Shown here: piece after piece, positions 1 to 64,000 of the stretch
How the letters are laid out: every line of letters starts with the position of its first letter
How positions within the stretch are numbered: position 1 is the stretch's first letter
DNA from: an uncultured Dehalococcoidia bacterium
GTDB taxonomy: Bacteria > Chloroflexota > Dehalococcoidia > Lucifugimonadales > UBA826
NCBI GenBank assembly: GCA_964602845.1
Contig: CAZRSW010000001.1
Coordinates: 13,018-77,017 of the forward strand
Reading direction: 5' to 3'
Length of the DNA: 64,000 nucleotides
Position numbers and translations under genes: made by a program
The notes under the pieces: generated by a model
Databases searched by the model: none
Seen by the model: the letters and a program-made list of their open reading frames with translations, nothing else
What the model was told of the DNA's origin: nothing

Positions 1-1149
1 AAAACTTGATATTCGATCTAGAGCTTCTTCTAGCCGATCTGTTGAATTGGCGAAGGATATTCGTATGAACCCATCACCATATTTACCGAACGATTCACCT
101 GCTAATACAGCCACTCCCGCTTCCATTAGAAGATCGTCGGCGAATTTTTTGCTGGACATCTTCGTGCCCTGTATGTTCGGAAAGGCGTAGAAGGCTCCTT
201 TGGGGGTAGCACAGTGTATACCAGGAATAGAATTCAATCCCTTGACTACAAGCTCTCTGCGACTTTTGAATTCCTTGACCATGTTTTGGCAGTCTTTTTG
301 TGATCCCGTAATGGCTTCCAAGGCTGCTTTTTGTGTAAAACTTGCTGTACATGAAACACTGTTAGTGACGAGCCTTGATATCGGCTCTACGAGAGCCCTT
401 GGGAATATTCCATAGCCAATTCTCCAGCCGGTCATAGCGTAGGTTTTTGAGAATCCATCCAAAATTATAGTTCTGTTTTTCATGCCTGAGAATGTTGAGA
501 TGCTGTTGTGTTCACCTTCGTAAAGGAAGTGCATGTATATCTCATCGGACAGCACTGTGAGGTCATTTTCTATTGCTATATTGGCTAGTGACTCAAGATC
601 GCTTTTTGGGATAATGCTGCCACAGGGATTATTTGGAGAATTTATTATCATCAACTTCGTCTTTGCAGTTATCTGATTTTTTATCTCATCTACATCTATA
701 CTGAAGTCCTTGTTTTCATGAAGTTTCATAGGCACAGCGGTCCCCCCACAAAACTCAATCATGGATTCATAAATAGGGAATCCTGGGTTTGGGTAAAGTA
801 CTTCATCACCTTGCTCTATGAGGGCCATGATCGTGAAGAACATTATTGGCTTTCCGCCAGGGGTTACCACTACGTCTTGAGGATCCACGTTGATATTGCG
901 TGTTGAGGAAACTTCTTTGGCTATAACTTCCCTTAAGTCATTATATCCCGGCGATGGGTTATAGGAAGTGAAACCATTTGCTAGGGCGTCATTACCCGCT
1001 TTTATTATGTTACTCGGGGTGTTGAAATCTGGCTCACCAATCTCAAGATGAATAACATTTACTCCTTGAGATTCGAGAACTTGCGCCTTAGCTAAAATTT
1101 CGAATGCGGTTTCGGTACCAAGACGATCCATTCTTTTGGCCAATTTCAT
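1..1149 (-). CDS. Class I/II PLP-dependent aminotransferase (aspartate/aromatic type); extreme C-terminus cut by the window edge
   Basis: Absent from the ORF track because the frame runs off position 1 without a stop. My reverse-strand translation from ATG 1149 gives MKLAKRMDRLGTETAFEILAKAQ, NVIHLEIGEPDFN, IILDGFSKTYAMTGWRIGYG (PLP-lysine context) and FANSTDRLEEALDRISSF at the edge. Confidence 0.8.
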   Translation of the reverse strand, partial: MKLAKRMDRLGTETAFEILAKAQVLESQGVNVIHLEIGEPDFNTPSNIIKAGNDALANGFTSYNPSPGYNDLREVIAKEVSSTRNINVDPQDVVVTPGGKPIMFFTIMALIEQGDEVLYPNPGFPIYESMIEFCGGTAVPMKLHENKDFSIDVDEIKNQITAKTKLMIINSPNNPCGSIIPKSDLESLANIAIENDLTVLSDEIYMHFLYEGEHNSISTFSGMKNRTIILDGFSKTYAMTGWRIGYGIFPRALVEPISRLVTNSVSCTASFTQKAALEAITGSQKDCQNMVKEFKSRRELVVKGLNSIPGIHCATPKGAFYAFPNIQGTKMSSKKFADDLLMEAGVAVLAGESFGKYGDGFIRISFANSTDRLEEALDRISSF

Positions 1150-1274
1150 ATGCCAGTTTCCCCTAATACAGGTTGATGTTCACAATGATGAAAGCAAGTA
1201 TACAACGTGTCGTGGTAGGCACTCTACCCTTTTTCGGGAATTCCCCGAAATTTGCTATAACTTGAGGTTTGTTA

Positions 1275-1283
1275 TGCTAGAAT
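1275..1283 (+). promoter_or_regulatory. Candidate extended -10 promoter element upstream of ispH
   Basis: TGcTAGAAT matches the TGnTAnAAT extended -10 pattern about 50 nt upstream of the ispH start. No convincing -35 element. Confidence 0.3.
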
Positions 1284-1330
1284 CAGGCGGTAATGCCTTT
1301 TTATAACTTAAGACTCTGGAGTGGATTGTT

Positions 1331-2230
1331 TTGAAAGTATATCTTGGAGTACCACGCGGATTCTGTGCTGGGGTGGTGAGGGCGATTGACATTGTTGAAT
1401 TGGCTCTAAAAAAATATGGGAGCCCTATATACGTAAAACACCAAATAGTTCACAATCCTTTTGTTGTTGCTTCACTTGAAGAGAAAGGTGTTATTACTGT
1501 CGAAGATGTTCAGGAAATACCGCATGATGCTACGGTTGTTTTTTCTGCTCATGGTTCCCCGCCTGAAGATTTTCAGTTGGCGGAGGAACGGAATCTCAAT
1601 GTGATAGATGCGACCTGTCCTCTTGTCACCCGGGTTCATAATGAGGCCAGGAAGTATTCTAATGAAGGCCGCAAGTTGGTTTTAGTCGGTCATAGGGGAC
1701 ACCAAGAAGTTAAAGGTACGATGGGACAATCTGATATGTTTCTCGTTGATGATCGTGAGCCATTTCAGGTTCCTGATTGGGACAGTAAAACACCCATAAG
1801 TGTGATAACCCAGACGACATTGTCAGTAGAGGATACGGAACGGTCAATCAATAATATTGAACGTGAATTTTCCGATGTCGTCGTGAGAAATGATTTATGT
1901 TACGCGACGACCAACAGACAAATGGCTGTAAAAAAGATATGTGATCACGTTGAACTGTTTTTAGTAATCGGTTCCAAAAACAGTTCAAACTGTAATCGTC
2001 TACGAGAAGTGGCTAGCAGTAACGGAGTACAGGCTTATCTTATAAATAGTGTCCAAGAACTGGACTTAACTTGGCTTGAAGATGTTGAAAATGTTGGGAT
2101 CACTTCAGGAGCATCGACTCCAGATAGTTTGGTAGAGGATATTATCAAGTTGCTGGACCCTAGTGAGGTCATAAAAATGGGTGGTGATGAGGAAAACATC
2201 ACTTTTAAGTTACCGTCTGAGGTGCTTTAG
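1331..2230 (+). CDS. ispH: 4-hydroxy-3-methylbut-2-enyl diphosphate reductase
   Basis: 299 aa. GFCAGVVRAIDIVE, ATCPLVTRVH and NSSNCNRL cysteine motifs match the IspH/LytB Fe-S enzyme. TTG start. Confidence 0.9.
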   Translation: MKVYLGVPRGFCAGVVRAIDIVELALKKYGSPIYVKHQIVHNPFVVASLEEKGVITVEDVQEIPHDATVVFSAHGSPPEDFQLAEERNLNVIDATCPLVTRVHNEARKYSNEGRKLVLVGHRGHQEVKGTMGQSDMFLVDDREPFQVPDWDSKTPISVITQTTLSVEDTERSINNIEREFSDVVVRNDLCYATTNRQMAVKKICDHVELFLVIGSKNSSNCNRLREVASSNGVQAYLINSVQELDLTWLEDVENVGITSGASTPDSLVEDIIKLLDPSEVIKMGGDEENITFKLPSEVL

Positions 2231-2264
2231 AATCGGCTAATCCCATGGTATTTAGGAAAAAAAA

Positions 2265-2951
2265 TTGAAAATAAAAATGGGAAGTTTGATTCAGGGTGCC
2301 AGAGAGGCTGAAGGTGTAGTAGTAATTATTGACGTGTTCCGTTGCTTTACTACAGAAGCCATAGCATTCGAACGAGGAGCCGAAAAGATAGTTTTGGTCT
2401 CCGAGGTAAATGAGGCTCTGGAACTTAAGAAAGCGGGAGTGGGGCATATCGTGATTGGTGAGGTGGGCGGTAGTAAGCCTAAATTTTTTGATTACGGTAA
2501 TTCTCCCTACGAGCTTATGGGTGCCGATCTCAAAGGTAAAACGATAATCCAGTCTACTAGGGCAGGGACTGTGGGTGTTGTTGCCGCCAATGAGGCACAT
2601 GAAATATATGGTGGATCGTTGGCTGTCGCCAGTGCCACTGTGTCTGCTATCTCCCGGAGCAATCCTGATGTTGTTACTCTAGTGGCCATGGGGTTGGAGG
2701 GCAAAATTAAGGCTGATGAGGATGAGCAATGTGCCCTTTATATGCGTAATTTACTCCAGGGTCGAAATCCGGATATCAAGGCCTTAACATCCTTGATACT
2801 TTCAGGTGAAGAATCGCAAAAATATGATGATCCCAGTAAACCCCAATGGCCATTGGAGGATAGAGAAATGGCATTGACTGTCGATTCCCACAATTTTTCA
2901 CTTAGGATTCGTAAAGAAGAGGGTTTATTGGTTGCTCGGCCAGAAAGGTAA
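2265..2951 (+). CDS. ComB-like 2-phosphosulfolactate phosphatase family protein
   Basis: 228 aa. VVVIIDVFRCFTTEAIAFERGAEKIVLV matches the IDV(L/F)R..T core of the ComB family. Physiological role unknown. Confidence 0.55.
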   Translation: MKIKMGSLIQGAREAEGVVVIIDVFRCFTTEAIAFERGAEKIVLVSEVNEALELKKAGVGHIVIGEVGGSKPKFFDYGNSPYELMGADLKGKTIIQSTRAGTVGVVAANEAHEIYGGSLAVASATVSAISRSNPDVVTLVAMGLEGKIKADEDEQCALYMRNLLQGRNPDIKALTSLILSGEESQKYDDPSKPQWPLEDREMALTVDSHNFSLRIRKEEGLLVARPER

Positions 2952-2980
2952 CAAGGGAGTTTTGAAGGAAGGTTAATTAA

Positions 2981-3907
2981 TTGATATATAGACAACTAGG
3001 TTCTTCAGGGCTCAGGGTCTCCAGCATTGGCCTAGGAACTAACAACTTTGGGACACGGGTAGATAAGTCTGCAACCAACAGAATAGTCAGTCAGGCCTTA
3101 GATTTAGGGATAAATCTTATAGACACTTCCAACAGCTATGGTGGTACATTGTCTGAAGAATTTATTGGAAGTGCGTTGAAGGGAAGAAGGGAAGAAGCTG
3201 TGATAGCGACAAAGGTTTCCAGTCGTATGGGAGAAGGCCCTAACCAGTCTGGGAATTCTAGAAAACATATCATGCATGAAGTAGAAAGAAGTTTAATGCG
3301 ATTAGAGACAGATTATATTGATTTATATCAAATACATTGGTGGGATGAATCGACACCTTTACATGAAACATTGATGACTCTCGACGATCTTGTTAAACAG
3401 GGAAAGATAAGATATTTTGGCTGTTCCAACTTTTCTGCTTGGCAGGTGTGCGAGGCGATTTGGACTTCCCGAGCTATTGGGATAAATACATTTGTTAGCG
3501 TACAACCTCATTACAGTATGTTGGAGCGGTCAGTAGAGGATGAATTGATTCCCTTTTGCGATAATTATCACCTGGGGGTTCTACCATATTTCCCATTAGC
3601 GAATGGATTTCTCACTGGGAAGTATAGAAAGGGGTTACCTCTACCGGAGGGAACTAGGTTGCAGGCAGATGATAGAGGGCTGTTGAGTGAAAGAAATCTC
3701 GATCTCATAGAAGATCTGACGGAATTTTGTTCAAGTAGAGAGAAGAGTGTTTTGGACTTGGCATTTGCTTGGTTACTCAATAACGACTCCGTGAGTTCCG
3801 TTATTGCAGGTGCTATGAATGCCGAGCAAGTTTCTTTAAACGCCGCTGCGGTGAATTGGGAACTTACTGCGGATGAATATCGTAGCGTGACTTCACTTTT
3901 ATCATAG
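2981..3907 (+). CDS. Aldo/keto reductase
   Basis: 308 aa. YRQLGSSGLRVSSIGLGT, DTSNSYGG and LYQIHWWD are AKR signatures. TTG start. Confidence 0.85.
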   Translation: MIYRQLGSSGLRVSSIGLGTNNFGTRVDKSATNRIVSQALDLGINLIDTSNSYGGTLSEEFIGSALKGRREEAVIATKVSSRMGEGPNQSGNSRKHIMHEVERSLMRLETDYIDLYQIHWWDESTPLHETLMTLDDLVKQGKIRYFGCSNFSAWQVCEAIWTSRAIGINTFVSVQPHYSMLERSVEDELIPFCDNYHLGVLPYFPLANGFLTGKYRKGLPLPEGTRLQADDRGLLSERNLDLIEDLTEFCSSREKSVLDLAFAWLLNNDSVSSVIAGAMNAEQVSLNAAAVNWELTADEYRSVTSLLS

Positions 3908-3910
3908 GGC

Positions 3911-4492
3911 CTAATCAATAGATGGGGAATCTTCTCCTGGTTGGACGTCGAATGCGTTAAGCACACATGCTATCATCAGATAATATCCAAATGTGCTGAT
4001 TAAATCCGTTATACCTTTGGTTCCAAACTTTTCGAGGGCGTTCTGATAGGTTTCCTCGGTAATTCTTTTTGTCCGTATCAACTGTCTACCAAAGTCTATA
4101 ACCAGACGTTGCTCAGATGATAAATTTTCTAAGGGCTTTCTTTGTCTTACGGTTTCGATCACATGGGTTTGTATTCCCGCTGCCATAGCATGTTTTACAT
4201 GGGCAGACCATTCGTAATTGCAATTCATCTCTATCGCGGCTGTAATGATGCCCAATTCTCTGATTCCGTCCGGAAGCACGGATCTAAACCTTAAATATTC
4301 TCCTAAGTGGGCCGTTCGTGCTGCTAATTCCGGGCTGTTTAGCAGAACCGCAAAAGGACCACGTACGGCGCCTCGGGTATCTGATATTTCTTTGTATATA
4401 TGACGATCCTCTGGAGACAAGTCCGATTCATTTTCTATTTTTATAACTCGGGTCATATATATCTCCTGTGTCCCTTCAATAGTTCCGCTCAT
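3911..4492 (-). CDS. Carboxymuconolactone decarboxylase (AhpD-like) family protein
   Basis: 193 aa. The SPELAARTAHLGEYLRF and EWSAHVKHA pattern is typical of the CMD family. Confidence 0.65.
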   Translation of the reverse strand: MSGTIEGTQEIYMTRVIKIENESDLSPEDRHIYKEISDTRGAVRGPFAVLLNSPELAARTAHLGEYLRFRSVLPDGIRELGIITAAIEMNCNYEWSAHVKHAMAAGIQTHVIETVRQRKPLENLSSEQRLVIDFGRQLIRTKRITEETYQNALEKFGTKGITDLISTFGYYLMIACVLNAFDVQPGEDSPSID

Positions 4493-4728
4493 TATTGTCT
4501 AAAAGTAATATGTGTAGATAGTTGCAGTAGCTAATGGGTACCGGTACCTTTTGCAAGGACAATTCTTGGCGTGTCGAATGTCACTTTATTTGGAGGTGTT
4601 GGTTGAAGGCAATGGATCCCCTCGCGAAGTATCTCGTGGGGCTATTAATTTATTATTGAGACTAGGAAGTCTGATTCCAATACTTTCCGATTCTTGATCT
4701 GAGGCTCACGGCCTCAAAGTTAAAAGCT

Positions 4729-4947
4729 TCAACCCACTCCGTGAAATCCGACCTCGACTTCATCTCCCTTTAACAGTACGGGGGTGATTCGTTCGCCTCC
4801 GGTCAATGTTTCTAGATGCGACCACTGCTCAGGGTTAAGCGCCAAATCTATTTCCTCGAAGTCAATGGACGATTCATTGAGCTCTTCTCTAAGCGCATCT
4901 GAATAAGTGCAGTCTGGGTGGCTATAAAGGACAATATTTTGCTTCAC
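4729..4947 (-). CDS. Glutaredoxin-like small thioredoxin-fold protein (CxxS variant)
   Basis: 72 aa. IVLYSHPDCTYSDALREEL followed by ITPVLL..G matches the glutaredoxin/YruB-like layout, but the second Cys is replaced by Ser. Confidence 0.6.
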   Translation of the reverse strand: MKQNIVLYSHPDCTYSDALREELNESSIDFEEIDLALNPEQWSHLETLTGGERITPVLLKGDEVEVGFHGVG

Positions 4948-5099
4948 TTATGAATCCTCGGTCATAGCTTGTTAGATGTATATACCTATTCTAAGTAATA
5001 ATCTGACCTCTTGTAAAATCGCGATCAACTTTGGGTCAAATATAAAGTTATAATCAAGATAGTAGATATTGATTAAGAGAACAATATGGAGGATGGGAC

Positions 5100-6083
5100 T
5101 TGCTTAACAAGGAATTCGCCAAGGTAGGTAAAACAAATGTTATGGTTAGCCGTTTGGGGATGGGAGGAGCGCCTCTAGGAGGATTGTTTTTTGATGGTGG
5201 CGATTTAGTAGCTAGGGAATCCCTAGAAGCTGCATATGAGGGAGGTATCCGATACTTTGATACAGCACCTTTGTATGGCAGTGGGGTAAGTGAAAATCGA
5301 TTTGGTGCGTTTCTGAGAACGGTTCCTCGTGATAGCTTCACCTTATCTACTAAGGTGGGTAGATTGATAGAACCTGGAGATTTTGAAGATGATTCTGATC
5401 ATTTTCCAAACGCGCCGAAGTCAAATGTTATCTTCGATTATTCCAGAGAAGGTGTGTTGAGATCTATTGATGATAGCCTTTTAAGACTAGGCTTGGATAG
5501 GATCGATATTGTGTTTATACATGATCCAGATGATCACTATAAAGAGGCCATTGAGGAGGCGTTACCCACACTAATCGAACTGCGTGCCCAGGGCATTGTC
5601 AAAGCTATAGGGGTCGGGATGAACCAATGGGAAATGTGCGCTAGGTTTGCTCTAGAAGGCGACTTCGATGTTTTTTTGATCGCTGGGCGGTATACATTGT
5701 TGGATTATTCGGCTTTAAGTGAATTTCTGCCGATCTGTGTGAATAAGTCAATTAGTGTGGTAGTGGGTGGCCCATACAACAGTGGTATTTTAGCCTCGGA
5801 TCTTGGGCCAGATACTACCTACTTTTATGAGAAAGCGCCGCCAGAGGTAATAGATCGCGCAAAGGATATAAAGCGAGTTTGTGATAGATACAAGGTTCCA
5901 TTGAAAGCGGCTGCATTAAGATTTGGGTTGCTGCATCCAGCTGTAGTCGCTACTATTCCTGGTGCTCGTAGTCCAGAGGAAGTTCAAGATAATATAGAGA
6001 TGATGTCCTTTGAAATCCCCCATATTATGTGGGAAGAGTTAAAAGATAAGAATCTTTTGTCATCGGAAATACCATTGGGTTAA
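5100..6083 (+). CDS. Aldo/keto reductase, aldose (L-fucose/D-threo-aldose) 1-dehydrogenase-like
   Basis: 327 aa. GKTNVMVSRLGMGGAPLG, YFDTAPLYG and IVFIHDPD motifs. GGAGG lies 7 nt upstream of TTG 5100. Followed by a mutarotase and a lactonase. Confidence 0.75.
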   Translation: MLNKEFAKVGKTNVMVSRLGMGGAPLGGLFFDGGDLVARESLEAAYEGGIRYFDTAPLYGSGVSENRFGAFLRTVPRDSFTLSTKVGRLIEPGDFEDDSDHFPNAPKSNVIFDYSREGVLRSIDDSLLRLGLDRIDIVFIHDPDDHYKEAIEEALPTLIELRAQGIVKAIGVGMNQWEMCARFALEGDFDVFLIAGRYTLLDYSALSEFLPICVNKSISVVVGGPYNSGILASDLGPDTTYFYEKAPPEVIDRAKDIKRVCDRYKVPLKAAALRFGLLHPAVVATIPGARSPEEVQDNIEMMSFEIPHIMWEELKDKNLLSSEIPLG

Positions 6084-6138
6084 AAATGTCGTGAGTCTAT
6101 CGAACAAGAACCGAAAATAGAGTAGGAAGGGCATCTTC

Positions 6139-6477
6139 ATGAAGACGTATGCAATGGCGCTAGATCTTATTGATGAGTCGGATGTGATCGAGGAGTATAA
6201 GAGATATCATCGGAATGTATGGCCAGAGGTTAAAGATGGATTATCTCAAATAGGTGTTGAGGAGATGAAGATATTTCTCCTTGGCGACCGATTGTTTATG
6301 GTTCTAAGGGTGGTAGAAGGATTCAAACTGGAAAAGGATTTCCAAAAATATGCTGAGTCTTCTAGCAAAGCAAAAGAATGGGATCAACTGATGAGGCAGT
6401 TTCAAAGGAAAGTACCCGGGGTAGCGGAAGATGTATGGTGGGCCCCCATGGAGGAAGTTTTTGACCTTAACTGGTAA
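6139..6477 (+). CDS. L-rhamnose mutarotase (RhaM/DUF718) family protein
   Basis: 112 aa. EEYKRYHRNVWPEV ... LFMVLRV ... VWWAPMEEVF follows the RhaM family pattern. Confidence 0.8.
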   Translation: MKTYAMALDLIDESDVIEEYKRYHRNVWPEVKDGLSQIGVEEMKIFLLGDRLFMVLRVVEGFKLEKDFQKYAESSSKAKEWDQLMRQFQRKVPGVAEDVWWAPMEEVFDLNW

Positions 6478-7327
6478 TGACGGTAGTGATTATGGATCGA
6501 TTGATAGTCACCACCATCTGTGGGATGTAGGAAAATTTGAGTACCCGTGGATGCCCCGGGATAACGGTATTCTCAGGAGGAACTATCTTCCAGATGATCT
6601 TGAGCCAAACATTCTCAATGTCGGTGTTGGATCCACAATAGTTGTTCAAGCAACGCATAATATCTTAGAGTCTAAATTTCTTCTCTATCTTGCATCGCAT
6701 ACGGAATGGATAGCTGGAGTGGTTGCATGGGTTGATCTCCATTCGGCGGATGTTGAGAAAGTAATCGAAGAATTAATGTCCCTAGGGCCATTGGTTGGAA
6801 TAAGGCATCAAGTTGAAGATGATCCAGATGATGATTGGCTTGTGAGTGATCTGTCCATTCGGGGTCTGACGGCCGTCGCGAATCAGAATTTAGCATATGA
6901 CATGCTTATAAAACCCCGACACTTAAAACATATACCGGTTGTTGCAGATAGGGTTCCTAATCTAAGAATGGTTATCGACCATATTGCCAAACCGTTTATA
7001 GGTCAGGAGATTATGGAACCTTGGGCGACGGATATGATGGATGTAGCAGAGGCTTCAGGAGCCTTTTGCAAGGTGTCAGGGATGGTGACTCAAGCCAACA
7101 AAGATAAGTGGGCTGCCGTAGATTTCAGGCCTTATGTGAAATGCATTCGCGAGATTTATGGAGTAGATCGTCTGATGTGGGGTAGTGATTGGCCGGTTTG
7201 TCTTTTGGCTGCTGACTATAATACGGTGCTAGATATTGCCTTGGATGCTATGGGATCTATGTCGGATAAAGATCGGCATCGGTTTCTATCAGGATCAGCG
7301 TCAGAGTTTTACAGTATTTCAAAATAA
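6431..7327 (+). CDS. Amidohydrolase-2 family lactonase (L-fucono-1,5-lactonase-like)
   Basis: IDSHHHLWD metal-binding N-terminus and a C-terminal WGSDWPV motif. The real start may be in-frame TTG 6461, which would reduce the overlap with the mutarotase. Confidence 0.75.
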   Translation: MYGGPPWRKFLTLTGNDGSDYGSIDSHHHLWDVGKFEYPWMPRDNGILRRNYLPDDLEPNILNVGVGSTIVVQATHNILESKFLLYLASHTEWIAGVVAWVDLHSADVEKVIEELMSLGPLVGIRHQVEDDPDDDWLVSDLSIRGLTAVANQNLAYDMLIKPRHLKHIPVVADRVPNLRMVIDHIAKPFIGQEIMEPWATDMMDVAEASGAFCKVSGMVTQANKDKWAAVDFRPYVKCIREIYGVDRLMWGSDWPVCLLAADYNTVLDIALDAMGSMSDKDRHRFLSGSASEFYSISK

Positions 7328-7353
7328 TCTAGTTATGCAGATCAGGATTTAGT

Positions 7354-7704
7354 GTGGAATTTCAACTTGAAGATTGTGAGAGCTTGGGGAAGGGTAGTGT
7401 TTCCCTCACAGAAAAAGTAATTAGAGAGTACCTAGATGTCTTGGACTGCTGGAGGCTAATAGACTCTGTACCATTGAGGTTGACAAAATCTTTTATTTTT
7501 GATGACTATGAGGGTGCATTTATCTTTGTTGTTCATATTAAAGATATTTCCGTTGAACAAAATCATCACCCGAGAATTGTTTTCGAATATGGCACTGTCG
7601 AGGTTACTTGGTGGACTCATGTTCTGAAAGGACTACACCGGAATGATTACATTATGGCTGCGAAAACCGATGCAATGTTCCACAGATTATTTTGCAAGAC
7701 ATGA
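7354..7704 (+). CDS. Pterin-4a-carbinolamine dehydratase (PCD/DCoH)
   Basis: 116 aa. EQNHHPRIVFEYGTVEVTWWTH is the PCD core. GTG start. Confidence 0.8.
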   Translation: MEFQLEDCESLGKGSVSLTEKVIREYLDVLDCWRLIDSVPLRLTKSFIFDDYEGAFIFVVHIKDISVEQNHHPRIVFEYGTVEVTWWTHVLKGLHRNDYIMAAKTDAMFHRLFCKT

Positions 7705-7807
7705 TCATGCCTCAGATATATTTAATAATTGACAATTAAACACATAAGTTTGGATATGGAAGAATTCGGTCGTCGAGCCCATATTAAATGGTTTAGAGGA
7801 AGATAAT

Positions 7808-8449
7808 ATGCCATCTTACTACCCAGCATTCATAAATGTAAGTGATAGGACATGTGTCGTAGTGGGGGGCGGTAGTGTTGGTGAAGAGAAAGTGAAAAAA
7901 CTTCTGGAGTGCGGCGCTAAAGTGCGAGTGATTAGTCCAGTTATCACTAAGACGCTTTCCAACTTACAGGCCGAAGGCAAAATTGAATGGTGGCAGCGGG
8001 AATATCAGGTGAATGACTTGGCTGATGCGTTTATCGCAGTGTCTGCTACTGGGGTTCACTCCGTGGATTTGGATATCTCGGAGGAATGTTCTCAACGGAA
8101 TATATTGCTTAATGTAGTAGATGTTACGCATCTTTGTACTTTTATTGTTCCTTCAATTGCTACTAGGGGGGATGTTACTGTGGCGACCTCCACCGGAGGT
8201 ATGAGTCCTGCTCTCGCAAGAACATTCAGGGAGAAACTGCAGGAGAGCACTATACTTGAATATGCTGACTTGTCTAATATTCTATCGTGGGCCAGAAAAG
8301 TGGTTAAAGAGAGGGAGTGGGATATTGAACCAGGATATTGGCAAAATTGTATTCATGAGGAACTTTTGAGATTGGTTCAATCCGGACAGGAAGAAGAAGC
8401 CAAGGTAATGTTGATGTCTTGCTTGAAGAAAGGTGTTATTAATCACTAG
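7808..8449 (+). CDS. sirC: Precorrin-2 dehydrogenase / sirohydrochlorin ferrochelatase (SirC, CysG N-terminal type)
   Basis: 213 aa. VVVGGGSVGEEKVKKLLECGAKVRVISP Rossmann motif. Located upstream of hemC-cobA/hemD-hemB. Confidence 0.75.
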   Translation: MPSYYPAFINVSDRTCVVVGGGSVGEEKVKKLLECGAKVRVISPVITKTLSNLQAEGKIEWWQREYQVNDLADAFIAVSATGVHSVDLDISEECSQRNILLNVVDVTHLCTFIVPSIATRGDVTVATSTGGMSPALARTFREKLQESTILEYADLSNILSWARKVVKEREWDIEPGYWQNCIHEELLRLVQSGQEEEAKVMLMSCLKKGVINH

Positions 8450-8465
8450 GAGATTTCCTTTTCAA

Positions 8466-9383
8466 ATGACGTCTGAGAGTTCGATCAAAATAGCAACGAG
8501 GTCAAGCAAGCTAGCCTTGTTACAAACGGAAGAAGTTATCAAGATGTTGCAACTTGCCCTACCTTATCAGTCGTTCGAGATAATAACCCATCGATCTGAA
8601 GGTGACATAAATAAGTCTGCCCCATTGTCTACTATGAAACGTGGAATGTTTGCCAAGGGGATAGAGCAAATTTTGTTAGATGGGAAGGCCGATGTTGCGG
8701 TTCATAGTGCCAAGGACGTGCCCTCCTATATACCAGAGGGTTTAGCCATAGCTGGTTTTAGTAGGAGGCTTGATCCAAGGGATGTGTTGGTTGGAAATAT
8801 TCCTGCTAGTCTTTCAGGACTTCCACATGGTGCCTCTCTAGGTACAAGTAGTCAGCGGAGGTCATGCCAACTTTTGAATGCTAGACCTGATTTAGATATT
8901 GTTTCTGTTAGGGGGAACGTTGACTCCCGGCTTAAGCTGCCATCCCAAGGAGTAGTTCATGCTGTGGTATTGGCCGCTGCTGGGATTGAAAGACTTGGTC
9001 GGGGCCAGGAAATTTCCGGATATTTGTCTATAGAAGAATCGATCCCAGATGTTGGACAAGGAGCGCTGATCGTAGAATGCAGAGATGATGAGACGTTAGA
9101 TTTATTACAAGGTATTGGACATGTGGAGACCTCTGTCGCTGTTACAGCAGAAAGAGCGTTTCTGGCAGCAATAGAAGGGGGATGCAATTCCCCAGTCGCT
9201 GCCCACGCGGAAATGATAGGCGCTGAATTACTTCTTCGTACAATGGCAGGCACGGCTGATGGTAAGGAAATTTACAGGTCTGAGACTAGAGCACATGTGT
9301 CGGATCCGATAAGCGCAGGTAAATTAGCTGCACAAAATTTGCTTGATGTTGGCGCATGGAAAATGTATAAGGCAAATCTATGA
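8466..9383 (+). CDS. hemC: Hydroxymethylbilane synthase (porphobilinogen deaminase)
   Basis: The canonical N-terminus MTSESSIKIATRSSKLALLQTEEV starts at ATG 8466. The track start 8433 is an in-frame 5' extension overlapping sirC. Confidence 0.9.
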   Translation: MTSESSIKIATRSSKLALLQTEEVIKMLQLALPYQSFEIITHRSEGDINKSAPLSTMKRGMFAKGIEQILLDGKADVAVHSAKDVPSYIPEGLAIAGFSRRLDPRDVLVGNIPASLSGLPHGASLGTSSQRRSCQLLNARPDLDIVSVRGNVDSRLKLPSQGVVHAVVLAAAGIERLGRGQEISGYLSIEESIPDVGQGALIVECRDDETLDLLQGIGHVETSVAVTAERAFLAAIEGGCNSPVAAHAEMIGAELLLRTMAGTADGKEIYRSETRAHVSDPISAGKLAAQNLLDVGAWKMYKANL

Positions 9384-10918
9384 GTGATCAGCTAGCAACC
9401 GAACCGCCCTATGGGAGCGTGGTACTGGTCGGGGCCGGGCCGGGAGACCCTGAACTCTTAACGATAGCGGGTTGTCGCCATTTGATGACGGCGGACGTGG
9501 TGTTGCACGATAGGCTTGTAGGGCCACAGATATTGGATCGAATAAATGTTGGAGCCCGCGTGATTAATGTTGGTAAGAGCTCTGACGGGAAAGGTTTGTC
9601 TCAAGAGGACATTAATCACGCGCTGTTGGGAGAGTGCCGTGCTGGGAATAAGGTAGTCAGATTGAAGGGTGGAGACCCCATGGTTTTTGGAAGAGGTGCG
9701 GAAGAAGCTCTATTTCTGATGAAGGAAGGTATACCATGTGAAGTTGTCCCAGGAATTAGCTCAGCGATTGCCGGTCCCTCCGCAGCTGGCATACCCGTTA
9801 CTCATAGGGGAATATCATCCTGTTTCTCCGTTGTTACGGCTAGTGAAGACCCTGAAAAATTGATCACGTCTGTTGATTGGGGATTATTAGCCAAGGGGGG
9901 GCACACACTTGTTATCTTAATGGTATTGAAACGTATTGATCAGGTTGTATCGTTGTTGATTAGCGAGGGGAGAGATCCCTCTACACCTTCCGCGCTTATA
10001 CAATCTGCAACGCTTCCGGAGCAATCTGTGTCGACAGGATACCTAAGAGATATTTCCTCCATCGCAGAGGAGTATAATGCTTCCTCACCAGCAATGTTAG
10101 TCGTAGGGAAAGTAGTTGATATAGGGATTCAATTAGGGCCTAGAAGTTTTCTTCCATTGGCAGGGAAAAGGATTTTGGTGACCCGTTCTAGAGCACAGTC
10201 AAGCAGATTATGTGAGCTCATTTTGCGGCTAGGAGGTAGCCCATTGGAACTGCCTACCATAGCCATCCAACCGCAAGACGATTATACAGAACTTGATAGT
10301 TCTATCGAAGATCTCCTAGATTATGATTGGGTTGTTTTTTCTAGCGTAAATGCTGTGGAAAGTTTTTTTTCCAGGCTTTGCGTAGGTAAACGAGATGCGA
10401 GATACATGCAATCAATTAAAATAGCGGCAATAGGTCCATCAACAGCATCTGCTTTGCGTGACCGGGGTTTGGTTGCTGACTTGGTTCCAGATAAATCTAC
10501 GTCAGAATCTTTGGTTCAATGCTTTGGAGAAGTTGTTGAAGGAGGTCTTGATGTTATTGTTCTTGGCCCGGAATCTGCTCCTGCCACCATTCGAAACGGA
10601 CTCACCTCTCTAGGCTGTAAAGTTCGCCAGGTTGCCGCCTACAGAACGATTATTCCTAAGAATACCCATGAGAATGTAAGGAAATTGATGGAGAAGAGGC
10701 TAGATGTTATTACATTCACCAGTTCTTCTACGGTGAGAAATTTCCTGTCGATATGGAATGGGATTATACCGAGTGATGTGGTAATAGCGTGTATAGGGCC
10801 TGCTACTGCAGCAACAGCAGTTGAAATGGGGATTAGTCCAGATATAGTGGCTGAGCCACATAACGTGGACGGGTTGGTGGATTCAATAACAGGCTATTAC
10901 AGTCGGGGAGATGAGTAA
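9380..10918 (+). CDS. cobA/hemD: Fused uroporphyrinogen-III C-methyltransferase / uroporphyrinogen-III synthase
   Basis: 512 aa. The N-terminal half has VVLVGAGPGDPELLT, GGDPMVFGRG and VVPGISS (SUMT). The C-terminal half, from about GKRILVTRSRAQS, is HemD-like. ATGA overlap with hemC. Confidence 0.85.
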   Translation: MSDQLATEPPYGSVVLVGAGPGDPELLTIAGCRHLMTADVVLHDRLVGPQILDRINVGARVINVGKSSDGKGLSQEDINHALLGECRAGNKVVRLKGGDPMVFGRGAEEALFLMKEGIPCEVVPGISSAIAGPSAAGIPVTHRGISSCFSVVTASEDPEKLITSVDWGLLAKGGHTLVILMVLKRIDQVVSLLISEGRDPSTPSALIQSATLPEQSVSTGYLRDISSIAEEYNASSPAMLVVGKVVDIGIQLGPRSFLPLAGKRILVTRSRAQSSRLCELILRLGGSPLELPTIAIQPQDDYTELDSSIEDLLDYDWVVFSSVNAVESFFSRLCVGKRDARYMQSIKIAAIGPSTASALRDRGLVADLVPDKSTSESLVQCFGEVVEGGLDVIVLGPESAPATIRNGLTSLGCKVRQVAAYRTIIPKNTHENVRKLMEKRLDVITFTSSSTVRNFLSIWNGIIPSDVVIACIGPATAATAVEMGISPDIVAEPHNVDGLVDSITGYYSRGDE

Positions 10919-11899
10919 TTGGAATATCGTCCAGATTTTAGGTTGAGGAGGATGAGGAAAAATCCTATTCTCCGAAGTATGGTTAGTGAAACCAGACTGT
11001 CTCTTAATGATTTGATATACCCAATTTTTGTGAAAGAAGGAATTGATTCGCGTGAAGAAGTGAGACCAATGCCAGGTATACATCAATTATCGGTCGATGC
11101 TCTTGTTGAAGAAGCAAAAGAGGTACATCAGTTGGGGATTACAGCAATACTTCTGTTTGGGATTCCTGATTATAAGGATAGTCTGGGAACGGCTGCATAT
11201 AAGTCGGACGGGGTTATACAAATGGCCATACAGTCCCTGAAGAAACATATTCCAGAATTGATGCTTATAACGGATGTGTGCCTGTGTGATTATACTGATC
11301 ATGGTCATTGTGGTGTTGTATTGGATAATGGTATAGACAATGACAGGAGTCTTGAACTTTTGGCTCGGATTGCATTAAGTCACGTTGAATCTGGGGCGGA
11401 TATGGTAGCCCCGTCAGCCATGATGGATGGGCAGGTAGGAGCTATACGGAATATCTTAAATCAATCGAGATTTAGCGAGATTCCGATAATGGGGTATTCT
11501 GCTAAATATGCATCGAGTTTCTATGGGCCCTTTAGAGTTGCGGCTGAATCATCCCCACAGTTTGGTGACAGAAAGTCGTATCAGATGGATATTGCCAATA
11601 GGAATCAGGCAATGATAGAAATCCAGCAAGATATTAATGAAGGTGCAGATATAGTAATGGTTAAACCTGCCCTGGCAAATTTAGATGTTATACATGAAGC
11701 CAAAGTTAGATTCAGTCATCCTATTGCTGCTTATAATGTCAGTGGCGAATATGCCATGGTCAAGGCTGCATCCGAGAATGGATGGATTGATGGGGAAGAG
11801 ATTGCATTAGAAATCATTACCTCAATAAAGAGAAGTGGCGCAGATATTATCATCTCCTATCATGCTAAAGAACTAGCAGGGGCTATATCGTCATCGTAG
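10919..11899 (+). CDS. hemB: Porphobilinogen synthase (delta-aminolevulinate dehydratase)
   Basis: 326 aa. RLRRMRKNPILRSMVSETRLSLNDLIYPIFV is the ALAD N-terminus. TTG start abuts the cobA/hemD stop. Confidence 0.9.
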   Translation: MEYRPDFRLRRMRKNPILRSMVSETRLSLNDLIYPIFVKEGIDSREEVRPMPGIHQLSVDALVEEAKEVHQLGITAILLFGIPDYKDSLGTAAYKSDGVIQMAIQSLKKHIPELMLITDVCLCDYTDHGHCGVVLDNGIDNDRSLELLARIALSHVESGADMVAPSAMMDGQVGAIRNILNQSRFSEIPIMGYSAKYASSFYGPFRVAAESSPQFGDRKSYQMDIANRNQAMIEIQQDINEGADIVMVKPALANLDVIHEAKVRFSHPIAAYNVSGEYAMVKAASENGWIDGEEIALEIITSIKRSGADIIISYHAKELAGAISSS

Positions 11900-11933
11900 A
11901 TGTGCCGATAAGGTTGATACTTGTATTTAAATA

Positions 11934-12416
11934 TTAATAGATAGGTCCAATTCTGTTTAGGGGCCATACTCGGTATTTTACGAAAGAATGGATATCCTTT
12001 AACCTAATGAATCCACAGACTCGACTGTCTGTACTGGGGTGAACTCTGTCGTCACTTAACACAAAGATGGATTCTTGAGGTACTTTGGTCTCGTAAGGTT
12101 TAAGGTCTGGAGCGGCCGGTCCACCGTGTAGATAGGGTTCAGGTAGGTGTGATCCGTTTATGTACAACGATCCATCGCAAAGTGACAAGAGATCTCCAGG
12201 CATGCCAATTAAACGTTTCACCAGATGCATTTCTGGGATCAAGGGATTGTTGAATACGACTAGTTGTCCTCTATTGATCTTAGCTCTCTTTGAGCAGACC
12301 AACAGGTCATTATGTGCAAGTGTTGGCGTCATACTGTGACCTGAGACTTTGGCTAAGTGCAGCCAACTTATTAGTTGATAGCGTTTTGAGAATTCTTTCA
12401 TAGAGGTTTTGTCCAA
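11934..12416 (-). CDS. sodX: S26 signal-peptidase-like protease, probable NiSOD maturation protease
   Basis: 160 aa. SGHSMTPTL (catalytic Ser box) and VKRLIGMPGD (Lys box) of the S26 family. Divergently paired with sodN. Confidence 0.7.
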   Translation of the reverse strand: MDKTSMKEFSKRYQLISWLHLAKVSGHSMTPTLAHNDLLVCSKRAKINRGQLVVFNNPLIPEMHLVKRLIGMPGDLLSLCDGSLYINGSHLPEPYLHGGPAAPDLKPYETKVPQESIFVLSDDRVHPSTDSRVCGFIRLKDIHSFVKYRVWPLNRIGPIY

Positions 12417-12545
12417 AGTTGTTGACTCATCAACTAAGTATATGGCTTGTTGCAGTAAAGTATTTCTTTCATGTATCTTGGGTTTGTGATATATATGTAC
12501 TCTACGGACAAAAAGGAATTATGAAAACTATAAGGAAGGACTTCA

Positions 12546-13004
12546 ATGGGAATTAGGTCGATGATTGATGGTATGGTCGGTTTACGTGATGTGTATGCAC
12601 ATTGTGACATACCATGTGGTATATACGATCCTATCACGGCAAAAATTGGGGCTCAGACGGTGTTGAAGATGTCTGCTCGGATCGAGGCTCTCGGCAGTTC
12701 CGAGGATATAAACACATATTCTAGGTATGTTGCCGTTAAAGAGGAACATGCTCAGTCGGTCAAGAATGAATTGAATATACTTTGGGCCGATTATTTCAAG
12801 CCTGAGCATCTTGAAAAATATCCTAATCTACATGAACTGTTTTGGAATGCGAATAAATTAGCCGGAGCAAACAAACAGGGTGTTAGTTCCGATTCAGCTA
12901 AGAAACTTTTGGAAACAGTTGATGAGATAGCTGAGATATTTTGGGCGACTAAAGGGGTTGAGTATAGTGACCCGAATGCGGATGTCAGGTATGGGCCGGC
13001 CTAA
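12546..13004 (+). CDS. sodN: Nickel superoxide dismutase precursor
   Basis: 152 aa. HCDIPCGIYDP is the Ni-hook motif (His-Cys-x-x-Pro-Cys-Gly-x-Tyr), preceded by an 18-aa leader ending in A. AGGAAGGA RBS. Confidence 0.9.
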   Translation: MGIRSMIDGMVGLRDVYAHCDIPCGIYDPITAKIGAQTVLKMSARIEALGSSEDINTYSRYVAVKEEHAQSVKNELNILWADYFKPEHLEKYPNLHELFWNANKLAGANKQGVSSDSAKKLLETVDEIAEIFWATKGVEYSDPNADVRYGPA

Positions 13005-13084
13005 CATTCAAATTTCTTATTAATGCGTGCCATGATCCTGCAAAAGGTCCATGCTACTGTATAGATCAGTTGTGTAGGCCTTTG

Positions 13085-13414
13085 TCAGGATTTGTAGTCG
13101 TCTCTTGGGGGCGAAAAAATATCCAAGGCTTTTGAAGATTTGGATCCAGAAAGTACACTGTGCTCTATACCTCCTGGTATTACATAAAATTCGCCTGTTT
13201 TGACCGTTTTACTTTGTCCGCCGATTGTGAATATGAATTCGCCCTCTAGTACAATTCCGGCTTGTTCGTTAGGATGAGTATGTAGAGGGACCTCTGAATT
13301 TGGCTCTAATTCTACTAAGCTCATCATGATCTTGTCGCCCCAAATGGTTTTCAGTGATATGCCCGGCGATATTTCTCTTTTGTTCGCATCTTCTTCATTA
13401 AAAAAATACTTCAT
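13085..13414 (-). CDS. Cupin domain protein
   Basis: 109 aa. PLHTHPNEQAGIVLEGE and VIPGGIEHS are cupin motifs 1 and 2. Confidence 0.7.
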   Translation of the reverse strand: MKYFFNEEDANKREISPGISLKTIWGDKIMMSLVELEPNSEVPLHTHPNEQAGIVLEGEFIFTIGGQSKTVKTGEFYVIPGGIEHSVLSGSKSSKALDIFSPPRDDYKS

Positions 13415-14358
13415 TATTTAAACTCACTTAACTTATTTCGAATCTGGTCATTGTAAATTGATAAGCAATGTCTGATTGTGTCATTAATAGGGGTATCTAC
13501 TCCAAATTGTTGACCTGCTCTGCTAATGGCACCATTGATAGATTCTACTTCCAATGGTTTGCCTGATAGAAGATCTTGGTGCATTGAGGATACAAGTTGA
13601 TCCTTTTGCAGCTCGAAGCCGCCCATTATCTCAGTAATGGTAGACTCTTCCAGGTTAATACCTGAAGACTGGGCTACATTGAAACCCTCGGTCAGTAGTC
13701 TAGCAGTGAGTAGCCGAGTTTCAGGGTTATTCATGATGGAAGAGAAATTAGATCGGGACAAGCAGGTCATTCCACTTAATGCGGAAATGAAGATCAATTT
13801 CTTCCAGATGTCGATCATTATGGATGGAGAGTTTTGGTTATTTATGCCAGAATTTTTCAAGAGATTCCCGATGTCACCTTCGGCTTTCCGGATTTTTTCT
13901 TCTTCCGTACATGCGCCAAATTTGATCATGCAGTCCCCGCCATATTCCTGAATAATTCCGGCGGCCGTCTTTTCAGCCTCGACATATGCGGCACCCAGAA
14001 TAGTAGCTGATCTTGGAAAGTGGCTTTGAAGGATCTTTCCGCTGTCGAGACCATTTTGCAGCGTCAATATTATAGTGTCGTCCGTTATCATAGGGGATAT
14101 GGTTTTTACGGCTTGAATATTGTGGTAGCTCTTGACGCAGAACAGGACTACGTCCGCGGTGTAACCTGAAGGAGGGCTATTTACAAAAGTGGCCTTTGGT
14201 GTGAAGTGACCGGATGTAATGCTTTTAACTTGTAGGCCGTCCCGATTTATTTTGCGTAGATGTTCGCCTCGAGCGATAAATGTTACTTCGTTCTTATCAG
14301 AAAGTAGGGACCCAAAATACCCTCCTACCGCCCCCGCGGCCATAACTAATATGCGCAT
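13414..14358 (-). CDS. panE: 2-dehydropantoate 2-reductase (ApbA/PanE family)
   Basis: 314 aa. MRILVMAAGAVGGYFG Rossmann N-terminus and the ApbA family layout. 1-nt overlap with the downstream cupin gene. Confidence 0.75.
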   Translation of the reverse strand: MRILVMAAGAVGGYFGSLLSDKNEVTFIARGEHLRKINRDGLQVKSITSGHFTPKATFVNSPPSGYTADVVLFCVKSYHNIQAVKTISPMITDDTIILTLQNGLDSGKILQSHFPRSATILGAAYVEAEKTAAGIIQEYGGDCMIKFGACTEEEKIRKAEGDIGNLLKNSGINNQNSPSIMIDIWKKLIFISALSGMTCLSRSNFSSIMNNPETRLLTARLLTEGFNVAQSSGINLEESTITEIMGGFELQKDQLVSSMHQDLLSGKPLEVESINGAISRAGQQFGVDTPINDTIRHCLSIYNDQIRNKLSEFK

Positions 14359-14394
14359 GTCAAAATGTAACCTCGAGTGGAGATGAAGAGAATC

Positions 14395-14685
14395 TCATTC
14401 TTTCAATTCTATTATCACATTACTATAAAGTTCGTCACCTATATTCGTAACTTTGTGAATGGCATCTTTCTGCCCAGGAACCACCTGTCCTAGCTCTAAT
14501 CTATTATCAGAATATGTTCCGTCGGGGTAGTGTGCTCGCAAGGTTCCGGGTCTGGTGACTATAAAAACGTAAGAGTTGTCATGTTTGTGCCAATCACTGG
14601 AAATTCCTGATTCTAGAACAAGATCCCATACTCTAATCCGGTCTGTTTCGTATTTAAACTCGGTTCCTATATCTCCCATTTTCAT
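14395..14685 (-). CDS. Small cupin-like protein
   Basis: The DWHKHDNSYVFIV core is cupin-like. I prefer ATG 14685 (MKMGDIG...), which is preceded by GAGGGAGAAGGA. The track start 14778 adds 31 aa with no RBS. Confidence 0.5.
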   Translation of the reverse strand: MKMGDIGTEFKYETDRIRVWDLVLESGISSDWHKHDNSYVFIVTRPGTLRAHYPDGTYSDNRLELGQVVPGQKDAIHKVTNIGDELYSNVIIELKE

Positions 14686-14885
14686 CGTATCCTTCTCCCT
14701 CAACTTATATGTTAACGATCTTACTACATGGAATCCTCCGTAGCCTATCGATTCCATGTAATGTATATCCTTTCTCATTTTTTAATTCTGAATCAACTTT
14801 GTTTTAATGTATAATCTTATGAGAAACGTTGGATGCCTAAAGTGGGTACCTAAAGTTTTTTTGCCGTTACCAGTAGTAGTAACTT

Positions 14886-15111
14886 TTTGATGTGCTCAGA
14901 GAGCCGGGTGAGCTGAGAACCGGCGTACAAGACGAAAGCGAATGGAACTGGTTTGTTGTAGTGGAGGTGAATCCACTTGTGACGCCGGCGTGAACCATCT
15001 TGAGACATGATGGCATATTAATGAGAGCCTTTCTTTAAAAGAAAGGAAGTAGGGTGGCACCGCGGTATTAAATAACCGCCCCTTTATTTGAGGGGCGGTT
15101 ATTTAATTTTT
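14886..15111 (+). promoter_or_regulatory. T-box leader (tRNA-Trp responsive) controlling trpS and probably trpEGDCF
   Basis: - Stem I elements: TGATG, AGAGAG, and a distal CCGG-GTGA-GCT-GAGA-ACCGG.
- Specifier loop: GAA-TGG-A, with TGG at 14943-14945.
- Stem III: CCTTTCTTTAAAAGAAAGG.
- T-box sequence: AGGGTGGCACCGCGG at about 15051-15065.
- Followed by a terminator hairpin. Confidence 0.85.
15070..15111 (+). terminator. Intrinsic terminator of the T-box leader
   Basis: AAATAACCGCCCCT / AGGGGCGGTTATTT is a perfect 14-bp stem with a 7-nt loop, followed by AATTTTT. The CCGCC in the 5' arm can alternatively pair with the T-box GCGG (antiterminator). Confidence 0.8.
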
Positions 15112-15129
15112 AGACATGGAGAAAATTGT

Positions 15130-16134
15130 ATGTCAGTAAAGAAAAGGGTTTTCAGCGGGGTTCAGCCCAGTGGGGATCCTCAGTTGGGTAATTATTTAGG
15201 TGCCTTTAAAGGTTGGGTTCAGCGACAATCAGAAAAGGACAATTTTTTCTGCATTGTCGATCTTCATGCGTTGACAATAAACCCCGATCCATCTGATTTG
15301 AAAAATCAGACAAGGGAACTAGCGGCAATTCTGTTTGCATGTGGTCTGGATCCTAATAAGAGTACTTTGTTTATTCAAAGTCATGTTAAAGCTCATGCTG
15401 AAGGGTGTTGGCTTTTGAATTGTGTAACGCCAGTGGGTTGGTTGGAACGAATGACACAGTTTAAGGACAAATCCGAAGGTAGAGAAAGAGTTTCCGCGGG
15501 TTTACTTGACTATCCGGTTTTGATGGCTGGAGATATTATTCTTTATGATGCTGACGAAGTGCCGGTTGGAGAGGACCAGAAGCAACATGTTGAACTTGCT
15601 CGTGATATTGCTGAGAGATTCAATAGGATATACGGGGAGACCTTTGTTATACCCAATCCGGTGATTCCTGAAGCTGGTGGCAGGGTGATGGGATTAAACG
15701 ATCCATTAGTGAAAATGTCAAAAAGTTATTCTCACATAAGGGGCCATGCAATTCGAATGCTAGACGATCCGGATGAAATTGAACGCTCAATCATGCGTGC
15801 AGTTACAGATTCTGGTAGTGAGTTGATGTTTTCTAATGAGCCAAGCAGAGCTGGTGTTAATAATCTACTTAATATTTATAAGGCTATTACTGACAAGACG
15901 GAACGGGAAGTGGAAAAAGACTTTGAGTCAGCAAGAGGTTATGGGGATCTAAAAAAGACAGTTGCAGAAGTAGTCATAGAAGAGCTCAGTCCAATCAGAA
16001 ATCGTTATGATAGGTTGATTGGCGATGTGGCAGAATTGGACCGTCTTTTGGCACGTGGGGCGGAACAAGCAGCGGCAATATCCGGACCAAAGTTAGAAGA
16101 GGTTAAAGACAAGATGGGGTTGATCGTGCCCTAG
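15130..16134 (+). CDS. trpS: Tryptophan--tRNA ligase
   Basis: MSVKKRVFSGVQPSGDPQLGNYLG and VKMSKSY (KMSKS) motifs. GGAG lies 8 nt upstream of ATG 15130. The track start 15088 lies inside the terminator stem and is rejected. Confidence 0.9.
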   Translation: MSVKKRVFSGVQPSGDPQLGNYLGAFKGWVQRQSEKDNFFCIVDLHALTINPDPSDLKNQTRELAAILFACGLDPNKSTLFIQSHVKAHAEGCWLLNCVTPVGWLERMTQFKDKSEGRERVSAGLLDYPVLMAGDIILYDADEVPVGEDQKQHVELARDIAERFNRIYGETFVIPNPVIPEAGGRVMGLNDPLVKMSKSYSHIRGHAIRMLDDPDEIERSIMRAVTDSGSELMFSNEPSRAGVNNLLNIYKAITDKTEREVEKDFESARGYGDLKKTVAEVVIEELSPIRNRYDRLIGDVAELDRLLARGAEQAAAISGPKLEEVKDKMGLIVP

Positions 16135-16173
16135 TACTGATTGCGGCCGATTTATTACTTGGAGTAAGAAGGG

Positions 16174-17649
16174 ATGTATTACCCAACATTAGAAGAGACT
16201 TTGAATTTATCAAGCGAGGGCAATTTAATACCTATTTCGCGCGATGTCGATGCAGATTTGGAGACTCCGGTATCTGCTTATTTAAAAGTCGCTAATATAC
16301 CGTATTCATTTTTATTGGAAAGCGTAGAAGGCGGTGAACATATAGCTCGATACAGTTTCATAGGCACGGAACCAGAACGTGTTATTACCACAGGTATGGA
16401 TTATCCAGATGGGGAGATTGATCCTCTTATTCGTATACAGGATGTTTTTGCAGAATATAAATTGATAGATACCGGTAATTTGCCAAAATTCAGTGGTGGA
16501 GTGGTGGGCTATCTGTCATATGAGGTGTCAAAATATTTCGAAAACATTCCGGCACCCACTGTAGATGCCCTAAAGTTGCCGGAATCCATTCTAATGTTGG
16601 TGAAAACATTTTTGATATTTGATCATGTCGCTCATAAAATTCAGGTAGTCAGTCACGCCGATTTATCAGATGGTGTCGAAGTAGGATACGAGCAAGCAGT
16701 TAGTCGGATTGATGCGATAGTCAATAAACTTAATAAACCTTTGGACCCAGTTTCGATTAAAAAGACATCTGGTTTTACCAAAGGCCCTACCCTTTCTAAT
16801 ATGAAGCCTGATTACCATAAGTTTATGGTAGAGAAATGTAAAGAGCATGTGGTCGCTGGAGAGGTGATCCAAACGGTGGTATCTCAGAGATTTTCCAGGC
16901 AAACTTCTGCTGATGCCTTCCATATTTATCGGTCATTGAGAGCCGTGAATCCATCGCCTTATATGTATTTCCTAGACCTTGGTGATTTTCAGATTGTAGG
17001 GGCTTCTCCTGAGATGCTTGTTCGTGTTCAAAATGGATTGGTTACTACTCATCCTATAGCAGGGACTAGACCTAGAGCATCAGATGAAGATGAAGATAAA
17101 CGCTTAGAACTTGAGCTTAAATCGGATGAGAAGGAGAGAGCAGAGCATATTATGCTTTTGGATCTTGGTCGTAATGATTTAGGTAGAGTGTGCAAACCGG
17201 GGACTGTATCTGTAAAGCAAATAATGGAGATAGAACGGTATTCGCACGTCATGCATCTGGTTTCTCATGTTGAGGGAGAGCTTGATGAAGGTCGAACCAA
17301 CTACGATGCATTTAGAGCATGTTTTCCTGCAGGTACGGTCTCTGGTGCGCCAAAAATACGAGCTATGGAGTTAATAGCGGATTTGGAGGTTGACAAGAGA
17401 GGTCCCTATGCGGGAGCTGTTGGGTATTTTGATTTCGCAGGTAATATGGATACCGCAATAGCAATTAGAACACTAGTGATTAAGGATGGGATCGCATATG
17501 CTCAAGCTGGTGGTGGCATAGTTTATGATAGTAAACCAGAGGTTGAATATGACGAAACGGTACACAAGTCCGGTGCTTTAATGAGGGCGATTGATAAGGC
17601 AGAAGACAATTTGGAGGTTGTTGACAAGGAAAATGATACTTCTGATTGA
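16174..17649 (+). CDS. trpE: Anthranilate synthase component I
   Basis: 491 aa. LLESVEGGE, HPIAGTRPR and GAVGYF motifs. 39 nt after trpS with no hairpin between them. Confidence 0.95.
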   Translation: MYYPTLEETLNLSSEGNLIPISRDVDADLETPVSAYLKVANIPYSFLLESVEGGEHIARYSFIGTEPERVITTGMDYPDGEIDPLIRIQDVFAEYKLIDTGNLPKFSGGVVGYLSYEVSKYFENIPAPTVDALKLPESILMLVKTFLIFDHVAHKIQVVSHADLSDGVEVGYEQAVSRIDAIVNKLNKPLDPVSIKKTSGFTKGPTLSNMKPDYHKFMVEKCKEHVVAGEVIQTVVSQRFSRQTSADAFHIYRSLRAVNPSPYMYFLDLGDFQIVGASPEMLVRVQNGLVTTHPIAGTRPRASDEDEDKRLELELKSDEKERAEHIMLLDLGRNDLGRVCKPGTVSVKQIMEIERYSHVMHLVSHVEGELDEGRTNYDAFRACFPAGTVSGAPKIRAMELIADLEVDKRGPYAGAVGYFDFAGNMDTAIAIRTLVIKDGIAYAQAGGGIVYDSKPEVEYDETVHKSGALMRAIDKAEDNLEVVDKENDTSD

Positions 17650-18196
17650 TAACTACGATAGTTTCACCTATAACCTCTATCAGTACATGGCGGAGTTAGG
17701 AGCTGAGGTGTCTGTTCGTCGGAATAATAGAATTACGCTTGAGGAAATTGAGGATATGTCGCCAGAGAAGATTGTGATATCTCCGGGACCCAGTACTCCA
17801 GACAAAGCTGGGATCTCTAATAAAGTGATTCAGAGATTTGGTTCAGAGTTGCCGGTATTGGGTGTTTGCTTGGGGCACCAATGTATAGGTCATAGTTTCG
17901 GTGGAAAAGTCCTAGGGGCAAATGAGATTATGCATGGTAAAACGTCATCAATTTTCCATGATGGAAAGGGAGTGTTTTCTAATATTCCAAGCCCATTTAA
18001 GGCTATCAGATACCATTCGCTGGCTATATCTAAGGAAGACCTGCCCAGCGAGATTGAGGTAAGTGCATGGACCGATAATGGATTAATAATGGGCGTTAGG
18101 CATAGGAAGTATCCTGTAGAGGGTATACAGTTCCATCCAGAATCTATTATGACTGAGTTCGGGAAAGACTTGCTGAAGAACTTCATTGATATGTAA
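17633..18196 (+). CDS. trpG: Anthranilate synthase component II (glutamine amidotransferase)
   Basis: MILLIDNYDSFTYNLYQY, GVCLGHQ catalytic Cys and QFHPES motifs. ATG 17633 is preferred over the track start 17591. 17-nt overlap with trpE. Confidence 0.9.
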   Translation: MILLIDNYDSFTYNLYQYMAELGAEVSVRRNNRITLEEIEDMSPEKIVISPGPSTPDKAGISNKVIQRFGSELPVLGVCLGHQCIGHSFGGKVLGANEIMHGKTSSIFHDGKGVFSNIPSPFKAIRYHSLAISKEDLPSEIEVSAWTDNGLIMGVRHRKYPVEGIQFHPESIMTEFGKDLLKNFIDM

Positions 18197-18213
18197 TGTA
18201 CAAGGAATAGGTT

Positions 18214-19227
18214 TTGATAGAAAAAGCAATAGCTAAAATTGTTAATACAGTCGATCTTTCTTTTGGTGAGTCTGTTGAAGTAATGACCGAAATCATGGAA
18301 GGTAGGTCGACGCCTGCACAGTTAGGTGCATTTCTCACAGCATTAAAGATGAAAGGAGAGGTTGCTGACGAGGTTGCAGGAATGGCCAGTGTAATGAGAG
18401 CTAAATCGACTCGTATTGACGTTCCGGATGATGTTATTGACACATGTGGCACTGGAGGGGACGGTAAAGGAACATTTAATGTCTCAACTGCGGCTGCTTT
18501 TGTCGCTGCGGGAGCCGGGATAAAGGTTGCTAAGCACGGTAATAGAGCTATGTCCGGGAGTACGGGAAGTGCAGATGTATTAGAAGCATTAGGCATAGAT
18601 ATTCAAATCACGTCGGAGGGTGTGTCGGAGTGTATAGGTAAAACCGGGTTTGGTTTTATGTTTGCTCAGGGTTATCATCCTTCCATGAGGCATGCAGCGC
18701 CCACGAGGAAGGAAATAGGCGTTCCTACCGTCTTTAATATATTGGGCCCACTGACGAATCCCGCTGGTGCAAAAAGGCAGCTTATAGGAGTGTCTGATAA
18801 GCATAAGGGCGCGCTTATTGCTGACGTTCTTAAAAAATTGGGTAGTGAAAGAGCAGTTGTTGTTTCTGGAGAAGACGGATTGGATGAAATTACCTTGGAT
18901 GGCGCCTCGATTTTATGGTTGCTCGAGTCCGGATCGATCGAGGAACATAGAATAAGACCTCAAGATTTTAACTTGGAGGAATCAACCCTCGATGTAATTA
19001 AAGTAAACAATGCAATTGAAAGCGCAGATGTAATAAGAGACATTCTCAATGGAAGAGTGGGGCCCGCCCGCGACATTGTTTTGATGAATGCGTCGGCCGC
19101 CTTATTGGCCTCTGGGAGGTTCAAAGACTTGGAGACTTGTTTGGTTGAATGCGTTAGATCGATAGATTGTGGACTTGCTTTAAATGTATTGGAAAATTGC
19201 ATCAATTATCGGCAGGGGCCAGAGTGA
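18214..19227 (+). CDS. trpD: Anthranilate phosphoribosyltransferase
   Basis: 337 aa. DTCGTGGDG and NILGPLTNPA motifs. TTG start. Confidence 0.9.
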   Translation: MIEKAIAKIVNTVDLSFGESVEVMTEIMEGRSTPAQLGAFLTALKMKGEVADEVAGMASVMRAKSTRIDVPDDVIDTCGTGGDGKGTFNVSTAAAFVAAGAGIKVAKHGNRAMSGSTGSADVLEALGIDIQITSEGVSECIGKTGFGFMFAQGYHPSMRHAAPTRKEIGVPTVFNILGPLTNPAGAKRQLIGVSDKHKGALIADVLKKLGSERAVVVSGEDGLDEITLDGASILWLLESGSIEEHRIRPQDFNLEESTLDVIKVNNAIESADVIRDILNGRVGPARDIVLMNASAALLASGRFKDLETCLVECVRSIDCGLALNVLENCINYRQGPE

Positions 19228-19228
19228 T

Positions 19229-20026
19229 ATGAGTAATAAAGGTGCTCCCGATATTCTGAGACAGATAGTTGCGTCCAAGGAGTTGAGGGTTGAATGTCAG
19301 AAAAAAGAAGTTCCGTTGTCTGAATTAGAGTCAAGGAACAGAAATGCGAAAAGGCCTCTTAACTTTTCTGGTAGCCTGATGGGTGTGTCTGTTCGAATCA
19401 TTGCTGAAATCAAGAGAGCATCTCCATCGAAAGGTACTTTTGGGGGGGCTATTAATGCTAGAGAATTATCGAGGTCTTATTCCAACGGAGGAGCCGCTGC
19501 AGTTTCAGTGTTGACCAATGAAGATCATTTTAAAGGTAGTATTCGTGATCTTACGGATGTTCATGAGGCAGTATATGCTGATGGGCTTCCAGTTTTACGT
19601 AAAGAATTTATCTTCGACAGTTATCAAATCCATGAGTCGCGAGCATATGGCGCTGACGCTATTTTGCTAATAGTTTCGATGTTGAGTAAGCAACAAATCT
19701 TAGATTTTATGGATATTGCTGCATCTTTGAGTTTGCAATGTCTTGTCGAAGTACATGATGACGATGAGCTCGATATCGCAGTAGACTGTGGGGCCGAAAT
19801 TATTGGGATAAATAATAGGAATCTGCGTACGTTTGAGACCAGTCTTGAAACTACCGAATTATTGGCTCCACGGATACCTGCGGGGAAAATTGTTGTGAGT
19901 GAAAGTGGAATATCTAATAAGATGGATATTGAAAGAGTCAGGCTTGCCGGGGCTCACGCGGTTCTTGTTGGCGAATCGTTGGTCAGGTCAAATGATCCAT
20001 CCCATGCTTTGAGGTTGTTGATGTGA
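19229..20026 (+). CDS. trpC: Indole-3-glycerol phosphate synthase
   Basis: IIAEIKRASPSKG and GINNRNLRTFE motifs. ATG 19229 is preferred over the track start 19184. Confidence 0.9.
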   Translation: MSNKGAPDILRQIVASKELRVECQKKEVPLSELESRNRNAKRPLNFSGSLMGVSVRIIAEIKRASPSKGTFGGAINARELSRSYSNGGAAAVSVLTNEDHFKGSIRDLTDVHEAVYADGLPVLRKEFIFDSYQIHESRAYGADAILLIVSMLSKQQILDFMDIAASLSLQCLVEVHDDDELDIAVDCGAEIIGINNRNLRTFETSLETTELLAPRIPAGKIVVSESGISNKMDIERVRLAGAHAVLVGESLVRSNDPSHALRLLM

Positions 20027-20679
20027 CCTTGTTTAAGATATGTGGCTTACAGACGGCAGAACACGCGATTTTCGCCCGTGAATGTGGGGCAACATTCCTT
20101 GGGTTTGTGTTTGTGAATGGGGTTCGGAGAGAGCTTTCTTTGTCAAACGCAGCAGAATTGATAGAGAAATATCGGTCGGTCTGTGGAGATGGTGGGCCGA
20201 GTTTGGTAGGTTTGTTTGCTGACCAGCCGATAGATATGGTGAACGAAATTATAGGTAAATGTGGGCTTGACTATGTTCAGCTTTGTGGACGAGAAGAGAT
20301 TGATTATTGGGCCGAGATAGAGTCTAAAGTCATAAAGCAAATTAGAATAGATGGGTCGAAGGAACGAGCTGAAATAGTAGAGTGGTTAAACTTGGAAATG
20401 GATGCTATTGCAATTAATAATGCGATTCCTCTCCTTGATCGCTATGAGTCGGGACAATTAGGTGGAACGGGTAAGACTTTTGATTGGACAATAACTACAG
20501 AGTTGGCTCATGGAATTGAGTATATTCTTGCCGGTGGGCTCAATCATCAGAACGTGAGTTTGGCTATTTCTACAGCCCGTCCATGGGCGGTGGATGTGTC
20601 AAGCGGTGTTGAAAATCGAGGGGAGAAGGATTTCTGCAAGATACAAAAATTCTCGGAAGCGGTCAGCCAAAACGCCTAA
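20023..20679 (+). CDS. trpF: Phosphoribosylanthranilate isomerase
   Basis: 218 aa. LFKICGL N-terminus and a GGTGKTFDW motif. GTGA overlap with trpC. Confidence 0.85.
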   Translation: MTLFKICGLQTAEHAIFARECGATFLGFVFVNGVRRELSLSNAAELIEKYRSVCGDGGPSLVGLFADQPIDMVNEIIGKCGLDYVQLCGREEIDYWAEIESKVIKQIRIDGSKERAEIVEWLNLEMDAIAINNAIPLLDRYESGQLGGTGKTFDWTITTELAHGIEYILAGGLNHQNVSLAISTARPWAVDVSSGVENRGEKDFCKIQKFSEAVSQNA

Positions 20680-21809
20680 GATATTCTAGGTATTAGGGTG
20701 GTTATAGAGGTAGATGAAACTTTTGGCCCCCAACTTGGAAGTACAGCTCCCATGGTCTTTTCTTCTCCGCCTGCGAATATGAGTATTATGTCTTCTGGGT
20801 CATCAAGTAACTGTATGAACGTGTTCTCGTCGCCCTCTTCTGGTTCCCCTAAGGCATTGGCAATTTTTATGTCCCTTAAGTTGCGTCTAGTGCCTTCGTA
20901 GAGTATTAACTTAACTTTATCTTTATCGTAATTTTTCCAAATACGAGCTTCCCCGGATATAACTATTGCTACCTCACCTCTTCTGATTATAGATCTTGTG
21001 TCAGCAGTGGATCCGACTGTAGCTGCCGAAGTACCTAATGAAGAAGCGACGTCGGATATTGTGTTCAATATTACATCGGGCGAACCAGACGTCCTAACTT
21101 GCCTAGGTCCTTCACATGCAAAAGCCGTCACGGTGCTATCGGTATCGTCAAATCCTCTTTCGACGTGCATTTGGCCCCACGGCGATTCTTCCGATTCAGC
21201 TATACAGAAGCTATATTTGCCAGGATGACCGAAAACTGATCTGTCAAAAAGCCCAGGTATGGCGGCACATGCATTCATTAATATTAGCCTTATAGCTCTG
21301 CCAATAGTGGCATTTGCTCTGTTACCAGGTCCGAACAAGTTGTTGCGGCAGTTGATGCCGAGGTCAGTCACAAGTGGTCCGTTGATGATCAATAATATGC
21401 CCGCACCTCCGAGACTCGAGGATGGTCCGACAAGATTGAACTTAGGGTCCAGTATGGCTTCGCAGGCGCTTATGACTACCGGGAAGTACTCTGGCTTGCA
21501 ACCCGCCATCACGGCGTTTGCTGCTACCTTTTCTACTGTGATCTCTCTTCTACGCTCGGGTAATTCTCCAATAATATGGTTATTGGTGAACTTAGTTTGA
21601 TCGATGAAACGTGCAACCAAGTCAGGGGTTGGGGGAACCACGGGTAGCCCATCCGTCCAGCCCCTTCTGTAGCATTCCTCCATGAGGTCTAGGGGATCGT
21701 TAGTCCCAGATATCGAGTAATCGGATTGTGTAAACATATATAATATCTGGCGCCAGTATATTTCAGGTGTTGATGAGATTACAAATTCAGATTGGTTACT
21801 TGACAGCAA
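20676..21809 (-). CDS. Conserved-looking protein of unknown function
   Basis: 377-aa ORF with non-repetitive, globular-looking composition and a striking GWTDGLPVVPPT motif. I cannot assign a family. The start is uncertain (TTG 21809 or ATG 21737). Confidence 0.5.
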   Translation of the reverse strand: MLSSNQSEFVISSTPEIYWRQILYMFTQSDYSISGTNDPLDLMEECYRRGWTDGLPVVPPTPDLVARFIDQTKFTNNHIIGELPERRREITVEKVAANAVMAGCKPEYFPVVISACEAILDPKFNLVGPSSSLGGAGILLIINGPLVTDLGINCRNNLFGPGNRANATIGRAIRLILMNACAAIPGLFDRSVFGHPGKYSFCIAESEESPWGQMHVERGFDDTDSTVTAFACEGPRQVRTSGSPDVILNTISDVASSLGTSAATVGSTADTRSIIRRGEVAIVISGEARIWKNYDKDKVKLILYEGTRRNLRDIKIANALGEPEEGDENTFIQLLDDPEDIILIFAGGEEKTMGAVLPSWGPKVSSTSITTLIPRIS

Positions 21810-21859
21810 TAATTGAGTACCTTAGGCTGATTTCAATTCTAAGTTATGGGAGCGTAATA

Positions 21860-22258
21860 ATGGGATATTCATTTAATCACGTACACCTCAAATCTCCTGA
21901 TCCGGGGAAGACTGTAGATTGGTACGTCAAAGCATTCGGGTTTGAAATTCTCAGTGATGAGAATCCTAGGCCAGTTGGGGATAGATTTATACGGTGCAGA
22001 ACTCAAGACGGCGTTGCGGTAAACATCTCTAGTGATCGGACAAATGAGGTCATGGGAGAAGGTGATTCGAATGCTCATTGGGGGCTCGAGCACTTCGGTA
22101 TTGAGGTTGATAGTATTCAAGATGAATTGGAGAGGTTACAGCGAATGGGAGCAGACTTGCTAGAAGGTCCGATACAAATGCCTAATGGTATGTCTATAGC
22201 TTTTATCCGGGCCCCTGACAACGTACGTATAGAGATTATGCAATTGCCCAAGGAATAG
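21860..22258 (+). CDS. Glyoxalase/bleomycin-resistance/dioxygenase (VOC) family protein
   Basis: MGYSFNHVHLKSPDPGKTVDWYVKAFGFE and HFGIEVD motifs. GGGAG lies upstream of ATG 21860. The track start 21767 is an extension. Confidence 0.75.
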   Translation: MGYSFNHVHLKSPDPGKTVDWYVKAFGFEILSDENPRPVGDRFIRCRTQDGVAVNISSDRTNEVMGEGDSNAHWGLEHFGIEVDSIQDELERLQRMGADLLEGPIQMPNGMSIAFIRAPDNVRIEIMQLPKE

Positions 22259-22274
22259 TTTTGAGGTTGGTACG

Positions 22275-22661
22275 ATGAGTAGAAATACATATTTTCCTGA
22301 TGAGAATAATAAACCGATAGGATTTTCTCCTGCAGCAGGAGTTGGAAACTTGATTTTTGTATCAGGGCAAGTCCCGGTTGATACAGGTGGTGATATCGTT
22401 GGAGATGGGGACTGTGGGGTCCAATCTCAACAGTGTTTCCTAAATATCGAGAAAAGCCTGATAGCTGCTGGAGCGACAATGGCTGATGTGGTGAAGATCA
22501 CAGCGTTTATTGTTCGACCAGATGATTATACTGATTATGCAGAGATACGCCGTTCTTGGTTTCCCAATGATGGGCCCGCAAGTAGTAGCGTATTCATAAG
22601 TGGTCTCGTGGACCCAAAATTCCTGATAGAAATTGAAGCAGTCGCTGTAATTGGAAACTGA
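22275..22661 (+). CDS. ridA: RidA/YjgF family reactive-intermediate deaminase
   Basis: 128 aa. FVSGQVPVD ... ITAFI ... EIEAVAV is the RidA pattern. Confidence 0.8.
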   Translation: MSRNTYFPDENNKPIGFSPAAGVGNLIFVSGQVPVDTGGDIVGDGDCGVQSQQCFLNIEKSLIAAGATMADVVKITAFIVRPDDYTDYAEIRRSWFPNDGPASSSVFISGLVDPKFLIEIEAVAVIGN

Positions 22662-22665
22662 ATAG

Positions 22666-23013
22666 GTGCTCGATCCTGAATGCTTATTTTGTGAAATTGG
22701 AAACGGCAAAATACAGGTTGACTTTGTAGATCGTACGGAGGACTGTTTTGTGATTAAAGATATTAACCCGGCGGCACCTGTTCATTTATTGGTTATACCA
22801 TTTGAGCATGTTACCTATATTGATGAATTTGTTGGTGGAAATCGTGAAATAATGAGCAGTATGTTTGGGGCGGCCACGGAATCTGCTAAGAAAGCTGGAA
22901 TATTGGATTCAGGGTATCGACTAGTTATCAACCAGAAAGGTCATGCTGGCCAGCAGATCGAACACTTACATTTGCATGTGTTAGGTGGAGCTAAGTTAGG
23001 CACAATGGCTTGA
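22666..23013 (+). CDS. HIT family (histidine triad) nucleotide hydrolase
   Basis: 115 aa. HLHLHVLGG histidine triad. GTG start. Confidence 0.85.
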   Translation: MLDPECLFCEIGNGKIQVDFVDRTEDCFVIKDINPAAPVHLLVIPFEHVTYIDEFVGGNREIMSSMFGAATESAKKAGILDSGYRLVINQKGHAGQQIEHLHLHVLGGAKLGTMA

Positions 23014-23023
23014 TCCAATAACG

Positions 23024-23623
23024 ATGAAGGTGATGGATCTTACCCTTGGGATAAACAAAAGATTGGTTGATTTACCTGTGTGGTTGAGAGAGCACATTAG
23101 CAGGACACGGGAAGTGGCTGTAAACCTAGCAGCTCATTATCAATTGGATGTGGCCAAGTGTGATTTGGGTGCTTCCGCCCATGATTTGGCTCGCCATTGG
23201 AATGACCAAGAGTTGCTTTTCCGAGCTGATAAAGAACAGATGTCTATTGACATAGTAGAAAGGTCAGTGCCTATGCTGCTCCATGGCCCAGTAGCAGCTG
23301 CGATCGTAAAATTTGAATTGGGCTGCTCTGACCCCGACGTGTTGAACGCTATACGGTTCCATACCACCGGACGAGCTTTCATGTCAGAGGTCGAAAAGGT
23401 TGTGTTTCTTGCGGATAAGATAGAGCCTAGAAAAATAAGACATTCAGATATTCTAACGGCAGTTGAGGATGTAGCCTATGAAGATTTGAACCTAGCTATT
23501 CAAAAGTATTTGTCCATCAGGATAAGGTCAATAATCCAATCTGGGGGCTTAGTCCATCCGCTTTCAATAGAGGCTTGGAATTATTTCTTGGGGCTTCATA
23601 ATGTTTTTGAACCTTCAGCGTAA
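23024..23623 (+). CDS. yqeK: HD-domain phosphohydrolase, YqeK-like
   Basis: 199 aa. SAHDLARHW (HD) and FHTTGRAFMSEVEKVVFLADKIEPRK match the YqeK pattern. Confidence 0.7.
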   Translation: MKVMDLTLGINKRLVDLPVWLREHISRTREVAVNLAAHYQLDVAKCDLGASAHDLARHWNDQELLFRADKEQMSIDIVERSVPMLLHGPVAAAIVKFELGCSDPDVLNAIRFHTTGRAFMSEVEKVVFLADKIEPRKIRHSDILTAVEDVAYEDLNLAIQKYLSIRIRSIIQSGGLVHPLSIEAWNYFLGLHNVFEPSA

Positions 23624-23632
23624 GGGTCTAAC

Positions 23633-24139
23633 TTACCTAATAGTTATGATTTCACCTTCTATGGATCTGTCTTCTAAATTCAATTGGACAATAGTACTGT
23701 CCACCATAAAGGATTTATAACCCTGGCCTGGATTCACAAATAATGTTTCTTCGATCGTTTCCAATAGTGGCTGATGAGTGTGTCCGAATATGATGATGTC
23801 GGGTTTTTCTTCAAAATCATTGAATAGCTCGGTTGGGGGGAACTCTTCTCTTCCCCAAGCTGGATGTGTAATGCCTAATCGAAGTCCTTCAATTTCAATC
23901 GATTCTTTGTATGGGAGGATTTCTCTTAGCTCCACTGGGTCGGAATTACCGTGGACTGCTATAGATCGCTTGGAGCATCTTCGGAATCCTTCCAGAACGG
24001 GCAGGCGTACAATATCTCCACAGTGAATAGCCAGATCCGCCTGTGTTACGGCTCTCCTAATCTGATCGTCTACTTCACTCCAACTGTAGCAATGAGTGTC
24101 GGATAAGATAGTTATTCTTGTGCCCAATGTAGCTCCCAA
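23633..24139 (-). CDS. Metallophosphoesterase (YfcE/MJ0936 family)
   Basis: 168 aa. ILSDTHC, HCGDIV, HGNSD and FGHTHQP phosphoesterase motifs. Confidence 0.8.
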   Translation of the reverse strand: MGATLGTRITILSDTHCYSWSEVDDQIRRAVTQADLAIHCGDIVRLPVLEGFRRCSKRSIAVHGNSDPVELREILPYKESIEIEGLRLGITHPAWGREEFPPTELFNDFEEKPDIIIFGHTHQPLLETIEETLFVNPGQGYKSFMVDSTIVQLNLEDRSIEGEIITIR

Positions 24140-24234
24140 TGTATTTGTTCAGCTTGTTTCTTCCATAGATTTCTAACTACAAGGCCTATGATATGCCAAT
24201 GGTCTGGGGTACTTACTAAGGTATTCGTCGGATC

Positions 24235-25437
24235 TTATTTGATACCCGCCACGACCCGATCTAAGATCGCGTTGGCGACATCATACTTGTCCATCAGGGG
24301 CAGTTCTTCTGTGGTACCACTGGCATGAATAAAGGTCGCCTTGTTGGTATCTGAAGCGAATCCGCTGTCATTTGCTGTGATGTCGTTTGCTACAATGAAG
24401 TCTAGATCTTTTGATGTTATCTTAGTCTTCGCATTTTCAATCAAGTTTTCACTCTCCGCTGCGAAGCCAACTTTAATGAGGTTTCGGCCAGAAATATTCC
24501 CGATAATGTCGGGGTTCTTGGTGAAGTTAATAGTTAAATTATCTTCTTCAGATTTTTTAATTTTATTAGTTAAGACTTTTTCTGGTTTCCAGTCACATAC
24601 CGCTGCAGCCATGATGACAGCATCAGCATCTAGACACTCATCATCTAATTCCGCCTTCATTTCTAAGGCACTATCAACTTTCCTGATCAATATTCCAACT
24701 GGGTCATCTAATGCTGATGGGCCTGTAACTAAGGCAACCTGAGCACCTCTATCTCGAGCGGCTGTTGCAATTGCATACCCCATTTTGCCGGATGATCTGT
24801 TGGTGATGATTCTGACTGGGTCGATCGATTCTTGTGTGCCTCCAGCGCTGACAACTATTTTTCGATCCTTAAGATCACCATTGCTACCCAAGATCATTGA
24901 GATTACCCCCAGTAATTCTTGGGTTTCGACCAACCTTCCATAGCCGTATAATCCAGATGCGAGTCGTCCCTCTGACGGGCCGGCTATGAAGACTCCTCTA
25001 CTTATCAGTTTAGATATATTTTCTTGAGTGGCAGGATGATTAAACATGTTGCCATCCATAGCAGGCGCAACTATCAAGGGAGCCTTATTCGCTAGAACCG
25101 TTGTGCCTAGTGCGTCATCAGCTATCCCAGTTGCTAGTTTGGCAATAGTATTAGCCGTTGCAGGAGCTATTATCATAATGTCAGCTGATTCTGCCAGTTT
25201 GATGTGGTTCAAATACTGGGTAGGTACGGCATCAAAAATATCTAAGAACACCTTGGTGTGGGTGATGCTTTCGAACGCCATAGGCGATATGAACTTCGTC
25301 GCAGAGTTAGTTAGAACCACGTCAACCCTTGACTGTGATTGGACCAGCTTGCTGGCCAAATCTAGGGACTTGTAACTAGCTATACTGCCGGTTACTCCTA
25401 GAATGACCTTCTTATCTTGCAGAGGGCCGGTATTCAA
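24235..25437 (-). CDS. coaBC: Bifunctional phosphopantothenoylcysteine decarboxylase / phosphopantothenate-cysteine ligase
   Basis: 400 aa. KVILGVTGSIASYKS flavoprotein domain plus a C-terminal CoaB ligase domain (RIITNRSSGKMG). Confidence 0.9.
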   Translation of the reverse strand: MNTGPLQDKKVILGVTGSIASYKSLDLASKLVQSQSRVDVVLTNSATKFISPMAFESITHTKVFLDIFDAVPTQYLNHIKLAESADIMIIAPATANTIAKLATGIADDALGTTVLANKAPLIVAPAMDGNMFNHPATQENISKLISRGVFIAGPSEGRLASGLYGYGRLVETQELLGVISMILGSNGDLKDRKIVVSAGGTQESIDPVRIITNRSSGKMGYAIATAARDRGAQVALVTGPSALDDPVGILIRKVDSALEMKAELDDECLDADAVIMAAAVCDWKPEKVLTNKIKKSEEDNLTINFTKNPDIIGNISGRNLIKVGFAAESENLIENAKTKITSKDLDFIVANDITANDSGFASDTNKATFIHASGTTEELPLMDKYDVANAILDRVVAGIK

Positions 25438-26219
25438 AACTCGCTCTCTATGTATTCCCTGTTCAAGCCGTAAATGATTCGGAGTCCACTAAGAGTGAGA
25501 TTCAAGTCTATTATATCGAGCATTCCGACTTCGTTTTCGATAAGTGGCACATTCCCTCCTGTCCCAATGACTATGGCATCTTCGGATAGCTCTCTTTTTA
25601 TTCGTGTTATCATTCCTTTTATTAGGTCAGAGTAACCTAGTACTAAACCGGACTGCAATGCGTCATGTGTATTTTTCCCTATAGCTTGGTCGGGAATTGA
25701 CAATTCGATCCTTCTCAATTGGGAGGTAGATCGAAAAAGAGAATCCGCCGCAATTGTCATCCCAGGGGCTATTGCACCACCCAAATATTCTCCCTTCCCG
25801 CTAACAGCATCAAACACTGTGGCAGTTCCTAAATCGACTACGATGAAAGGCCCTCCGTATAGATGTAAACCAGCGGCAGCGTCTACTATTCGATCTGCTC
25901 CTACATCTCTTGGATTATCGTAGAGTACTTTTATTCCAGTTTTGGTCCCTGATCCAATTATTAAGGGAGTAACCCCAAAAAATTTCTTAGATAATTCCTC
26001 AAATGTTGGGGTCAGAGGGGGCACAACGCTGCATATGCTTACATTCTTGATGTGGTGGGACTGTATATTCGCGGTGTGTAGCATCTGCCGAATTATTAAT
26101 TCATATTCGTCACTGGTCTTGTTTGATTCAGTAGAGATTCTCCAGGTAGAAAGGAGTTCTTTACTTTGGAATGCACCTAGTGAGATGTTTGTATTACCAA
26201 TATCAATTGCTAAAAGCAT
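25434..26219 (-). CDS. coaX: Type III pantothenate kinase
   Basis: 261 aa. MLLAIDIGNTNISLG and VVDLGTATVFD motifs. 4-nt overlap with coaBC. Confidence 0.9.
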   Translation of the reverse strand: MLLAIDIGNTNISLGAFQSKELLSTWRISTESNKTSDEYELIIRQMLHTANIQSHHIKNVSICSVVPPLTPTFEELSKKFFGVTPLIIGSGTKTGIKVLYDNPRDVGADRIVDAAAGLHLYGGPFIVVDLGTATVFDAVSGKGEYLGGAIAPGMTIAADSLFRSTSQLRRIELSIPDQAIGKNTHDALQSGLVLGYSDLIKGMITRIKRELSEDAIVIGTGGNVPLIENEVGMLDIIDLNLTLSGLRIIYGLNREYIESEF

Positions 26220-26242
26220 AGAATCACGGATACTTGTTGAAA

Positions 26243-27289
26243 TTATTTAGTCTTTTCTACGTAATTCTTGTTTCGGGACCAATTGGATTGTAATAGTTTA
26301 CTGGATGCCAACAGTTTGTCCAAAGTAGGATATACGGTGTCTCGCAGGCGCTTGAATCCCAATACTCTTGCAGCCGCTGAGGCAGCTGACTGGCCCGATA
26401 TCTGATCCTTGTTTCTATCCTCCCAAGCGTCATTAACACGGTTGTCCCAGTCCTCCGGAATCTGATCTTCCAGGTTTTTATTCGGTTGAAAGGTTATCAG
26501 CCGTTGCGCACCGTTATTAATCCTACGATTGTGATTATCTTGCTTATTATTGGCCGCGGGATCTAGTGATACCGTAAAGTCTGTACCCTGACGTAACGTG
26601 ACAGCTACCTCATCTCTAGCCTCTAGGAATTCCCGGAAGTTTCTATAACCTTGCTCCCTGTAGCTAAAACTAGGATCTATTCTCTGAATTGTCTGAGCTA
26701 ATTTTGTCCCAAGGACTATGCCGGTGTCATTCGTGGCCGCCTCGACTGCTCGGATGATTAACGAGGATAAGGTATCTGGGCCTTTACTTTGCACCCCGTT
26801 TACGGGCCTTTTTTTGGCGGGGATACGCCTTCTTGTTGTTGATGCTGGTCGTTGGTCTATGTCAGAATTTCGTAAAAATATGTATCTGTCGCATGATTTG
26901 ACCATAGTGGCTGAGGTTACATCCTCCCGCCCGGCACCTATAACCTGTTTCCCAGAGCCTCTCAAATGATTAACCAGCGGTACGAAATCGCTATCTGACG
27001 AGACTATGACGAATGTATCTACCTGAGCGCTATGAAGGAGTTCCACGGCGTCTATGGTTAGTTTGATGTCGCAGGAATTCTTACCTGCTCTTGGCCCTCG
27101 GTAGTTGTGAACCGCTTCAATACCAAGCTCGATCAGTTGTTCTTGCCCTTTTCGTTGGGAAGACCAGTCAGCGTAGGCGCGTTTCACGATTATGCGGCCT
27201 ACGCCGGACATCTGTTCTACCAGACTCCTCATAGAGTCCAACCCAGCGTTCTCAAAGTCAATCAACAGGGCAATGTTGGAGTCGCTCAA
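26243..27289 (-). CDS. NYN (LabA-like) domain protein with OST-HTH/LOTUS domain
   Basis: 348 aa. IALLIDFENA ... KRAYADW ... FVIVSSDSDF is NYN-like. The central LGTKLAQTIQRIDPSFSYREQGYRNFREFL is OST-HTH-like. Confidence 0.7.
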   Translation of the reverse strand: MSDSNIALLIDFENAGLDSMRSLVEQMSGVGRIIVKRAYADWSSQRKGQEQLIELGIEAVHNYRGPRAGKNSCDIKLTIDAVELLHSAQVDTFVIVSSDSDFVPLVNHLRGSGKQVIGAGREDVTSATMVKSCDRYIFLRNSDIDQRPASTTRRRIPAKKRPVNGVQSKGPDTLSSLIIRAVEAATNDTGIVLGTKLAQTIQRIDPSFSYREQGYRNFREFLEARDEVAVTLRQGTDFTVSLDPAANNKQDNHNRRINNGAQRLITFQPNKNLEDQIPEDWDNRVNDAWEDRNKDQISGQSAASAAARVLGFKRLRDTVYPTLDKLLASSKLLQSNWSRNKNYVEKTK

Positions 27290-27760
27290 TTCATACCACC
27301 CTTAAGCACACTAATTATCATGCTTTTCCACACCAAATAATTCTTAACTTCATGATTCTACCAGCATTGATTATATCATTTGTCGTGGATTATCGGTTCC
27401 AAGTACTTGGTATGTGGCTATTTGTGAAGTTGTTCCAGCATATTCATGGCTATCTTATATACAAATGTTTTGATCGATACTAATGTATGTCCGACCTTAC
27501 GGCTTTGGCCTAGCCCCTATATGTCTGTGTGCGGAACATTCATTGAAGGTAAATAATCTCGATGCTATACTTTTGATCTGTCGAGGATTAATCCCTTGTC
27601 TGATAGTTAGTTCGGTATGGTAACAAGGTCAGAGTTTTAGAGGCCTGACTTTCTGGGGATTTGTTTTGATGGTATGAATGTTAACAACTATGTGGTTGGG
27701 TAAGTATGTACCAACTTATGGTATTCGGCTGGGGCTTCAAATTGGTATGGAGGGATAAAT

Positions 27761-28597
27761 GTGACTACTCAAACAAGTAAATCAACAAGGACTTTGACGC
27801 CTTATCAGGTCAAACGATACAGTCGTCATATCATAATGCCCCAGGTAGGTAGTATTGGGCAACGAAAGCTTTTGGATGCTAAAGTACTGATGGTTGGAGC
27901 AGGGGGATTGGGTTCCCCTATAACGATTTACCTGACATTGGCGGGTGTTGGTACAGTCGGAATTGTTGACTTTGATGATGTAGATGTAACGAATTTACAA
28001 AGGCAGATTTTGCACTACGATGGAGATATAGGTAAGCCGAAAGTCGAGTCTGCGTTGAGCACGTTGAAGTCGTATAATCCTGATACTAAGGTAAATATTC
28101 ATGAGGAACCGATTACTTCCATTAATGCCATGGAAGTAATGAGTGACTACGACATTATAGTTAATGGTGCAGATAACTTTCCTACCAGATATCTTGTTAA
28201 CGACGCCGCATATCTCTCGGGCAAACCGCTGGTTGATGGCAGCATACTTCTATTTGATGGTCAAGCTACTACCTATATACCAGGCCAGGGTTGTTACAGG
28301 TGTTTATTCCCGACTCCGCCACCTCCAGGAGAGGTGCCAAGCTGTGCAGAGGCCGGAGTGTTGGGTATGTTGCCTGGGATGGTTGGTACAATTCAAGCAA
28401 CGGAAACCGTGAAGCTTATTTTGGGAATTGGGGATTCTCTTTCAGGTAGATTGTTGATCATTGATGCTTTGAGTATGGAGTTTCGAACCGTGAAGATCAG
28501 GAGAAATGTGGATTGTCCATTATGCGGAGAATCTCCAACGATTAGCGAGCTGATTGACTATGAGGCATTTTGTGGGGGGGCCCAACTGACCGGATAG
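27761..28597 (+). CDS. moeB: ThiF/MoeB family adenylyltransferase (E1-like)
   Basis: 278 aa. RYSRHIIMPQVG, VLMVGAGGLGSP, and two CxxC pairs (CYRC, CPLC). GTG start. Confidence 0.8.
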   Translation: MTTQTSKSTRTLTPYQVKRYSRHIIMPQVGSIGQRKLLDAKVLMVGAGGLGSPITIYLTLAGVGTVGIVDFDDVDVTNLQRQILHYDGDIGKPKVESALSTLKSYNPDTKVNIHEEPITSINAMEVMSDYDIIVNGADNFPTRYLVNDAAYLSGKPLVDGSILLFDGQATTYIPGQGCYRCLFPTPPPPGEVPSCAEAGVLGMLPGMVGTIQATETVKLILGIGDSLSGRLLIIDALSMEFRTVKIRRNVDCPLCGESPTISELIDYEAFCGGAQLTG

Positions 28598-28714
28598 TTG
28601 CTCTAAAGAGGATCGAGTTATTTACTGTAGAACGAATCCTTAGTGTGAGTAGTCTGGTCGATTCAATGTAGCTGGGTCACTGTAAATTTCAGCTTAAATT
28701 AAGAGGTCTCCAAA

Positions 28715-29278
28715 TTGAAGATTTACACTAAGACTGGCGATGATGGAGAGACAGGGCTTTTTTTTGGCGGGAGAGTTCGAAAGAATGATTTGCACTGTGA
28801 GTCATATGGTGCAATTGACCAAGCAGTATCTGCTATGGGATTAGCCAGAGCTCTTTCGTCTGATGAAGAAGTCAGATCGGTTTTACTTGGGGTCCAGAAT
28901 CAGATGTTCACAGTTGGCGCTGAATTAGCTACGCTTGGCGAAAATTACCCGCAAATGAGAAAGCATTACAAGACCATATCTCCTGGCATGACAATGAGTC
29001 TTGAAGGTTTGATAGATAAGTTGTCTGAGGAAATCGACCTGCCTGATCAATTCATTGTTCCTGGAGCTACCAAGGGTTCTGCAGCATTGGATCTCGCGAG
29101 GTCAACCATAAGGTTCGCGGAAAGAAGGATAATCGACTTGGATGAGGCGGGCCTCTTGTTGAATAAAGAAATTTTAATTTTTATCAACAGATTGTCTGAT
29201 CTGATGTTTATACTGGCAAGATACGAGGACCGGAACGTACCGGTTGAGGTCATCACGGGTCAAAGAATAAATGAGTGA
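28715..29278 (+). CDS. PduO-type ATP:cob(I)alamin adenosyltransferase
   Basis: 187 aa. MKIYTKTGDDGETGLFFGGRVRKND is the PduO-type N-terminus. TTG start. 8-nt overlap with hisH. Confidence 0.85.
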   Translation: MKIYTKTGDDGETGLFFGGRVRKNDLHCESYGAIDQAVSAMGLARALSSDEEVRSVLLGVQNQMFTVGAELATLGENYPQMRKHYKTISPGMTMSLEGLIDKLSEEIDLPDQFIVPGATKGSAALDLARSTIRFAERRIIDLDEAGLLLNKEILIFINRLSDLMFILARYEDRNVPVEVITGQRINE

Positions 29279-29930
29279 CGGCCCATTTTCCAAGTTAAAG
29301 ATTGCGGTCTTGGATTACGAGGCAGGCAATTTGCGCAGTGTTCACAAGGCTTTGTTAAAGTGTGGTGCTTCAGCCGTAATCACTTCCAATCCCAAAGTCA
29401 TATCGGACTCCGACGGGCTTGTGTTTCCAGGCCAGGGCGCTTGCGATACATCCATGAGAAAACTTAGGGAGAAAGGATTAGACGAAAGTGTAAGAAAATA
29501 CATTGAGTCTGGAAAGCCATTCTTGGGCATTTGTCTTGGGCTACAGTTACTTTTAGAAGCATCAGATGAGGGAAACGAAAAAGGTTTGGGGGTTATAGAA
29601 GGACGAGTTAGGCGTTTGCCTCGGGGTGTCAAGATACCTCATATGGGTTGGAATCGAGTCGCATTTACGAATCTCCATCCGGTTTTCAGGGGCATTCCGG
29701 ACGAATCATATTTTTACTTTGTCCATAGCTATTACGCTGATCCTAAAGAAAACTCTGTCATTATTGGGAAGACAAATTACGGGTTGGAATTTTGTAGCGC
29801 TTTGGCATTGAAAAATGTTATTTCTGTACAGTTTCATCCTGAGAAAAGCGGTTATATGGGGCTTAAGTTATACAGCAATTTTTTAGGATTAATCGTATCA
29901 GGGGAACAGGTGGGTGAGAATTGGATTTAA
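29271..29930 (+). CDS. hisH: Imidazole glycerol phosphate synthase, glutaminase subunit
   Basis: 219 aa. KIAVLDYEAGNLRSV, GICLGLQLL catalytic Cys and VQFHPEKS motifs. Confidence 0.9.
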   Translation: MSDGPFSKLKIAVLDYEAGNLRSVHKALLKCGASAVITSNPKVISDSDGLVFPGQGACDTSMRKLREKGLDESVRKYIESGKPFLGICLGLQLLLEASDEGNEKGLGVIEGRVRRLPRGVKIPHMGWNRVAFTNLHPVFRGIPDESYFYFVHSYYADPKENSVIIGKTNYGLEFCSALALKNVISVQFHPEKSGYMGLKLYSNFLGLIVSGEQVGENWI

Positions 29931-30637
29931 TTCCTGCGGTAGATATTCGAGGTGGCAAATGCGTCAGGCTATACCAAGGTGATTATAGTCGAGAAACTGT
30001 TTTCGCCGAAGATCCCGTTGAAATGGCTATGAAGTGGGAGCAGGTTGGTTCTAAATATCTTCACGTTGTGGACTTGGATGGAGCTAGAGACGGAAGTATG
30101 ACAAATAGTAAAATCATCAAGCGAATATGCGCGGCCACAAGTTGTGAGGTGCAGGTTGGTGGAGGCATAAGGTCCGTTGAGGCTGCGCTAGAATATGTCG
30201 GACTTGGGGTAAGTAAGGTGATTTTGGGTACAGCTGTGGTGAGAGACCCAGGGATTGTTCGATCGTTCCTCTCGGAACTTGATAGTGATGCTATTGTAGT
30301 AAGTGTGGACTCCAAGGATGGACTCGTTTCTTCGGACGGGTGGGTAAATCAGACGAGTAAAGAGCCAATCGAATTCATAAATGAGATACAGTCAGTAGGG
30401 ATATGTAGATGCCTGTATACAGATATAAGTCGTGATGGCACATTAGAAGGGCCAAACTATGGGATTATCAAAGATCTAGTTTCTAGTGTCGACGTGAAGA
30501 TTATGGTGGCTGGTGGAATCGCCACGATTTCTCACCTTCGCGGATTGGACCAGATTGGAGTTGAAGCTGCCATTGTTGGTAGGGCGATCTATACAGGTGA
30601 TCTGGATCTTGAGTGGGCCTTAAATGAGTTAAAATGA
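29921..30637 (+). CDS. hisA: ProFAR isomerase
   Basis: 238 aa. LIPAVDIRGGKCVRLYQGDY motif. TTG start with 10-nt overlap with hisH. Confidence 0.9.
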   Translation: MDLIPAVDIRGGKCVRLYQGDYSRETVFAEDPVEMAMKWEQVGSKYLHVVDLDGARDGSMTNSKIIKRICAATSCEVQVGGGIRSVEAALEYVGLGVSKVILGTAVVRDPGIVRSFLSELDSDAIVVSVDSKDGLVSSDGWVNQTSKEPIEFINEIQSVGICRCLYTDISRDGTLEGPNYGIIKDLVSSVDVKIMVAGGIATISHLRGLDQIGVEAAIVGRAIYTGDLDLEWALNELK

Positions 30638-30667
30638 GAGTTTAAATTTTACTTTTGATACATCGGT

Positions 30668-31249
30668 ATGGTGAACGACATGGCAACTTCTAAGAATAGA
30701 AATGTAAAAAAAGTGGTTAAGGGAGATCGAGCCAGACTCGATGTTTATCAGGTGATGTCTCTATTACCTGTGAGCCCTTATCATGAAGTGGCGGATGTGG
30801 GCTGTAGTGTTGGAGATCTTTCAATTCCATTGGGAAAGTGCGTATATAGAGGAAATGTTACTGCACTTGATACGACAAAGAAAGATCTGACTGAAGCTCG
30901 AAGGAAACTCAAAGAGAACAGGCTCACCAATGTGCGAGTGAGGCATGTGGAAGATATATCTAAACTTAAACTAAAGGATAACAGTCTGGATGGTGCCCTG
31001 GCCGCTTTTTTATTTCAAGAATCTGATAGTCCAGAGGAAGTATTGAAAGATGTTGCCAGATGCCTAAAAAATGGGGGATGGTTGGCGATTATAGAGGCGA
31101 ATGTTGATAATGTTGAGGGCCAGACTGATGGGGGCGGCCAGAATGTGTCGCTTCAAGATTGTAGGCGAAGCGCTGAATCTGTGGGTTTTACGTTCTATAT
31201 GAGGCATAACTTGTCCAATACAGCGTACATGGTTTTATTTACTAGATAG
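30668..31249 (+). CDS. Class I SAM-dependent methyltransferase
   Basis: 193 aa. [12 protein letters not shown] (motif I) and [11 protein letters not shown] (post-II/III). Inserted between hisA and hisF. Confidence 0.7.
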
Positions 31250-31272
31250 GGTATATATGCCCAGAGCTTAAT

Positions 31273-32100
31273 ATGCTAACAAAAAGAGTAATACCTTGTT
31301 TGGATGTCGATAATGGCAGGGTAGTAAAAGGAATAAGTTTTGTGCATCTGCGAGATGCCGGAGACCCGGTTGAGTTGGCAAAGTACTATGATGAACAAGG
31401 CGCAGACGAGTTGGTATTTCTGGATATAACTGCTTCGTCGGATGCTAGGGATATAATGAGAAATTTGGTAGAGGAGGTATCTGAGCAAGTATTTATTCCT
31501 CTCACGGTGGGAGGTGGCCTCAGGAATATTTCTGATCTTCGCATGATTCTAGAATCAGGTGCTGATAAAGTTTCCATAAATACGGCGGCACTTGTCGAAT
31601 CAGAATTGGTCACGGAGGCGTCACATTATTTTGGTGCACAATGTATTGTGGTAGCAATCGATGCTAAGAAGATTGATATTCAGGGTAATCGTAGGAGTTT
31701 TCATATTAGGGGAAATCTGAAAGGTACAGAAATAGACGCTAATTCCAAATGGGAGGTCTATTCTCATGGGGGAAGGGAGCCAACAGGTGTTGATGCCGTA
31801 AAATGGGCGAATAAAGTTGTGGAATTGGGTGCTGGTGAGCTTTTAATAACCAGTATGGATCAGGATGGCCATCAAAATGGCTATGATACTGAGTTGCTGT
31901 CAGAAATTTCAGAAACTGTCGCTGTCCCAGTTATTGCGAGTGGTGGAGCGGGCTCTCTTGATCATCTGCGGCAAGCTATTGAATTCGGGAAGGCTGATGC
32001 TGTCCTTGCAGCAAGCATATTTCACTATGGGACTTTTACCATAAAAGAAGTTAAAGAATACTTGAGTCATTCAGGAATCCCAATAAGGATAGTTACTTGA
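31273..32100 (+). CDS. hisF: Imidazole glycerol phosphate synthase, cyclase subunit
   Basis: 275 aa. [22 protein letters not shown] and ASGGAG motifs. Confidence 0.9.
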
Positions 32101-32769
32101 ATGACCAATCTTATAGACTATGGGGGATTAATAATGAATCAGATTCAATTAGATGAGAATGGTCTTGTACCCGCTATCGCCCAACATGCTGAATCTGGGG
32201 AAGTATTAATGCTTGGCTACATGAATCCTGGCTCATTATCTAGGACACTCGAAAGTGGAGAAGTATGGTTCTACAGTCGCAGTCGATCTGACCTTTGGCA
32301 CAAAGGGGAGATGTCTGGTAGTTTTTTGAAAGTGGAATCGACTTATGTAGACTGCGATGGAGACACAATACTACTTAAGGTTATGCCGAGCGGGCCAGTA
32401 TGTCATACAGGCGAAGAGAACTGTTTCTCTACGCCATTACCAGAGGATTTTGAATTTACCCGGAAAGATTACTCTGCTGGTGTTTTGGAAGATTTGTTTG
32501 CGTTGATTCAAGATAGGAAAAATACTCTTCGTGCTGATAGTTACACCTGCGATCTATTCGAAAAGGGTGTGCCACGTATTGCCCAAAAAGTCATAGAGGA
32601 AGCTGGTGAATCCTCTATAGCGGCGCTGACTGGGCGAAATGATCAATTGTCTAATGAAATGGCTGACCTTTTTTACCATTGCCTGGTTTTACTTTCAGCT
32701 TGCGACATCGCCCCACAGAATGTGTGGCAAGTGCTGAGAGACAGGATGTCGAATACGTTAACCGATTAG
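32101..32769 (+). CDS. hisIE: Bifunctional phosphoribosyl-AMP cyclohydrolase / phosphoribosyl-ATP pyrophosphatase
   Basis: GLVPAIAQHAESGEVLMLGYMN (HisI) plus a C-terminal HisE helix bundle (EMADLFYHCLVLL). The start is 32101 or ATG 32134. Confidence 0.85.
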   Translation: MTNLIDYGGLIMNQIQLDENGLVPAIAQHAESGEVLMLGYMNPGSLSRTLESGEVWFYSRSRSDLWHKGEMSGSFLKVESTYVDCDGDTILLKVMPSGPVCHTGEENCFSTPLPEDFEFTRKDYSAGVLEDLFALIQDRKNTLRADSYTCDLFEKGVPRIAQKVIEEAGESSIAALTGRNDQLSNEMADLFYHCLVLLSACDIAPQNVWQVLRDRMSNTLTD

Positions 32770-33674
32770 TTTGATATGATTTGAGCCTTGACAGAGGATC
32801 CATCTGCGTCTAGAGCGGCGTTCATGGCTGTTGTGGCCACCTCAATTTGCATATTATCAGGTTGTTTGGTCGTCAAAGCTTGAAGTGCTAGGTTAGGTAA
32901 CGATATTGCCTTGACAAGCACGTTATCCGAATATTTCCCACTTATACGAATAAATTCATAGCTTATCCCAGCTATCAAGGGTATTAGTATTATGCGAGAG
33001 GATATCAGCCATGTTAAATGATGTAGATTCTCAGGTTCCCGAGGGACAAGTGTGAAAGTGATAATTGAGACCACCATTACGGTTAGCAGGAATGCTGTTC
33101 CGCACCGGGGATGTGCTTTTGAGTACTTGCGAATTGTCTCAGGGTTGAGCATGTCCCCGTGTTCTACAGCATGAACTGTCATGTGCTCTGCGCCATGGTA
33201 CATAAAGACTCGACGTATGTCTTTAGTGAGACCTATAAGCAATATGTAAGCGATGAATATTAATAAACGAAATATACCTTCAACCAGATTGCTTATCAGA
33301 TCAGCCCCCATAATTCCTTCAAAGGGTCTGCTTAAAAATAAAGGGAGCATGAAAAAGAGTGCAACAGATAACAGGAGGGAGAACGTTATCATGATGGCCA
33401 TTGAAACATTCCCTACTTCCTCTCCTTCTTCCGCGCTAACGTTGGCTGAGAATCCGAGCGAATCCATTCCAATGATTAGAGTTTCGGCGAGGGCCAAGCA
33501 TCCTCTGAGTATTGGTATCTTTCTACTAGCACCTGAAAAAATCTTACTTACCGGTTTGGTACGTACAACAATTTCGCCTGAAGGAGATCGTACAGCTACA
33601 GCCACGTTTTTCTGGCCGCGTATCATGACGCCTTCAATCACGGCTTGCCCCCCGTATGTGTGGGCGTTTTTCAC
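32766..33674 (-). CDS. DUF1385 family membrane protein
   Basis: 302 aa. YGGQAVIEGVMIRG N-terminus, YHGAEH motif and several TM segments. GTG start. Confidence 0.75.
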   Translation of the reverse strand: MKNAHTYGGQAVIEGVMIRGQKNVAVAVRSPSGEIVVRTKPVSKIFSGASRKIPILRGCLALAETLIIGMDSLGFSANVSAEEGEEVGNVSMAIMITFSLLLSVALFFMLPLFLSRPFEGIMGADLISNLVEGIFRLLIFIAYILLIGLTKDIRRVFMYHGAEHMTVHAVEHGDMLNPETIRKYSKAHPRCGTAFLLTVMVVSIITFTLVPREPENLHHLTWLISSRIILIPLIAGISYEFIRISGKYSDNVLVKAISLPNLALQALTTKQPDNMQIEVATTAMNAALDADGSSVKAQIISN

Positions 33675-33698
33675 GAACGTGCTGGGTTATATATGCCT

Positions 33699-33729
33699 AA
33701 AAAATTGGGTGTCAGGAAGGCCATCACCC
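33699..33729 (-). terminator. Weak candidate intrinsic terminator after rpmE
   Basis: The minus strand reads AAAAGGGTG-(13 nt)-CACCCAATTTTTT. The stem is only 5 bp with a large loop. Confidence 0.3.
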
Positions 33730-33751
33730 TTTTGAGCATCTTCATCCTTAT

Positions 33752-33958
33752 CTATTCTTCCAGCTTGAAGCGTCTTCTCAGCCTTTCGACACGACCTTCT
33801 GTGTCTACGATGCGCTGCTCCCCGGTGAAAAACGGATGGCATTTAGAGCATATTTCGACGCTTAACTCCGACTTGGATGAACCCGTAACAAAGTTATTAC
33901 CACATGAACATGTTACCTGTGCAGTGGGGAAGTATTCTGGGTGTATTTCTGGTTTCAT
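33752..33958 (-). CDS. rpmE: 50S ribosomal protein L31 (Zn-ribbon type)
   Basis: 68 aa. MKPEIHPEY ... CSCGNNF ... [10 protein letters not shown]. Confidence 0.95.
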
Positions 33959-33962
33959 CGTA

Positions 33963-34223
33963 TTAATTTTCTATAGGGTAGACGCTTGCGCATTTTCGAC
34001 CGCTACTAGCGAATTCATATTTCACGGTGCCATCGATAAGTGCGAAAAGTGTGTGGTCTTTTCCAACGCCGACGTTCTGTCCGGGGCGTATCTTGGTGCC
34101 TCTTTGTCGGACTAGTATGGAGCCTGATGACACTAATTCGGTGTCGTATTTTTTGACGCCAAGCCGTTTGGCATTGCTATCTCGCCCATTGCGAGTGCTC
34201 CCTCCACCTTTTTTGTGAGCCAT
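33963..34223 (-). CDS. rpmA: 50S ribosomal protein L27
   Basis: 86 aa. [24 protein letters not shown]. Confidence 0.95.
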
Positions 34224-34226
34224 ATT

Positions 34227-34556
34227 CTATTCCTCATCCTCTTTTGTTATGCTACTTACTCGAAGGTCAGTATAATTTTGTCGATGGCCGTTCTTTTTCC
34301 GGTATCTTGTTTTGGCCTTGTATTTGAAAACTATGACCTTTTTTGCCTTGCCCTTACTGACAACCTGGGCTGAGACCGAGGCGCCCTTTACATTGGGGCC
34401 TCCCAAAGTTACAACCCCATCCAACGATAGTAACTTGACTGTGTCTATTTCCAAGGTGTCCCCTTCATCTCCTGGGAGCGATTCCACTCTTATGGTATCG
34501 CCTTCTGTTACACCATACTGTTTGCCACCGCATTCTATTATTGCGAAATTAGACAT
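34227..34556 (-). CDS. rplU: 50S ribosomal protein L21
   Basis: 109 aa. FAIIECGGKQYGV ... KVIVFKYKAKTRYRKKNGHRQ. Confidence 0.95.
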   Translation of the reverse strand: MSNFAIIECGGKQYGVTEGDTIRVESLPGDEGDTLEIDTVKLLSLDGVVTLGGPNVKGASVSAQVVSKGKAKKVIVFKYKAKTRYRKKNGHRQNYTDLRVSSITKEDEE

Positions 34557-34598
34557 TTACCTTCCCGCTATAAACCGATTTGTCCCCACAAAGCTCTC

Positions 34599-34628
34599 AT
34601 TTTAACTATTGAGATGGTATATAGTCAA
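34599..34628 (-). promoter_or_regulatory. Candidate sigma-70-type promoter of rplU-rpmA-rpmE
   Basis: The minus strand reads TTGACT, an 18-nt spacer, then TAAAAT, about 40 nt upstream of the rplU ATG. Confidence 0.4.
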
Positions 34629-34646
34629 CTGAAATTAGTGAAAATT

Positions 34647-35543
34647 TTAGCTGCAGAAAACTTTTTTGGGTTGCCATTCGTTTGTGTTGCAGGTTTGTTT
34701 TAATATCGCGACAAACTTTCCGTCGTTTTGGTATGCTCTCACTAGAGAGTCCTTGTTCATTTCTCCGGTGATCTTGTCATTAATGATTTTTCGACCATGT
34801 CTTATCAAGTCGATCTGATAACTGTCCAGTTGCATTTTAGGGAACTCGGGAATGCATAGATCCGCGTCCAACACTACTTTTTGAGGATCTCCAATGCTTA
34901 AGCACTGTAAAGCGTATTCTAAGGGCACAGCATCTTTTAGTATGAATGGGCCGGCTTTTGTACGCCTTAATTCGCTTAAATGGGCTCCGCAGCCAAGCAT
35001 TTCACCTAGATCATGCGCCAGGGATCTTACATAGAAACCTTTGCCGCATGTGATGATCGTAGTAATGTAAGGAGATTCGAAACTAACCAAGGTGATGTCG
35101 TGCAAAATCGCTGGTCTCTTTTTCTGTTGAATGGGGACTCCTTTCCTTGCCATATCGTACATCCTCCTACCATTCAGTTTTAACGCACTATATTTTGGGA
35201 CAGATTGCAGTATGTTATCTTTAAGATTTTGCAGCGCAAATACTACCTCTGTTATGCCAACGTGCGAATAATCTTGAACGGAGGTTGTTACGCCCTCAGT
35301 GTCATAGGTATCTGTACAAATTCCAAGTTCAATAACGGCTCTATAACTTTTGTCCCCCATTAAAATATACTCTAGCAGACGTGTTCCTAATCCTAAGGCG
35401 ACTGGAATCACACCGGTTGCAGCGGGGTCTAGGGTGCCTCCGTGACCGGCTTTTCGGAGATTGGCGGCCCTCTTAACTTTTCGTACTACATCCATGGATG
35501 TTAATCCGCGAGGTTTATCTATGTTGATGACACCATTGATCAT
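34647..35543 (-). CDS. truB: tRNA pseudouridine(55) synthase
   Basis: 298 aa. GVINIDKPRGLTSMDVV and GHGGTLDPAATGV motifs. Confidence 0.9.
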   Translation of the reverse strand: MINGVINIDKPRGLTSMDVVRKVKRAANLRKAGHGGTLDPAATGVIPVALGLGTRLLEYILMGDKSYRAVIELGICTDTYDTEGVTTSVQDYSHVGITEVVFALQNLKDNILQSVPKYSALKLNGRRMYDMARKGVPIQQKKRPAILHDITLVSFESPYITTIITCGKGFYVRSLAHDLGEMLGCGAHLSELRRTKAGPFILKDAVPLEYALQCLSIGDPQKVVLDADLCIPEFPKMQLDSYQIDLIRHGRKIINDKITGEMNKDSLVRAYQNDGKFVAILKQTCNTNEWQPKKVFCS

Positions 35544-35920
35544 AGTCTTTCAACATTCTCATCATCTTGCGGAATATTGATGGATTCGAGAATTCCCATG
35601 ATATGTCTTGCATGGTCATATGAATCATCTAGTACGAATCTGAGTTTTGGCACGTTCCTTATATCAATATTTGCCCTTAATTGCCTATGTATGAATCCAG
35701 CCGCAGAATTGAGGGCAACTATGGATTTGGAACGCTCTTCATGACTTCCTATAATGCTGACGAGGACGGTGGCATATCTCAGATCTTTACTTCCTTTTAC
35801 AGAAGTGATCGTGGTAAGGTCAGACAATCTAGGATCTTTCACCTTGGAAAGAACGATTTCGCTTATCTCTTTACGCAACAACGAGTTTACGCTGTTCATC
35901 CTGTTTGGAGCGTTTGGCAT
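35540..35920 (-). CDS. rbfA: Ribosome-binding factor A
   Basis: 126 aa. Lies in the infB-rbfA-truB context, with a KDPRLS..TTITSV and KLRF pattern. 4-nt overlap with truB. Confidence 0.85.
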   Translation of the reverse strand: MPNAPNRMNSVNSLLRKEISEIVLSKVKDPRLSDLTTITSVKGSKDLRYATVLVSIIGSHEERSKSIVALNSAAGFIHRQLRANIDIRNVPKLRFVLDDSYDHARHIMGILESINIPQDDENVERL

Positions 35921-35985
35921 AACTCTATAAATTTCTATTTACTTGCCTAGCAAAAATACCCAATATAGCTTAGGGAGATCCTTGA

Positions 35986-37761
35986 TTAAACTTCTGTCTT
36001 GATATATGCCTCAAGCACATCATCTTCTTCAAAACCGTCGAACCCATCTATGGTTAATCCGGCTTCAAAACCGTTTGACACTTCTCGAACATCGTCATTG
36101 AAATGTCTTAAAGTTGATATGGGTCCCACAAATATCTCATCTCCATTTCTTAAGACGTGAATGCTAGATCCCCGTCCGATAGTTCCATCATTTACATAAA
36201 TCCCTGCGATTTTGCCATGTTTCCCGATATTAAATGTTGCTCTAACAGATGCTCTTCCGGTGAAAACTTCCTCTAGGGTTGGTTGCAGCATACCGTCCAA
36301 GGCGTTTTTTATATCGTCTGCTAGCTGGTAAATAATCTTGTATGATCTGATCTCTATCCCTTCCTGTTTTGCTAATGATTCTGCACCACCTTCAGGGCCG
36401 GAGTTGAAACCTATCACTATTGCATCGGATGCCACGGCGAGTAATATATCCCTTTCGGTGATACTCCCGCTAGCTATATGAATGATATTAACCTTAGTGT
36501 CGTCCGTATTAAGATCATTAAGGATATTTCTTATGGCTTCTATGGTGCCTTGTACGTCGGTCTTGATGATGAGATTTACCGATCTTATTTCCCCCAGCTG
36601 TGCTCTGATGTGTACATCCTGTAGAGAAGCCGTATCGTTGTTCTTGATCGTTTTTCTAAATACATCTATCGCTTGACGAGCAGATTTTTCATCGTCAGCG
36701 ATTCCAAATATACTGCCGGCCTCGGGCACATCATCGATTCCCATAATTTCTGCTGGTGTAGACGGGCCTGCGGTCGCGATTTGGTTTCCGTTGTAGTCAA
36801 ACATTGCACGTATTCGCCCATGAATTTCCCCCAAGACTACGATATCACCTTTGCGTAGAGTTCCTGTCTGAACCAACACTGTGGCGATCGATCCTCTACT
36901 TTTGTCTCTCCGTGCTTCTACGACAACCCCCTTGGCTTTCCGTTTTGGATTAGCTCGTAGTTCACTAATTTCTGCTACTAGTATTACGCTCTCTAGGAGC
37001 TGTTCCACTCCTTCACCTGTGATCCCCGAGAGTGGCACGGCTATTGTTTCTCCGCCCCATTCTTCAATTAACAAATTTTGTTCTGATAATTGGCGATTTA
37101 CTCTTTCTATATCGGCACCTGGAACATCTTTCTTTGTGATTGCCACTATGATGGGCACATTCGCTGCCCTTGCATGGTCTATGGCTTCTATAGTTTGTGG
37201 CATCAGGCCGTCGTCAGCTGCGATGACTACTATAGCAATGTCTGTGATTTGTGCTCCTCTCACCCTCATCGCAGTGAACGCCTCGTGGCCAGGGGTATCT
37301 AGGAAGGTGATTGGAGTATCGTTGAATATGGTTTGGTAAGCACCTATATGTTGAGTGATACCTCCAGATTCATCGTCCACAACATTAGTATCTCTTATGT
37401 TGTCTAAAAGGGTAGTTTTGCCATGGTCAACATGACCTAAGACCGTTACTACTGGTGCCCTTGTTTGCAAGTCCGCAGGATCTTCTCCATCGGTATTTAC
37501 AGTTAGAGATGTGGCAGGGGTTACGGATTCCCCGACTGGCCTCGCCTGGAATCCAAAAATCTGAGCTACTATAGCTGCGATTTCGTATTCGATCACATCA
37601 TTTACAGAGAACATATATCCACCCCTCATTAGTCCCTTGACTACTTCCACGGCCCCAACCTTCATCATGTCAGCTAGATCACCAACTGTTATTGCGTCTG
37701 GAAGATCAAGTAAGGCATGTTCTCTTCGGCCTGTAGAGGTACGTACAATCTCTTCGGTCAT
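35986..37761 (-). CDS. infB: Translation initiation factor IF-2 (short form)
   Basis: 591 aa. GHVDHGKTTLLD, DTPGHEAF and AITKKD GTPase motifs. Only a short N-terminal domain. Confidence 0.95.
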   Translation of the reverse strand: MTEEIVRTSTGRREHALLDLPDAITVGDLADMMKVGAVEVVKGLMRGGYMFSVNDVIEYEIAAIVAQIFGFQARPVGESVTPATSLTVNTDGEDPADLQTRAPVVTVLGHVDHGKTTLLDNIRDTNVVDDESGGITQHIGAYQTIFNDTPITFLDTPGHEAFTAMRVRGAQITDIAIVVIAADDGLMPQTIEAIDHARAANVPIIVAITKKDVPGADIERVNRQLSEQNLLIEEWGGETIAVPLSGITGEGVEQLLESVILVAEISELRANPKRKAKGVVVEARRDKSRGSIATVLVQTGTLRKGDIVVLGEIHGRIRAMFDYNGNQIATAGPSTPAEIMGIDDVPEAGSIFGIADDEKSARQAIDVFRKTIKNNDTASLQDVHIRAQLGEIRSVNLIIKTDVQGTIEAIRNILNDLNTDDTKVNIIHIASGSITERDILLAVASDAIVIGFNSGPEGGAESLAKQEGIEIRSYKIIYQLADDIKNALDGMLQPTLEEVFTGRASVRATFNIGKHGKIAGIYVNDGTIGRGSSIHVLRNGDEIFVGPISTLRHFNDDVREVSNGFEAGLTIDGFDGFEEDDVLEAYIKTEV

Positions 37762-37805
37762 AATTCCCCCTTCCTCAAACTAACGCAATTTGATTCACTG
37801 CAGTT

Positions 37806-38066
37806 CTATTTTTGTTGATGCTTTTCCAATAATACTGCAAAGTCCTTCCATTGAGCATCGCTTATGATTATTCTTAAAGCTCGCTCAAACTTAGACTTTT
37901 GTATTATTGCCATATCCGAACCCACACAAAAGTCCTCACAAACATAGGTGCCCCTTCCAGGAGACTTGCCTGATTTGTCAAGAGTGATACCTAGGCTTAT
38001 GTCTGCAGTTATTCTTAAGAGTTTTCTCTTATCAACCCTGTTGTCACACCTGACGCAGCTTCGCAA
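37806..38066 (-). CDS. ylxR: YlxR/DUF448 RNA-binding protein
   Basis: 86 aa. RSCVRC ... KRKLLRI ... GKSPGRGTYVC. Lies between nusA and infB. TTG start. Confidence 0.85.
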   Translation of the reverse strand: MRSCVRCDNRVDKRKLLRITADISLGITLDKSGKSPGRGTYVCEDFCVGSDMAIIQKSKFERALRIIISDAQWKDFAVLLEKHQQK

Positions 38067-38107
38067 TGATACTTTTGATATTTCAAATCACCGAATTTAC
38101 ACTGATA

Positions 38108-39655
38108 TTATCGTCGTTTCTTACTTGTCTTGGTTTTACGTCCGCTGTTTTTTCTTCTCTGGGTGTTCGCAGGCTCCTTCCTTCTGCTGCGCCTGGCAGT
38201 TATACCACCTTTCAAATCTTCGATATCTTCAGCGAACCGTATCATTCCAGCTTGATTCTGGTTGTACCCCGCTCCACTTATCGACCAGATATCCTCTGGA
38301 ACTTCATATAGGTGGGTTCCAGTCTCTTCTTCATCTTGGATCGGTTGATCTTCATCCAGTGGTAAAAATTCTTGATCCCCCCGGGATTCCAAGTTGTCTA
38401 GCCCTGGCTCTTCTATTATTTGAACGATTTCAGATTCTCCGTTCCCATCTGAGCCGATGTCTGCTGTATGGACGTCATCTTCTGCGGATAACAGCGATTC
38501 TTGGTCGATAGTATCTGTGGTATCTTCTTCGTCAGGTTTATCCGATGTTGGTGGACTGATTCGATCATCATCTTCCGCCTGAAGTACAGGTGATGGACTT
38601 GGAAGCTTTGACAAATCGACATGCTGGTCACTCTGTATATCTACCCTCCAACCTGTCAGTTTAGCTGCTAACCTAGCGTTTTGACCCTCCTTGCCGATGG
38701 CAAGTGAGAGGTGCCGATCCGGAACTATGGCGGATGCGCTACTTTCTTCAACATTGATGTTAACACGCAAAACTTGTGATGGGCTCAACGCATTGGCGAT
38801 GTATTTATGGACGTCCTTGTTCCATTCGAGTATATCTATCTTTTCGCCTTGGAGCTCGTTAACTATACTCTGTATTCGAACACCTCTTAAACCCACACAA
38901 GATCCTACCGGATCAACGCCGTCTTGTTTTGCCCTAACAGACACCTTGCTTCTTGAACCGCTTTCACGAGCCACAGCCATGATTTCAACTGCTCCATTGA
39001 AAATTTCAGGCACTTCCTGCTCAAAAAGCCTTTTTAGTAGCAGCTCATCGGTTCTAGACATGATCAGTTCCGGTCCTTTGGGAGAATCCATGTCTATTGC
39101 TTGCAGCAAAACTTTGAGCTTGGAACCAGTTCGGTATCTTTCGGATGAAACTTGTTGGCTAATGGGCAGTAGAGCTTCAGTTCTACCGGTATCAACGATT
39201 ACTTTACCAGGCTCAATTCGTTGAACCGTTACCGTAATTATTTCGCCTTCTTTGCCTGCGTATTCTGAGAGAACAATCTCTTTTTCCGCCTCTCGTAGCC
39301 TTTGTAGTACTACCTGTTTGGCCGTTTGAGCGGCAATGCGGCCCGCGCTATTAGGTATATTCTCAGTTGGTATAGTGTCACCAACTTTTGCCGATTTTTT
39401 AAACTTCGTTTGGGCTTCAGACAGGTCTATTTCCTGTAGGGGATCTTCCACCGACTCTACTACTGTTTTGATGATGTCAACTTTGATATCTCCAGAGCCG
39501 GGGTCTAGCTTTACTGAAATGTTACGGCCTTCTGTAACACTGTCTTTTTTAAAAGCAGAAACCAAGGCAGCTTCAATAGCAGACATCACCTTTTCTCTGG
39601 GCAAATTGCGCTCAGCGGCCAACTGTGTCAAAGCGATCAAAAAATCACTTTTCAT
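38108..39655 (-). CDS. nusA: Transcription termination/antitermination factor NusA with a long acidic-then-basic C-terminal tail
   Basis: MKSDFLIALTQLAAERNLPREKVMSAIEAAL N-terminus, S1 domain and two KH domains (AIGKEGQNARLAAKLTGWRVDI). GGGGG lies 8 nt upstream of ATG 39655. The track start GTG 39709 lies in the leader hairpin. Confidence 0.9.
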   Translation of the reverse strand: MKSDFLIALTQLAAERNLPREKVMSAIEAALVSAFKKDSVTEGRNISVKLDPGSGDIKVDIIKTVVESVEDPLQEIDLSEAQTKFKKSAKVGDTIPTENIPNSAGRIAAQTAKQVVLQRLREAEKEIVLSEYAGKEGEIITVTVQRIEPGKVIVDTGRTEALLPISQQVSSERYRTGSKLKVLLQAIDMDSPKGPELIMSRTDELLLKRLFEQEVPEIFNGAVEIMAVARESGSRSKVSVRAKQDGVDPVGSCVGLRGVRIQSIVNELQGEKIDILEWNKDVHKYIANALSPSQVLRVNINVEESSASAIVPDRHLSLAIGKEGQNARLAAKLTGWRVDIQSDQHVDLSKLPSPSPVLQAEDDDRISPPTSDKPDEEDTTDTIDQESLLSAEDDVHTADIGSDGNGESEIVQIIEEPGLDNLESRGDQEFLPLDEDQPIQDEEETGTHLYEVPEDIWSISGAGYNQNQAGMIRFAEDIEDLKGGITARRSRRKEPANTQRRKNSGRKTKTSKKRR

Positions 39656-39685
39656 TCTTGTTGACCCCCTTAAATTTCTATCGTT

Positions 39686-39717
39686 AATAACAAAGAAAGT
39701 GGGCTGCACCCACTTTC
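39686..39717 (-). terminator. Terminator-like hairpin in the nusA 5' leader (candidate attenuator)
   Basis: The minus strand reads GAAAGTGGG-TGCAG-CCCACTTTC (perfect 9-bp stem, 5-nt loop), followed by TTTGTTATT. It sits between the candidate promoter and the nusA ATG. Confidence 0.45.
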
Positions 39718-39746
39718 AATCAAAACTTACATTCTGTTACTAATCG

Positions 39747-39755
39747 ATTATAGCA
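39747..39755 (-). promoter_or_regulatory. Candidate extended -10 promoter of the nusA operon
   Basis: The minus strand reads TGCTATAAT (TGnTATAAT), about 90 nt upstream of the nusA ATG. Confidence 0.35.
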
Positions 39756-39873
39756 CCGTGTTAACGATCAAAACAACTCCAAAATTTCCGAAATTCACTG
39801 GTGTGTTGATGTAACCGTGATAGACTGCATGCTGTTACCTAAAGCACAGTGGATTTTTAGGGATTGATATGGC

Positions 39874-40650
39874 ATGGATATTGCTCGATATTTCCGAATA
39901 GTTGGTCACATTATTGCGCTTGCATTGGTTATATGTATCATGGCTTCTTGTAGAGCCGCCGAGCAAAAGACACCACTTATGGTTTTTGCTGCGGCGAGCC
40001 TGACAGATGTTTTCTTAGAACTTGAGATAGAATACGAGCAGCATACAAACGTGGATTTGGAGTTTAATTTTGGACCATCACTTATGTTAGCTGTCGAGAT
40101 TTCTCATGGGGCACCCGCTGATGCGCTTATTTCGGCGGATCCTGAATCGGTCGCGTTTTTGGTTGATGAGAATTATGCTGATGTTGAAGATGTAGTTGCT
40201 TTGGCCACTAACGTTATGGTTGTACTTGTCGACGAAGAGGTTGAACCGATCGTTGTAGAAGGGATACAGGATTTAGGTATGATTGCTATCGCCGATCCGC
40301 AGTTGGCACCGGCTGGCAGATACGCAATGCAAGCTCTTAGAAATTTGGGCATTTGGAACGAGGTTAAAGACCGGGTGGTCATAGGGGCTGATGTGCGAGC
40401 GGCTCTTGCGTACTTACAGATGGGAAATGTGGATGCTGCATTGGTTTATAAAAGTGATCAGGCTGTTGTTCCTGATAAACGGATTCTAGATATAATCCCA
40501 ACTGAATCACATGACCAAATAAGGTATGTGGGGGTACCGGTGACTGATGGAGATGCGTACAGAGAATCAAATAGCTTTATTGACTTTCTAACTACTAGTG
40601 ACGCACAGGCCATTTTTGCCAAACATGGCTTTGTATCTCTGAAACCTTAA
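39874..40650 (+). CDS. modA: Molybdate ABC transporter substrate-binding lipoprotein
   Basis: 258 aa. Lipobox IMASC and LMVFAAASLTDVF, which is typical of ModA. Confidence 0.85.
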   Translation: MDIARYFRIVGHIIALALVICIMASCRAAEQKTPLMVFAAASLTDVFLELEIEYEQHTNVDLEFNFGPSLMLAVEISHGAPADALISADPESVAFLVDENYADVEDVVALATNVMVVLVDEEVEPIVVEGIQDLGMIAIADPQLAPAGRYAMQALRNLGIWNEVKDRVVIGADVRAALAYLQMGNVDAALVYKSDQAVVPDKRILDIIPTESHDQIRYVGVPVTDGDAYRESNSFIDFLTTSDAQAIFAKHGFVSLKP

Positions 40651-41330
40651 TGATGGCCCATGATGCAGAGTTCTTTTGGAATGTAATATATATATCTATT
40701 AAAGTCGCAATACTTTCGACAGTGATTAATATCCCACCAGCGGTTATTTTAGGATGGGTTGTGGCAAAAAAAGATTTCTCAGGGAAGTTCATAGTTGAAT
40801 TGGCGATTTCTTTACCGCTTGTTTTACCACCAGTTGTAATAGGTTATCTCTTACTGATTCTGATGGGTCGTGAGGGGCCTTTAGGAAAATTATCAAGTTC
40901 TTTATTTGGTGTGGATTTGGTCTTCACATGGGTGGCCGCTGCTGTTGCTGCAAGCATAGTTTCGTTTCCATTGATAGTAAGAGCTATAGTTGTCGCGATG
41001 AAATCAGTGGATCCTAAATTAGAGCGTAGCGCCAGATCCTTGGGGGCTGGCGCAGCACGGACATTTTTTACAGTGACATTACCCATAGCCTACCAAGGTG
41101 TTTTGGCAGGAGTGTTATTGGGTTTTGTCAGAGCACTTGGGGAATTTGGAGCCACGATAATAGTTGCAGGCAACATCCCGGGCAGAACGCAAACTCTGCC
41201 TCTGGCTATTTTCGGCAAGGTAATGTTGGGTAAGAATGAACAGGCCTTTCAATTGATAACTGCATCTGTAGGCCTGGCGATAATATCCATTTTAATCCAC
41301 AATTGGCTTCTTGGAAAAGCCAGAAGATAG
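40650..41330 (+). CDS. modB: Molybdate ABC transporter permease
   Basis: 226 aa. Multi-TM protein with an EAA-like loop (LERSARSLGAGAARTFFTVTLP). TAATG overlap with modA. Confidence 0.85.
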   Translation: MMAHDAEFFWNVIYISIKVAILSTVINIPPAVILGWVVAKKDFSGKFIVELAISLPLVLPPVVIGYLLLILMGREGPLGKLSSSLFGVDLVFTWVAAAVAASIVSFPLIVRAIVVAMKSVDPKLERSARSLGAGAARTFFTVTLPIAYQGVLAGVLLGFVRALGEFGATIIVAGNIPGRTQTLPLAIFGKVMLGKNEQAFQLITASVGLAIISILIHNWLLGKARR

Positions 41331-42435
41331 TCATAACACAGAGAGGTATGAAATCAGTTTAGTTGATATAAAACTGAATTTAGAAAAGAAGATTGGAAGC
41401 CTTCAACTTAATGTCAACGTTGATATAGCCCACAGCAACTTAGCTATATTTGGACCGACTGGCAGTGGTAAGACGACCTTTCTAAACTGTATTGCGGGAT
41501 TTCAGCGTCCCGATTCCGGTCACATAGAATTTAACAGTGATATCTTTTTCTCCAGTTCTCAATCCATCAATTTAACACCGGATGCTCGGAGATTGGGATT
41601 CGTATTTCAGGACGCTAATTTATTTCCTCACTTAAATGTTTTACGCAATGTAGAGTATGGATATAAATTGACTCCAACTTCGGAGCGGCGTTTTCACCCA
41701 GATGAGTTGTTGGGAATGTTTGAACTAGAGCATTTGGCTGATAGGAGTACCATAAATTTGTCCGGTGGGGAACGTCAACGTGTGGCGCTGGCGAGAGCTT
41801 TAGCGGCCTCACCGAAACTTCTTTTATTAGATGAACCATTCGCATCTATGGACGTTATTTCTAGGGGTGTATTAATTGGCCAATTAAGACTGATTTCCGA
41901 ACGTTTTGAGATTCCTATGATTTACGTGACTCACTCAATTGCTGAAGTTGCGGCAGTTGCAGATTACGTTTTGGTCTTGCAGGACGGAAGGTTGGTAGCA
42001 GAAGGGCCTCCGTCAATGATGTGGCGTGATGCGGATGTCGGAAGTTTAACAGACCTCAATTTCTTTGAAAATATTATGGAAGGAACACTTATAGAGGGAA
42101 CCGACGATGATTGGTCATCAATAGACTTGGGGGCTTCAATTTTACGAGTCCCTACTATTGACAAACCGCTTGGTACAAAGGTGACATTATCAATAAAGGC
42201 TTCGGACATCATACTTAGCAATAAGGAAATTCCATCATTGAGCGAGCCTAGCAATGTTAGAGGGCGGGTAGCAGGTACATATAAGCATGAAAATCGCCTT
42301 ATGGTGGAACTTGATGTCGGTCAAACAGTGGTTTCAGAGGTTACAGTTGGAGCTCTTAAAACACTGGATTTGTCGACGGGGGCTCCAGTCTATTTGATTG
42401 TCAAAACCGGCAACATCGGGATACTAAGCAGGTAA
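41311..42435 (+). CDS. modC: Molybdate ABC transporter ATP-binding protein with C-terminal TOBE/Mop domain
   Basis: 374 aa. GPTGSGKTT, LSGGERQRVALARAL and LLLDEP motifs, with a C-terminal TOBE-like region. The TTG start is uncertain. Confidence 0.85.
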   Translation: MEKPEDSHNTERYEISLVDIKLNLEKKIGSLQLNVNVDIAHSNLAIFGPTGSGKTTFLNCIAGFQRPDSGHIEFNSDIFFSSSQSINLTPDARRLGFVFQDANLFPHLNVLRNVEYGYKLTPTSERRFHPDELLGMFELEHLADRSTINLSGGERQRVALARALAASPKLLLLDEPFASMDVISRGVLIGQLRLISERFEIPMIYVTHSIAEVAAVADYVLVLQDGRLVAEGPPSMMWRDADVGSLTDLNFFENIMEGTLIEGTDDDWSSIDLGASILRVPTIDKPLGTKVTLSIKASDIILSNKEIPSLSEPSNVRGRVAGTYKHENRLMVELDVGQTVVSEVTVGALKTLDLSTGAPVYLIVKTGNIGILSR

Positions 42436-42449
42436 GCGGGTATTTCGCC

Positions 42450-43688
42450 TTATACCAGAATCGCATTGTCTTTCTTTACGGAGACCCCTTCTTTTATGAT
42501 AGTGTTCACGTCGTGTAAAGTTTTGATGTTTTCGGACGGATCGCCATTTACAACAATGATATCTGCGAGTTTGCCTGCTTCAAGGGTTCCTATTGAGCTG
42601 ATTAACCCTAAACATTCTGCGGATGTTTTTGTGGCGCAAGTGATCGCCTCCAACGGTGTGAGCCCCATTTCCTTTACCATCACCTCTGGTATGTAAGCAA
42701 AGTCCTTGAATGTGGCATTAGTCATACCTGAATCCATTCCCGTGACGAATTTTACCCCTCTATCCCACATGTTTCTCAGAATTTCGAATCTTCTCTCAGG
42801 ATCACTCAATACCCCACCCAAAACTTCTTTGGTGACTTTCTTTCCCCTCAGTCTATTGAGATAAGACAATGCTAGGGTCGGATCAACATATAGCCCTTTT
42901 TCTACGATTTGGTCCACTGTCTTGGGATCGTAATCATATAACTCGTCGGGATTTGCGGACAGCCAAGAACAGTGAATCAAGTTGTGGATTCCTGCTTTGA
43001 CACAATTCTTAATACCTTCAGTACCATGGCAGTGTGCGGCAACCTTCATGCCTAAACGCTCCGCATCTTGCACGGCTTGGATCAGAGTGGTGGAGTCATA
43101 TTGTGCTGCTCTTACATTAGTGCCGGGAGTAAACCCACCTCCTGTGGACATTATTTTAATCCAGTCAGCACCCATCTTGGATTGTTGCCTTATTGCTCGA
43201 ATGACTTCGGACGAAGTATCTGCTTCACTTCCGAACATGTGGCAGTGCCCGCCAGTGGTAGTGATAGGGGTCCCTGCAGCGATTAGTCTTGGTCCGGGAA
43301 TAATGTATCTTTCAATAGCATCTTTTATTGGAAATACCACCTCGTTTTTACTACCGAGGTCTCTCATGGTTGTTACGCCTGAACAAAGCGCATCCCTTAC
43401 GGCTTTAGTTCCACGCATAAGAAGTGTTTCGTTGCTCTCTGTGGTCACCTGTTGGTAGGCATTATATTCAGCGCTGCAATGCACATGAGAATGCATTTCA
43501 ATGAACCCAGGCATAGCTGTTCCGTGGGAGTACGACAGAATGTCTGCGCCAGATTTGTCATCCGAGGTTAATTGCCTTTGAGTGCAGACTTTGGTAATGA
43601 GTGTATCCTCTATTAGGATTGCTCCATCCCTGATCGGCTGTGCCCCGTTTCCGTCGATTACCTTGGATGCCTTAATAAGTAGTTTCAT
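42450..43688 (-). CDS. Metal-dependent amidohydrolase family protein
   Basis: 412 aa. VIDGNG ... GFIEMHSHVH (HxH) and a later AAHCHG motif, as in the amidohydrolase superfamily. Confidence 0.75.
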   Translation of the reverse strand: MKLLIKASKVIDGNGAQPIRDGAILIEDTLITKVCTQRQLTSDDKSGADILSYSHGTAMPGFIEMHSHVHCSAEYNAYQQVTTESNETLLMRGTKAVRDALCSGVTTMRDLGSKNEVVFPIKDAIERYIIPGPRLIAAGTPITTTGGHCHMFGSEADTSSEVIRAIRQQSKMGADWIKIMSTGGGFTPGTNVRAAQYDSTTLIQAVQDAERLGMKVAAHCHGTEGIKNCVKAGIHNLIHCSWLSANPDELYDYDPKTVDQIVEKGLYVDPTLALSYLNRLRGKKVTKEVLGGVLSDPERRFEILRNMWDRGVKFVTGMDSGMTNATFKDFAYIPEVMVKEMGLTPLEAITCATKTSAECLGLISSIGTLEAGKLADIIVVNGDPSENIKTLHDVNTIIKEGVSVKKDNAILV

Positions 43689-43833
43689 TGTAAACCTAAA
43701 TGGGGGTAATATGGCAGTCAGGAGCCCACTATATCAAAATAGGTATTTTTATTCCATGTCACTTGCTCCCTTCAGCTGTGGTCAATATACTTCGAGACGT
43801 GTCACAGTGCCATAGAATTAGGGGGTCAATTAT

Positions 43834-44610
43834 ATGACTAGGTTGCGTAAACTCAAATGGAGTAGAAATGCATTTGATGGTGTGGTGATTGATCCCGACT
43901 CGGTCGGCGGCGACCCAATTTTGTTTGGTAAAGAATTAACTAGTGCAATATCCTTGTGGACAGAGGAACTGTGTAAAGTAGTTTGGTTGGAAATTGCATC
44001 AACAGCATCCGGTATTATTTCAAAGGCTGCGTCATATGGATTTCGATTTCACCATGCAGATGAGCGCTATGCGATGATGGTATTAAAACTTGACCAAAAT
44101 GCTTTTGTTCCCCCCTATGCTACACACTATATTGGAATAGGGGGGGTGGCAATTAATGAAAATAGGGAAATTCTTGTAGTGTCTGAGCGATATCGGACAA
44201 CTAAGAATGTCCCCGCCTACAAATTGCCCGGGGGTGCGCTATTACCAGGGGAACATTTGGCAGATGCCGCAGTAAGGGAAGTTTTTGAAGAAACCGGTAT
44301 CGAGACTAGATTTGAGTCCCTAGTTTGTTTCAGACACTGGCATGGATATCGGTATGGTAAATCGGATATATATTTTGTTGCTAGACTAGCCCCGGTAAAT
44401 TACGAGATAAGGAAGCAAGAAGAAGAAATTGATGAGTGCCTATGGATGCCAGTTGATGAGTACCTCGCTAATGACTCGATACACTCTTTCAATAAGACAA
44501 TTGTTGCGGCTGCCATGGGTAGTGAAGGGCTTTTTCCTGAACCGGTTAGCGGTTATGAACCCGAAAGTAAGTTCGAATTTTTTATGCCTAACAAAGGTTT
44601 TAGGGCTTAG
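43834..44610 (+). CDS. NUDIX hydrolase with N-terminal pre-Nudix domain
   Basis: 258 aa. Nudix box GGALLPGEHLADAAVREVFEETGI. Confidence 0.8.
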   Translation: MTRLRKLKWSRNAFDGVVIDPDSVGGDPILFGKELTSAISLWTEELCKVVWLEIASTASGIISKAASYGFRFHHADERYAMMVLKLDQNAFVPPYATHYIGIGGVAINENREILVVSERYRTTKNVPAYKLPGGALLPGEHLADAAVREVFEETGIETRFESLVCFRHWHGYRYGKSDIYFVARLAPVNYEIRKQEEEIDECLWMPVDEYLANDSIHSFNKTIVAAAMGSEGLFPEPVSGYEPESKFEFFMPNKGFRA

Positions 44611-44678
44611 AATGCCCCTTCGCTTATGTCGCGATTTATAGTTGAGCTATTTTCTGGTGCTCTTTGCCCCGACGTAAA

Positions 44679-44708
44679 TTGACACTTATTCGTGGTAGTA
44701 AGTAAACT
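44679..44708 (+). promoter_or_regulatory. Candidate promoter of rpmH-rnpA
   Basis: TTGACA (44679-44684), an 18-nt spacer, then TAAACT (44703-44708), 30 nt upstream of the rpmH ATG. Confidence 0.4.
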
Positions 44709-44738
44709 GTATTAACTAATGTAAATGGATGCTATCTA

Positions 44739-44876
44739 ATGTCTAAGAGAACCTACCAGCCAAAAAACAGGCGTCGTTCACGAGTTCATGGATTTCGGTC
44801 GCGCATGAGATCTCAAAATGGGAGAAATGTGCTTAAACGGAGGACATTCAAGGGACGCCATAAGTTGACGGTATGA
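44739..44876 (+). CDS. rpmH: 50S ribosomal protein L34
   Basis: Missing from the ORF track (45 aa). My translation is [45 protein letters not shown]. Located directly upstream of rnpA. Confidence 0.95.
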
Positions 44877-44964
44877 AGAAGCTCGGGGATGTAGAATTCT
44901 TCGTCTGCACTCTGTTGGGCGGATGATTTATTGTCTATCTATAGGGTTTTAAACTGACCCCGCA

Positions 44965-45333
44965 ATGTTGTTGCCTTTTCTAGTGCAGAAGCAGCGTAGA
45001 TTATTAAAGTCAAAAGAATTCAGGAATGTTCGTAAATACGGACGAAGCTGGACAGATAAGAATGTTGTATTGGTAGCGAAGCGGCGGGATCAGGATTTTG
45101 CTCTAGATCGCTCACGTTTTGGTTTCGTCGTAAGTAAAAGGATTGGCAATTCTGTAGTTAGGAATAGGTTTAAGCGTTGTTTGAAAGAATCTGTTAGGCA
45201 AGTGATTGTGAAGGATGGGTGGGATATTGTTTTCATCGCCAGAAACAATGGGGGTGTAGGGTTTCGCGAAATACGTGATTCTGTGGGGAACCTTCTTGTC
45301 AAAGCGGGACTGATGCAAAGGATTAACGTTTAG
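44965..45333 (+). CDS. rnpA: Ribonuclease P protein component
   Basis: 122 aa. RLLKSKEFRNV ... RFGFVVSKRIGNSVVRNRFKR. Lies in the rpmH-rnpA-yidD context. Confidence 0.9.
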   Translation: MLLPFLVQKQRRLLKSKEFRNVRKYGRSWTDKNVVLVAKRRDQDFALDRSRFGFVVSKRIGNSVVRNRFKRCLKESVRQVIVKDGWDIVFIARNNGGVGFREIRDSVGNLLVKAGLMQRINV

Positions 45334-45335
45334 GT

Positions 45336-45596
45336 ATGAATACAGACGCTCGACCGTTTGTTAGTGAGCAGGCTGTGAGAACTGTTATCTGGTTCATCAA
45401 GCTATATAGGAATTATATTTCACCATATTTGCCTGGTTTATGCAGGTACACGCCTACATGCTCGGAGTACGCGTTGGTTGCTACATTACGATTTGGTGTT
45501 TTAAAAGGAAGCTATTTGAGCTTGGTCAGGCTTATGAAATGTCGACCGTATGGGGGTAGTGGTTATGATCCCGTCCCATGTCTTAAGACCAAATAG
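45336..45596 (+). CDS. yidD: Membrane protein insertion efficiency factor YidD
   Basis: 86 aa. YRNYISPYLPGLCRYTPTCSEYA. Confidence 0.9.
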   Translation: MNTDARPFVSEQAVRTVIWFIKLYRNYISPYLPGLCRYTPTCSEYALVATLRFGVLKGSYLSLVRLMKCRPYGGSGYDPVPCLKTK

Positions 45597-45621
45597 CAAT
45601 GTAATAGGGTTTAGGTAGGTT

Positions 45622-46974
45622 TTGGGTATGTCTAATTGCAAGAAGATAGGGTTTTCCGAGTTGAAGAGACAAGGAAGCGCCTTTTTTATCTTATTACTAG
45701 TGTTATTTAGTGTAATTGGGTGTTCTCAGATCGCTGTTCCAGAAGGGTGGTCTGGCGGAATAATATATGAAGGATCTAGTAATCAGGAAGTACTGTTTAT
45801 TGGTAGTATGGATGGCTTGTTTTTACCTCTCGATAAGGCGACAGGTGATGGGTTTTGGTGTGATGAATACATACAAACTATTCACGCGAATGACTGCGAA
45901 AATAATGAAGACGTCATCATGTGGGAAGATCCGCTACTCTTACCATACGATAAGGACTCAGACGATGGAAATAAATTCCAAAGGGCTATTTATGGGACAC
46001 CCGCAATAAGTGAGGGGGTTATATTTGTCCCTGTGTATGATGGGCAAATATTAGCGATTTCTTTGAATAGTGGCGATAATTTGGGATCGTGGCCTCGGAC
46101 CCAATTTAAAGATGGAGATTTTGTTGGAGGTCTTCTAGTAAGGGATGGTGTTTTGTACGTTGGAGGTGGTGATGGGAAGGTATATGCTTTGAATTTTACT
46201 AAGGATGAAGATGGCGATATTAGCTTTGATCAAAAATGGGTCTTCTCAGAAGCGACGAATAAGTTTTGGTCCAGTCCAGAGATGTTTGGGGACACTTTAA
46301 TAATTGGCTCTTTGGACCACAACGTGTATGGGATAGATGCTGAAAGTGGGAAGCGTAAGTGGAAATTTGAGACCGATGGTGCTGTTGCATCATCCGCAGT
46401 GGTATCTGATGGTGTTGCGTATGTGGGGTCTTTTGACGGGGTATTCTATGCCATAAATGCGACCGAAGGTACTGAGATTTGGAGCTTCACAGGATCATCT
46501 AATTGGTATTGGGGGAAGCCAGTGGTTTCTGGAAATATGGTTTACGCTCCTTCTTTGGATGGAAGTCTATATGGCCTTGGGATAAGGGATGGTGAGTTGA
46601 AGTGGAGGGCTGAAACCAAGGATGCTATAGTGAGTTCCCCTGCTATTGTGAAAGATATGATTGTTTTTGGATCAACTGATGGGAAACTCTATATCGTGGA
46701 TAAGGTATCCGGTGAATTACTGGATGAGTGCAATATTGGTGAAGAGATTAGGACCCCCATTGTGGCTGATGAGGAGGCTGTATATTTTGGTGCTAAGGAT
46801 CGCTCGATACGAGCGATAAGGATAAAGAAAATTGGGCGAGCTGAAGATGATTTGTGGGAATCTCCTCACTTTACCAAAGACGCGGTTAAATTCTTGATAG
46901 AAAAATACGATAAAGGGAAAACCGATAGAAAAAAGGTCACAACGCGGGATGAGGGATGGTCGGGTGCTTGTTAG
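45622..46974 (+). CDS. PQQ-like beta-propeller repeat lipoprotein (BamB-like fold)
   Basis: 450 aa. Signal peptide with lipobox SVIGC. Repeated DGxxYAxD/N..G..xW blades (DGKVYALN, DHNVYGIDAESGKRKWKF, DGVFYAINATEGTEIWSF, DGSLYGLGIRDGELKWRA, DGKLYIVDKVSGELL). Confidence 0.75.
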   Translation: MGMSNCKKIGFSELKRQGSAFFILLLVLFSVIGCSQIAVPEGWSGGIIYEGSSNQEVLFIGSMDGLFLPLDKATGDGFWCDEYIQTIHANDCENNEDVIMWEDPLLLPYDKDSDDGNKFQRAIYGTPAISEGVIFVPVYDGQILAISLNSGDNLGSWPRTQFKDGDFVGGLLVRDGVLYVGGGDGKVYALNFTKDEDGDISFDQKWVFSEATNKFWSSPEMFGDTLIIGSLDHNVYGIDAESGKRKWKFETDGAVASSAVVSDGVAYVGSFDGVFYAINATEGTEIWSFTGSSNWYWGKPVVSGNMVYAPSLDGSLYGLGIRDGELKWRAETKDAIVSSPAIVKDMIVFGSTDGKLYIVDKVSGELLDECNIGEEIRTPIVADEEAVYFGAKDRSIRAIRIKKIGRAEDDLWESPHFTKDAVKFLIEKYDKGKTDRKKVTTRDEGWSGAC

Positions 46975-47005
46975 TATCTTTTTGATGTCTGGGTGGTATT
47001 AGAAC

Positions 47006-47935
47006 TTGGAACTTTTCATAGAAATTTGGAATTCAGTAATTATTGCGCCGATGATTAACACTCTGATTGTGTTATATAGCGTATCGTTTAGCAATTTTGG
47101 AGTAGCTATAATCATTTTCACGATATTGATACGTGGCCTAATGATGCCTTTAACAGTCAAACAGAGTAGGCAAATGAAGGCAATGACGGCCCTGCAGCCA
47201 CGAATCAAGGATATACAGTCCAAATATAAAGACGACAAACAAAGACAATCTAGAGAAACAATGAGTTTGTATAAAGAACAAGGGGTCAACCCGATTGGTT
47301 GTTTAGGACCAATGTTCATTCAGTTCCCGATTTGGATTGGGTTATATCAAGCTATTCTTCAGACGGTTCCAACGACCCCGGAAAGGCTGGTGGGTTTGTC
47401 AGGGCATCTTTATATGTGGCTGCCTATGATAGAAGAGGTTATTCCACTGGATAGCAGTTTTTTATGGTTGAATCTTGCACAACCAGATCCAAAATGGGTT
47501 TTACCTGTTTTGGTAGGCGTATCTATGTGGTTTATGCAGAAGATGACGACAATGCCTGCCATGGATGATAGACAAGCATCAACAAATAGAATGATGTTGT
47601 GGATGATGCCTTTTATGTTTGGATTTTTCTCACTGCAATTTCCCAGTGGGTTGGCAATGTATTGGGTGATCTCAAACTTGGCGGGGATTGTAATACAGGG
47701 ATTCATAACGGGATGGGACCCATTGTTAGAGGTCTTAAGGTTGAACAAAGTTGAAAAAGATGCAACGGGTACAGAGGCAGTTACTGCTGTGTTAGACGTG
47801 GATACCCATATTTCTGAGGAGATCGATGATGAAGAACTCAATAGAAACAACGGCGAAGACGGTGGAAGAAGCAGTCGAAATAGCTCTAAGAGAACTAGAC
47901 GCAGACCGAGGAGAGGTAGAAATAAACGTCGTTAG
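47006..47935 (+). CDS. yidC: Membrane protein insertase YidC (short, monoderm type) with basic C-terminal tail
   Basis: 309 aa. ILIRGLMMPLTVKQ, KYKDDKQRQSRETMSLYKEQGVNP and GLAMYWVISN motifs. The tail is SSKRTRRRPRRGRNKRR. Confidence 0.9.
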   Translation: MELFIEIWNSVIIAPMINTLIVLYSVSFSNFGVAIIIFTILIRGLMMPLTVKQSRQMKAMTALQPRIKDIQSKYKDDKQRQSRETMSLYKEQGVNPIGCLGPMFIQFPIWIGLYQAILQTVPTTPERLVGLSGHLYMWLPMIEEVIPLDSSFLWLNLAQPDPKWVLPVLVGVSMWFMQKMTTMPAMDDRQASTNRMMLWMMPFMFGFFSLQFPSGLAMYWVISNLAGIVIQGFITGWDPLLEVLRLNKVEKDATGTEAVTAVLDVDTHISEEIDDEELNRNNGEDGGRSSRNSSKRTRRRPRRGRNKRR

Positions 47936-48467
47936 TAGAGGTAAGGCCGGTATTCTAGGTCTTGGGAGTGAACTAGCTAAAGTTAAGGTCAACAGGTTGG
48001 AGTCGCAGTCCAACCTAGTAGATGTCACAACGGAGGTAATTTCCAAGTTGATAGCTATGTTGGATGCTGATGTTTCCGTGCACCTAAAACAGGCGGACAA
48101 TGATGACATCGGTGGACCAGTTTTTGAGATAGAAGGTGATGATTCCGGGCTTTTAATCGGTAGACGAGGAGAGACGCTGAGGGCGCTGCAGTTACTTGTT
48201 AGAGTTATGGTGGGTAACGAGATTGGTTCAAGGGCCAATTTGGTCATTGATGTTGAGGGATACAATGAACGAAGGCGTGAGTCTTTAGTGAATTTGTCTA
48301 AAAGAGTGGCTGATCGAGTTATTAAGACCGGCCGGCCTATTGATCTTGAACCTATGTCTCCTAGTGAGCGGCGTATTGTGCATATCACATTGGCTGAATC
48401 TGGCCGGGTTACAACAGAAAGTTCCGGCTCAGGTAGTGATAGAAGGGTTGTCATACATCCGAATTGA
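47826..48467 (+). CDS. jag: Jag/SpoIIIJ-associated RNA-binding protein (Jag_N-KH-R3H)
   Basis: 213 aa. AKTVEEAVEIALRELDADRGEVEINVVSRGKAGILGLG (Jag_N), a KH domain, and R3H (SPSERRIVHITL). Confidence 0.9.
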   Translation: MMKNSIETTAKTVEEAVEIALRELDADRGEVEINVVSRGKAGILGLGSELAKVKVNRLESQSNLVDVTTEVISKLIAMLDADVSVHLKQADNDDIGGPVFEIEGDDSGLLIGRRGETLRALQLLVRVMVGNEIGSRANLVIDVEGYNERRRESLVNLSKRVADRVIKTGRPIDLEPMSPSERRIVHITLAESGRVTTESSGSGSDRRVVIHPN

Positions 48468-48594
48468 TTTCTTCAGTCATGTGCCCTTTGCTATGGATTT
48501 AAAGGAATTTGTTTCAGAGATTAGTTTAGAAGGGGTGGGCTTGAGTTGCGTTTTTGGGGTGGTTGTGTTCTTTAGTTGACTAGTGAGGGTGTAA

Positions 48595-49737
48595 ATGCAG
48601 GAAGAACCGAAAGCTGGGATGTCGTATCTTAAAGTCATCAAATTCTCGTCTTTATTGATCGTTATAGCGGTTGTTCTGCTTGGTCTTTATGCTGTCAAAG
48701 GGGCTCTTTTCCCTTTTGTTATAGGCCTGATGCTGTCTTACATTCTCCATCCATTTGTCAGTGTTATTGAAAACTTCATGCCGTGGCGTTCTAGGAGGCC
48801 AGATCTTGCTAGAGGGGCTTCAATAGGTCTTGTTTATTGCGTCTCGCTGGTGGTGTTCATTGGCGCTCTCATTGTCGTGGTCCCGCCAATTTTCAGACAA
48901 TCGACTGAGCTGTTGAACACATTGCCAGACTTCATAAACGGTGCCAGATTAACAGTAGAGGGATGGAGCAGAGAATATTCCGGAAATATTCCCACAGAGA
49001 TCAGTCTTGAAATTGAACGATTGCTTGAGAACGCTGGTGTCATACTCGTCGGAGCATTCAGAGGGTTGTTACATAAAACAGCGACGGCTGCCGTACATGC
49101 ACTCACTTTAGTAGTTGGTATGGTGGTCTTACCTATTTTTGTGTTCTATCTTCTTAAGGATAGAGAGAAAGTTCGAATGTCCTTCATCGAGGTGTTTCCA
49201 TCTGATATTCAGATCCATGTTGTTTATGTCTTGAGGATTTTGAATCGCGTGGTTGGCGCATATGTTAGGGCTCAGGTGACTCTTTCCGTGATTGTTTGGA
49301 TCTGTATTACTGTTGGGCTTGCAGTCATGCAAATTCAGTATGCAGCGCTACTTGGTGCGGTTGCAGGAATATTTGAATTTGTACCCATTATCGGAGCGTG
49401 GATCGGCGTGATACCTACAATTCTTGTGGTTCTTTCGACTTCGCCAGACAAGATTATATTTGTGTTGATATTGTTTGGATCTGTACAAATTTTACAAGGT
49501 GCATTTTTAGTTCCCCGTATCCAAAGTTTTTCCATGAAGGTTCATCCTCTGATAGTTTTAATATCAATTGTAATTGGTAGTGAGGTTGGCGGAATGTGGG
49601 GGGTGGTGTTAGGTCCACCCATCGCCGCGTCAATCAAGGAGTTAATAGTGTATTTTTCTGAGCCAAGCAAGTATGCAGGATTTGATGAATTTGGTGTATC
49701 TGAGAAAGTAACAAGTATGGGCGAAGAAGTCACATGA
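48595..49737 (+). CDS. AI-2E family transporter (PerM/UPF0118)
   Basis: 380 aa. Polytopic membrane protein with the AI-2E family layout (FEFVPIIGAWIG, VHPLIVLISI). Confidence 0.75.
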   Translation: MQEEPKAGMSYLKVIKFSSLLIVIAVVLLGLYAVKGALFPFVIGLMLSYILHPFVSVIENFMPWRSRRPDLARGASIGLVYCVSLVVFIGALIVVVPPIFRQSTELLNTLPDFINGARLTVEGWSREYSGNIPTEISLEIERLLENAGVILVGAFRGLLHKTATAAVHALTLVVGMVVLPIFVFYLLKDREKVRMSFIEVFPSDIQIHVVYVLRILNRVVGAYVRAQVTLSVIVWICITVGLAVMQIQYAALLGAVAGIFEFVPIIGAWIGVIPTILVVLSTSPDKIIFVLILFGSVQILQGAFLVPRIQSFSMKVHPLIVLISIVIGSEVGGMWGVVLGPPIAASIKELIVYFSEPSKYAGFDEFGVSEKVTSMGEEVT

Positions 49738-49777
49738 GTGAGATCTTTAAAATCATGTTTTACGAGTAGAAAAAAGA

Positions 49778-50524
49778 ATGATAGAAGTTGAGTTTGTAGC
49801 CCAAGAGCAGATTGCTGTGCTCACATTGCAGGATCAAGACCCGAAAAAGATCCATGATGGCGTGCTTGGAGGTCAAATCGAGGATGCGTGTAATGCTATT
49901 AAGGAGAATGACGATCTGAGAGGTGTCGTTATCACCTCATTGATCGATGGTTTTTTGTCTATCGAACCTAGGATATCGCGTCCAGTTGATTTTAGAGAAC
50001 TTGCAACTATGACTAACTTAATCGCAGATATAGAGAAGCCGACGATAGCGGCGATAGAGTATGGTGCTCACGGAGAAGGTCTCGAATTGGTTCTTTCGTG
50101 TGACATTAGAGTAGCATCTTTGACGAGTCTGTTTTCACTACCCCAAATCTTAGGAGGTTTTATGCCTTCGGCTGGAGGCACACAGAGGTTGCCAAGAGTA
50201 GCTGGTATGGGACGCGCTCTTGAGTTAATGCTCACAGGTAGAGTATTTGATAGTCATGAAGCTTTGATGATTGGAGTAATACAATATCGACAGGATAGTT
50301 CGGCAATGTGTAAGGCGTTAGAACTTGCAGGCAAAATAAGTGGCCACGGACCGGTGGCGGTGAGATATTTGAAAGAGGCAGTTCAAGACGGTGTGGACAT
50401 GACGCTGGCCCAAGGCCTTGTATTAGAGTCGGATCTCAGCATACTGTTGCATTCAACAGCAGACCGAATGGAAGGGATAAATTCGTTTGTCCAAAGGAGA
50501 ACCCCTAGGTATAGAGGTCAATGA
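49778..50524 (+). CDS. Enoyl-CoA hydratase/isomerase family protein
   Basis: 248 aa. Crotonase-fold pattern (AIEYGAHGEGLELVLSCDIRVAS, GGTQRLPRVAG). Confidence 0.8.
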   Translation: MIEVEFVAQEQIAVLTLQDQDPKKIHDGVLGGQIEDACNAIKENDDLRGVVITSLIDGFLSIEPRISRPVDFRELATMTNLIADIEKPTIAAIEYGAHGEGLELVLSCDIRVASLTSLFSLPQILGGFMPSAGGTQRLPRVAGMGRALELMLTGRVFDSHEALMIGVIQYRQDSSAMCKALELAGKISGHGPVAVRYLKEAVQDGVDMTLAQGLVLESDLSILLHSTADRMEGINSFVQRRTPRYRGQ

Positions 50525-51261
50525 GTGGGCTGAACACATCCAGGGTTCTATATCGGGTGGAGAATGCCGTTGCTGAGATCACCCTTAATCGTCCAGAGAA
50601 TATCAACGTTTTTGATGTATATATGAGAGACGATATGTTTAGAGTTGTGAAACTATTTAGAGACGACCCTGACGCTCGTATTGGTGTCATCAATGGTTGT
50701 GGCGAAAAGGGCTTTTGCGCAGGTGCGGATCTAAAAGAATTTGGAACTACCCCGTCTCAATTGGCATCTAGATCTATCAGATGGGAGAGGGATATATGGG
50801 GGTTGTTGTATTCAATAGAGAAGCCAATCATTGCAAGCATGCATGGGTATGTGATAGGAACGGGCATTGAAATCGCGGCCCTTTGTGATATTAGAATCTC
50901 ATCCCATGATGCGATTTTTCGCATGCCGGAAGTTACCCTAGGGATGATCCCTGCGGCGGGTGGTACTCAAACCATTTCAAGAGCCATTGGTATGGCACCG
51001 ACATTGGATATGATAATGACCGGCCGAAAAATAACTGCCCAAGATGCTTTACAAATGAGGTTGGTTGATAGGGTGGTTCCAAGGGAAGACCTTTATACTG
51101 TCACAAAATCTTTAGCTTTAGATCTAGCAGGTATGGATATTAAAGTGTTAATGTCGATCAAAATGGCTGCAAAAATGGGGCTAGATCATAGCCTCCAGCA
51201 AGGGTTAGAATTAGAGATGAGGGTAGCAAACAAACTCTCGCAAGCAACGGGATCCCAATGA
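50521..51261 (+). CDS. Enoyl-CoA hydratase/isomerase family protein
   Basis: 246 aa. FCAGADLKEF, GYVIGTGIEIAALCDIRIS and AAGGTQ motifs. 4-nt overlap with the preceding paralog. Confidence 0.8.
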   Translation: MSGLNTSRVLYRVENAVAEITLNRPENINVFDVYMRDDMFRVVKLFRDDPDARIGVINGCGEKGFCAGADLKEFGTTPSQLASRSIRWERDIWGLLYSIEKPIIASMHGYVIGTGIEIAALCDIRISSHDAIFRMPEVTLGMIPAAGGTQTISRAIGMAPTLDMIMTGRKITAQDALQMRLVDRVVPREDLYTVTKSLALDLAGMDIKVLMSIKMAAKMGLDHSLQQGLELEMRVANKLSQATGSQ

Positions 51262-51268
51262 TTTTGGA

Positions 51269-51342
51269 TGGCTGCCCGGCCAGGGATCGAACCTGGGTCG
51301 AAGGATTCAAAGTCCTTAGTGCTACCTCTACACCACCGGGCA
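51269..51342 (-). tRNA. tRNA-Gln (anticodon UUG)
   Basis: - Hand-folded cloverleaf on the minus strand.
- Acceptor stem UGCCCGG/CCGGGCA, with the U1-A72 pair typical of bacterial tRNA-Gln.
- D stem GUGU/GCAC.
- Anticodon stem AAGGA/UCCUU with loop CUUUGAA.
- T arm CCAGG-UUCGAUC-CCUGG.
- Discriminator G and encoded CCA. Confidence 0.9.
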
Positions 51343-51515
51343 CCGATATTACTACGGTATGAGTATAAATCATATCAAAGGTTACATTTAAGATCTTCTT
51401 TCAGTGGTATTTGCTTGTTGTGGCTTTTCTGTTTACCTGATGCTGTAATGAATGATGGGTAAAAACACTTGGGTAATGTGTCCAGTATCACCTTTGTTGA
51501 AAGTGGTGGTATAAA

Positions 51516-51887
51516 TTAGCTTAATGTTCTTCCTATAACTAGCCCAAACCACGCTGCCATTAACCCAACTAAGACGCTGGCAGAAACATTGAGTATCGCC
51601 TTGTATGGATCTCCAGATTCGACTAACTGAATACTAGTGACTGTGATAGATGAGAAAGTAGTGTATGCTCCGCAAAACCCCGCAGCAAATAAGAGATCGT
51701 AATTGTTGGGGAAACCAATCTTTGCCGTTATTAAGGAAACAATTAACCCTAAGAGGAATGATCCTGATATATTTACAGCAAAGGTTCCAAGAATTCTGGA
51801 GTCGAAAAAATGAATTGCTAATCTGTCTATCCCATATCTGGATATCGCTCCTAATCCTCCCCCAAGTGCTACCAAAAGCCAGTTCAA
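51516..51887 (-). CDS. crcB: Fluoride ion channel CrcB/FluC
   Basis: 123 aa. Four TM segments, with GGGLGAISRY and GFCGAYTTFSS motifs. Confidence 0.9.
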   Translation of the reverse strand: MNWLLVALGGGLGAISRYGIDRLAIHFFDSRILGTFAVNISGSFLLGLIVSLITAKIGFPNNYDLLFAAGFCGAYTTFSSITVTSIQLVESGDPYKAILNVSASVLVGLMAAWFGLVIGRTLS

Positions 51888-52013
51888 GTACTTCTCCGTG
51901 GTTATTAGTCGATGAATTTAATCACCTTGGTTGATTAATTCATACAATGGTAACACTGATGAATTTGTTAGTGATGAAGATGGGCTTAAGGATTAACCAA
52001 GAATTTGATGTTG

Positions 52014-52946
52014 TTAATCCTCGAACAACCATTGTCTTGTGCGTAGGTACTGAAAAGCTGTTAGCGCAGCTGTTGCTCCGTCTGCTGCGGATGTAATTAG
52101 CTGAGATGCAGAATTTTTCCTAATGTCTCCGGCCGCGAAAATACCGGCTGATTTGGTCCGTAATGAATAATCTGTATAGATGTGTCCTGCTGGGTCTAGG
52201 TCTACTACATGAGACAGATAATCACTATTTGGTTTTAACCCGATAAATATAAATACTCCGTCTACACTCATTGTGCTATGTTCTTTGGACACGGTATCTC
52301 TGAGTGATACAGCTTCGACGGCAGTGTCTCCATGTATTTCTGTGACCTCTACATTGAAGCGAGGTTGGATTCTATCGTTTTCAAGCACTCGATCCTGTAA
52401 AATTTTTTGTCCTTTTAGATCGGAATCTCGGACTAATAAGTATACGCATTTGGCGAATTCGGTTAGTGTTAACGCCTCATCCAAAGCGGAATCGCCTCCA
52501 CCAATAACACAAACATCTTGATCAATAAAAAATGCACCGTCGCAGGTGGCACAATTAGATACTCCTGCTCCGTATAGTTCTTCTTCGCCTTTGACTCCCA
52601 ACTTCTTAAAAGTGGAACCGCCGGCGATTATGATGCTTTGGGTAGTTATATCGCCTTGGTCGGAGCTGACGATCCAATCCTCGTTGGATCCCAGGATATT
52701 AGAGACCTCAGAGAGTATTATTTCGGTGCCATATTTCATTGCTTGAGTTTGTACTATTGACGCTAAATCTGCACCGGAAATGTCCTCTAATATCCCTGGG
52801 AAGTTCTCTATTTTCTCCGCATTTATTATTTGGCCCCCTGGCATTAATTGTTCAAGTAATACTGTGTCAAGCCCGAGCCTAGATGCAAACATCCCTGCTG
52901 TTAATCCGCCGATCCCACCACCTATGACAACGATGTCTTTAGCCAT
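52014..52946 (-). CDS. trxB: Thioredoxin-disulfide reductase
   Basis: 310 aa. VVIGGGIGGLTAG, redox-active CATCDG, and a GGGDSA second Rossmann motif. Confidence 0.9.
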   Translation of the reverse strand: MAKDIVVIGGGIGGLTAGMFASRLGLDTVLLEQLMPGGQIINAEKIENFPGILEDISGADLASIVQTQAMKYGTEIILSEVSNILGSNEDWIVSSDQGDITTQSIIIAGGSTFKKLGVKGEEELYGAGVSNCATCDGAFFIDQDVCVIGGGDSALDEALTLTEFAKCVYLLVRDSDLKGQKILQDRVLENDRIQPRFNVEVTEIHGDTAVEAVSLRDTVSKEHSTMSVDGVFIFIGLKPNSDYLSHVVDLDPAGHIYTDYSLRTKSAGIFAAGDIRKNSASQLITSAADGATAALTAFQYLRTRQWLFED

Positions 52947-52977
52947 GATCTATGTTTTAACCTCGAGATGAAGAATC

Positions 52978-54306
52978 TTATATTAATCCCAGAGTCCTGA
53001 TGTCATCTAATGACCTCTCAAATGATTCGATGGTATCGTCGATATCGGCTTCGGTGTGTGTCGAACTCAATATGAATCTGACACCAGAATGAACTCCGTT
53101 ATTTAGTAGGGATAGATTCAATTGGGAATTCCGGTAGTTATCAGCCGCTTTTTCCATATCTTCTTTTGGTAACAAGCATATCTCACCATCACAATCATGA
53201 GTGACGCCGAGACGTAAATGTATCAACGAATTTACCCCACTAGCGCAGCCTGGTATCTCCATTTTAGACATGAGATTGTTAAGCCCAGTTTTCAGTCTTT
53301 CCCCCATAGCAGTTGCCTGTTCATTGATAGGTTTGGATTTGACCATCTGTAAAGCCGTTATTCCAGCTGTAGCAGAAATAGGATTTGCGTTGAATGTGCC
53401 GTTATGAGCGATTCTTCTGTAAGTGTTGAAATGTTCGTCATCTCTCCCTTCAATCATGTTGATTATTTCAGATTTGCCAGCAACAGCCCCACCGGGTAAA
53501 CCACCTCCCAGTATTTTTGCCATCGTCGTTAGGTCGGGAGTGATTTCATAGAGTTCTTGGGCGCCACCTTTAGCTACTCTGAATCCAGTGACTACTTCGT
53601 CGAAAATCAAGACCACCCCATAATCTGCAGTAATTGTTCTCAACTCTTTTAAAAATGAGGGTACTATTGGGTGCAAGCCCATGTGCGCACCCGTTGGCTC
53701 CAAAATTATCGCAGCAATGTCGCTGTCGTTAGCTAGGGTTTTTTCCACCAACCCGATATCATTTGCGGGTAGCACCACCATGGTTTCTAAGGTTTTCTCA
53801 GGGATTCCCCCGAGGCCCTCTCCGCCTGCCGACAAATAATCACTCCAACCGTGGAAATGGTCTTGAAATTTCACTATCTTGGATTTGCCTGTGTAGGCTC
53901 GAGCCATTCGTATTGCCATCATGTCAGCTTCCGTTCCAGAGCTATGGAATCGTACTTTCTCGGCACTAGGTATCAGATCTTGCACAAGTTGAGCCCAAGT
54001 AATTTCCAAGTCTGTCGAACCACTTAAATGAGTCCCTTTCTTTATTTGGGTTTCAACGGCTTTTACGATCAAGGGATGTGAGTGACCCAATATAAGGGAG
54101 CCATGTCCAGTCCAGTAATCGATTATTTTATTGTCGTCCACATCGTACTTATGTGGTCCTGCCGCGTGCGTGTAATACAACTGAAATGGATGTTGTTTTC
54201 TCCCGTCGTGCGTGACACCATTAGGAAATATGCCTCTGGCAGTACTGTGTCTCCGGGCTGATCCCGGGTGTTTTCTGACGAATTCTTCTTCAATGTGAGT
54301 CACCAT
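52978..54306 (-). CDS. Class III PLP aminotransferase (glutamate-1-semialdehyde aminomutase family)
   Basis: GHGSLILGHSHP, SSGTEADMMAIRMARAYTG and DEVVTGFR motifs. ATG 54306 with GAGG upstream is preferred over the track start 54318. I cannot tell whether it is a true HemL. Confidence 0.75.
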   Translation of the reverse strand: MVTHIEEEFVRKHPGSARRHSTARGIFPNGVTHDGRKQHPFQLYYTHAAGPHKYDVDDNKIIDYWTGHGSLILGHSHPLIVKAVETQIKKGTHLSGSTDLEITWAQLVQDLIPSAEKVRFHSSGTEADMMAIRMARAYTGKSKIVKFQDHFHGWSDYLSAGGEGLGGIPEKTLETMVVLPANDIGLVEKTLANDSDIAAIILEPTGAHMGLHPIVPSFLKELRTITADYGVVLIFDEVVTGFRVAKGGAQELYEITPDLTTMAKILGGGLPGGAVAGKSEIINMIEGRDDEHFNTYRRIAHNGTFNANPISATAGITALQMVKSKPINEQATAMGERLKTGLNNLMSKMEIPGCASGVNSLIHLRLGVTHDCDGEICLLPKEDMEKAADNYRNSQLNLSLLNNGVHSGVRFILSSTHTEADIDDTIESFERSLDDIRTLGLI

Positions 54307-54427
54307 ACAACCTCGCAACCTTTTGAGCTTCTAAATATATTTCTTGATTCAACGTGTATCATACCTTTTGCACAGACAGAAAAAAAGTTTGGTTGATTAA
54401 GGTATATTCATTTGGGATGATCATGTA

Positions 54428-55609
54428 ATGAAAAGTTTTTTAACAGTCCTTCTTTGCACCTATTGTAGTCAAGAATTTTGCTCTGAAGATCGGAACAGAC
54501 TGTGCAAGCACTGTGGCAAGGTACTTTACCCTCAATATGACACCCATTCAGCGAGAGTTTTTTTCACCAAAGATGTTTTAAAAAAAAGGTCTCCAAACAT
54601 GTGGCGTTATTTTGAAATGATGCCTGTTCGAGATCCTGGCAATGTTGTGAGTTTAGGAGAAGGTTTTACACCGATATTTGAGGCAAATAGGCTAGGTGAT
54701 AGTCTGGGGTCTTCCAATTTATTTATCAAAGATGAAGGTCTTAACCCAACGGCTTCGTTCAAAGCCAGGGGATTATCTGCAGCGGTATCTAAGGCAAAGG
54801 AGCTGGGCATAGAGAAACTTACTATGCCCTCTGCGGGAAATGCTGCTAGTGCCATGTCTGCATATGCTGCAAGGGGTGGTCTACAATCGATGGTGTTTAT
54901 GCCGAGGGATGCTCCAATAGCTAATCAGGAAGAAGTTTCTATATCCGGATCTCAGTTGTTTTTGGTTGATGGATTGATTAGCGACGCTGGCGTCCTGTCA
55001 CGAGAAAAATCCCGTGAATCAGGCTATTTCGATATGTCTACTCTTCAGGAGCCTTACCGAGTAGAAGGGAAAAAGACTATGGGGTATGAAATAGCGGAGC
55101 AGATGGAATGGGAATTACCAGATGCTATTATTTACCCCACCGGGGGGGGGACAGGTATAGTCGGCATGTGGAAGGCTTTTCAGGAAATGGAGGATCTAGG
55201 TTGGATATCTTCCAAGAGACCGAGAATGTATGCTGTTCAATCCGAGGGTTGCGCTCCCATTGTCAGGGCATTTAATCAGGGCGCTATCCACGCTGAACCC
55301 TGGGATTCCGCCAAGACTTTTGCGGCGGGCATTCGGGTTCCTTCTGCGATAGGAGATTACCTGATATTGCAAGCCCTGAGGGAGAGTAACGGAGGCGCAG
55401 TCTCTGTCAGTGATGAAGAAATAATGTTGATGGTGAAAACTATATCCTCATGTGAGGGCATATTTGTATGTCCTGAGGGTGCTGCGACAGCATGCGCATT
55501 AGGTAGGTTGATCGAGGATGGTTCAGTTTCGTCGAATGAAAGTGTTTTACTGTTGAACACTGGTTCGGGTCTGAAGTATCTAGATCTTATGAGAGGATTC
55601 TCAGAGTAA
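54428..55609 (+). CDS. thrC: Threonine synthase (with N-terminal Cys-rich Zn-ribbon-like segment)
   Basis: 393 aa. CTYCSQEF...CKHCG N-terminus, NPTASFKARG PLP-lysine motif, and GGGTG. Confidence 0.8.
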   Translation: MKSFLTVLLCTYCSQEFCSEDRNRLCKHCGKVLYPQYDTHSARVFFTKDVLKKRSPNMWRYFEMMPVRDPGNVVSLGEGFTPIFEANRLGDSLGSSNLFIKDEGLNPTASFKARGLSAAVSKAKELGIEKLTMPSAGNAASAMSAYAARGGLQSMVFMPRDAPIANQEEVSISGSQLFLVDGLISDAGVLSREKSRESGYFDMSTLQEPYRVEGKKTMGYEIAEQMEWELPDAIIYPTGGGTGIVGMWKAFQEMEDLGWISSKRPRMYAVQSEGCAPIVRAFNQGAIHAEPWDSAKTFAAGIRVPSAIGDYLILQALRESNGGAVSVSDEEIMLMVKTISSCEGIFVCPEGAATACALGRLIEDGSVSSNESVLLLNTGSGLKYLDLMRGFSE

Positions 55610-55843
55610 ATTCACACCGGTTACGTGAGGTGCATAAATACCTAAAGAGCTAGTGATCATCATTCTTACCATTTCATGATCTGGCACACATTCAGGACAT
55701 TCTTCATTTGTGCCTTTATTATAACGGACGACTAAATTTGAATCGTCCAATGATATGAAATCTAGTGAACCTCCCTCCGATGAAACGATAGTTTCCATGT
55801 TATCCAATACTGTTTGGACTCCTGGATCATTATTCTCCGGCAT
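55601..55843 (-). CDS. NifU C-terminal-domain-like (Nfu-type) small protein
   Basis: 80 aa from ATG 55843, with AAGGAG 7 nt upstream. The pattern is VLDNMETIVSSEGGSLDFISLDD..VVRY.....CPEC. The track start 55951 would overlap the thiolase gene. Confidence 0.55.
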   Translation of the reverse strand: MPENNDPGVQTVLDNMETIVSSEGGSLDFISLDDSNLVVRYNKGTNEECPECVPDHEMVRMMITSSLGIYAPHVTGVNLL

Positions 55844-55874
55844 TAGACTTCTCCTTAAAATTGTCTTATTAGGT

Positions 55875-57062
55875 CTAGTTAACCCTTTCAAAAATGGAGG
55901 CAACTCCCTGCCCACCACCGACACACATCGTAGCAAGCCCGATGGTACCATTAGATCTTCCCAATTCCTCCATCAGTTTAACGGTCATGATTGCACCGGT
56001 AGCACCTACGGGGTGGCCTAGGCTTATACCGCTACCATTAACGTTTGTTTTATCGATGTCTAGGTTCAATTCCCTTATGCAATGTAGAGCTTGAGCGGCG
56101 AATGCCTCGTTAAGTTCTATAATGTCAATATCTTTGACCGTTAATCCCGCTTTACCCAGCGCCTTTTGGGTAGCTGGTACGGGTCCGATTCCCATAACGG
56201 CTGGGTCTACTCCTGCAACGCCCCTTGCGACCCATTTGAGTTGAGGGATGATTTCCAATTCAGCTATTTTATCAGAGGACATCATTACAACGGCCGCTGC
56301 ACCATCATTTATACTGGATGCGTTACCAGCGGTAACTGTGCCATTCTTTTTGAAAACGGATGGGAGGGTCGACAAACTTTCGATGGTGGTTCCTTCCCTA
56401 GGGCTTTCATCTGCAACAACTTTTTGAGGATCTGACCTTCTTTGGGGGACTAATACCTCCGTTATTTGAGAAGCAAATCTGCCCTTGTCTATAGCGTTTA
56501 ACGCACGTGAGTGACTCAGGACTGCTAATTCATCTTGATCTGATCTTGAAATCTGAAACCTTTCTGCGACATTCTCTGCTGTTACTCCCATGTGGTACCT
56601 GTTGACTGGGCACCCCAATCCTTCGGTGAGGCCGTCTACCAGCGTTGAATCTCCCATTCTTAGGCCGTCGAAACGCGCTTTGTAGTTTAATAGGTAGGGA
56701 GTTTGGCTCATATTCTCGGTACCGCCCGCTACTACAATTGAGGCCTCTCCGGCCTTAATCATGTGTGCTCCCATGTTTATAGCTTCCAAACCGGATGAGC
56801 ATTGTCTGTTGATCGCAACTGTTGGTATATCCTCGGGAATCCCTGCTAGAAGAGCCGACAATCTCGCCGCGTATCCGGCCTCGGCCGATTGCATTGCATT
56901 TCCCATAATAACCTCATCAATGAGAGCTGGTGCGATATTAGCTCTGTCGAGGGCCGTCTTTATTGCGATGGCACCCAGCTTTGGCGCGGATATATCCTTG
57001 AAAGATCCACCAAATTTGCCTACCGGAGTTCGAGCTCCACTGACAATAAAGGCGTCATTCAT
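55875..57062 (-). CDS. Acetyl-CoA C-acetyltransferase (thiolase II)
   Basis: 395 aa. INRQCSSGLEAI (active-site Cys), NGSGISLGHPVGATG and MCVGGGQG motifs. Confidence 0.9.
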   Translation of the reverse strand: MNDAFIVSGARTPVGKFGGSFKDISAPKLGAIAIKTALDRANIAPALIDEVIMGNAMQSAEAGYAARLSALLAGIPEDIPTVAINRQCSSGLEAINMGAHMIKAGEASIVVAGGTENMSQTPYLLNYKARFDGLRMGDSTLVDGLTEGLGCPVNRYHMGVTAENVAERFQISRSDQDELAVLSHSRALNAIDKGRFASQITEVLVPQRRSDPQKVVADESPREGTTIESLSTLPSVFKKNGTVTAGNASSINDGAAAVVMMSSDKIAELEIIPQLKWVARGVAGVDPAVMGIGPVPATQKALGKAGLTVKDIDIIELNEAFAAQALHCIRELNLDIDKTNVNGSGISLGHPVGATGAIMTVKLMEELGRSNGTIGLATMCVGGGQGVASIFERVN

Positions 57063-57121
57063 TTTATAGGCACCTCCTTCACATAATCACAATTATTTCT
57101 TAAAAATAGCAGAGGAGTCTG

Positions 57122-57137
57122 AAGAATTGCAATTCTT
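57122..57137. promoter_or_regulatory. Perfect 16-bp palindrome, candidate operator between the thiolase gene and selB
   Basis: AAGAATTGCAATTCTT is self-complementary. It lies in the 149-bp divergent spacer. Confidence 0.35.
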
Positions 57138-57211
57138 AGGGTATGGTTCCTATTCTGGTAGGTGTTGCTGTGCTATTCTTGTGAACTACATAGCGAAACG
57201 AGGTTATTATT

Positions 57212-59068
57212 GTGCGTGTACTCGGAACTGCCGGGCATGTCGACCATGGTAAGTCTGCTTTGGTCGAGGTGTTGACAGGTATAAACCCAGATCGACTTCA
57301 GGAAGAAAAAGATCGAGGAATGACCATCGACCTTGGCTTTGCTTGGCTTCGATTGCCGGATGGAGAAATACTCAGTGTTGTAGATGTCCCTGGTCACGAG
57401 AGATTTGTGAACAACATGCTTGCTGGGGCAGGTGGGATTGATATTGCTCTTTTGGTTGTAGCGGCTGATGAGTCTGTAATGCCACAAACGAGGGAGCATA
57501 TATCGATTTTGGATCTTCTGGAAATAAGAAGATGTATTGTGGCCATAACCAAGACGGATCTAGTTGACCAGTCTTGGTTGGAGTTGGTCAGACAAGATGT
57601 TGTTGATCTTTTGGCGGACACTCATATCGGTGGCTCGCCTATTTATGCGGTGTCTGCGGTTACGGGAGACGGCATACCGTCCTTGATCAATGGTATTTCA
57701 CAGGCTGTGATGAGTTCCGGCGCCAAAGCAGATCTTGGTAGGCCAAGGTTGCCAATTGATAGAGCATTTACCGTTTCCGGCTTCGGTACGGTTGTGACTG
57801 GCACACTCATTGACGGATCTCTGGAGCTGGGAAGAGAAGTGGAAATATTGCCCCGGGGAGGAAAGGCCAGGATTCGAGGATTACAGACGCACAATGAAAA
57901 TCAACCCACGGTGTTACCTGGTACGAGAGTCGCTGTGAACCTGTCTGGAATAGATCATTCGGAAGTTAAAAGAGGTGATGTGATTGCCTATCCAGGCTAT
58001 ATTGCCAATAGTGAGGCATTCGACGTGAAGTTGACTGTTTTAAAGGATTCTCCTCGTCCGATTCGGCACAACATGTTTGTCACATTTCATGTTGGCAGCA
58101 GTGAAACAGTATCTCGGGTTCGACTTTTGGAAAACGATGTCGTGTCACCCGGTGAAGACACATGGGCTCAGATAAAACCGAACACATTTTTGCCGGTTTT
58201 AAGGGGAGATAGTTTTGTTATCCGGTCCAATATGGTCACGCTGGGCGGCGGTAAGGTAGTGGATACCAACGCAAAGAGGCACCGGAGGTGGCATCAACCC
58301 ACTCTGGACAAGCTTACTCATTTAGAGGCAGGTGACAAATCTGACGTCATTCTTGCTTTGATGGCAACATCCGAGCCGACAACGTTTCGAGAAATGTCTA
58401 TGACCTATGGGATTGAAGAGGAGAATTTGCTTGAGGAGCTACAAATACTTGTAGGAAATGAGGAAGTGGTTTGTACTCTTGATGATTTGCACCAAGGGCA
58501 TTTTTTTACCTCCTCTGGGTGGAGTCTGACGGTCGATAAATCTAGGAAATTCATTTCTGACTACCATGTAGAGTTTCCACTGAGGAAGGGAGTACAAAAA
58601 GAGGAACTTCGAAATAAACTAGCTTTAGATGGGGTATCTTTCAGTACATGTATCAACAGGATGACTATAGATGGTGTCCTTGTAGAGGAATCATCACTCC
58701 TAAGAATGCCGTCATTTCAACAGACCTTAAGTGCTGAACAAGAAGTAGTTGTGGACAGGTATATGGTAGAACTTAGATCTGATCCTTATTCCCCTCCGAC
58801 GGATCTAGTTATGGATTCAGAGATACTCAATTTCTTGTCCGATAAGGGAGACGTCATAAAAGTAAACGATGGTGTGGTATATTCATCGGATGTATATGAA
58901 AGTATGGTCGAATGGGTTGTGAGTTATATTCATCAGAACGGGAATATAGCGGTCGGAGATGTTCGCGATAAATTTGGTACAAGCAGAAAATATGTTCTGG
59001 CATTTTTGGAATATTTAGATCAACAACACGTGACCAAGAGGTCGGGCGACGTAAGAATATTGAGATGA
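57212..59068 (+). CDS. selB: Selenocysteine-specific translation elongation factor
   Basis: 618 aa. AGHVDHGKSALVEVLTGINPDRLQEEKDRGMTIDLGFAW and DVPGHERFVNNMLAGAGGIDIALLVVAADE closely follow the E. coli SelB pattern. Long C-terminal winged-helix region. GTG start. Confidence 0.9.
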   Translation: MRVLGTAGHVDHGKSALVEVLTGINPDRLQEEKDRGMTIDLGFAWLRLPDGEILSVVDVPGHERFVNNMLAGAGGIDIALLVVAADESVMPQTREHISILDLLEIRRCIVAITKTDLVDQSWLELVRQDVVDLLADTHIGGSPIYAVSAVTGDGIPSLINGISQAVMSSGAKADLGRPRLPIDRAFTVSGFGTVVTGTLIDGSLELGREVEILPRGGKARIRGLQTHNENQPTVLPGTRVAVNLSGIDHSEVKRGDVIAYPGYIANSEAFDVKLTVLKDSPRPIRHNMFVTFHVGSSETVSRVRLLENDVVSPGEDTWAQIKPNTFLPVLRGDSFVIRSNMVTLGGGKVVDTNAKRHRRWHQPTLDKLTHLEAGDKSDVILALMATSEPTTFREMSMTYGIEEENLLEELQILVGNEEVVCTLDDLHQGHFFTSSGWSLTVDKSRKFISDYHVEFPLRKGVQKEELRNKLALDGVSFSTCINRMTIDGVLVEESSLLRMPSFQQTLSAEQEVVVDRYMVELRSDPYSPPTDLVMDSEILNFLSDKGDVIKVNDGVVYSSDVYESMVEWVVSYIHQNGNIAVGDVRDKFGTSRKYVLAFLEYLDQQHVTKRSGDVRILR

Positions 59069-59098
59069 TAGTGGTTTCTCCGTGCTAAGGACGTGAAT

Positions 59099-59599
59099 AT
59101 GCTGTCCAATAACAACGATCAAAAAGAAGCTCACTGTATAGAATTTATGTTGCCCGTGGACTCCTTTGCTGTATCGTATTTTTCGAACTTGCTTAGAATA
59201 ATTCAGGTGGCCATTAGGGAATTAGCTAAGACATTTGAATCCGCCTATGAAGTCTCAGATGAAGATCTACAGTCTATATTGCATTTCTCTCCCGTGATCG
59301 AAAACGGAGAATTGATCCTGCGTTTTTCCTTTCGCCATCTTGAAAGTCGTGCTGGAGCGGATAAATTTACAAGCGGAATATCCACGGTGTTTTTCGATGA
59401 GTTGTTGACGTACCTGAGCGGCAATGCCCAGACTGATCTTTGGGGTAATATATCACCTATCGCAAATCATGCTCTATCGGACTCGATGAAAACCAGGTTT
59501 GATCGAATTAGAAAAGAATTGCGACGTATTCCGGGTTCTTCGATAAGCGTAAATAATCGTGCAATCGTATTTTCTGAAGATACGTTTAAGGTGATTTGA
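59099..59599 (+). CDS. Hypothetical protein, first gene of the NurA-HerA cassette
   Basis: 166 aa from ATG 59099, with AAGGA 7 nt upstream (the track uses GTG 59093). No motif I recognise. 4-nt overlap with the next gene. Confidence 0.5.
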   Translation: MLSNNNDQKEAHCIEFMLPVDSFAVSYFSNLLRIIQVAIRELAKTFESAYEVSDEDLQSILHFSPVIENGELILRFSFRHLESRAGADKFTSGISTVFFDELLTYLSGNAQTDLWGNISPIANHALSDSMKTRFDRIRKELRRIPGSSISVNNRAIVFSEDTFKVI

Positions 59600-60816
59600 T
59601 ATTGGCTCTAGACTTGGCTAAGACGGCGTTGCAAATCGATTCTATGACTTTGGCAATCGACGGCCGAAGTGATCAAGTATTAGAGCGCGTTATAAACGCG
59701 GTATCAGCAATGAAGCGACTGGATCCAAAGGTATATGCAAAAAAGACTCAAGATTCAGAAGGAATGTTTAAATGGGGCACGCCGGCTATTCTGGAAGAGC
59801 CGGGGAAAACTTTCCCTCCACCAAAGGTTCCCGTGGAACATAAGGTGATTGGAGTGGATGGTTCCCATATTGATGTTGACCGTCATATACCTGCCCATTG
59901 TTATTTGATCAATACCGGGTTGGTCAGCCTGAATTATGGGCCGACCCCTTCAGTTGTCATGAGAAATGATCCTAGCTTATATTTTGAGAGTGAGGAGACT
60001 TTCATAACGGATTTGCATGGCTCTACTGATTCGATGAAGATTACGGGATCTCTTTTGGGGGCCGTTCGTACTGTAAAAGAAATTGATATTCTCAGGGATG
60101 CCATCACGGATGGCAACGATGATATACCGGTAGTTGGATTAATGGACGGGACCCTTATCATGTTGGATTTGATCAGAGCAGGGTTTCCTGATTATGTTCT
60201 CAAACAGGTATTACAAGGTGGTTTTTTGTCCGCCATGTCCGACATTCGAGATTTGTCTAAGGATAAACCCCTTGCGATAGGGAGTTATATCAGTCTTCCG
60301 GGGACATCCGAGGTGGTCGATGCACTGAGATTATCGGTATGCCCATATACTGTCTCGGATTGTGCAAGCCATTGTGCATCCGTGTCCGCCTCCCATAGAC
60401 CTTGCGATGAGGTTTCTCATGAAATATTGGACAGGCAGATATTCGAACATCACTTACCCCATGGGCATAGGTCCCCTATTTTCGGCAGCAGCTCAAGAAT
60501 GGTGGAAAAATTTTATGGAGGGAATCTTGTAGGTTTTTTTTATGTAAACGTAGGGGAAGAAATCGCCCGAATAGAAGTTCCAGAATGGGTGTACACGGAT
60601 AAAGAAAAAATTGATTTGATTCACGCTGTGATACTCAACCAATGCATGTTGGGGCCAGGTTATCCCACTGCCCTCATGGAAGCGCATGAGCAAGCGGTTA
60701 TCTCAACCTCAGATAGACTATTCTTTTTGAACTCGATAGAGGGAGCGTTTGAATCTCAAGGTGTTAAGTTTTATACGTCTCAAAAGAATAGATCAAAAAG
60801 ACTACGTTGGTTATAA
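59596..60816 (+). CDS. nurA: NurA-domain nuclease-like protein
   Basis: 406 aa. VIGVDGSHID, GLMDGTLIM and GPGYPTALMEAHEQAVIS follow the NurA pattern of acidic and His catalytic motifs. It shares an operon with a HerA ATPase. TTG start. Confidence 0.65.
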   Translation: MILALDLAKTALQIDSMTLAIDGRSDQVLERVINAVSAMKRLDPKVYAKKTQDSEGMFKWGTPAILEEPGKTFPPPKVPVEHKVIGVDGSHIDVDRHIPAHCYLINTGLVSLNYGPTPSVVMRNDPSLYFESEETFITDLHGSTDSMKITGSLLGAVRTVKEIDILRDAITDGNDDIPVVGLMDGTLIMLDLIRAGFPDYVLKQVLQGGFLSAMSDIRDLSKDKPLAIGSYISLPGTSEVVDALRLSVCPYTVSDCASHCASVSASHRPCDEVSHEILDRQIFEHHLPHGHRSPIFGSSSRMVEKFYGGNLVGFFYVNVGEEIARIEVPEWVYTDKEKIDLIHAVILNQCMLGPGYPTALMEAHEQAVISTSDRLFFLNSIEGAFESQGVKFYTSQKNRSKRLRWL

Positions 60817-60831
60817 GATGGACTCAATTTG

Positions 60832-61404
60832 ATGAAAATAGGTGAAATTATAGAAAGTGACACTAATGGATTTACTGCGCGATGCTACAAACTATACGAA
60901 GGGCCCGATTTGGGGTGTTTGATAAAGGCAGGAACCGACAATTCGGTCTATGGCATCGTGGCTCATGTGGCTACATTAGGATTGGATCCTTCACGTCGTC
61001 CAATAACACGTGGGGAAAACCTAGAGTCTGAAGATGAGGTGTATTTGCGCAATCCACAATTGACCCGTCTACTCACCACGGAAATTAAAGCAATCACTGT
61101 TGGTTTCTCAGATGGTATGGAATTTAAGCATTACTTGCCTGCCTCACCGCCAAGGCTACATTCCTTTGTGTCAATTTGTGGAAATGATGAATGGATTTCT
61201 TTCTCTGACCGGCTGTACTTTCTTAAAAGTGTTATATCTTCTGGTTTGCCTCAAGGGGATGACATTATTGGATCCTTTGTAAGGCAAACGTCAGAATTGG
61301 TTTCTGATCCAGTGTCTTACAAACTCAAGGCTGCTAGAAGTATAGCGAAATTTTTGGGAGGCGATACTAACAGACTTGAGTCCATAGTGAGGAGAATACG
61401 CTGA
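60832..61404 (+). CDS. Hypothetical protein with HAS-barrel-like N-terminus
   Basis: 190 aa from ATG 60832. The N-terminus KIGEIIESDTNGFTARCYKLYEGPDLGCLIKAGTDNSVYGIVAHV resembles the barrel at the HerA N-terminus. Its stop overlaps the herA ATG (TGATG). Confidence 0.5.
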   Translation: MKIGEIIESDTNGFTARCYKLYEGPDLGCLIKAGTDNSVYGIVAHVATLGLDPSRRPITRGENLESEDEVYLRNPQLTRLLTTEIKAITVGFSDGMEFKHYLPASPPRLHSFVSICGNDEWISFSDRLYFLKSVISSGLPQGDDIIGSFVRQTSELVSDPVSYKLKAARSIAKFLGGDTNRLESIVRRIR

Positions 61405-63041
61405 TGTCGGAGATAGGTCCCGAAAACTACCAGCTTGGCACGGTCGTGTCTGGGTCGTTAAGCGAAGGAGTCAAAGTTAGACTTTCGACTGAATATTCAG
61501 TCGAAAACGTGAAAGTCGGATCAAACGTTGTAATCCAGGGGAAACATCACAGATTTTTTGGGGTCGTAACTGATGTTTCTTTGGGATCCTCAGATTTGAC
61601 TCTACAATACGATCTCCCAGATGTTTCTGATTCATTTATGGCTGAGGTGTTGGCTGGCACGACCGTTTATGGAACCATTACCGTGGAGCCGATGTTGACC
61701 ATTGGGATAGATTCTTCCTCCGATGGTTTCGGGCCAATGCCAGCAAAGACTGTTCCGGAACATTTTTCGAGCACATTTGATGCTTCTGATGACGATATTT
61801 ATCATATTTTTGGACCAGAAGGGGATGGGCATTTTTGGATAGGCAGTCCACTAGATATGGAAGCAAAACTATGTTTGGATATTGAGGAACTAGTAAAACG
61901 TAGTAATGGAGTATTTGGTAAAAGCGGGACAGGTAAGACATTTCTTACAAGATTGTTGCTGATTGGAATTCTTCAAAGCGGTAAGGCTAGTAATCTCATA
62001 TTTGATATGCACAATGAGTATGGGTGGCAGGGAACGAGCGAATCTTCTACGGCTGTCAAAGGTCTCAAACAGCTTTTTAGTGCACAAGTGGCTGTATTTT
62101 CACTTGACGCCGAAAGCTCGAAGCGTCGAGGGTTCCATCCAGACTTTCAGGTGGAATTTGGGTACAGTGATATAGATCCTGAAGATATACAGTTGCTCAG
62201 GGAGACATTGGACTTGTCTAACGTCGCTGCGGATGCGGCTTACGCTCTGGAGTCGAGATTTGGTAGAGGAAAATGGTTCGGTGAATTTGTTAAACTTCGA
62301 GGGGAAGACATAAACAATCTTGCGACCGAGATCAACGTAGCATCGTCAGCCTTATCCGCTCTTAGACGACGACTTGAGAGACTTATTAGGTTTGATTTTG
62401 TGTCTCAAAATGATGTTGCTGATTCTGCGGATTCAATCATAAAAACTCTACGTAATGGAAAACATGTTGTCTTGGAATTTGGCAAACATGGTAATAATCC
62501 CACCGCTTATATGTTAGTTGCTAACATACTCACACGAAGAATATATGAAAGATACCAAAGTCAAAAAGAAGAATCACTGGGTGGGGGAGCAGAGGTACCT
62601 CCCTATTTGGTCATCACAATAGAAGAAGCTCATAGATTCTTGGGATCCTCAATGGCAAGTCAAACAATTTTTGGGACTATTGCCAGGGAAATGAGAAAGT
62701 ACAATGTTACTCTGTTAGTGGTTGATCAGCGACCTAGTGATATAGATGAAGAGGTTATGAGTCAGATTGGGACTAAGGTTGTATGTCTGCTTGACAGTGG
62801 TAGGGATATTGACTCTGTGCTGTCAGGAGTTTCAGGAAATCGCAAGCTCAGATCTGTTCTTGCTAGGCTAGACTCTCGACAACAGGCCATTATCTTTGGG
62901 CATTCAGTTCCAATGCCTGTTGTTATAAGGACCAGAGACTACGGAAGCGCTGAATCCTACAGCGAATTTATGACTACTAACGAGAGAACGGTCGAGGGTT
63001 TGCAAAATAAACTGGAAGACTTGTACGGACCAAGTGATTAA
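61404..63041 (+). CDS. herA: HerA/DUF87 family hexameric ATPase (FtsK-HerA superfamily)
   Basis: 545 aa. HAS-barrel N-terminus (LGTVVSGSLSEGVKVRL...FFGVVTDV), Walker A GKSGTGKT (nt 61917-61940), Walker B VITIEEAHRF, and LLVVDQRPSDID. Confidence 0.8.
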   Translation: MSEIGPENYQLGTVVSGSLSEGVKVRLSTEYSVENVKVGSNVVIQGKHHRFFGVVTDVSLGSSDLTLQYDLPDVSDSFMAEVLAGTTVYGTITVEPMLTIGIDSSSDGFGPMPAKTVPEHFSSTFDASDDDIYHIFGPEGDGHFWIGSPLDMEAKLCLDIEELVKRSNGVFGKSGTGKTFLTRLLLIGILQSGKASNLIFDMHNEYGWQGTSESSTAVKGLKQLFSAQVAVFSLDAESSKRRGFHPDFQVEFGYSDIDPEDIQLLRETLDLSNVAADAAYALESRFGRGKWFGEFVKLRGEDINNLATEINVASSALSALRRRLERLIRFDFVSQNDVADSADSIIKTLRNGKHVVLEFGKHGNNPTAYMLVANILTRRIYERYQSQKEESLGGGAEVPPYLVITIEEAHRFLGSSMASQTIFGTIAREMRKYNVTLLVVDQRPSDIDEEVMSQIGTKVVCLLDSGRDIDSVLSGVSGNRKLRSVLARLDSRQQAIIFGHSVPMPVVIRTRDYGSAESYSEFMTTNERTVEGLQNKLEDLYGPSD

Positions 63042-63655
63042 ATATTTAGTTCCTCTAATTCTTGGTCGTCGAGTCCAAAATGATGCGCGATCTCATGGAT
63101 TATTGTGGCCCTAATCTCGGTCATGATCTCCTCTTCTGTGCTGCACAAACTTTCAATAGCGTCCTGAAACAAGGTTATCTTATCTGGCAGGACTAGTTCA
63201 TATCCGTACCTTTCCGTAATTGGGATTCCTTCATATATACCCAGTAGATCCTGCCCCATATTAAGCCCGGTTCCTAAGAGTTGATCTTCCGTAGGCCGGC
63301 TTGAAACAATAACATCGACGTTATCTAACTTGTTCAAAATCTCACCTGGCAATTCAGAGATCACCTTTCTTGTATAACATTCAAATACATTCTGCTTTGC
63401 AATAAGCTCCTTACCATATGCATCAGCCTGTCTCATTAAGTCTTGCTGTGAAGTACGGCTCTGTATATATTGTGATGCCTGTTGCTGTGCCTCTTCAGGG
63501 CTAGCTCCCTGCGATTCTAGTTGTCTTTGTACCCTTTCATATTCCTGTTGTACAACAGCCCTCTGTCTAACCTGTTCATATTCAGTACCTTCATTTGATT
63601 CAGGTGCTGGTGCCTCCATTGGTTCTGGCTCTGGTTCTGTATTGTTGGTTACCAT
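63038..63655 (-). CDS. Small zinc metallopeptidase family protein (DUF1025-like) with Q/E-rich N-terminal extension
   Basis: 205 aa. C-terminal IIHEIAHHFGLDD (HExxH). The N-terminal ~90 aa are low-complexity E/Q/P-rich. Confidence 0.65.
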   Translation of the reverse strand: MVTNNTEPEPEPMEAPAPESNEGTEYEQVRQRAVVQQEYERVQRQLESQGASPEEAQQQASQYIQSRTSQQDLMRQADAYGKELIAKQNVFECYTRKVISELPGEILNKLDNVDVIVSSRPTEDQLLGTGLNMGQDLLGIYEGIPITERYGYELVLPDKITLFQDAIESLCSTEEEIMTEIRATIIHEIAHHFGLDDQELEELNI

Positions 63656-63898
63656 AATCTCCTCCTAATCGATCTGAGGTCTTGGTATAGATGTCATCAT
63701 ATTGATCATATCAGACGGTTGCTAAGTTTTGTTTTGTGAAATGGATTTTGCGAAAGTTTGGTAAACAACGATTTATATATCAACTGGTTGTAAATCTTGA
63801 TTCTTCTCGGTTGTTTTACTAACTGATGGTGCGGTATCCTATCCCTACGGATTGGAGAGTGATTTTAAGCAGTATTGAATTTAGTGAGGTGATAGGGG

Positions 63899-64000
63899 AT
63901 GACTCCTCTGAGTAAGTCAGTAGCAATAGTAGGTGTTGATGAGTCGGATGAAATAGGCAAAGTTCCAGGGAAATCAAACCTTCAGCATCACGCAGAAGCT
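63899..64000 (+). CDS. Thiolase-like / lipid-transfer-type protein, N-terminal fragment (continues beyond the window)
   Basis: My translation from ATG 63899 is MTPLSKSVAIVGVDESDEIGKVPGKSNLQHHAEA. VAIVGVG/D-type N-termini are typical of SCP-x/DitF-like thiolases. Only 34 codons are visible. Confidence 0.4.
   Translation, partial: MTPLSKSVAIVGVDESDEIGKVPGKSNLQHHAEA

Follow-up and report, generated by a model that had tools for sequence, protein, structure and literature searches.

Our analyses suggest, with a probability that we put at roughly 0.7, that the four-gene block behind selB in the window, by which we mean the whole 64-kb stretch of DNA that was analysed, is composite: NurA, gene 3 and HerA would form an ancient chromosomal end-processing module, and gene 1 would encode a separate small protein that is partnered with selB. 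The trio is best read as the known end-resection machine in a three-gene version, and neither as a new four-part machine nor as a defence island. Gene 3 is a conserved and so far uncharacterised third member of the NurA–HerA module, and gene 1 is a selB-linked, lineage-restricted accessory gene rather than a core NurA–HerA component, and the module does not require it.

The four plus-strand open reading frames and the tight junctions described in the initial annotation are real (Table 1). The ORF list of the window permits a start of gene 1 at GTG 59093 or ATG 59099, which places it 24 or 30 nt downstream of the selB stop codon, and a start of gene 3 at 60829 or 60832; in both cases, database gene calls of near-identical copies favour the ATG (59099, P0003, 166 aa; 60832, P0001, 190 aa). 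The TGA stop codon of gene 1 (59597–59599) overlaps the TTG at 59596 by 4 nt, the ATG of gene 3 follows NurA after a gap of 15 nt, and a TGATG at 61404 joins gene 3 and HerA with a 1-nt overlap. Judging from the database calls of near-identical copies (P0009, 404 aa), the true start of NurA is probably the TTG at 59602, in which case a 2-nt gap replaces the 4-nt overlap, and the junction is still tight. As there are many homologues for each of the four proteins, no chance ORF is among them. selB is probably the first gene of a transcription unit shared with the block, and at the other end the stop codon of HerA (63039–63041, plus strand) overlaps that of the convergent Zincin_1-like gene (63038–63040, minus strand).

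Table 1. Coordinates of the selB–NurA–HerA locus within the window.
Feature	Position	Strand	Basis
selB, selenocysteine-specific elongation factor	57212–59068	+	618-aa ORF
Gene 1, 166 aa	59099–59599	+	ORF; no family or fold match
Gene 2, NurA-family nuclease	59596–60816	+	Pfam NurA
Cys-rich insertion of NurA	60340–60405	+	Conserved Cys in the NurA family alignment
Gene 3, predicted HerA N-terminal (HAS-barrel) paralogue	60832–61404	+	AlphaFold2 model and homologues
Gene 4, HerA-type hexameric translocase ATPase	61404–63041	+	Pfam DUF87 and HAS-barrel
HerA HAS-barrel	61437–61703	+	
HerA Walker A GKSGTGKT	61917–61940	+	
HerA Walker B IEEAH	62619–62633	+	
Zincin_1-like gene, convergent, bounds the block	63038–63655	−	ORF; orthologues with Pfam Zincin_1

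The two enzymes had been recognized correctly, and all motifs quoted for them were found (VIGVDGSH, MDGTL, GYPTALMEAHEQAVIS, GKSGTGKT, IEEAH and VVDQRPSD). Gene 2 matches the Pfam family NurA (PF09376) with E = 5.1e-14 and 52.8 bits at a cutoff of 21, and the match spans the whole profile (positions 1–254 of 254). There are 627 NurA homologues at about 45% identity. An alignment of 31 homologues shows no variation at D88, E162, D184 and H364, the candidate catalytic residues of an RNase H-like active site. A search of the PDB with the sequence profile of this clade found no NurA structure, and the clade is thus divergent. It carries an insertion with the pattern C249-x6-C256-x3-C260-x9-C270, in which C249, C260 and C270 are invariant in the family alignment and C256 is the majority residue of the family consensus, lying outside the invariant and the at least 90% columns. 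As C102 and C350 are invariant too, all six cysteines of the window NurA occupy conserved positions, and the four-cysteine motif type recurs in the distant orthologues of L086, L089 and L091. The insertion might bind a metal or an Fe-S cluster. Gene 4 is a HerA by its matches to Pfam DUF87 (E = 6.7e-28, 98.7 bits, cutoff 23.2) and HAS-barrel (E = 4.5e-6, 27.1 bits, cutoff 25.2). GKSGTGKT and IEEAH are invariant in the family alignment, as are K178, E407, E408 and R443, so that both residues previously proposed for mutation, NurA D88 and HerA K178, are invariant in their families. HerA stays below the cutoffs of the repair-type/archaeal NCBIfam equivalogs NF040819 (72.3 bits versus 970) and NF040937 (81.4 versus 800), and being this far under them, it represents a distinct HerA clade.

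The HAS-barrel (PF09378) is the domain found at the N-terminus of HerA and likewise of F1/V1-type ATPase subunits. Gene 3 is, by its predicted fold, a paralogue of this N-terminal region of HerA that stands alone without an ATPase; compared with the usual HAS-barrel, it is a free-standing protein of about 190 aa that ends in a helical bundle of its own and has no P-loop domain. The AlphaFold2 model (pLDDT 97.2, pTM 0.90) found exclusively HerA among its best 50 Foldseek matches in the PDB, always in the N-terminal regions (top match 4d2i, E = 4.7e-6), and it also matches the N-terminus of the Deinococcus HerA (DrHerA). With hhalign, residues 4–135 align in register with residues 7–140 of the adjacent HerA at P = 1e-3 and a probability of only 22%. 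Pfam HAS-barrel is matched by 32 of 82 members of the gene 3 family (best E = 2e-9), and the window protein itself has no Pfam match at E ≤ 1 and no HAS-barrel match at E ≤ 0.1; with this and the 22% of hhalign, the assignment leans mainly on the predicted structure and the homologues, which the source databases encountered here all label "hypothetical protein". Of the two genes that could not be named initially, gene 1 indeed lacks any family or fold match, whereas gene 3 falls into the HAS-barrel domain family, which is a characterised one.

Gene 3 could also be seen as what is left of a second, truncated herA copy that no longer functions, since its homology covers the first ~135 residues of HerA and its place is directly 5' of herA. 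We regard this as extremely improbable, as the family comprises 582 clusters at 50% identity, mostly of ~190–215 aa, with conserved motifs in which P76 is invariant and R56 nearly so; the helical bundle behind the barrel is distinct and well packed in the model; and different Chloroflexota classes as well as a Clostridia MAG have retained the gene. The gene order also argues for a third member of the module: gene 3 and HerA are found together in 61 of 61 NurA-anchored loci, and in a set anchored on gene 1, the loci with HerA all carry gene 3. In the loci examined, gene 3 is always 3' of NurA and, where HerA is present, always 5' of it, and in L086, L089, L090, L091, L140, L141 and L142 it directly follows NurA with overlaps of 1–10 nt or short gaps. 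The trio is not inseparable, since gene 3 and HerA are not nearby in 22 of the 78 NurA loci with sufficient flank, and two loci have NurA and gene 3 without an adjacent HerA. NurA and HerA, which form one strand block here, are paired in the other 56 of these informative related loci.

Gene 1 behaves differently. It has no match in Pfam, PADLOC, NCBIfam or the PDB, and with its AlphaFold2 model (pLDDT 68), the best Foldseek match only reached E = 0.16. selB, whose orthologues carry the Pfam domains GTP_EFTU, Beta-barrel_SelB and WHD_2nd/3rd_SelB, was found in 74 of 85 NurA-anchored loci, mostly on the same strand and upstream of NurA. In 31 of these 85 loci there is a gene 1, directly behind selB every time; it is missing from the remaining 54, also when an iterated profile search is included, and in many of them only 4–100 nt separate the end of selB from NurA, so that gene 1 cannot fit. 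The slot is thus sometimes empty; L034, L071 and L073 have unrelated genes there, and L086 and L090 have Zincin_2. A metagenome scan anchored on gene 1 found selB upstream in 42 of 42 loci, whether NurA was present or not, and for four of the loci the surrounding 5 kb contain no NurA; gene 1 stays beside selB where NurA is absent or elsewhere. It is the absence from 54 of 85 NurA loci, the variable slot and the constancy of selB as a neighbour that make gene 1 non-obligatory. We therefore consider it very unlikely that NurA and HerA require both genes 1 and 3 as subunits of an obligate four-part machine, a reading that draws on the tight packing and possible translational coupling in the window, and on NurA lying directly behind gene 1 in 27 of the 33 informative gene-1-anchored loci; the loci that are linked to Mre11-Rad50 genes (L089, L091) also lack gene 1. 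The initial postulation of two extra obligatory subunits consequently survives in half: gene 3 is conserved, and our literature search found no description of such an extra NurA–HerA partner, but gene 1 is dispensable to the arrangement.

The block looks like a core-like chromosomal locus of marine Chloroflexota that is vertically inherited. Its synteny with PALP, thiolase, selB and Zincin_1 genes is conserved across Dehalococcoidia/SAR202, and in 32 of 85 loci HerA is followed by a Zincin_1-like gene. The distance matrices of NurA, gene 3 and HerA correlate with that of selB (r = 0.83–0.94, Mantel p = 0.001), HerA being more conserved than selB, and no homologues of the block were found on plasmids, in phages or in IMG/VR. 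The alternative of an anti-phage module is disfavoured. In it, HerA would act as the sensor or as the assembly platform and NurA as the nuclease effector that it switches on, as in SIR2-HerA (Nezha) or DUF4297-HerA, with genes 1 and 3 as accessory sensors. Such a role had some appeal, as HerA matches the PADLOC HerA models (best PDLC04105, 2.3e-33, in the C-terminal part only), its best phmmer match in the PDB is a SIR2-HerA protein (1.7e-19, followed by the HerA of Sulfolobus with 4.3e-17 and of Thermococcus with 3.7e-14), and some related loci contain toxin–antitoxin genes or an OLD-family nuclease. However, PADLOC gives nothing for genes 1 and 3 at E ≤ 1 and only noise for NurA (0.048), and HerA is below the antiphage equivalog cutoffs of NF042943 (83 bits versus 800) and NF042944 (47.7 versus 850). 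The likeness to SIR2-HerA/Nezha, DUF4297-HerA and TdpAB is that of a HerA-family hexameric ATPase beside an effector gene, with structural and sequence similarity at the level of HerA; the neighbour here is a NurA by Pfam, and not SIR2, DUF4297, TdpB or another catalogued effector, and the window locus has neither a defence-island context nor mobility. Because of the conserved class-wide housekeeping synteny, the selB-tracking distances, the lack of mobile copies, the absence of meaningful PADLOC matches for genes 1–3 and the linkage of orthologous trios to Mre11-Rad50 genes, we judge a defence function to be unlikely.

DNA export or transfer would be another possible use of such a pair, since Thermus donates DNA with a NurA-like nuclease encoded upstream of a HerA-family ATPase: the NurA-like/TdtA pair of the element ICEth1 drives transjugation in Thermus thermophilus (PMC5365140). 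With conserved synteny, a vertical inheritance pattern and no plasmid or viral homologues found, this is highly improbable for the block described here; in the loci examined, the trio also has none of the hallmarks of a mobile element next to it, such as an integrase, a restriction enzyme or direct repeats.

Two distant orthologous loci support the end-processing module that we favour. In L089, a Clostridia MAG, and in L091, the order NurA–gene 3–HerA is directly followed by a Metallophos (Mre11/SbcD-like) and an SMC_N/SbcC (Rad50-like) gene, and the trios share 34–36% (NurA), 30–33% (gene 3) and 47% (HerA) identity with the window proteins. No Mre11 or Rad50 homologue is encoded within the 64-kb window, and for this genome the tie to the canonical pathway is therefore indirect. 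In Sulfolobus, Pyrococcus and Thermococcus, end resection is encoded by a herA-mre11-rad50-nurA operon (PDB 4d2i, 9x1l). The enzyme pair is the same, and the orthologous trios of L089 and L091 share the Mre11-like and Rad50-like genes; unlike in the archaeal operon, nurA and herA of the window locus are separated by an additional gene that encodes a HAS-barrel only, the conserved upstream neighbour is selB, mre11 and rad50 are lacking, and HerA does not reach the archaeal equivalogs. The system of Deinococcus radiodurans, in which the HAS-barrel face of HerA is the docking site of NurA (7f6d, 7wrw/7wrx; PMC9960219), is likewise bacterial and chromosomal, with a NurA-family nuclease gene adjoining that of a HerA-family ATPase with HAS-barrel, RecA-like core and Walker motifs. 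It differs in being described as having two components and no separate HAS-barrel protein (PMC9960219), the window NurA bears the conserved four-cysteine insertion, and phmmer did not match the window HerA to DrHerA at E ≤ 1e-3.

Going by the solved complexes of its archaeal and Deinococcus homologues, the HerA hexamer would thread duplex DNA through its ring at the expense of ATP, using Walker A K178, Walker B E407/E408 and the arginine R443, and would feed it to a NurA dimer docked on the HAS-barrel face of HerA, where the predicted D88/E162/D184/H364 site would cut it. We infer that the trio functions in repair in vivo and that gene 3 physically associates with NurA and/or HerA. As a third subunit, it might mimic the HAS-barrel at the interface of NurA and the HerA collar, and we conjecture that it serves there as an adaptor or as an assembly/regulatory factor. 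In the Thermus and Deinococcus literature, the phenotype of bacterial NurA–HerA is itself unsettled. As to the additional genes of some related loci, the toxin–antitoxin genes lie between NurA and gene 3, and the OLD-family nuclease is encoded downstream of HerA.

NurA–HerA is an archaeal-type motor for DNA end-resection whose role and regulation in bacteria are unclear. Both enzymes and the job they probably do are already known, and what is uncharacterised so far is the putative third subunit g3 (gene 3), whose gene is conserved, flanked by nurA and herA, in a large clade of bacteria that includes the abundant ocean SAR202 group, together with a cysteine-rich NurA. The initial annotation had described four same-strand ORFs downstream of selB as a four-component machine, and the ORFs and all quoted motifs are indeed present in the window sequence. 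Its assignment of gene 2 to NurA agrees with a full-profile Pfam match (52.8 bits, cutoff 21; E = 5.1e-14), and that of gene 4 to HerA with matches to HAS-barrel (E = 4.5e-6) and to DUF87, which is the central domain of HerA (E = 6.7e-28). The supposed four-part architecture dissolves on cross-genome comparison and does not exist as a unit.

Coordinates of the selB-proximal genes, their junctions and neighbouring features
Feature	Position	Strand	Detail	Source
selB stop	59068	+		window sequence
gene 1 start	59093 or 59099	+	GTG or ATG	window sequence
gene 1 stop	59597-59599	+	overlapping TTG 59596	window sequence
NurA cysteine insertion	60340-60405		residues 249-270	
g3 ATG	60832	+	preceded by a 15-nt gap	window sequence
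TGATG overlap	61404	+		window sequence
Zincin_1-like gene	63038-63655	-	convergent with HerA	ORF in window

For g1 (gene 1), the earlier statement that it matches no family holds: the window protein has no family match in Pfam, PADLOC or NCBIfam, 32 family members scanned singly against Pfam gave singleton matches only (E ≥ 0.019), and the sequence search against PDB returned nothing significant. A model from a shallow alignment reached a pLDDT of 68 with no meaningful fold match, and its Foldseek matches to biotin ligase and others are noise (E ≥ 0.16, rmsd about 15 Å). The claim that gene 1 is obligatory fails, because an iterated profile search found g1 in only 31 of the 85 loci gathered via NurA, each time directly after selB. 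In this NurA-based collection, the best 80 of at least 563 species-genome matches were all from Dehalococcoidia, SAR202 or Chloroflexota. Many of the g1-less loci have just 4–100 nt between the selB end and NurA, which leaves no space for g1, and elsewhere the slot is occupied by a fumarylacetoacetase-like gene, an alpha/beta-hydrolase, an unrelated 273-aa gene or Zincin_2. In six genomes, the selB–g1 pair is found with NurA on the opposite strand, 3–6 kb off. An unbiased metagenome scan anchored on g1 (48 loci, L092–L139) placed selB immediately upstream in 42/42 informative loci, typically about 20–120 nt away, and NurA directly downstream in 27/33; at least four of these loci lack a NurA gene within 5 kb, and the selB–g1 pair persists where NurA is absent. 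Based on both sets of counts, the constant partner of g1 is selB, and g1 is one among several occupants of a variable slot rather than an obligatory NurA–HerA subunit. It might be a new SelB-associated factor restricted to marine Dehalococcoidia/SAR202. A mis-called GTPase as the selB neighbour was ruled out, as the orthologues carry SelB-specific Pfam domains. The adjacency of selB and NurA is itself kept across Dehalococcoidia, often with only about 4 nt separating the aligned regions, and a Herpetosiphonaceae genome links the two again with Zincin_2 between them (L016, L042, L076, L079–L081, L084 and L090 for the two groups together); this is a long-lived link of a translation factor and a nuclease gene.

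The third gene had been regarded as unassignable, and the window g3 has in fact no direct match in Pfam, PADLOC or NCBIfam; all source names encountered call it 'hypothetical protein', a word-indexed search with g1 and g3 retrieved near-identical marine copies only, and the g3 sequence profile found nothing significant in PDB. Exhaustive phmmer searching recovered a family of 582 clusters at 50% identity, with members mostly of ~190–215 aa, and its conservation rules out a pseudogene remnant. The AlphaFold model, built on an 82-sequence family alignment (pLDDT 97.2, pTM 0.90), has an N-terminal beta-barrel (residues 3–116) followed by a C-terminal helical bundle. Foldseek against PDB returned HerA in all of the top 50 matches (best E = 4.7e-6), pairing the model with the HerA N-terminal region over 124–152 columns, and against a viral structure library it gave no match below E = 0.1. 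A weak profile–profile alignment (P = 1e-3, probability 22%) puts g3 residues 4–135 in register with residues 7–140 of the neighbouring HerA family. When scanned singly, 32 of the 82 family members match the HAS-barrel family of Pfam (best 2e-9), the only family to recur, and two precomputed annotations agree with this assignment. By these comparisons, based mainly on the model and on homologues, g3 is a free-standing paralogue of the HerA N-terminal module, minus the ATPase.

Across loci, g3 is linked to both enzymes, as it co-occurs with HerA and lies close after NurA. In the NurA-anchored set, g3 and HerA are found together in 61/61 loci, g3 lying directly before HerA, and all HerA-bearing loci of the g1-anchored set carry g3. 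The distant loci L086, L089, L091 and L140–L142 have g3 after NurA with 1–10 nt overlaps or short gaps, and two loci (L090 and L141) have NurA–g3 without an adjacent HerA. Within several kb of NurA, g3 and HerA are both absent in 22 of 78 informative loci (L001/L009, L020, L025, L058 and others). At L088 (3450–5167), on a contig whose name carries the label 2x, NurA and g3 look fused over 372 aa; a frameshift or an artefact of assembly probably accounts for this, rather than a real fusion.

In the solved NurA–HerA complex, a NurA dimer is docked on the HAS-barrel face of HerA (PMC9960219), and by homology to such complexes the HerA hexamer would translocate duplex DNA into the docked NurA dimer. 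The g3 protein, which has a helical domain of its own and would mimic the HAS-barrel, may then sit at the HerA–NurA interface and serve there as adaptor or as a subunit for assembly or regulation, as suggested by its linkage to both neighbouring genes and by their conserved close spacing or translational coupling. We consider a physical association of g3 with NurA–HerA probable (about 0.6). That g3 is an obligate, motor-less subunit defining a distinct three-component bacterial end-resection machine in Chloroflexota and some Clostridia is a tentative and rather doubtful proposal; g3 might, for instance, add a further barrel ring, or act as an adaptor, to join the HerA collar to a metal- or Fe–S-bearing NurA, and if true, the coupling of nuclease and translocase would be altered. 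The specific adaptor role at the interface is less likely than not. As g3 copies exactly the NurA-docking surface of HerA, it offers a concrete, testable lead on nuclease recruitment or restraint.

By sequence, both enzymes of the window are members of divergent clades. The NurA residues D88, E162, D184 and H364 and the HerA residues K178, E407, E408 and R443 are invariant in the family alignments. The HerA score lies far under all NCBIfam HerA equivalog cutoffs, repair-type and antiphage-type alike; its top PDB sequence matches are a SIR2–HerA protein, then Sulfolobus HerA and Thermococcus HerA, and Deinococcus HerA was not reached at E ≤ 1e-3. The NurA profile gave nothing significant against PDB and did not reach solved NurA. 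A cysteine insertion, C-x6-C-x3-C-x9-C, is kept in this NurA clade, the window protein has its six cysteines (C102 and C350 included) all at conserved positions, and the same motif type is found again in the distant orthologues L086, L089 and L091. The cluster suggests a metal cofactor, with Zn or Fe–S as candidates, and to our knowledge a site of this kind has not been described for solved NurA structures.

Bacterial NurA–HerA phenotypes are debated, and the initial annotation had left open whether the locus serves repair or defence. In L089 (a Clostridia MAG) and L091 (taxon unknown), the orthologous NurA–g3–HerA trio is directly followed by Metallophos (Mre11/SbcD-like) and SMC_N/SbcC (Rad50-like) genes, with identities to the window genes of 34–36% for NurA, 30–33% for g3 and 47% for HerA. 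These loci have the classical archaeal-type operon for double-strand breaks, with g3 as an insertion; Mre11 and Rad50 were not found within the 64-kb window. The neighbourhood comparison that had been proposed shows a conserved order of PALP, thiolase, selB, the block and Zincin_1 in Dehalococcoidia. In pairwise comparisons of 48 non-identical loci and the window, distances track those of selB for NurA (Pearson r 0.94), g3 (0.84) and HerA (0.83), each with a Mantel p of 0.001, and HerA is more conserved than selB (mean p-distance 0.36 versus 0.40). There were no homologues of g3 or NurA among 72,556 plasmids and none of g3 among 50,697 phage genomes, a search of IMG/VR with the NurA profile was empty, and PADLOC gave no meaningful match for genes 1–3. 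Together, these findings disfavour a defence island and favour a module for DNA end-processing (repair/recombination) that is passed on vertically. The trio is a solid lead for DNA-repair specialists and no surprising new kind of system. The full-text literature searched, with the 2004 FtsK–HerA comparative paper outside its coverage, contained no stand-alone HAS-barrel partner of NurA–HerA and no description of NurA–HerA in Chloroflexota.

From the lengths of near-identical database copies (P0003, 166 aa; P0009, 404 aa; P0001, 190 aa), ATG 59099 and ATG 60832 are favoured as starts, and TTG 59602 is suggested as the true NurA start, which would give a gap of 2 nt instead of a 4-nt overlap, so that the junction stays tight. 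A promoter/terminator scan gave counts no higher than the shuffled expectation. The stop codons of HerA and the Zincin_1-like gene overlap (63038–63041), leaving zero intergenic room for a terminator.

Insertions into the trio, where present, sit between NurA and g3. A GNAT acetyltransferase of ~168 aa is found there in L016, L017, L021, L026, L027, L031, L037, L040 and L060, and it probably explains the JGI name 'GNAT superfamily N-acetyltransferase' on the NurA homologues P0010 and P0077. In L016, L027, L044 and L060, PIN/VapC and nucleotidyltransferase-type toxin–antitoxin genes are inserted; small defence/toxin–antitoxin genes insert around this conserved locus. L002 has an OLD-family nuclease (AAA_15/AAA_21 and TOPRIM; 10175–11779) directly downstream of HerA and, upstream, a PIN-domain gene flanked by those for thiolase and PALP.
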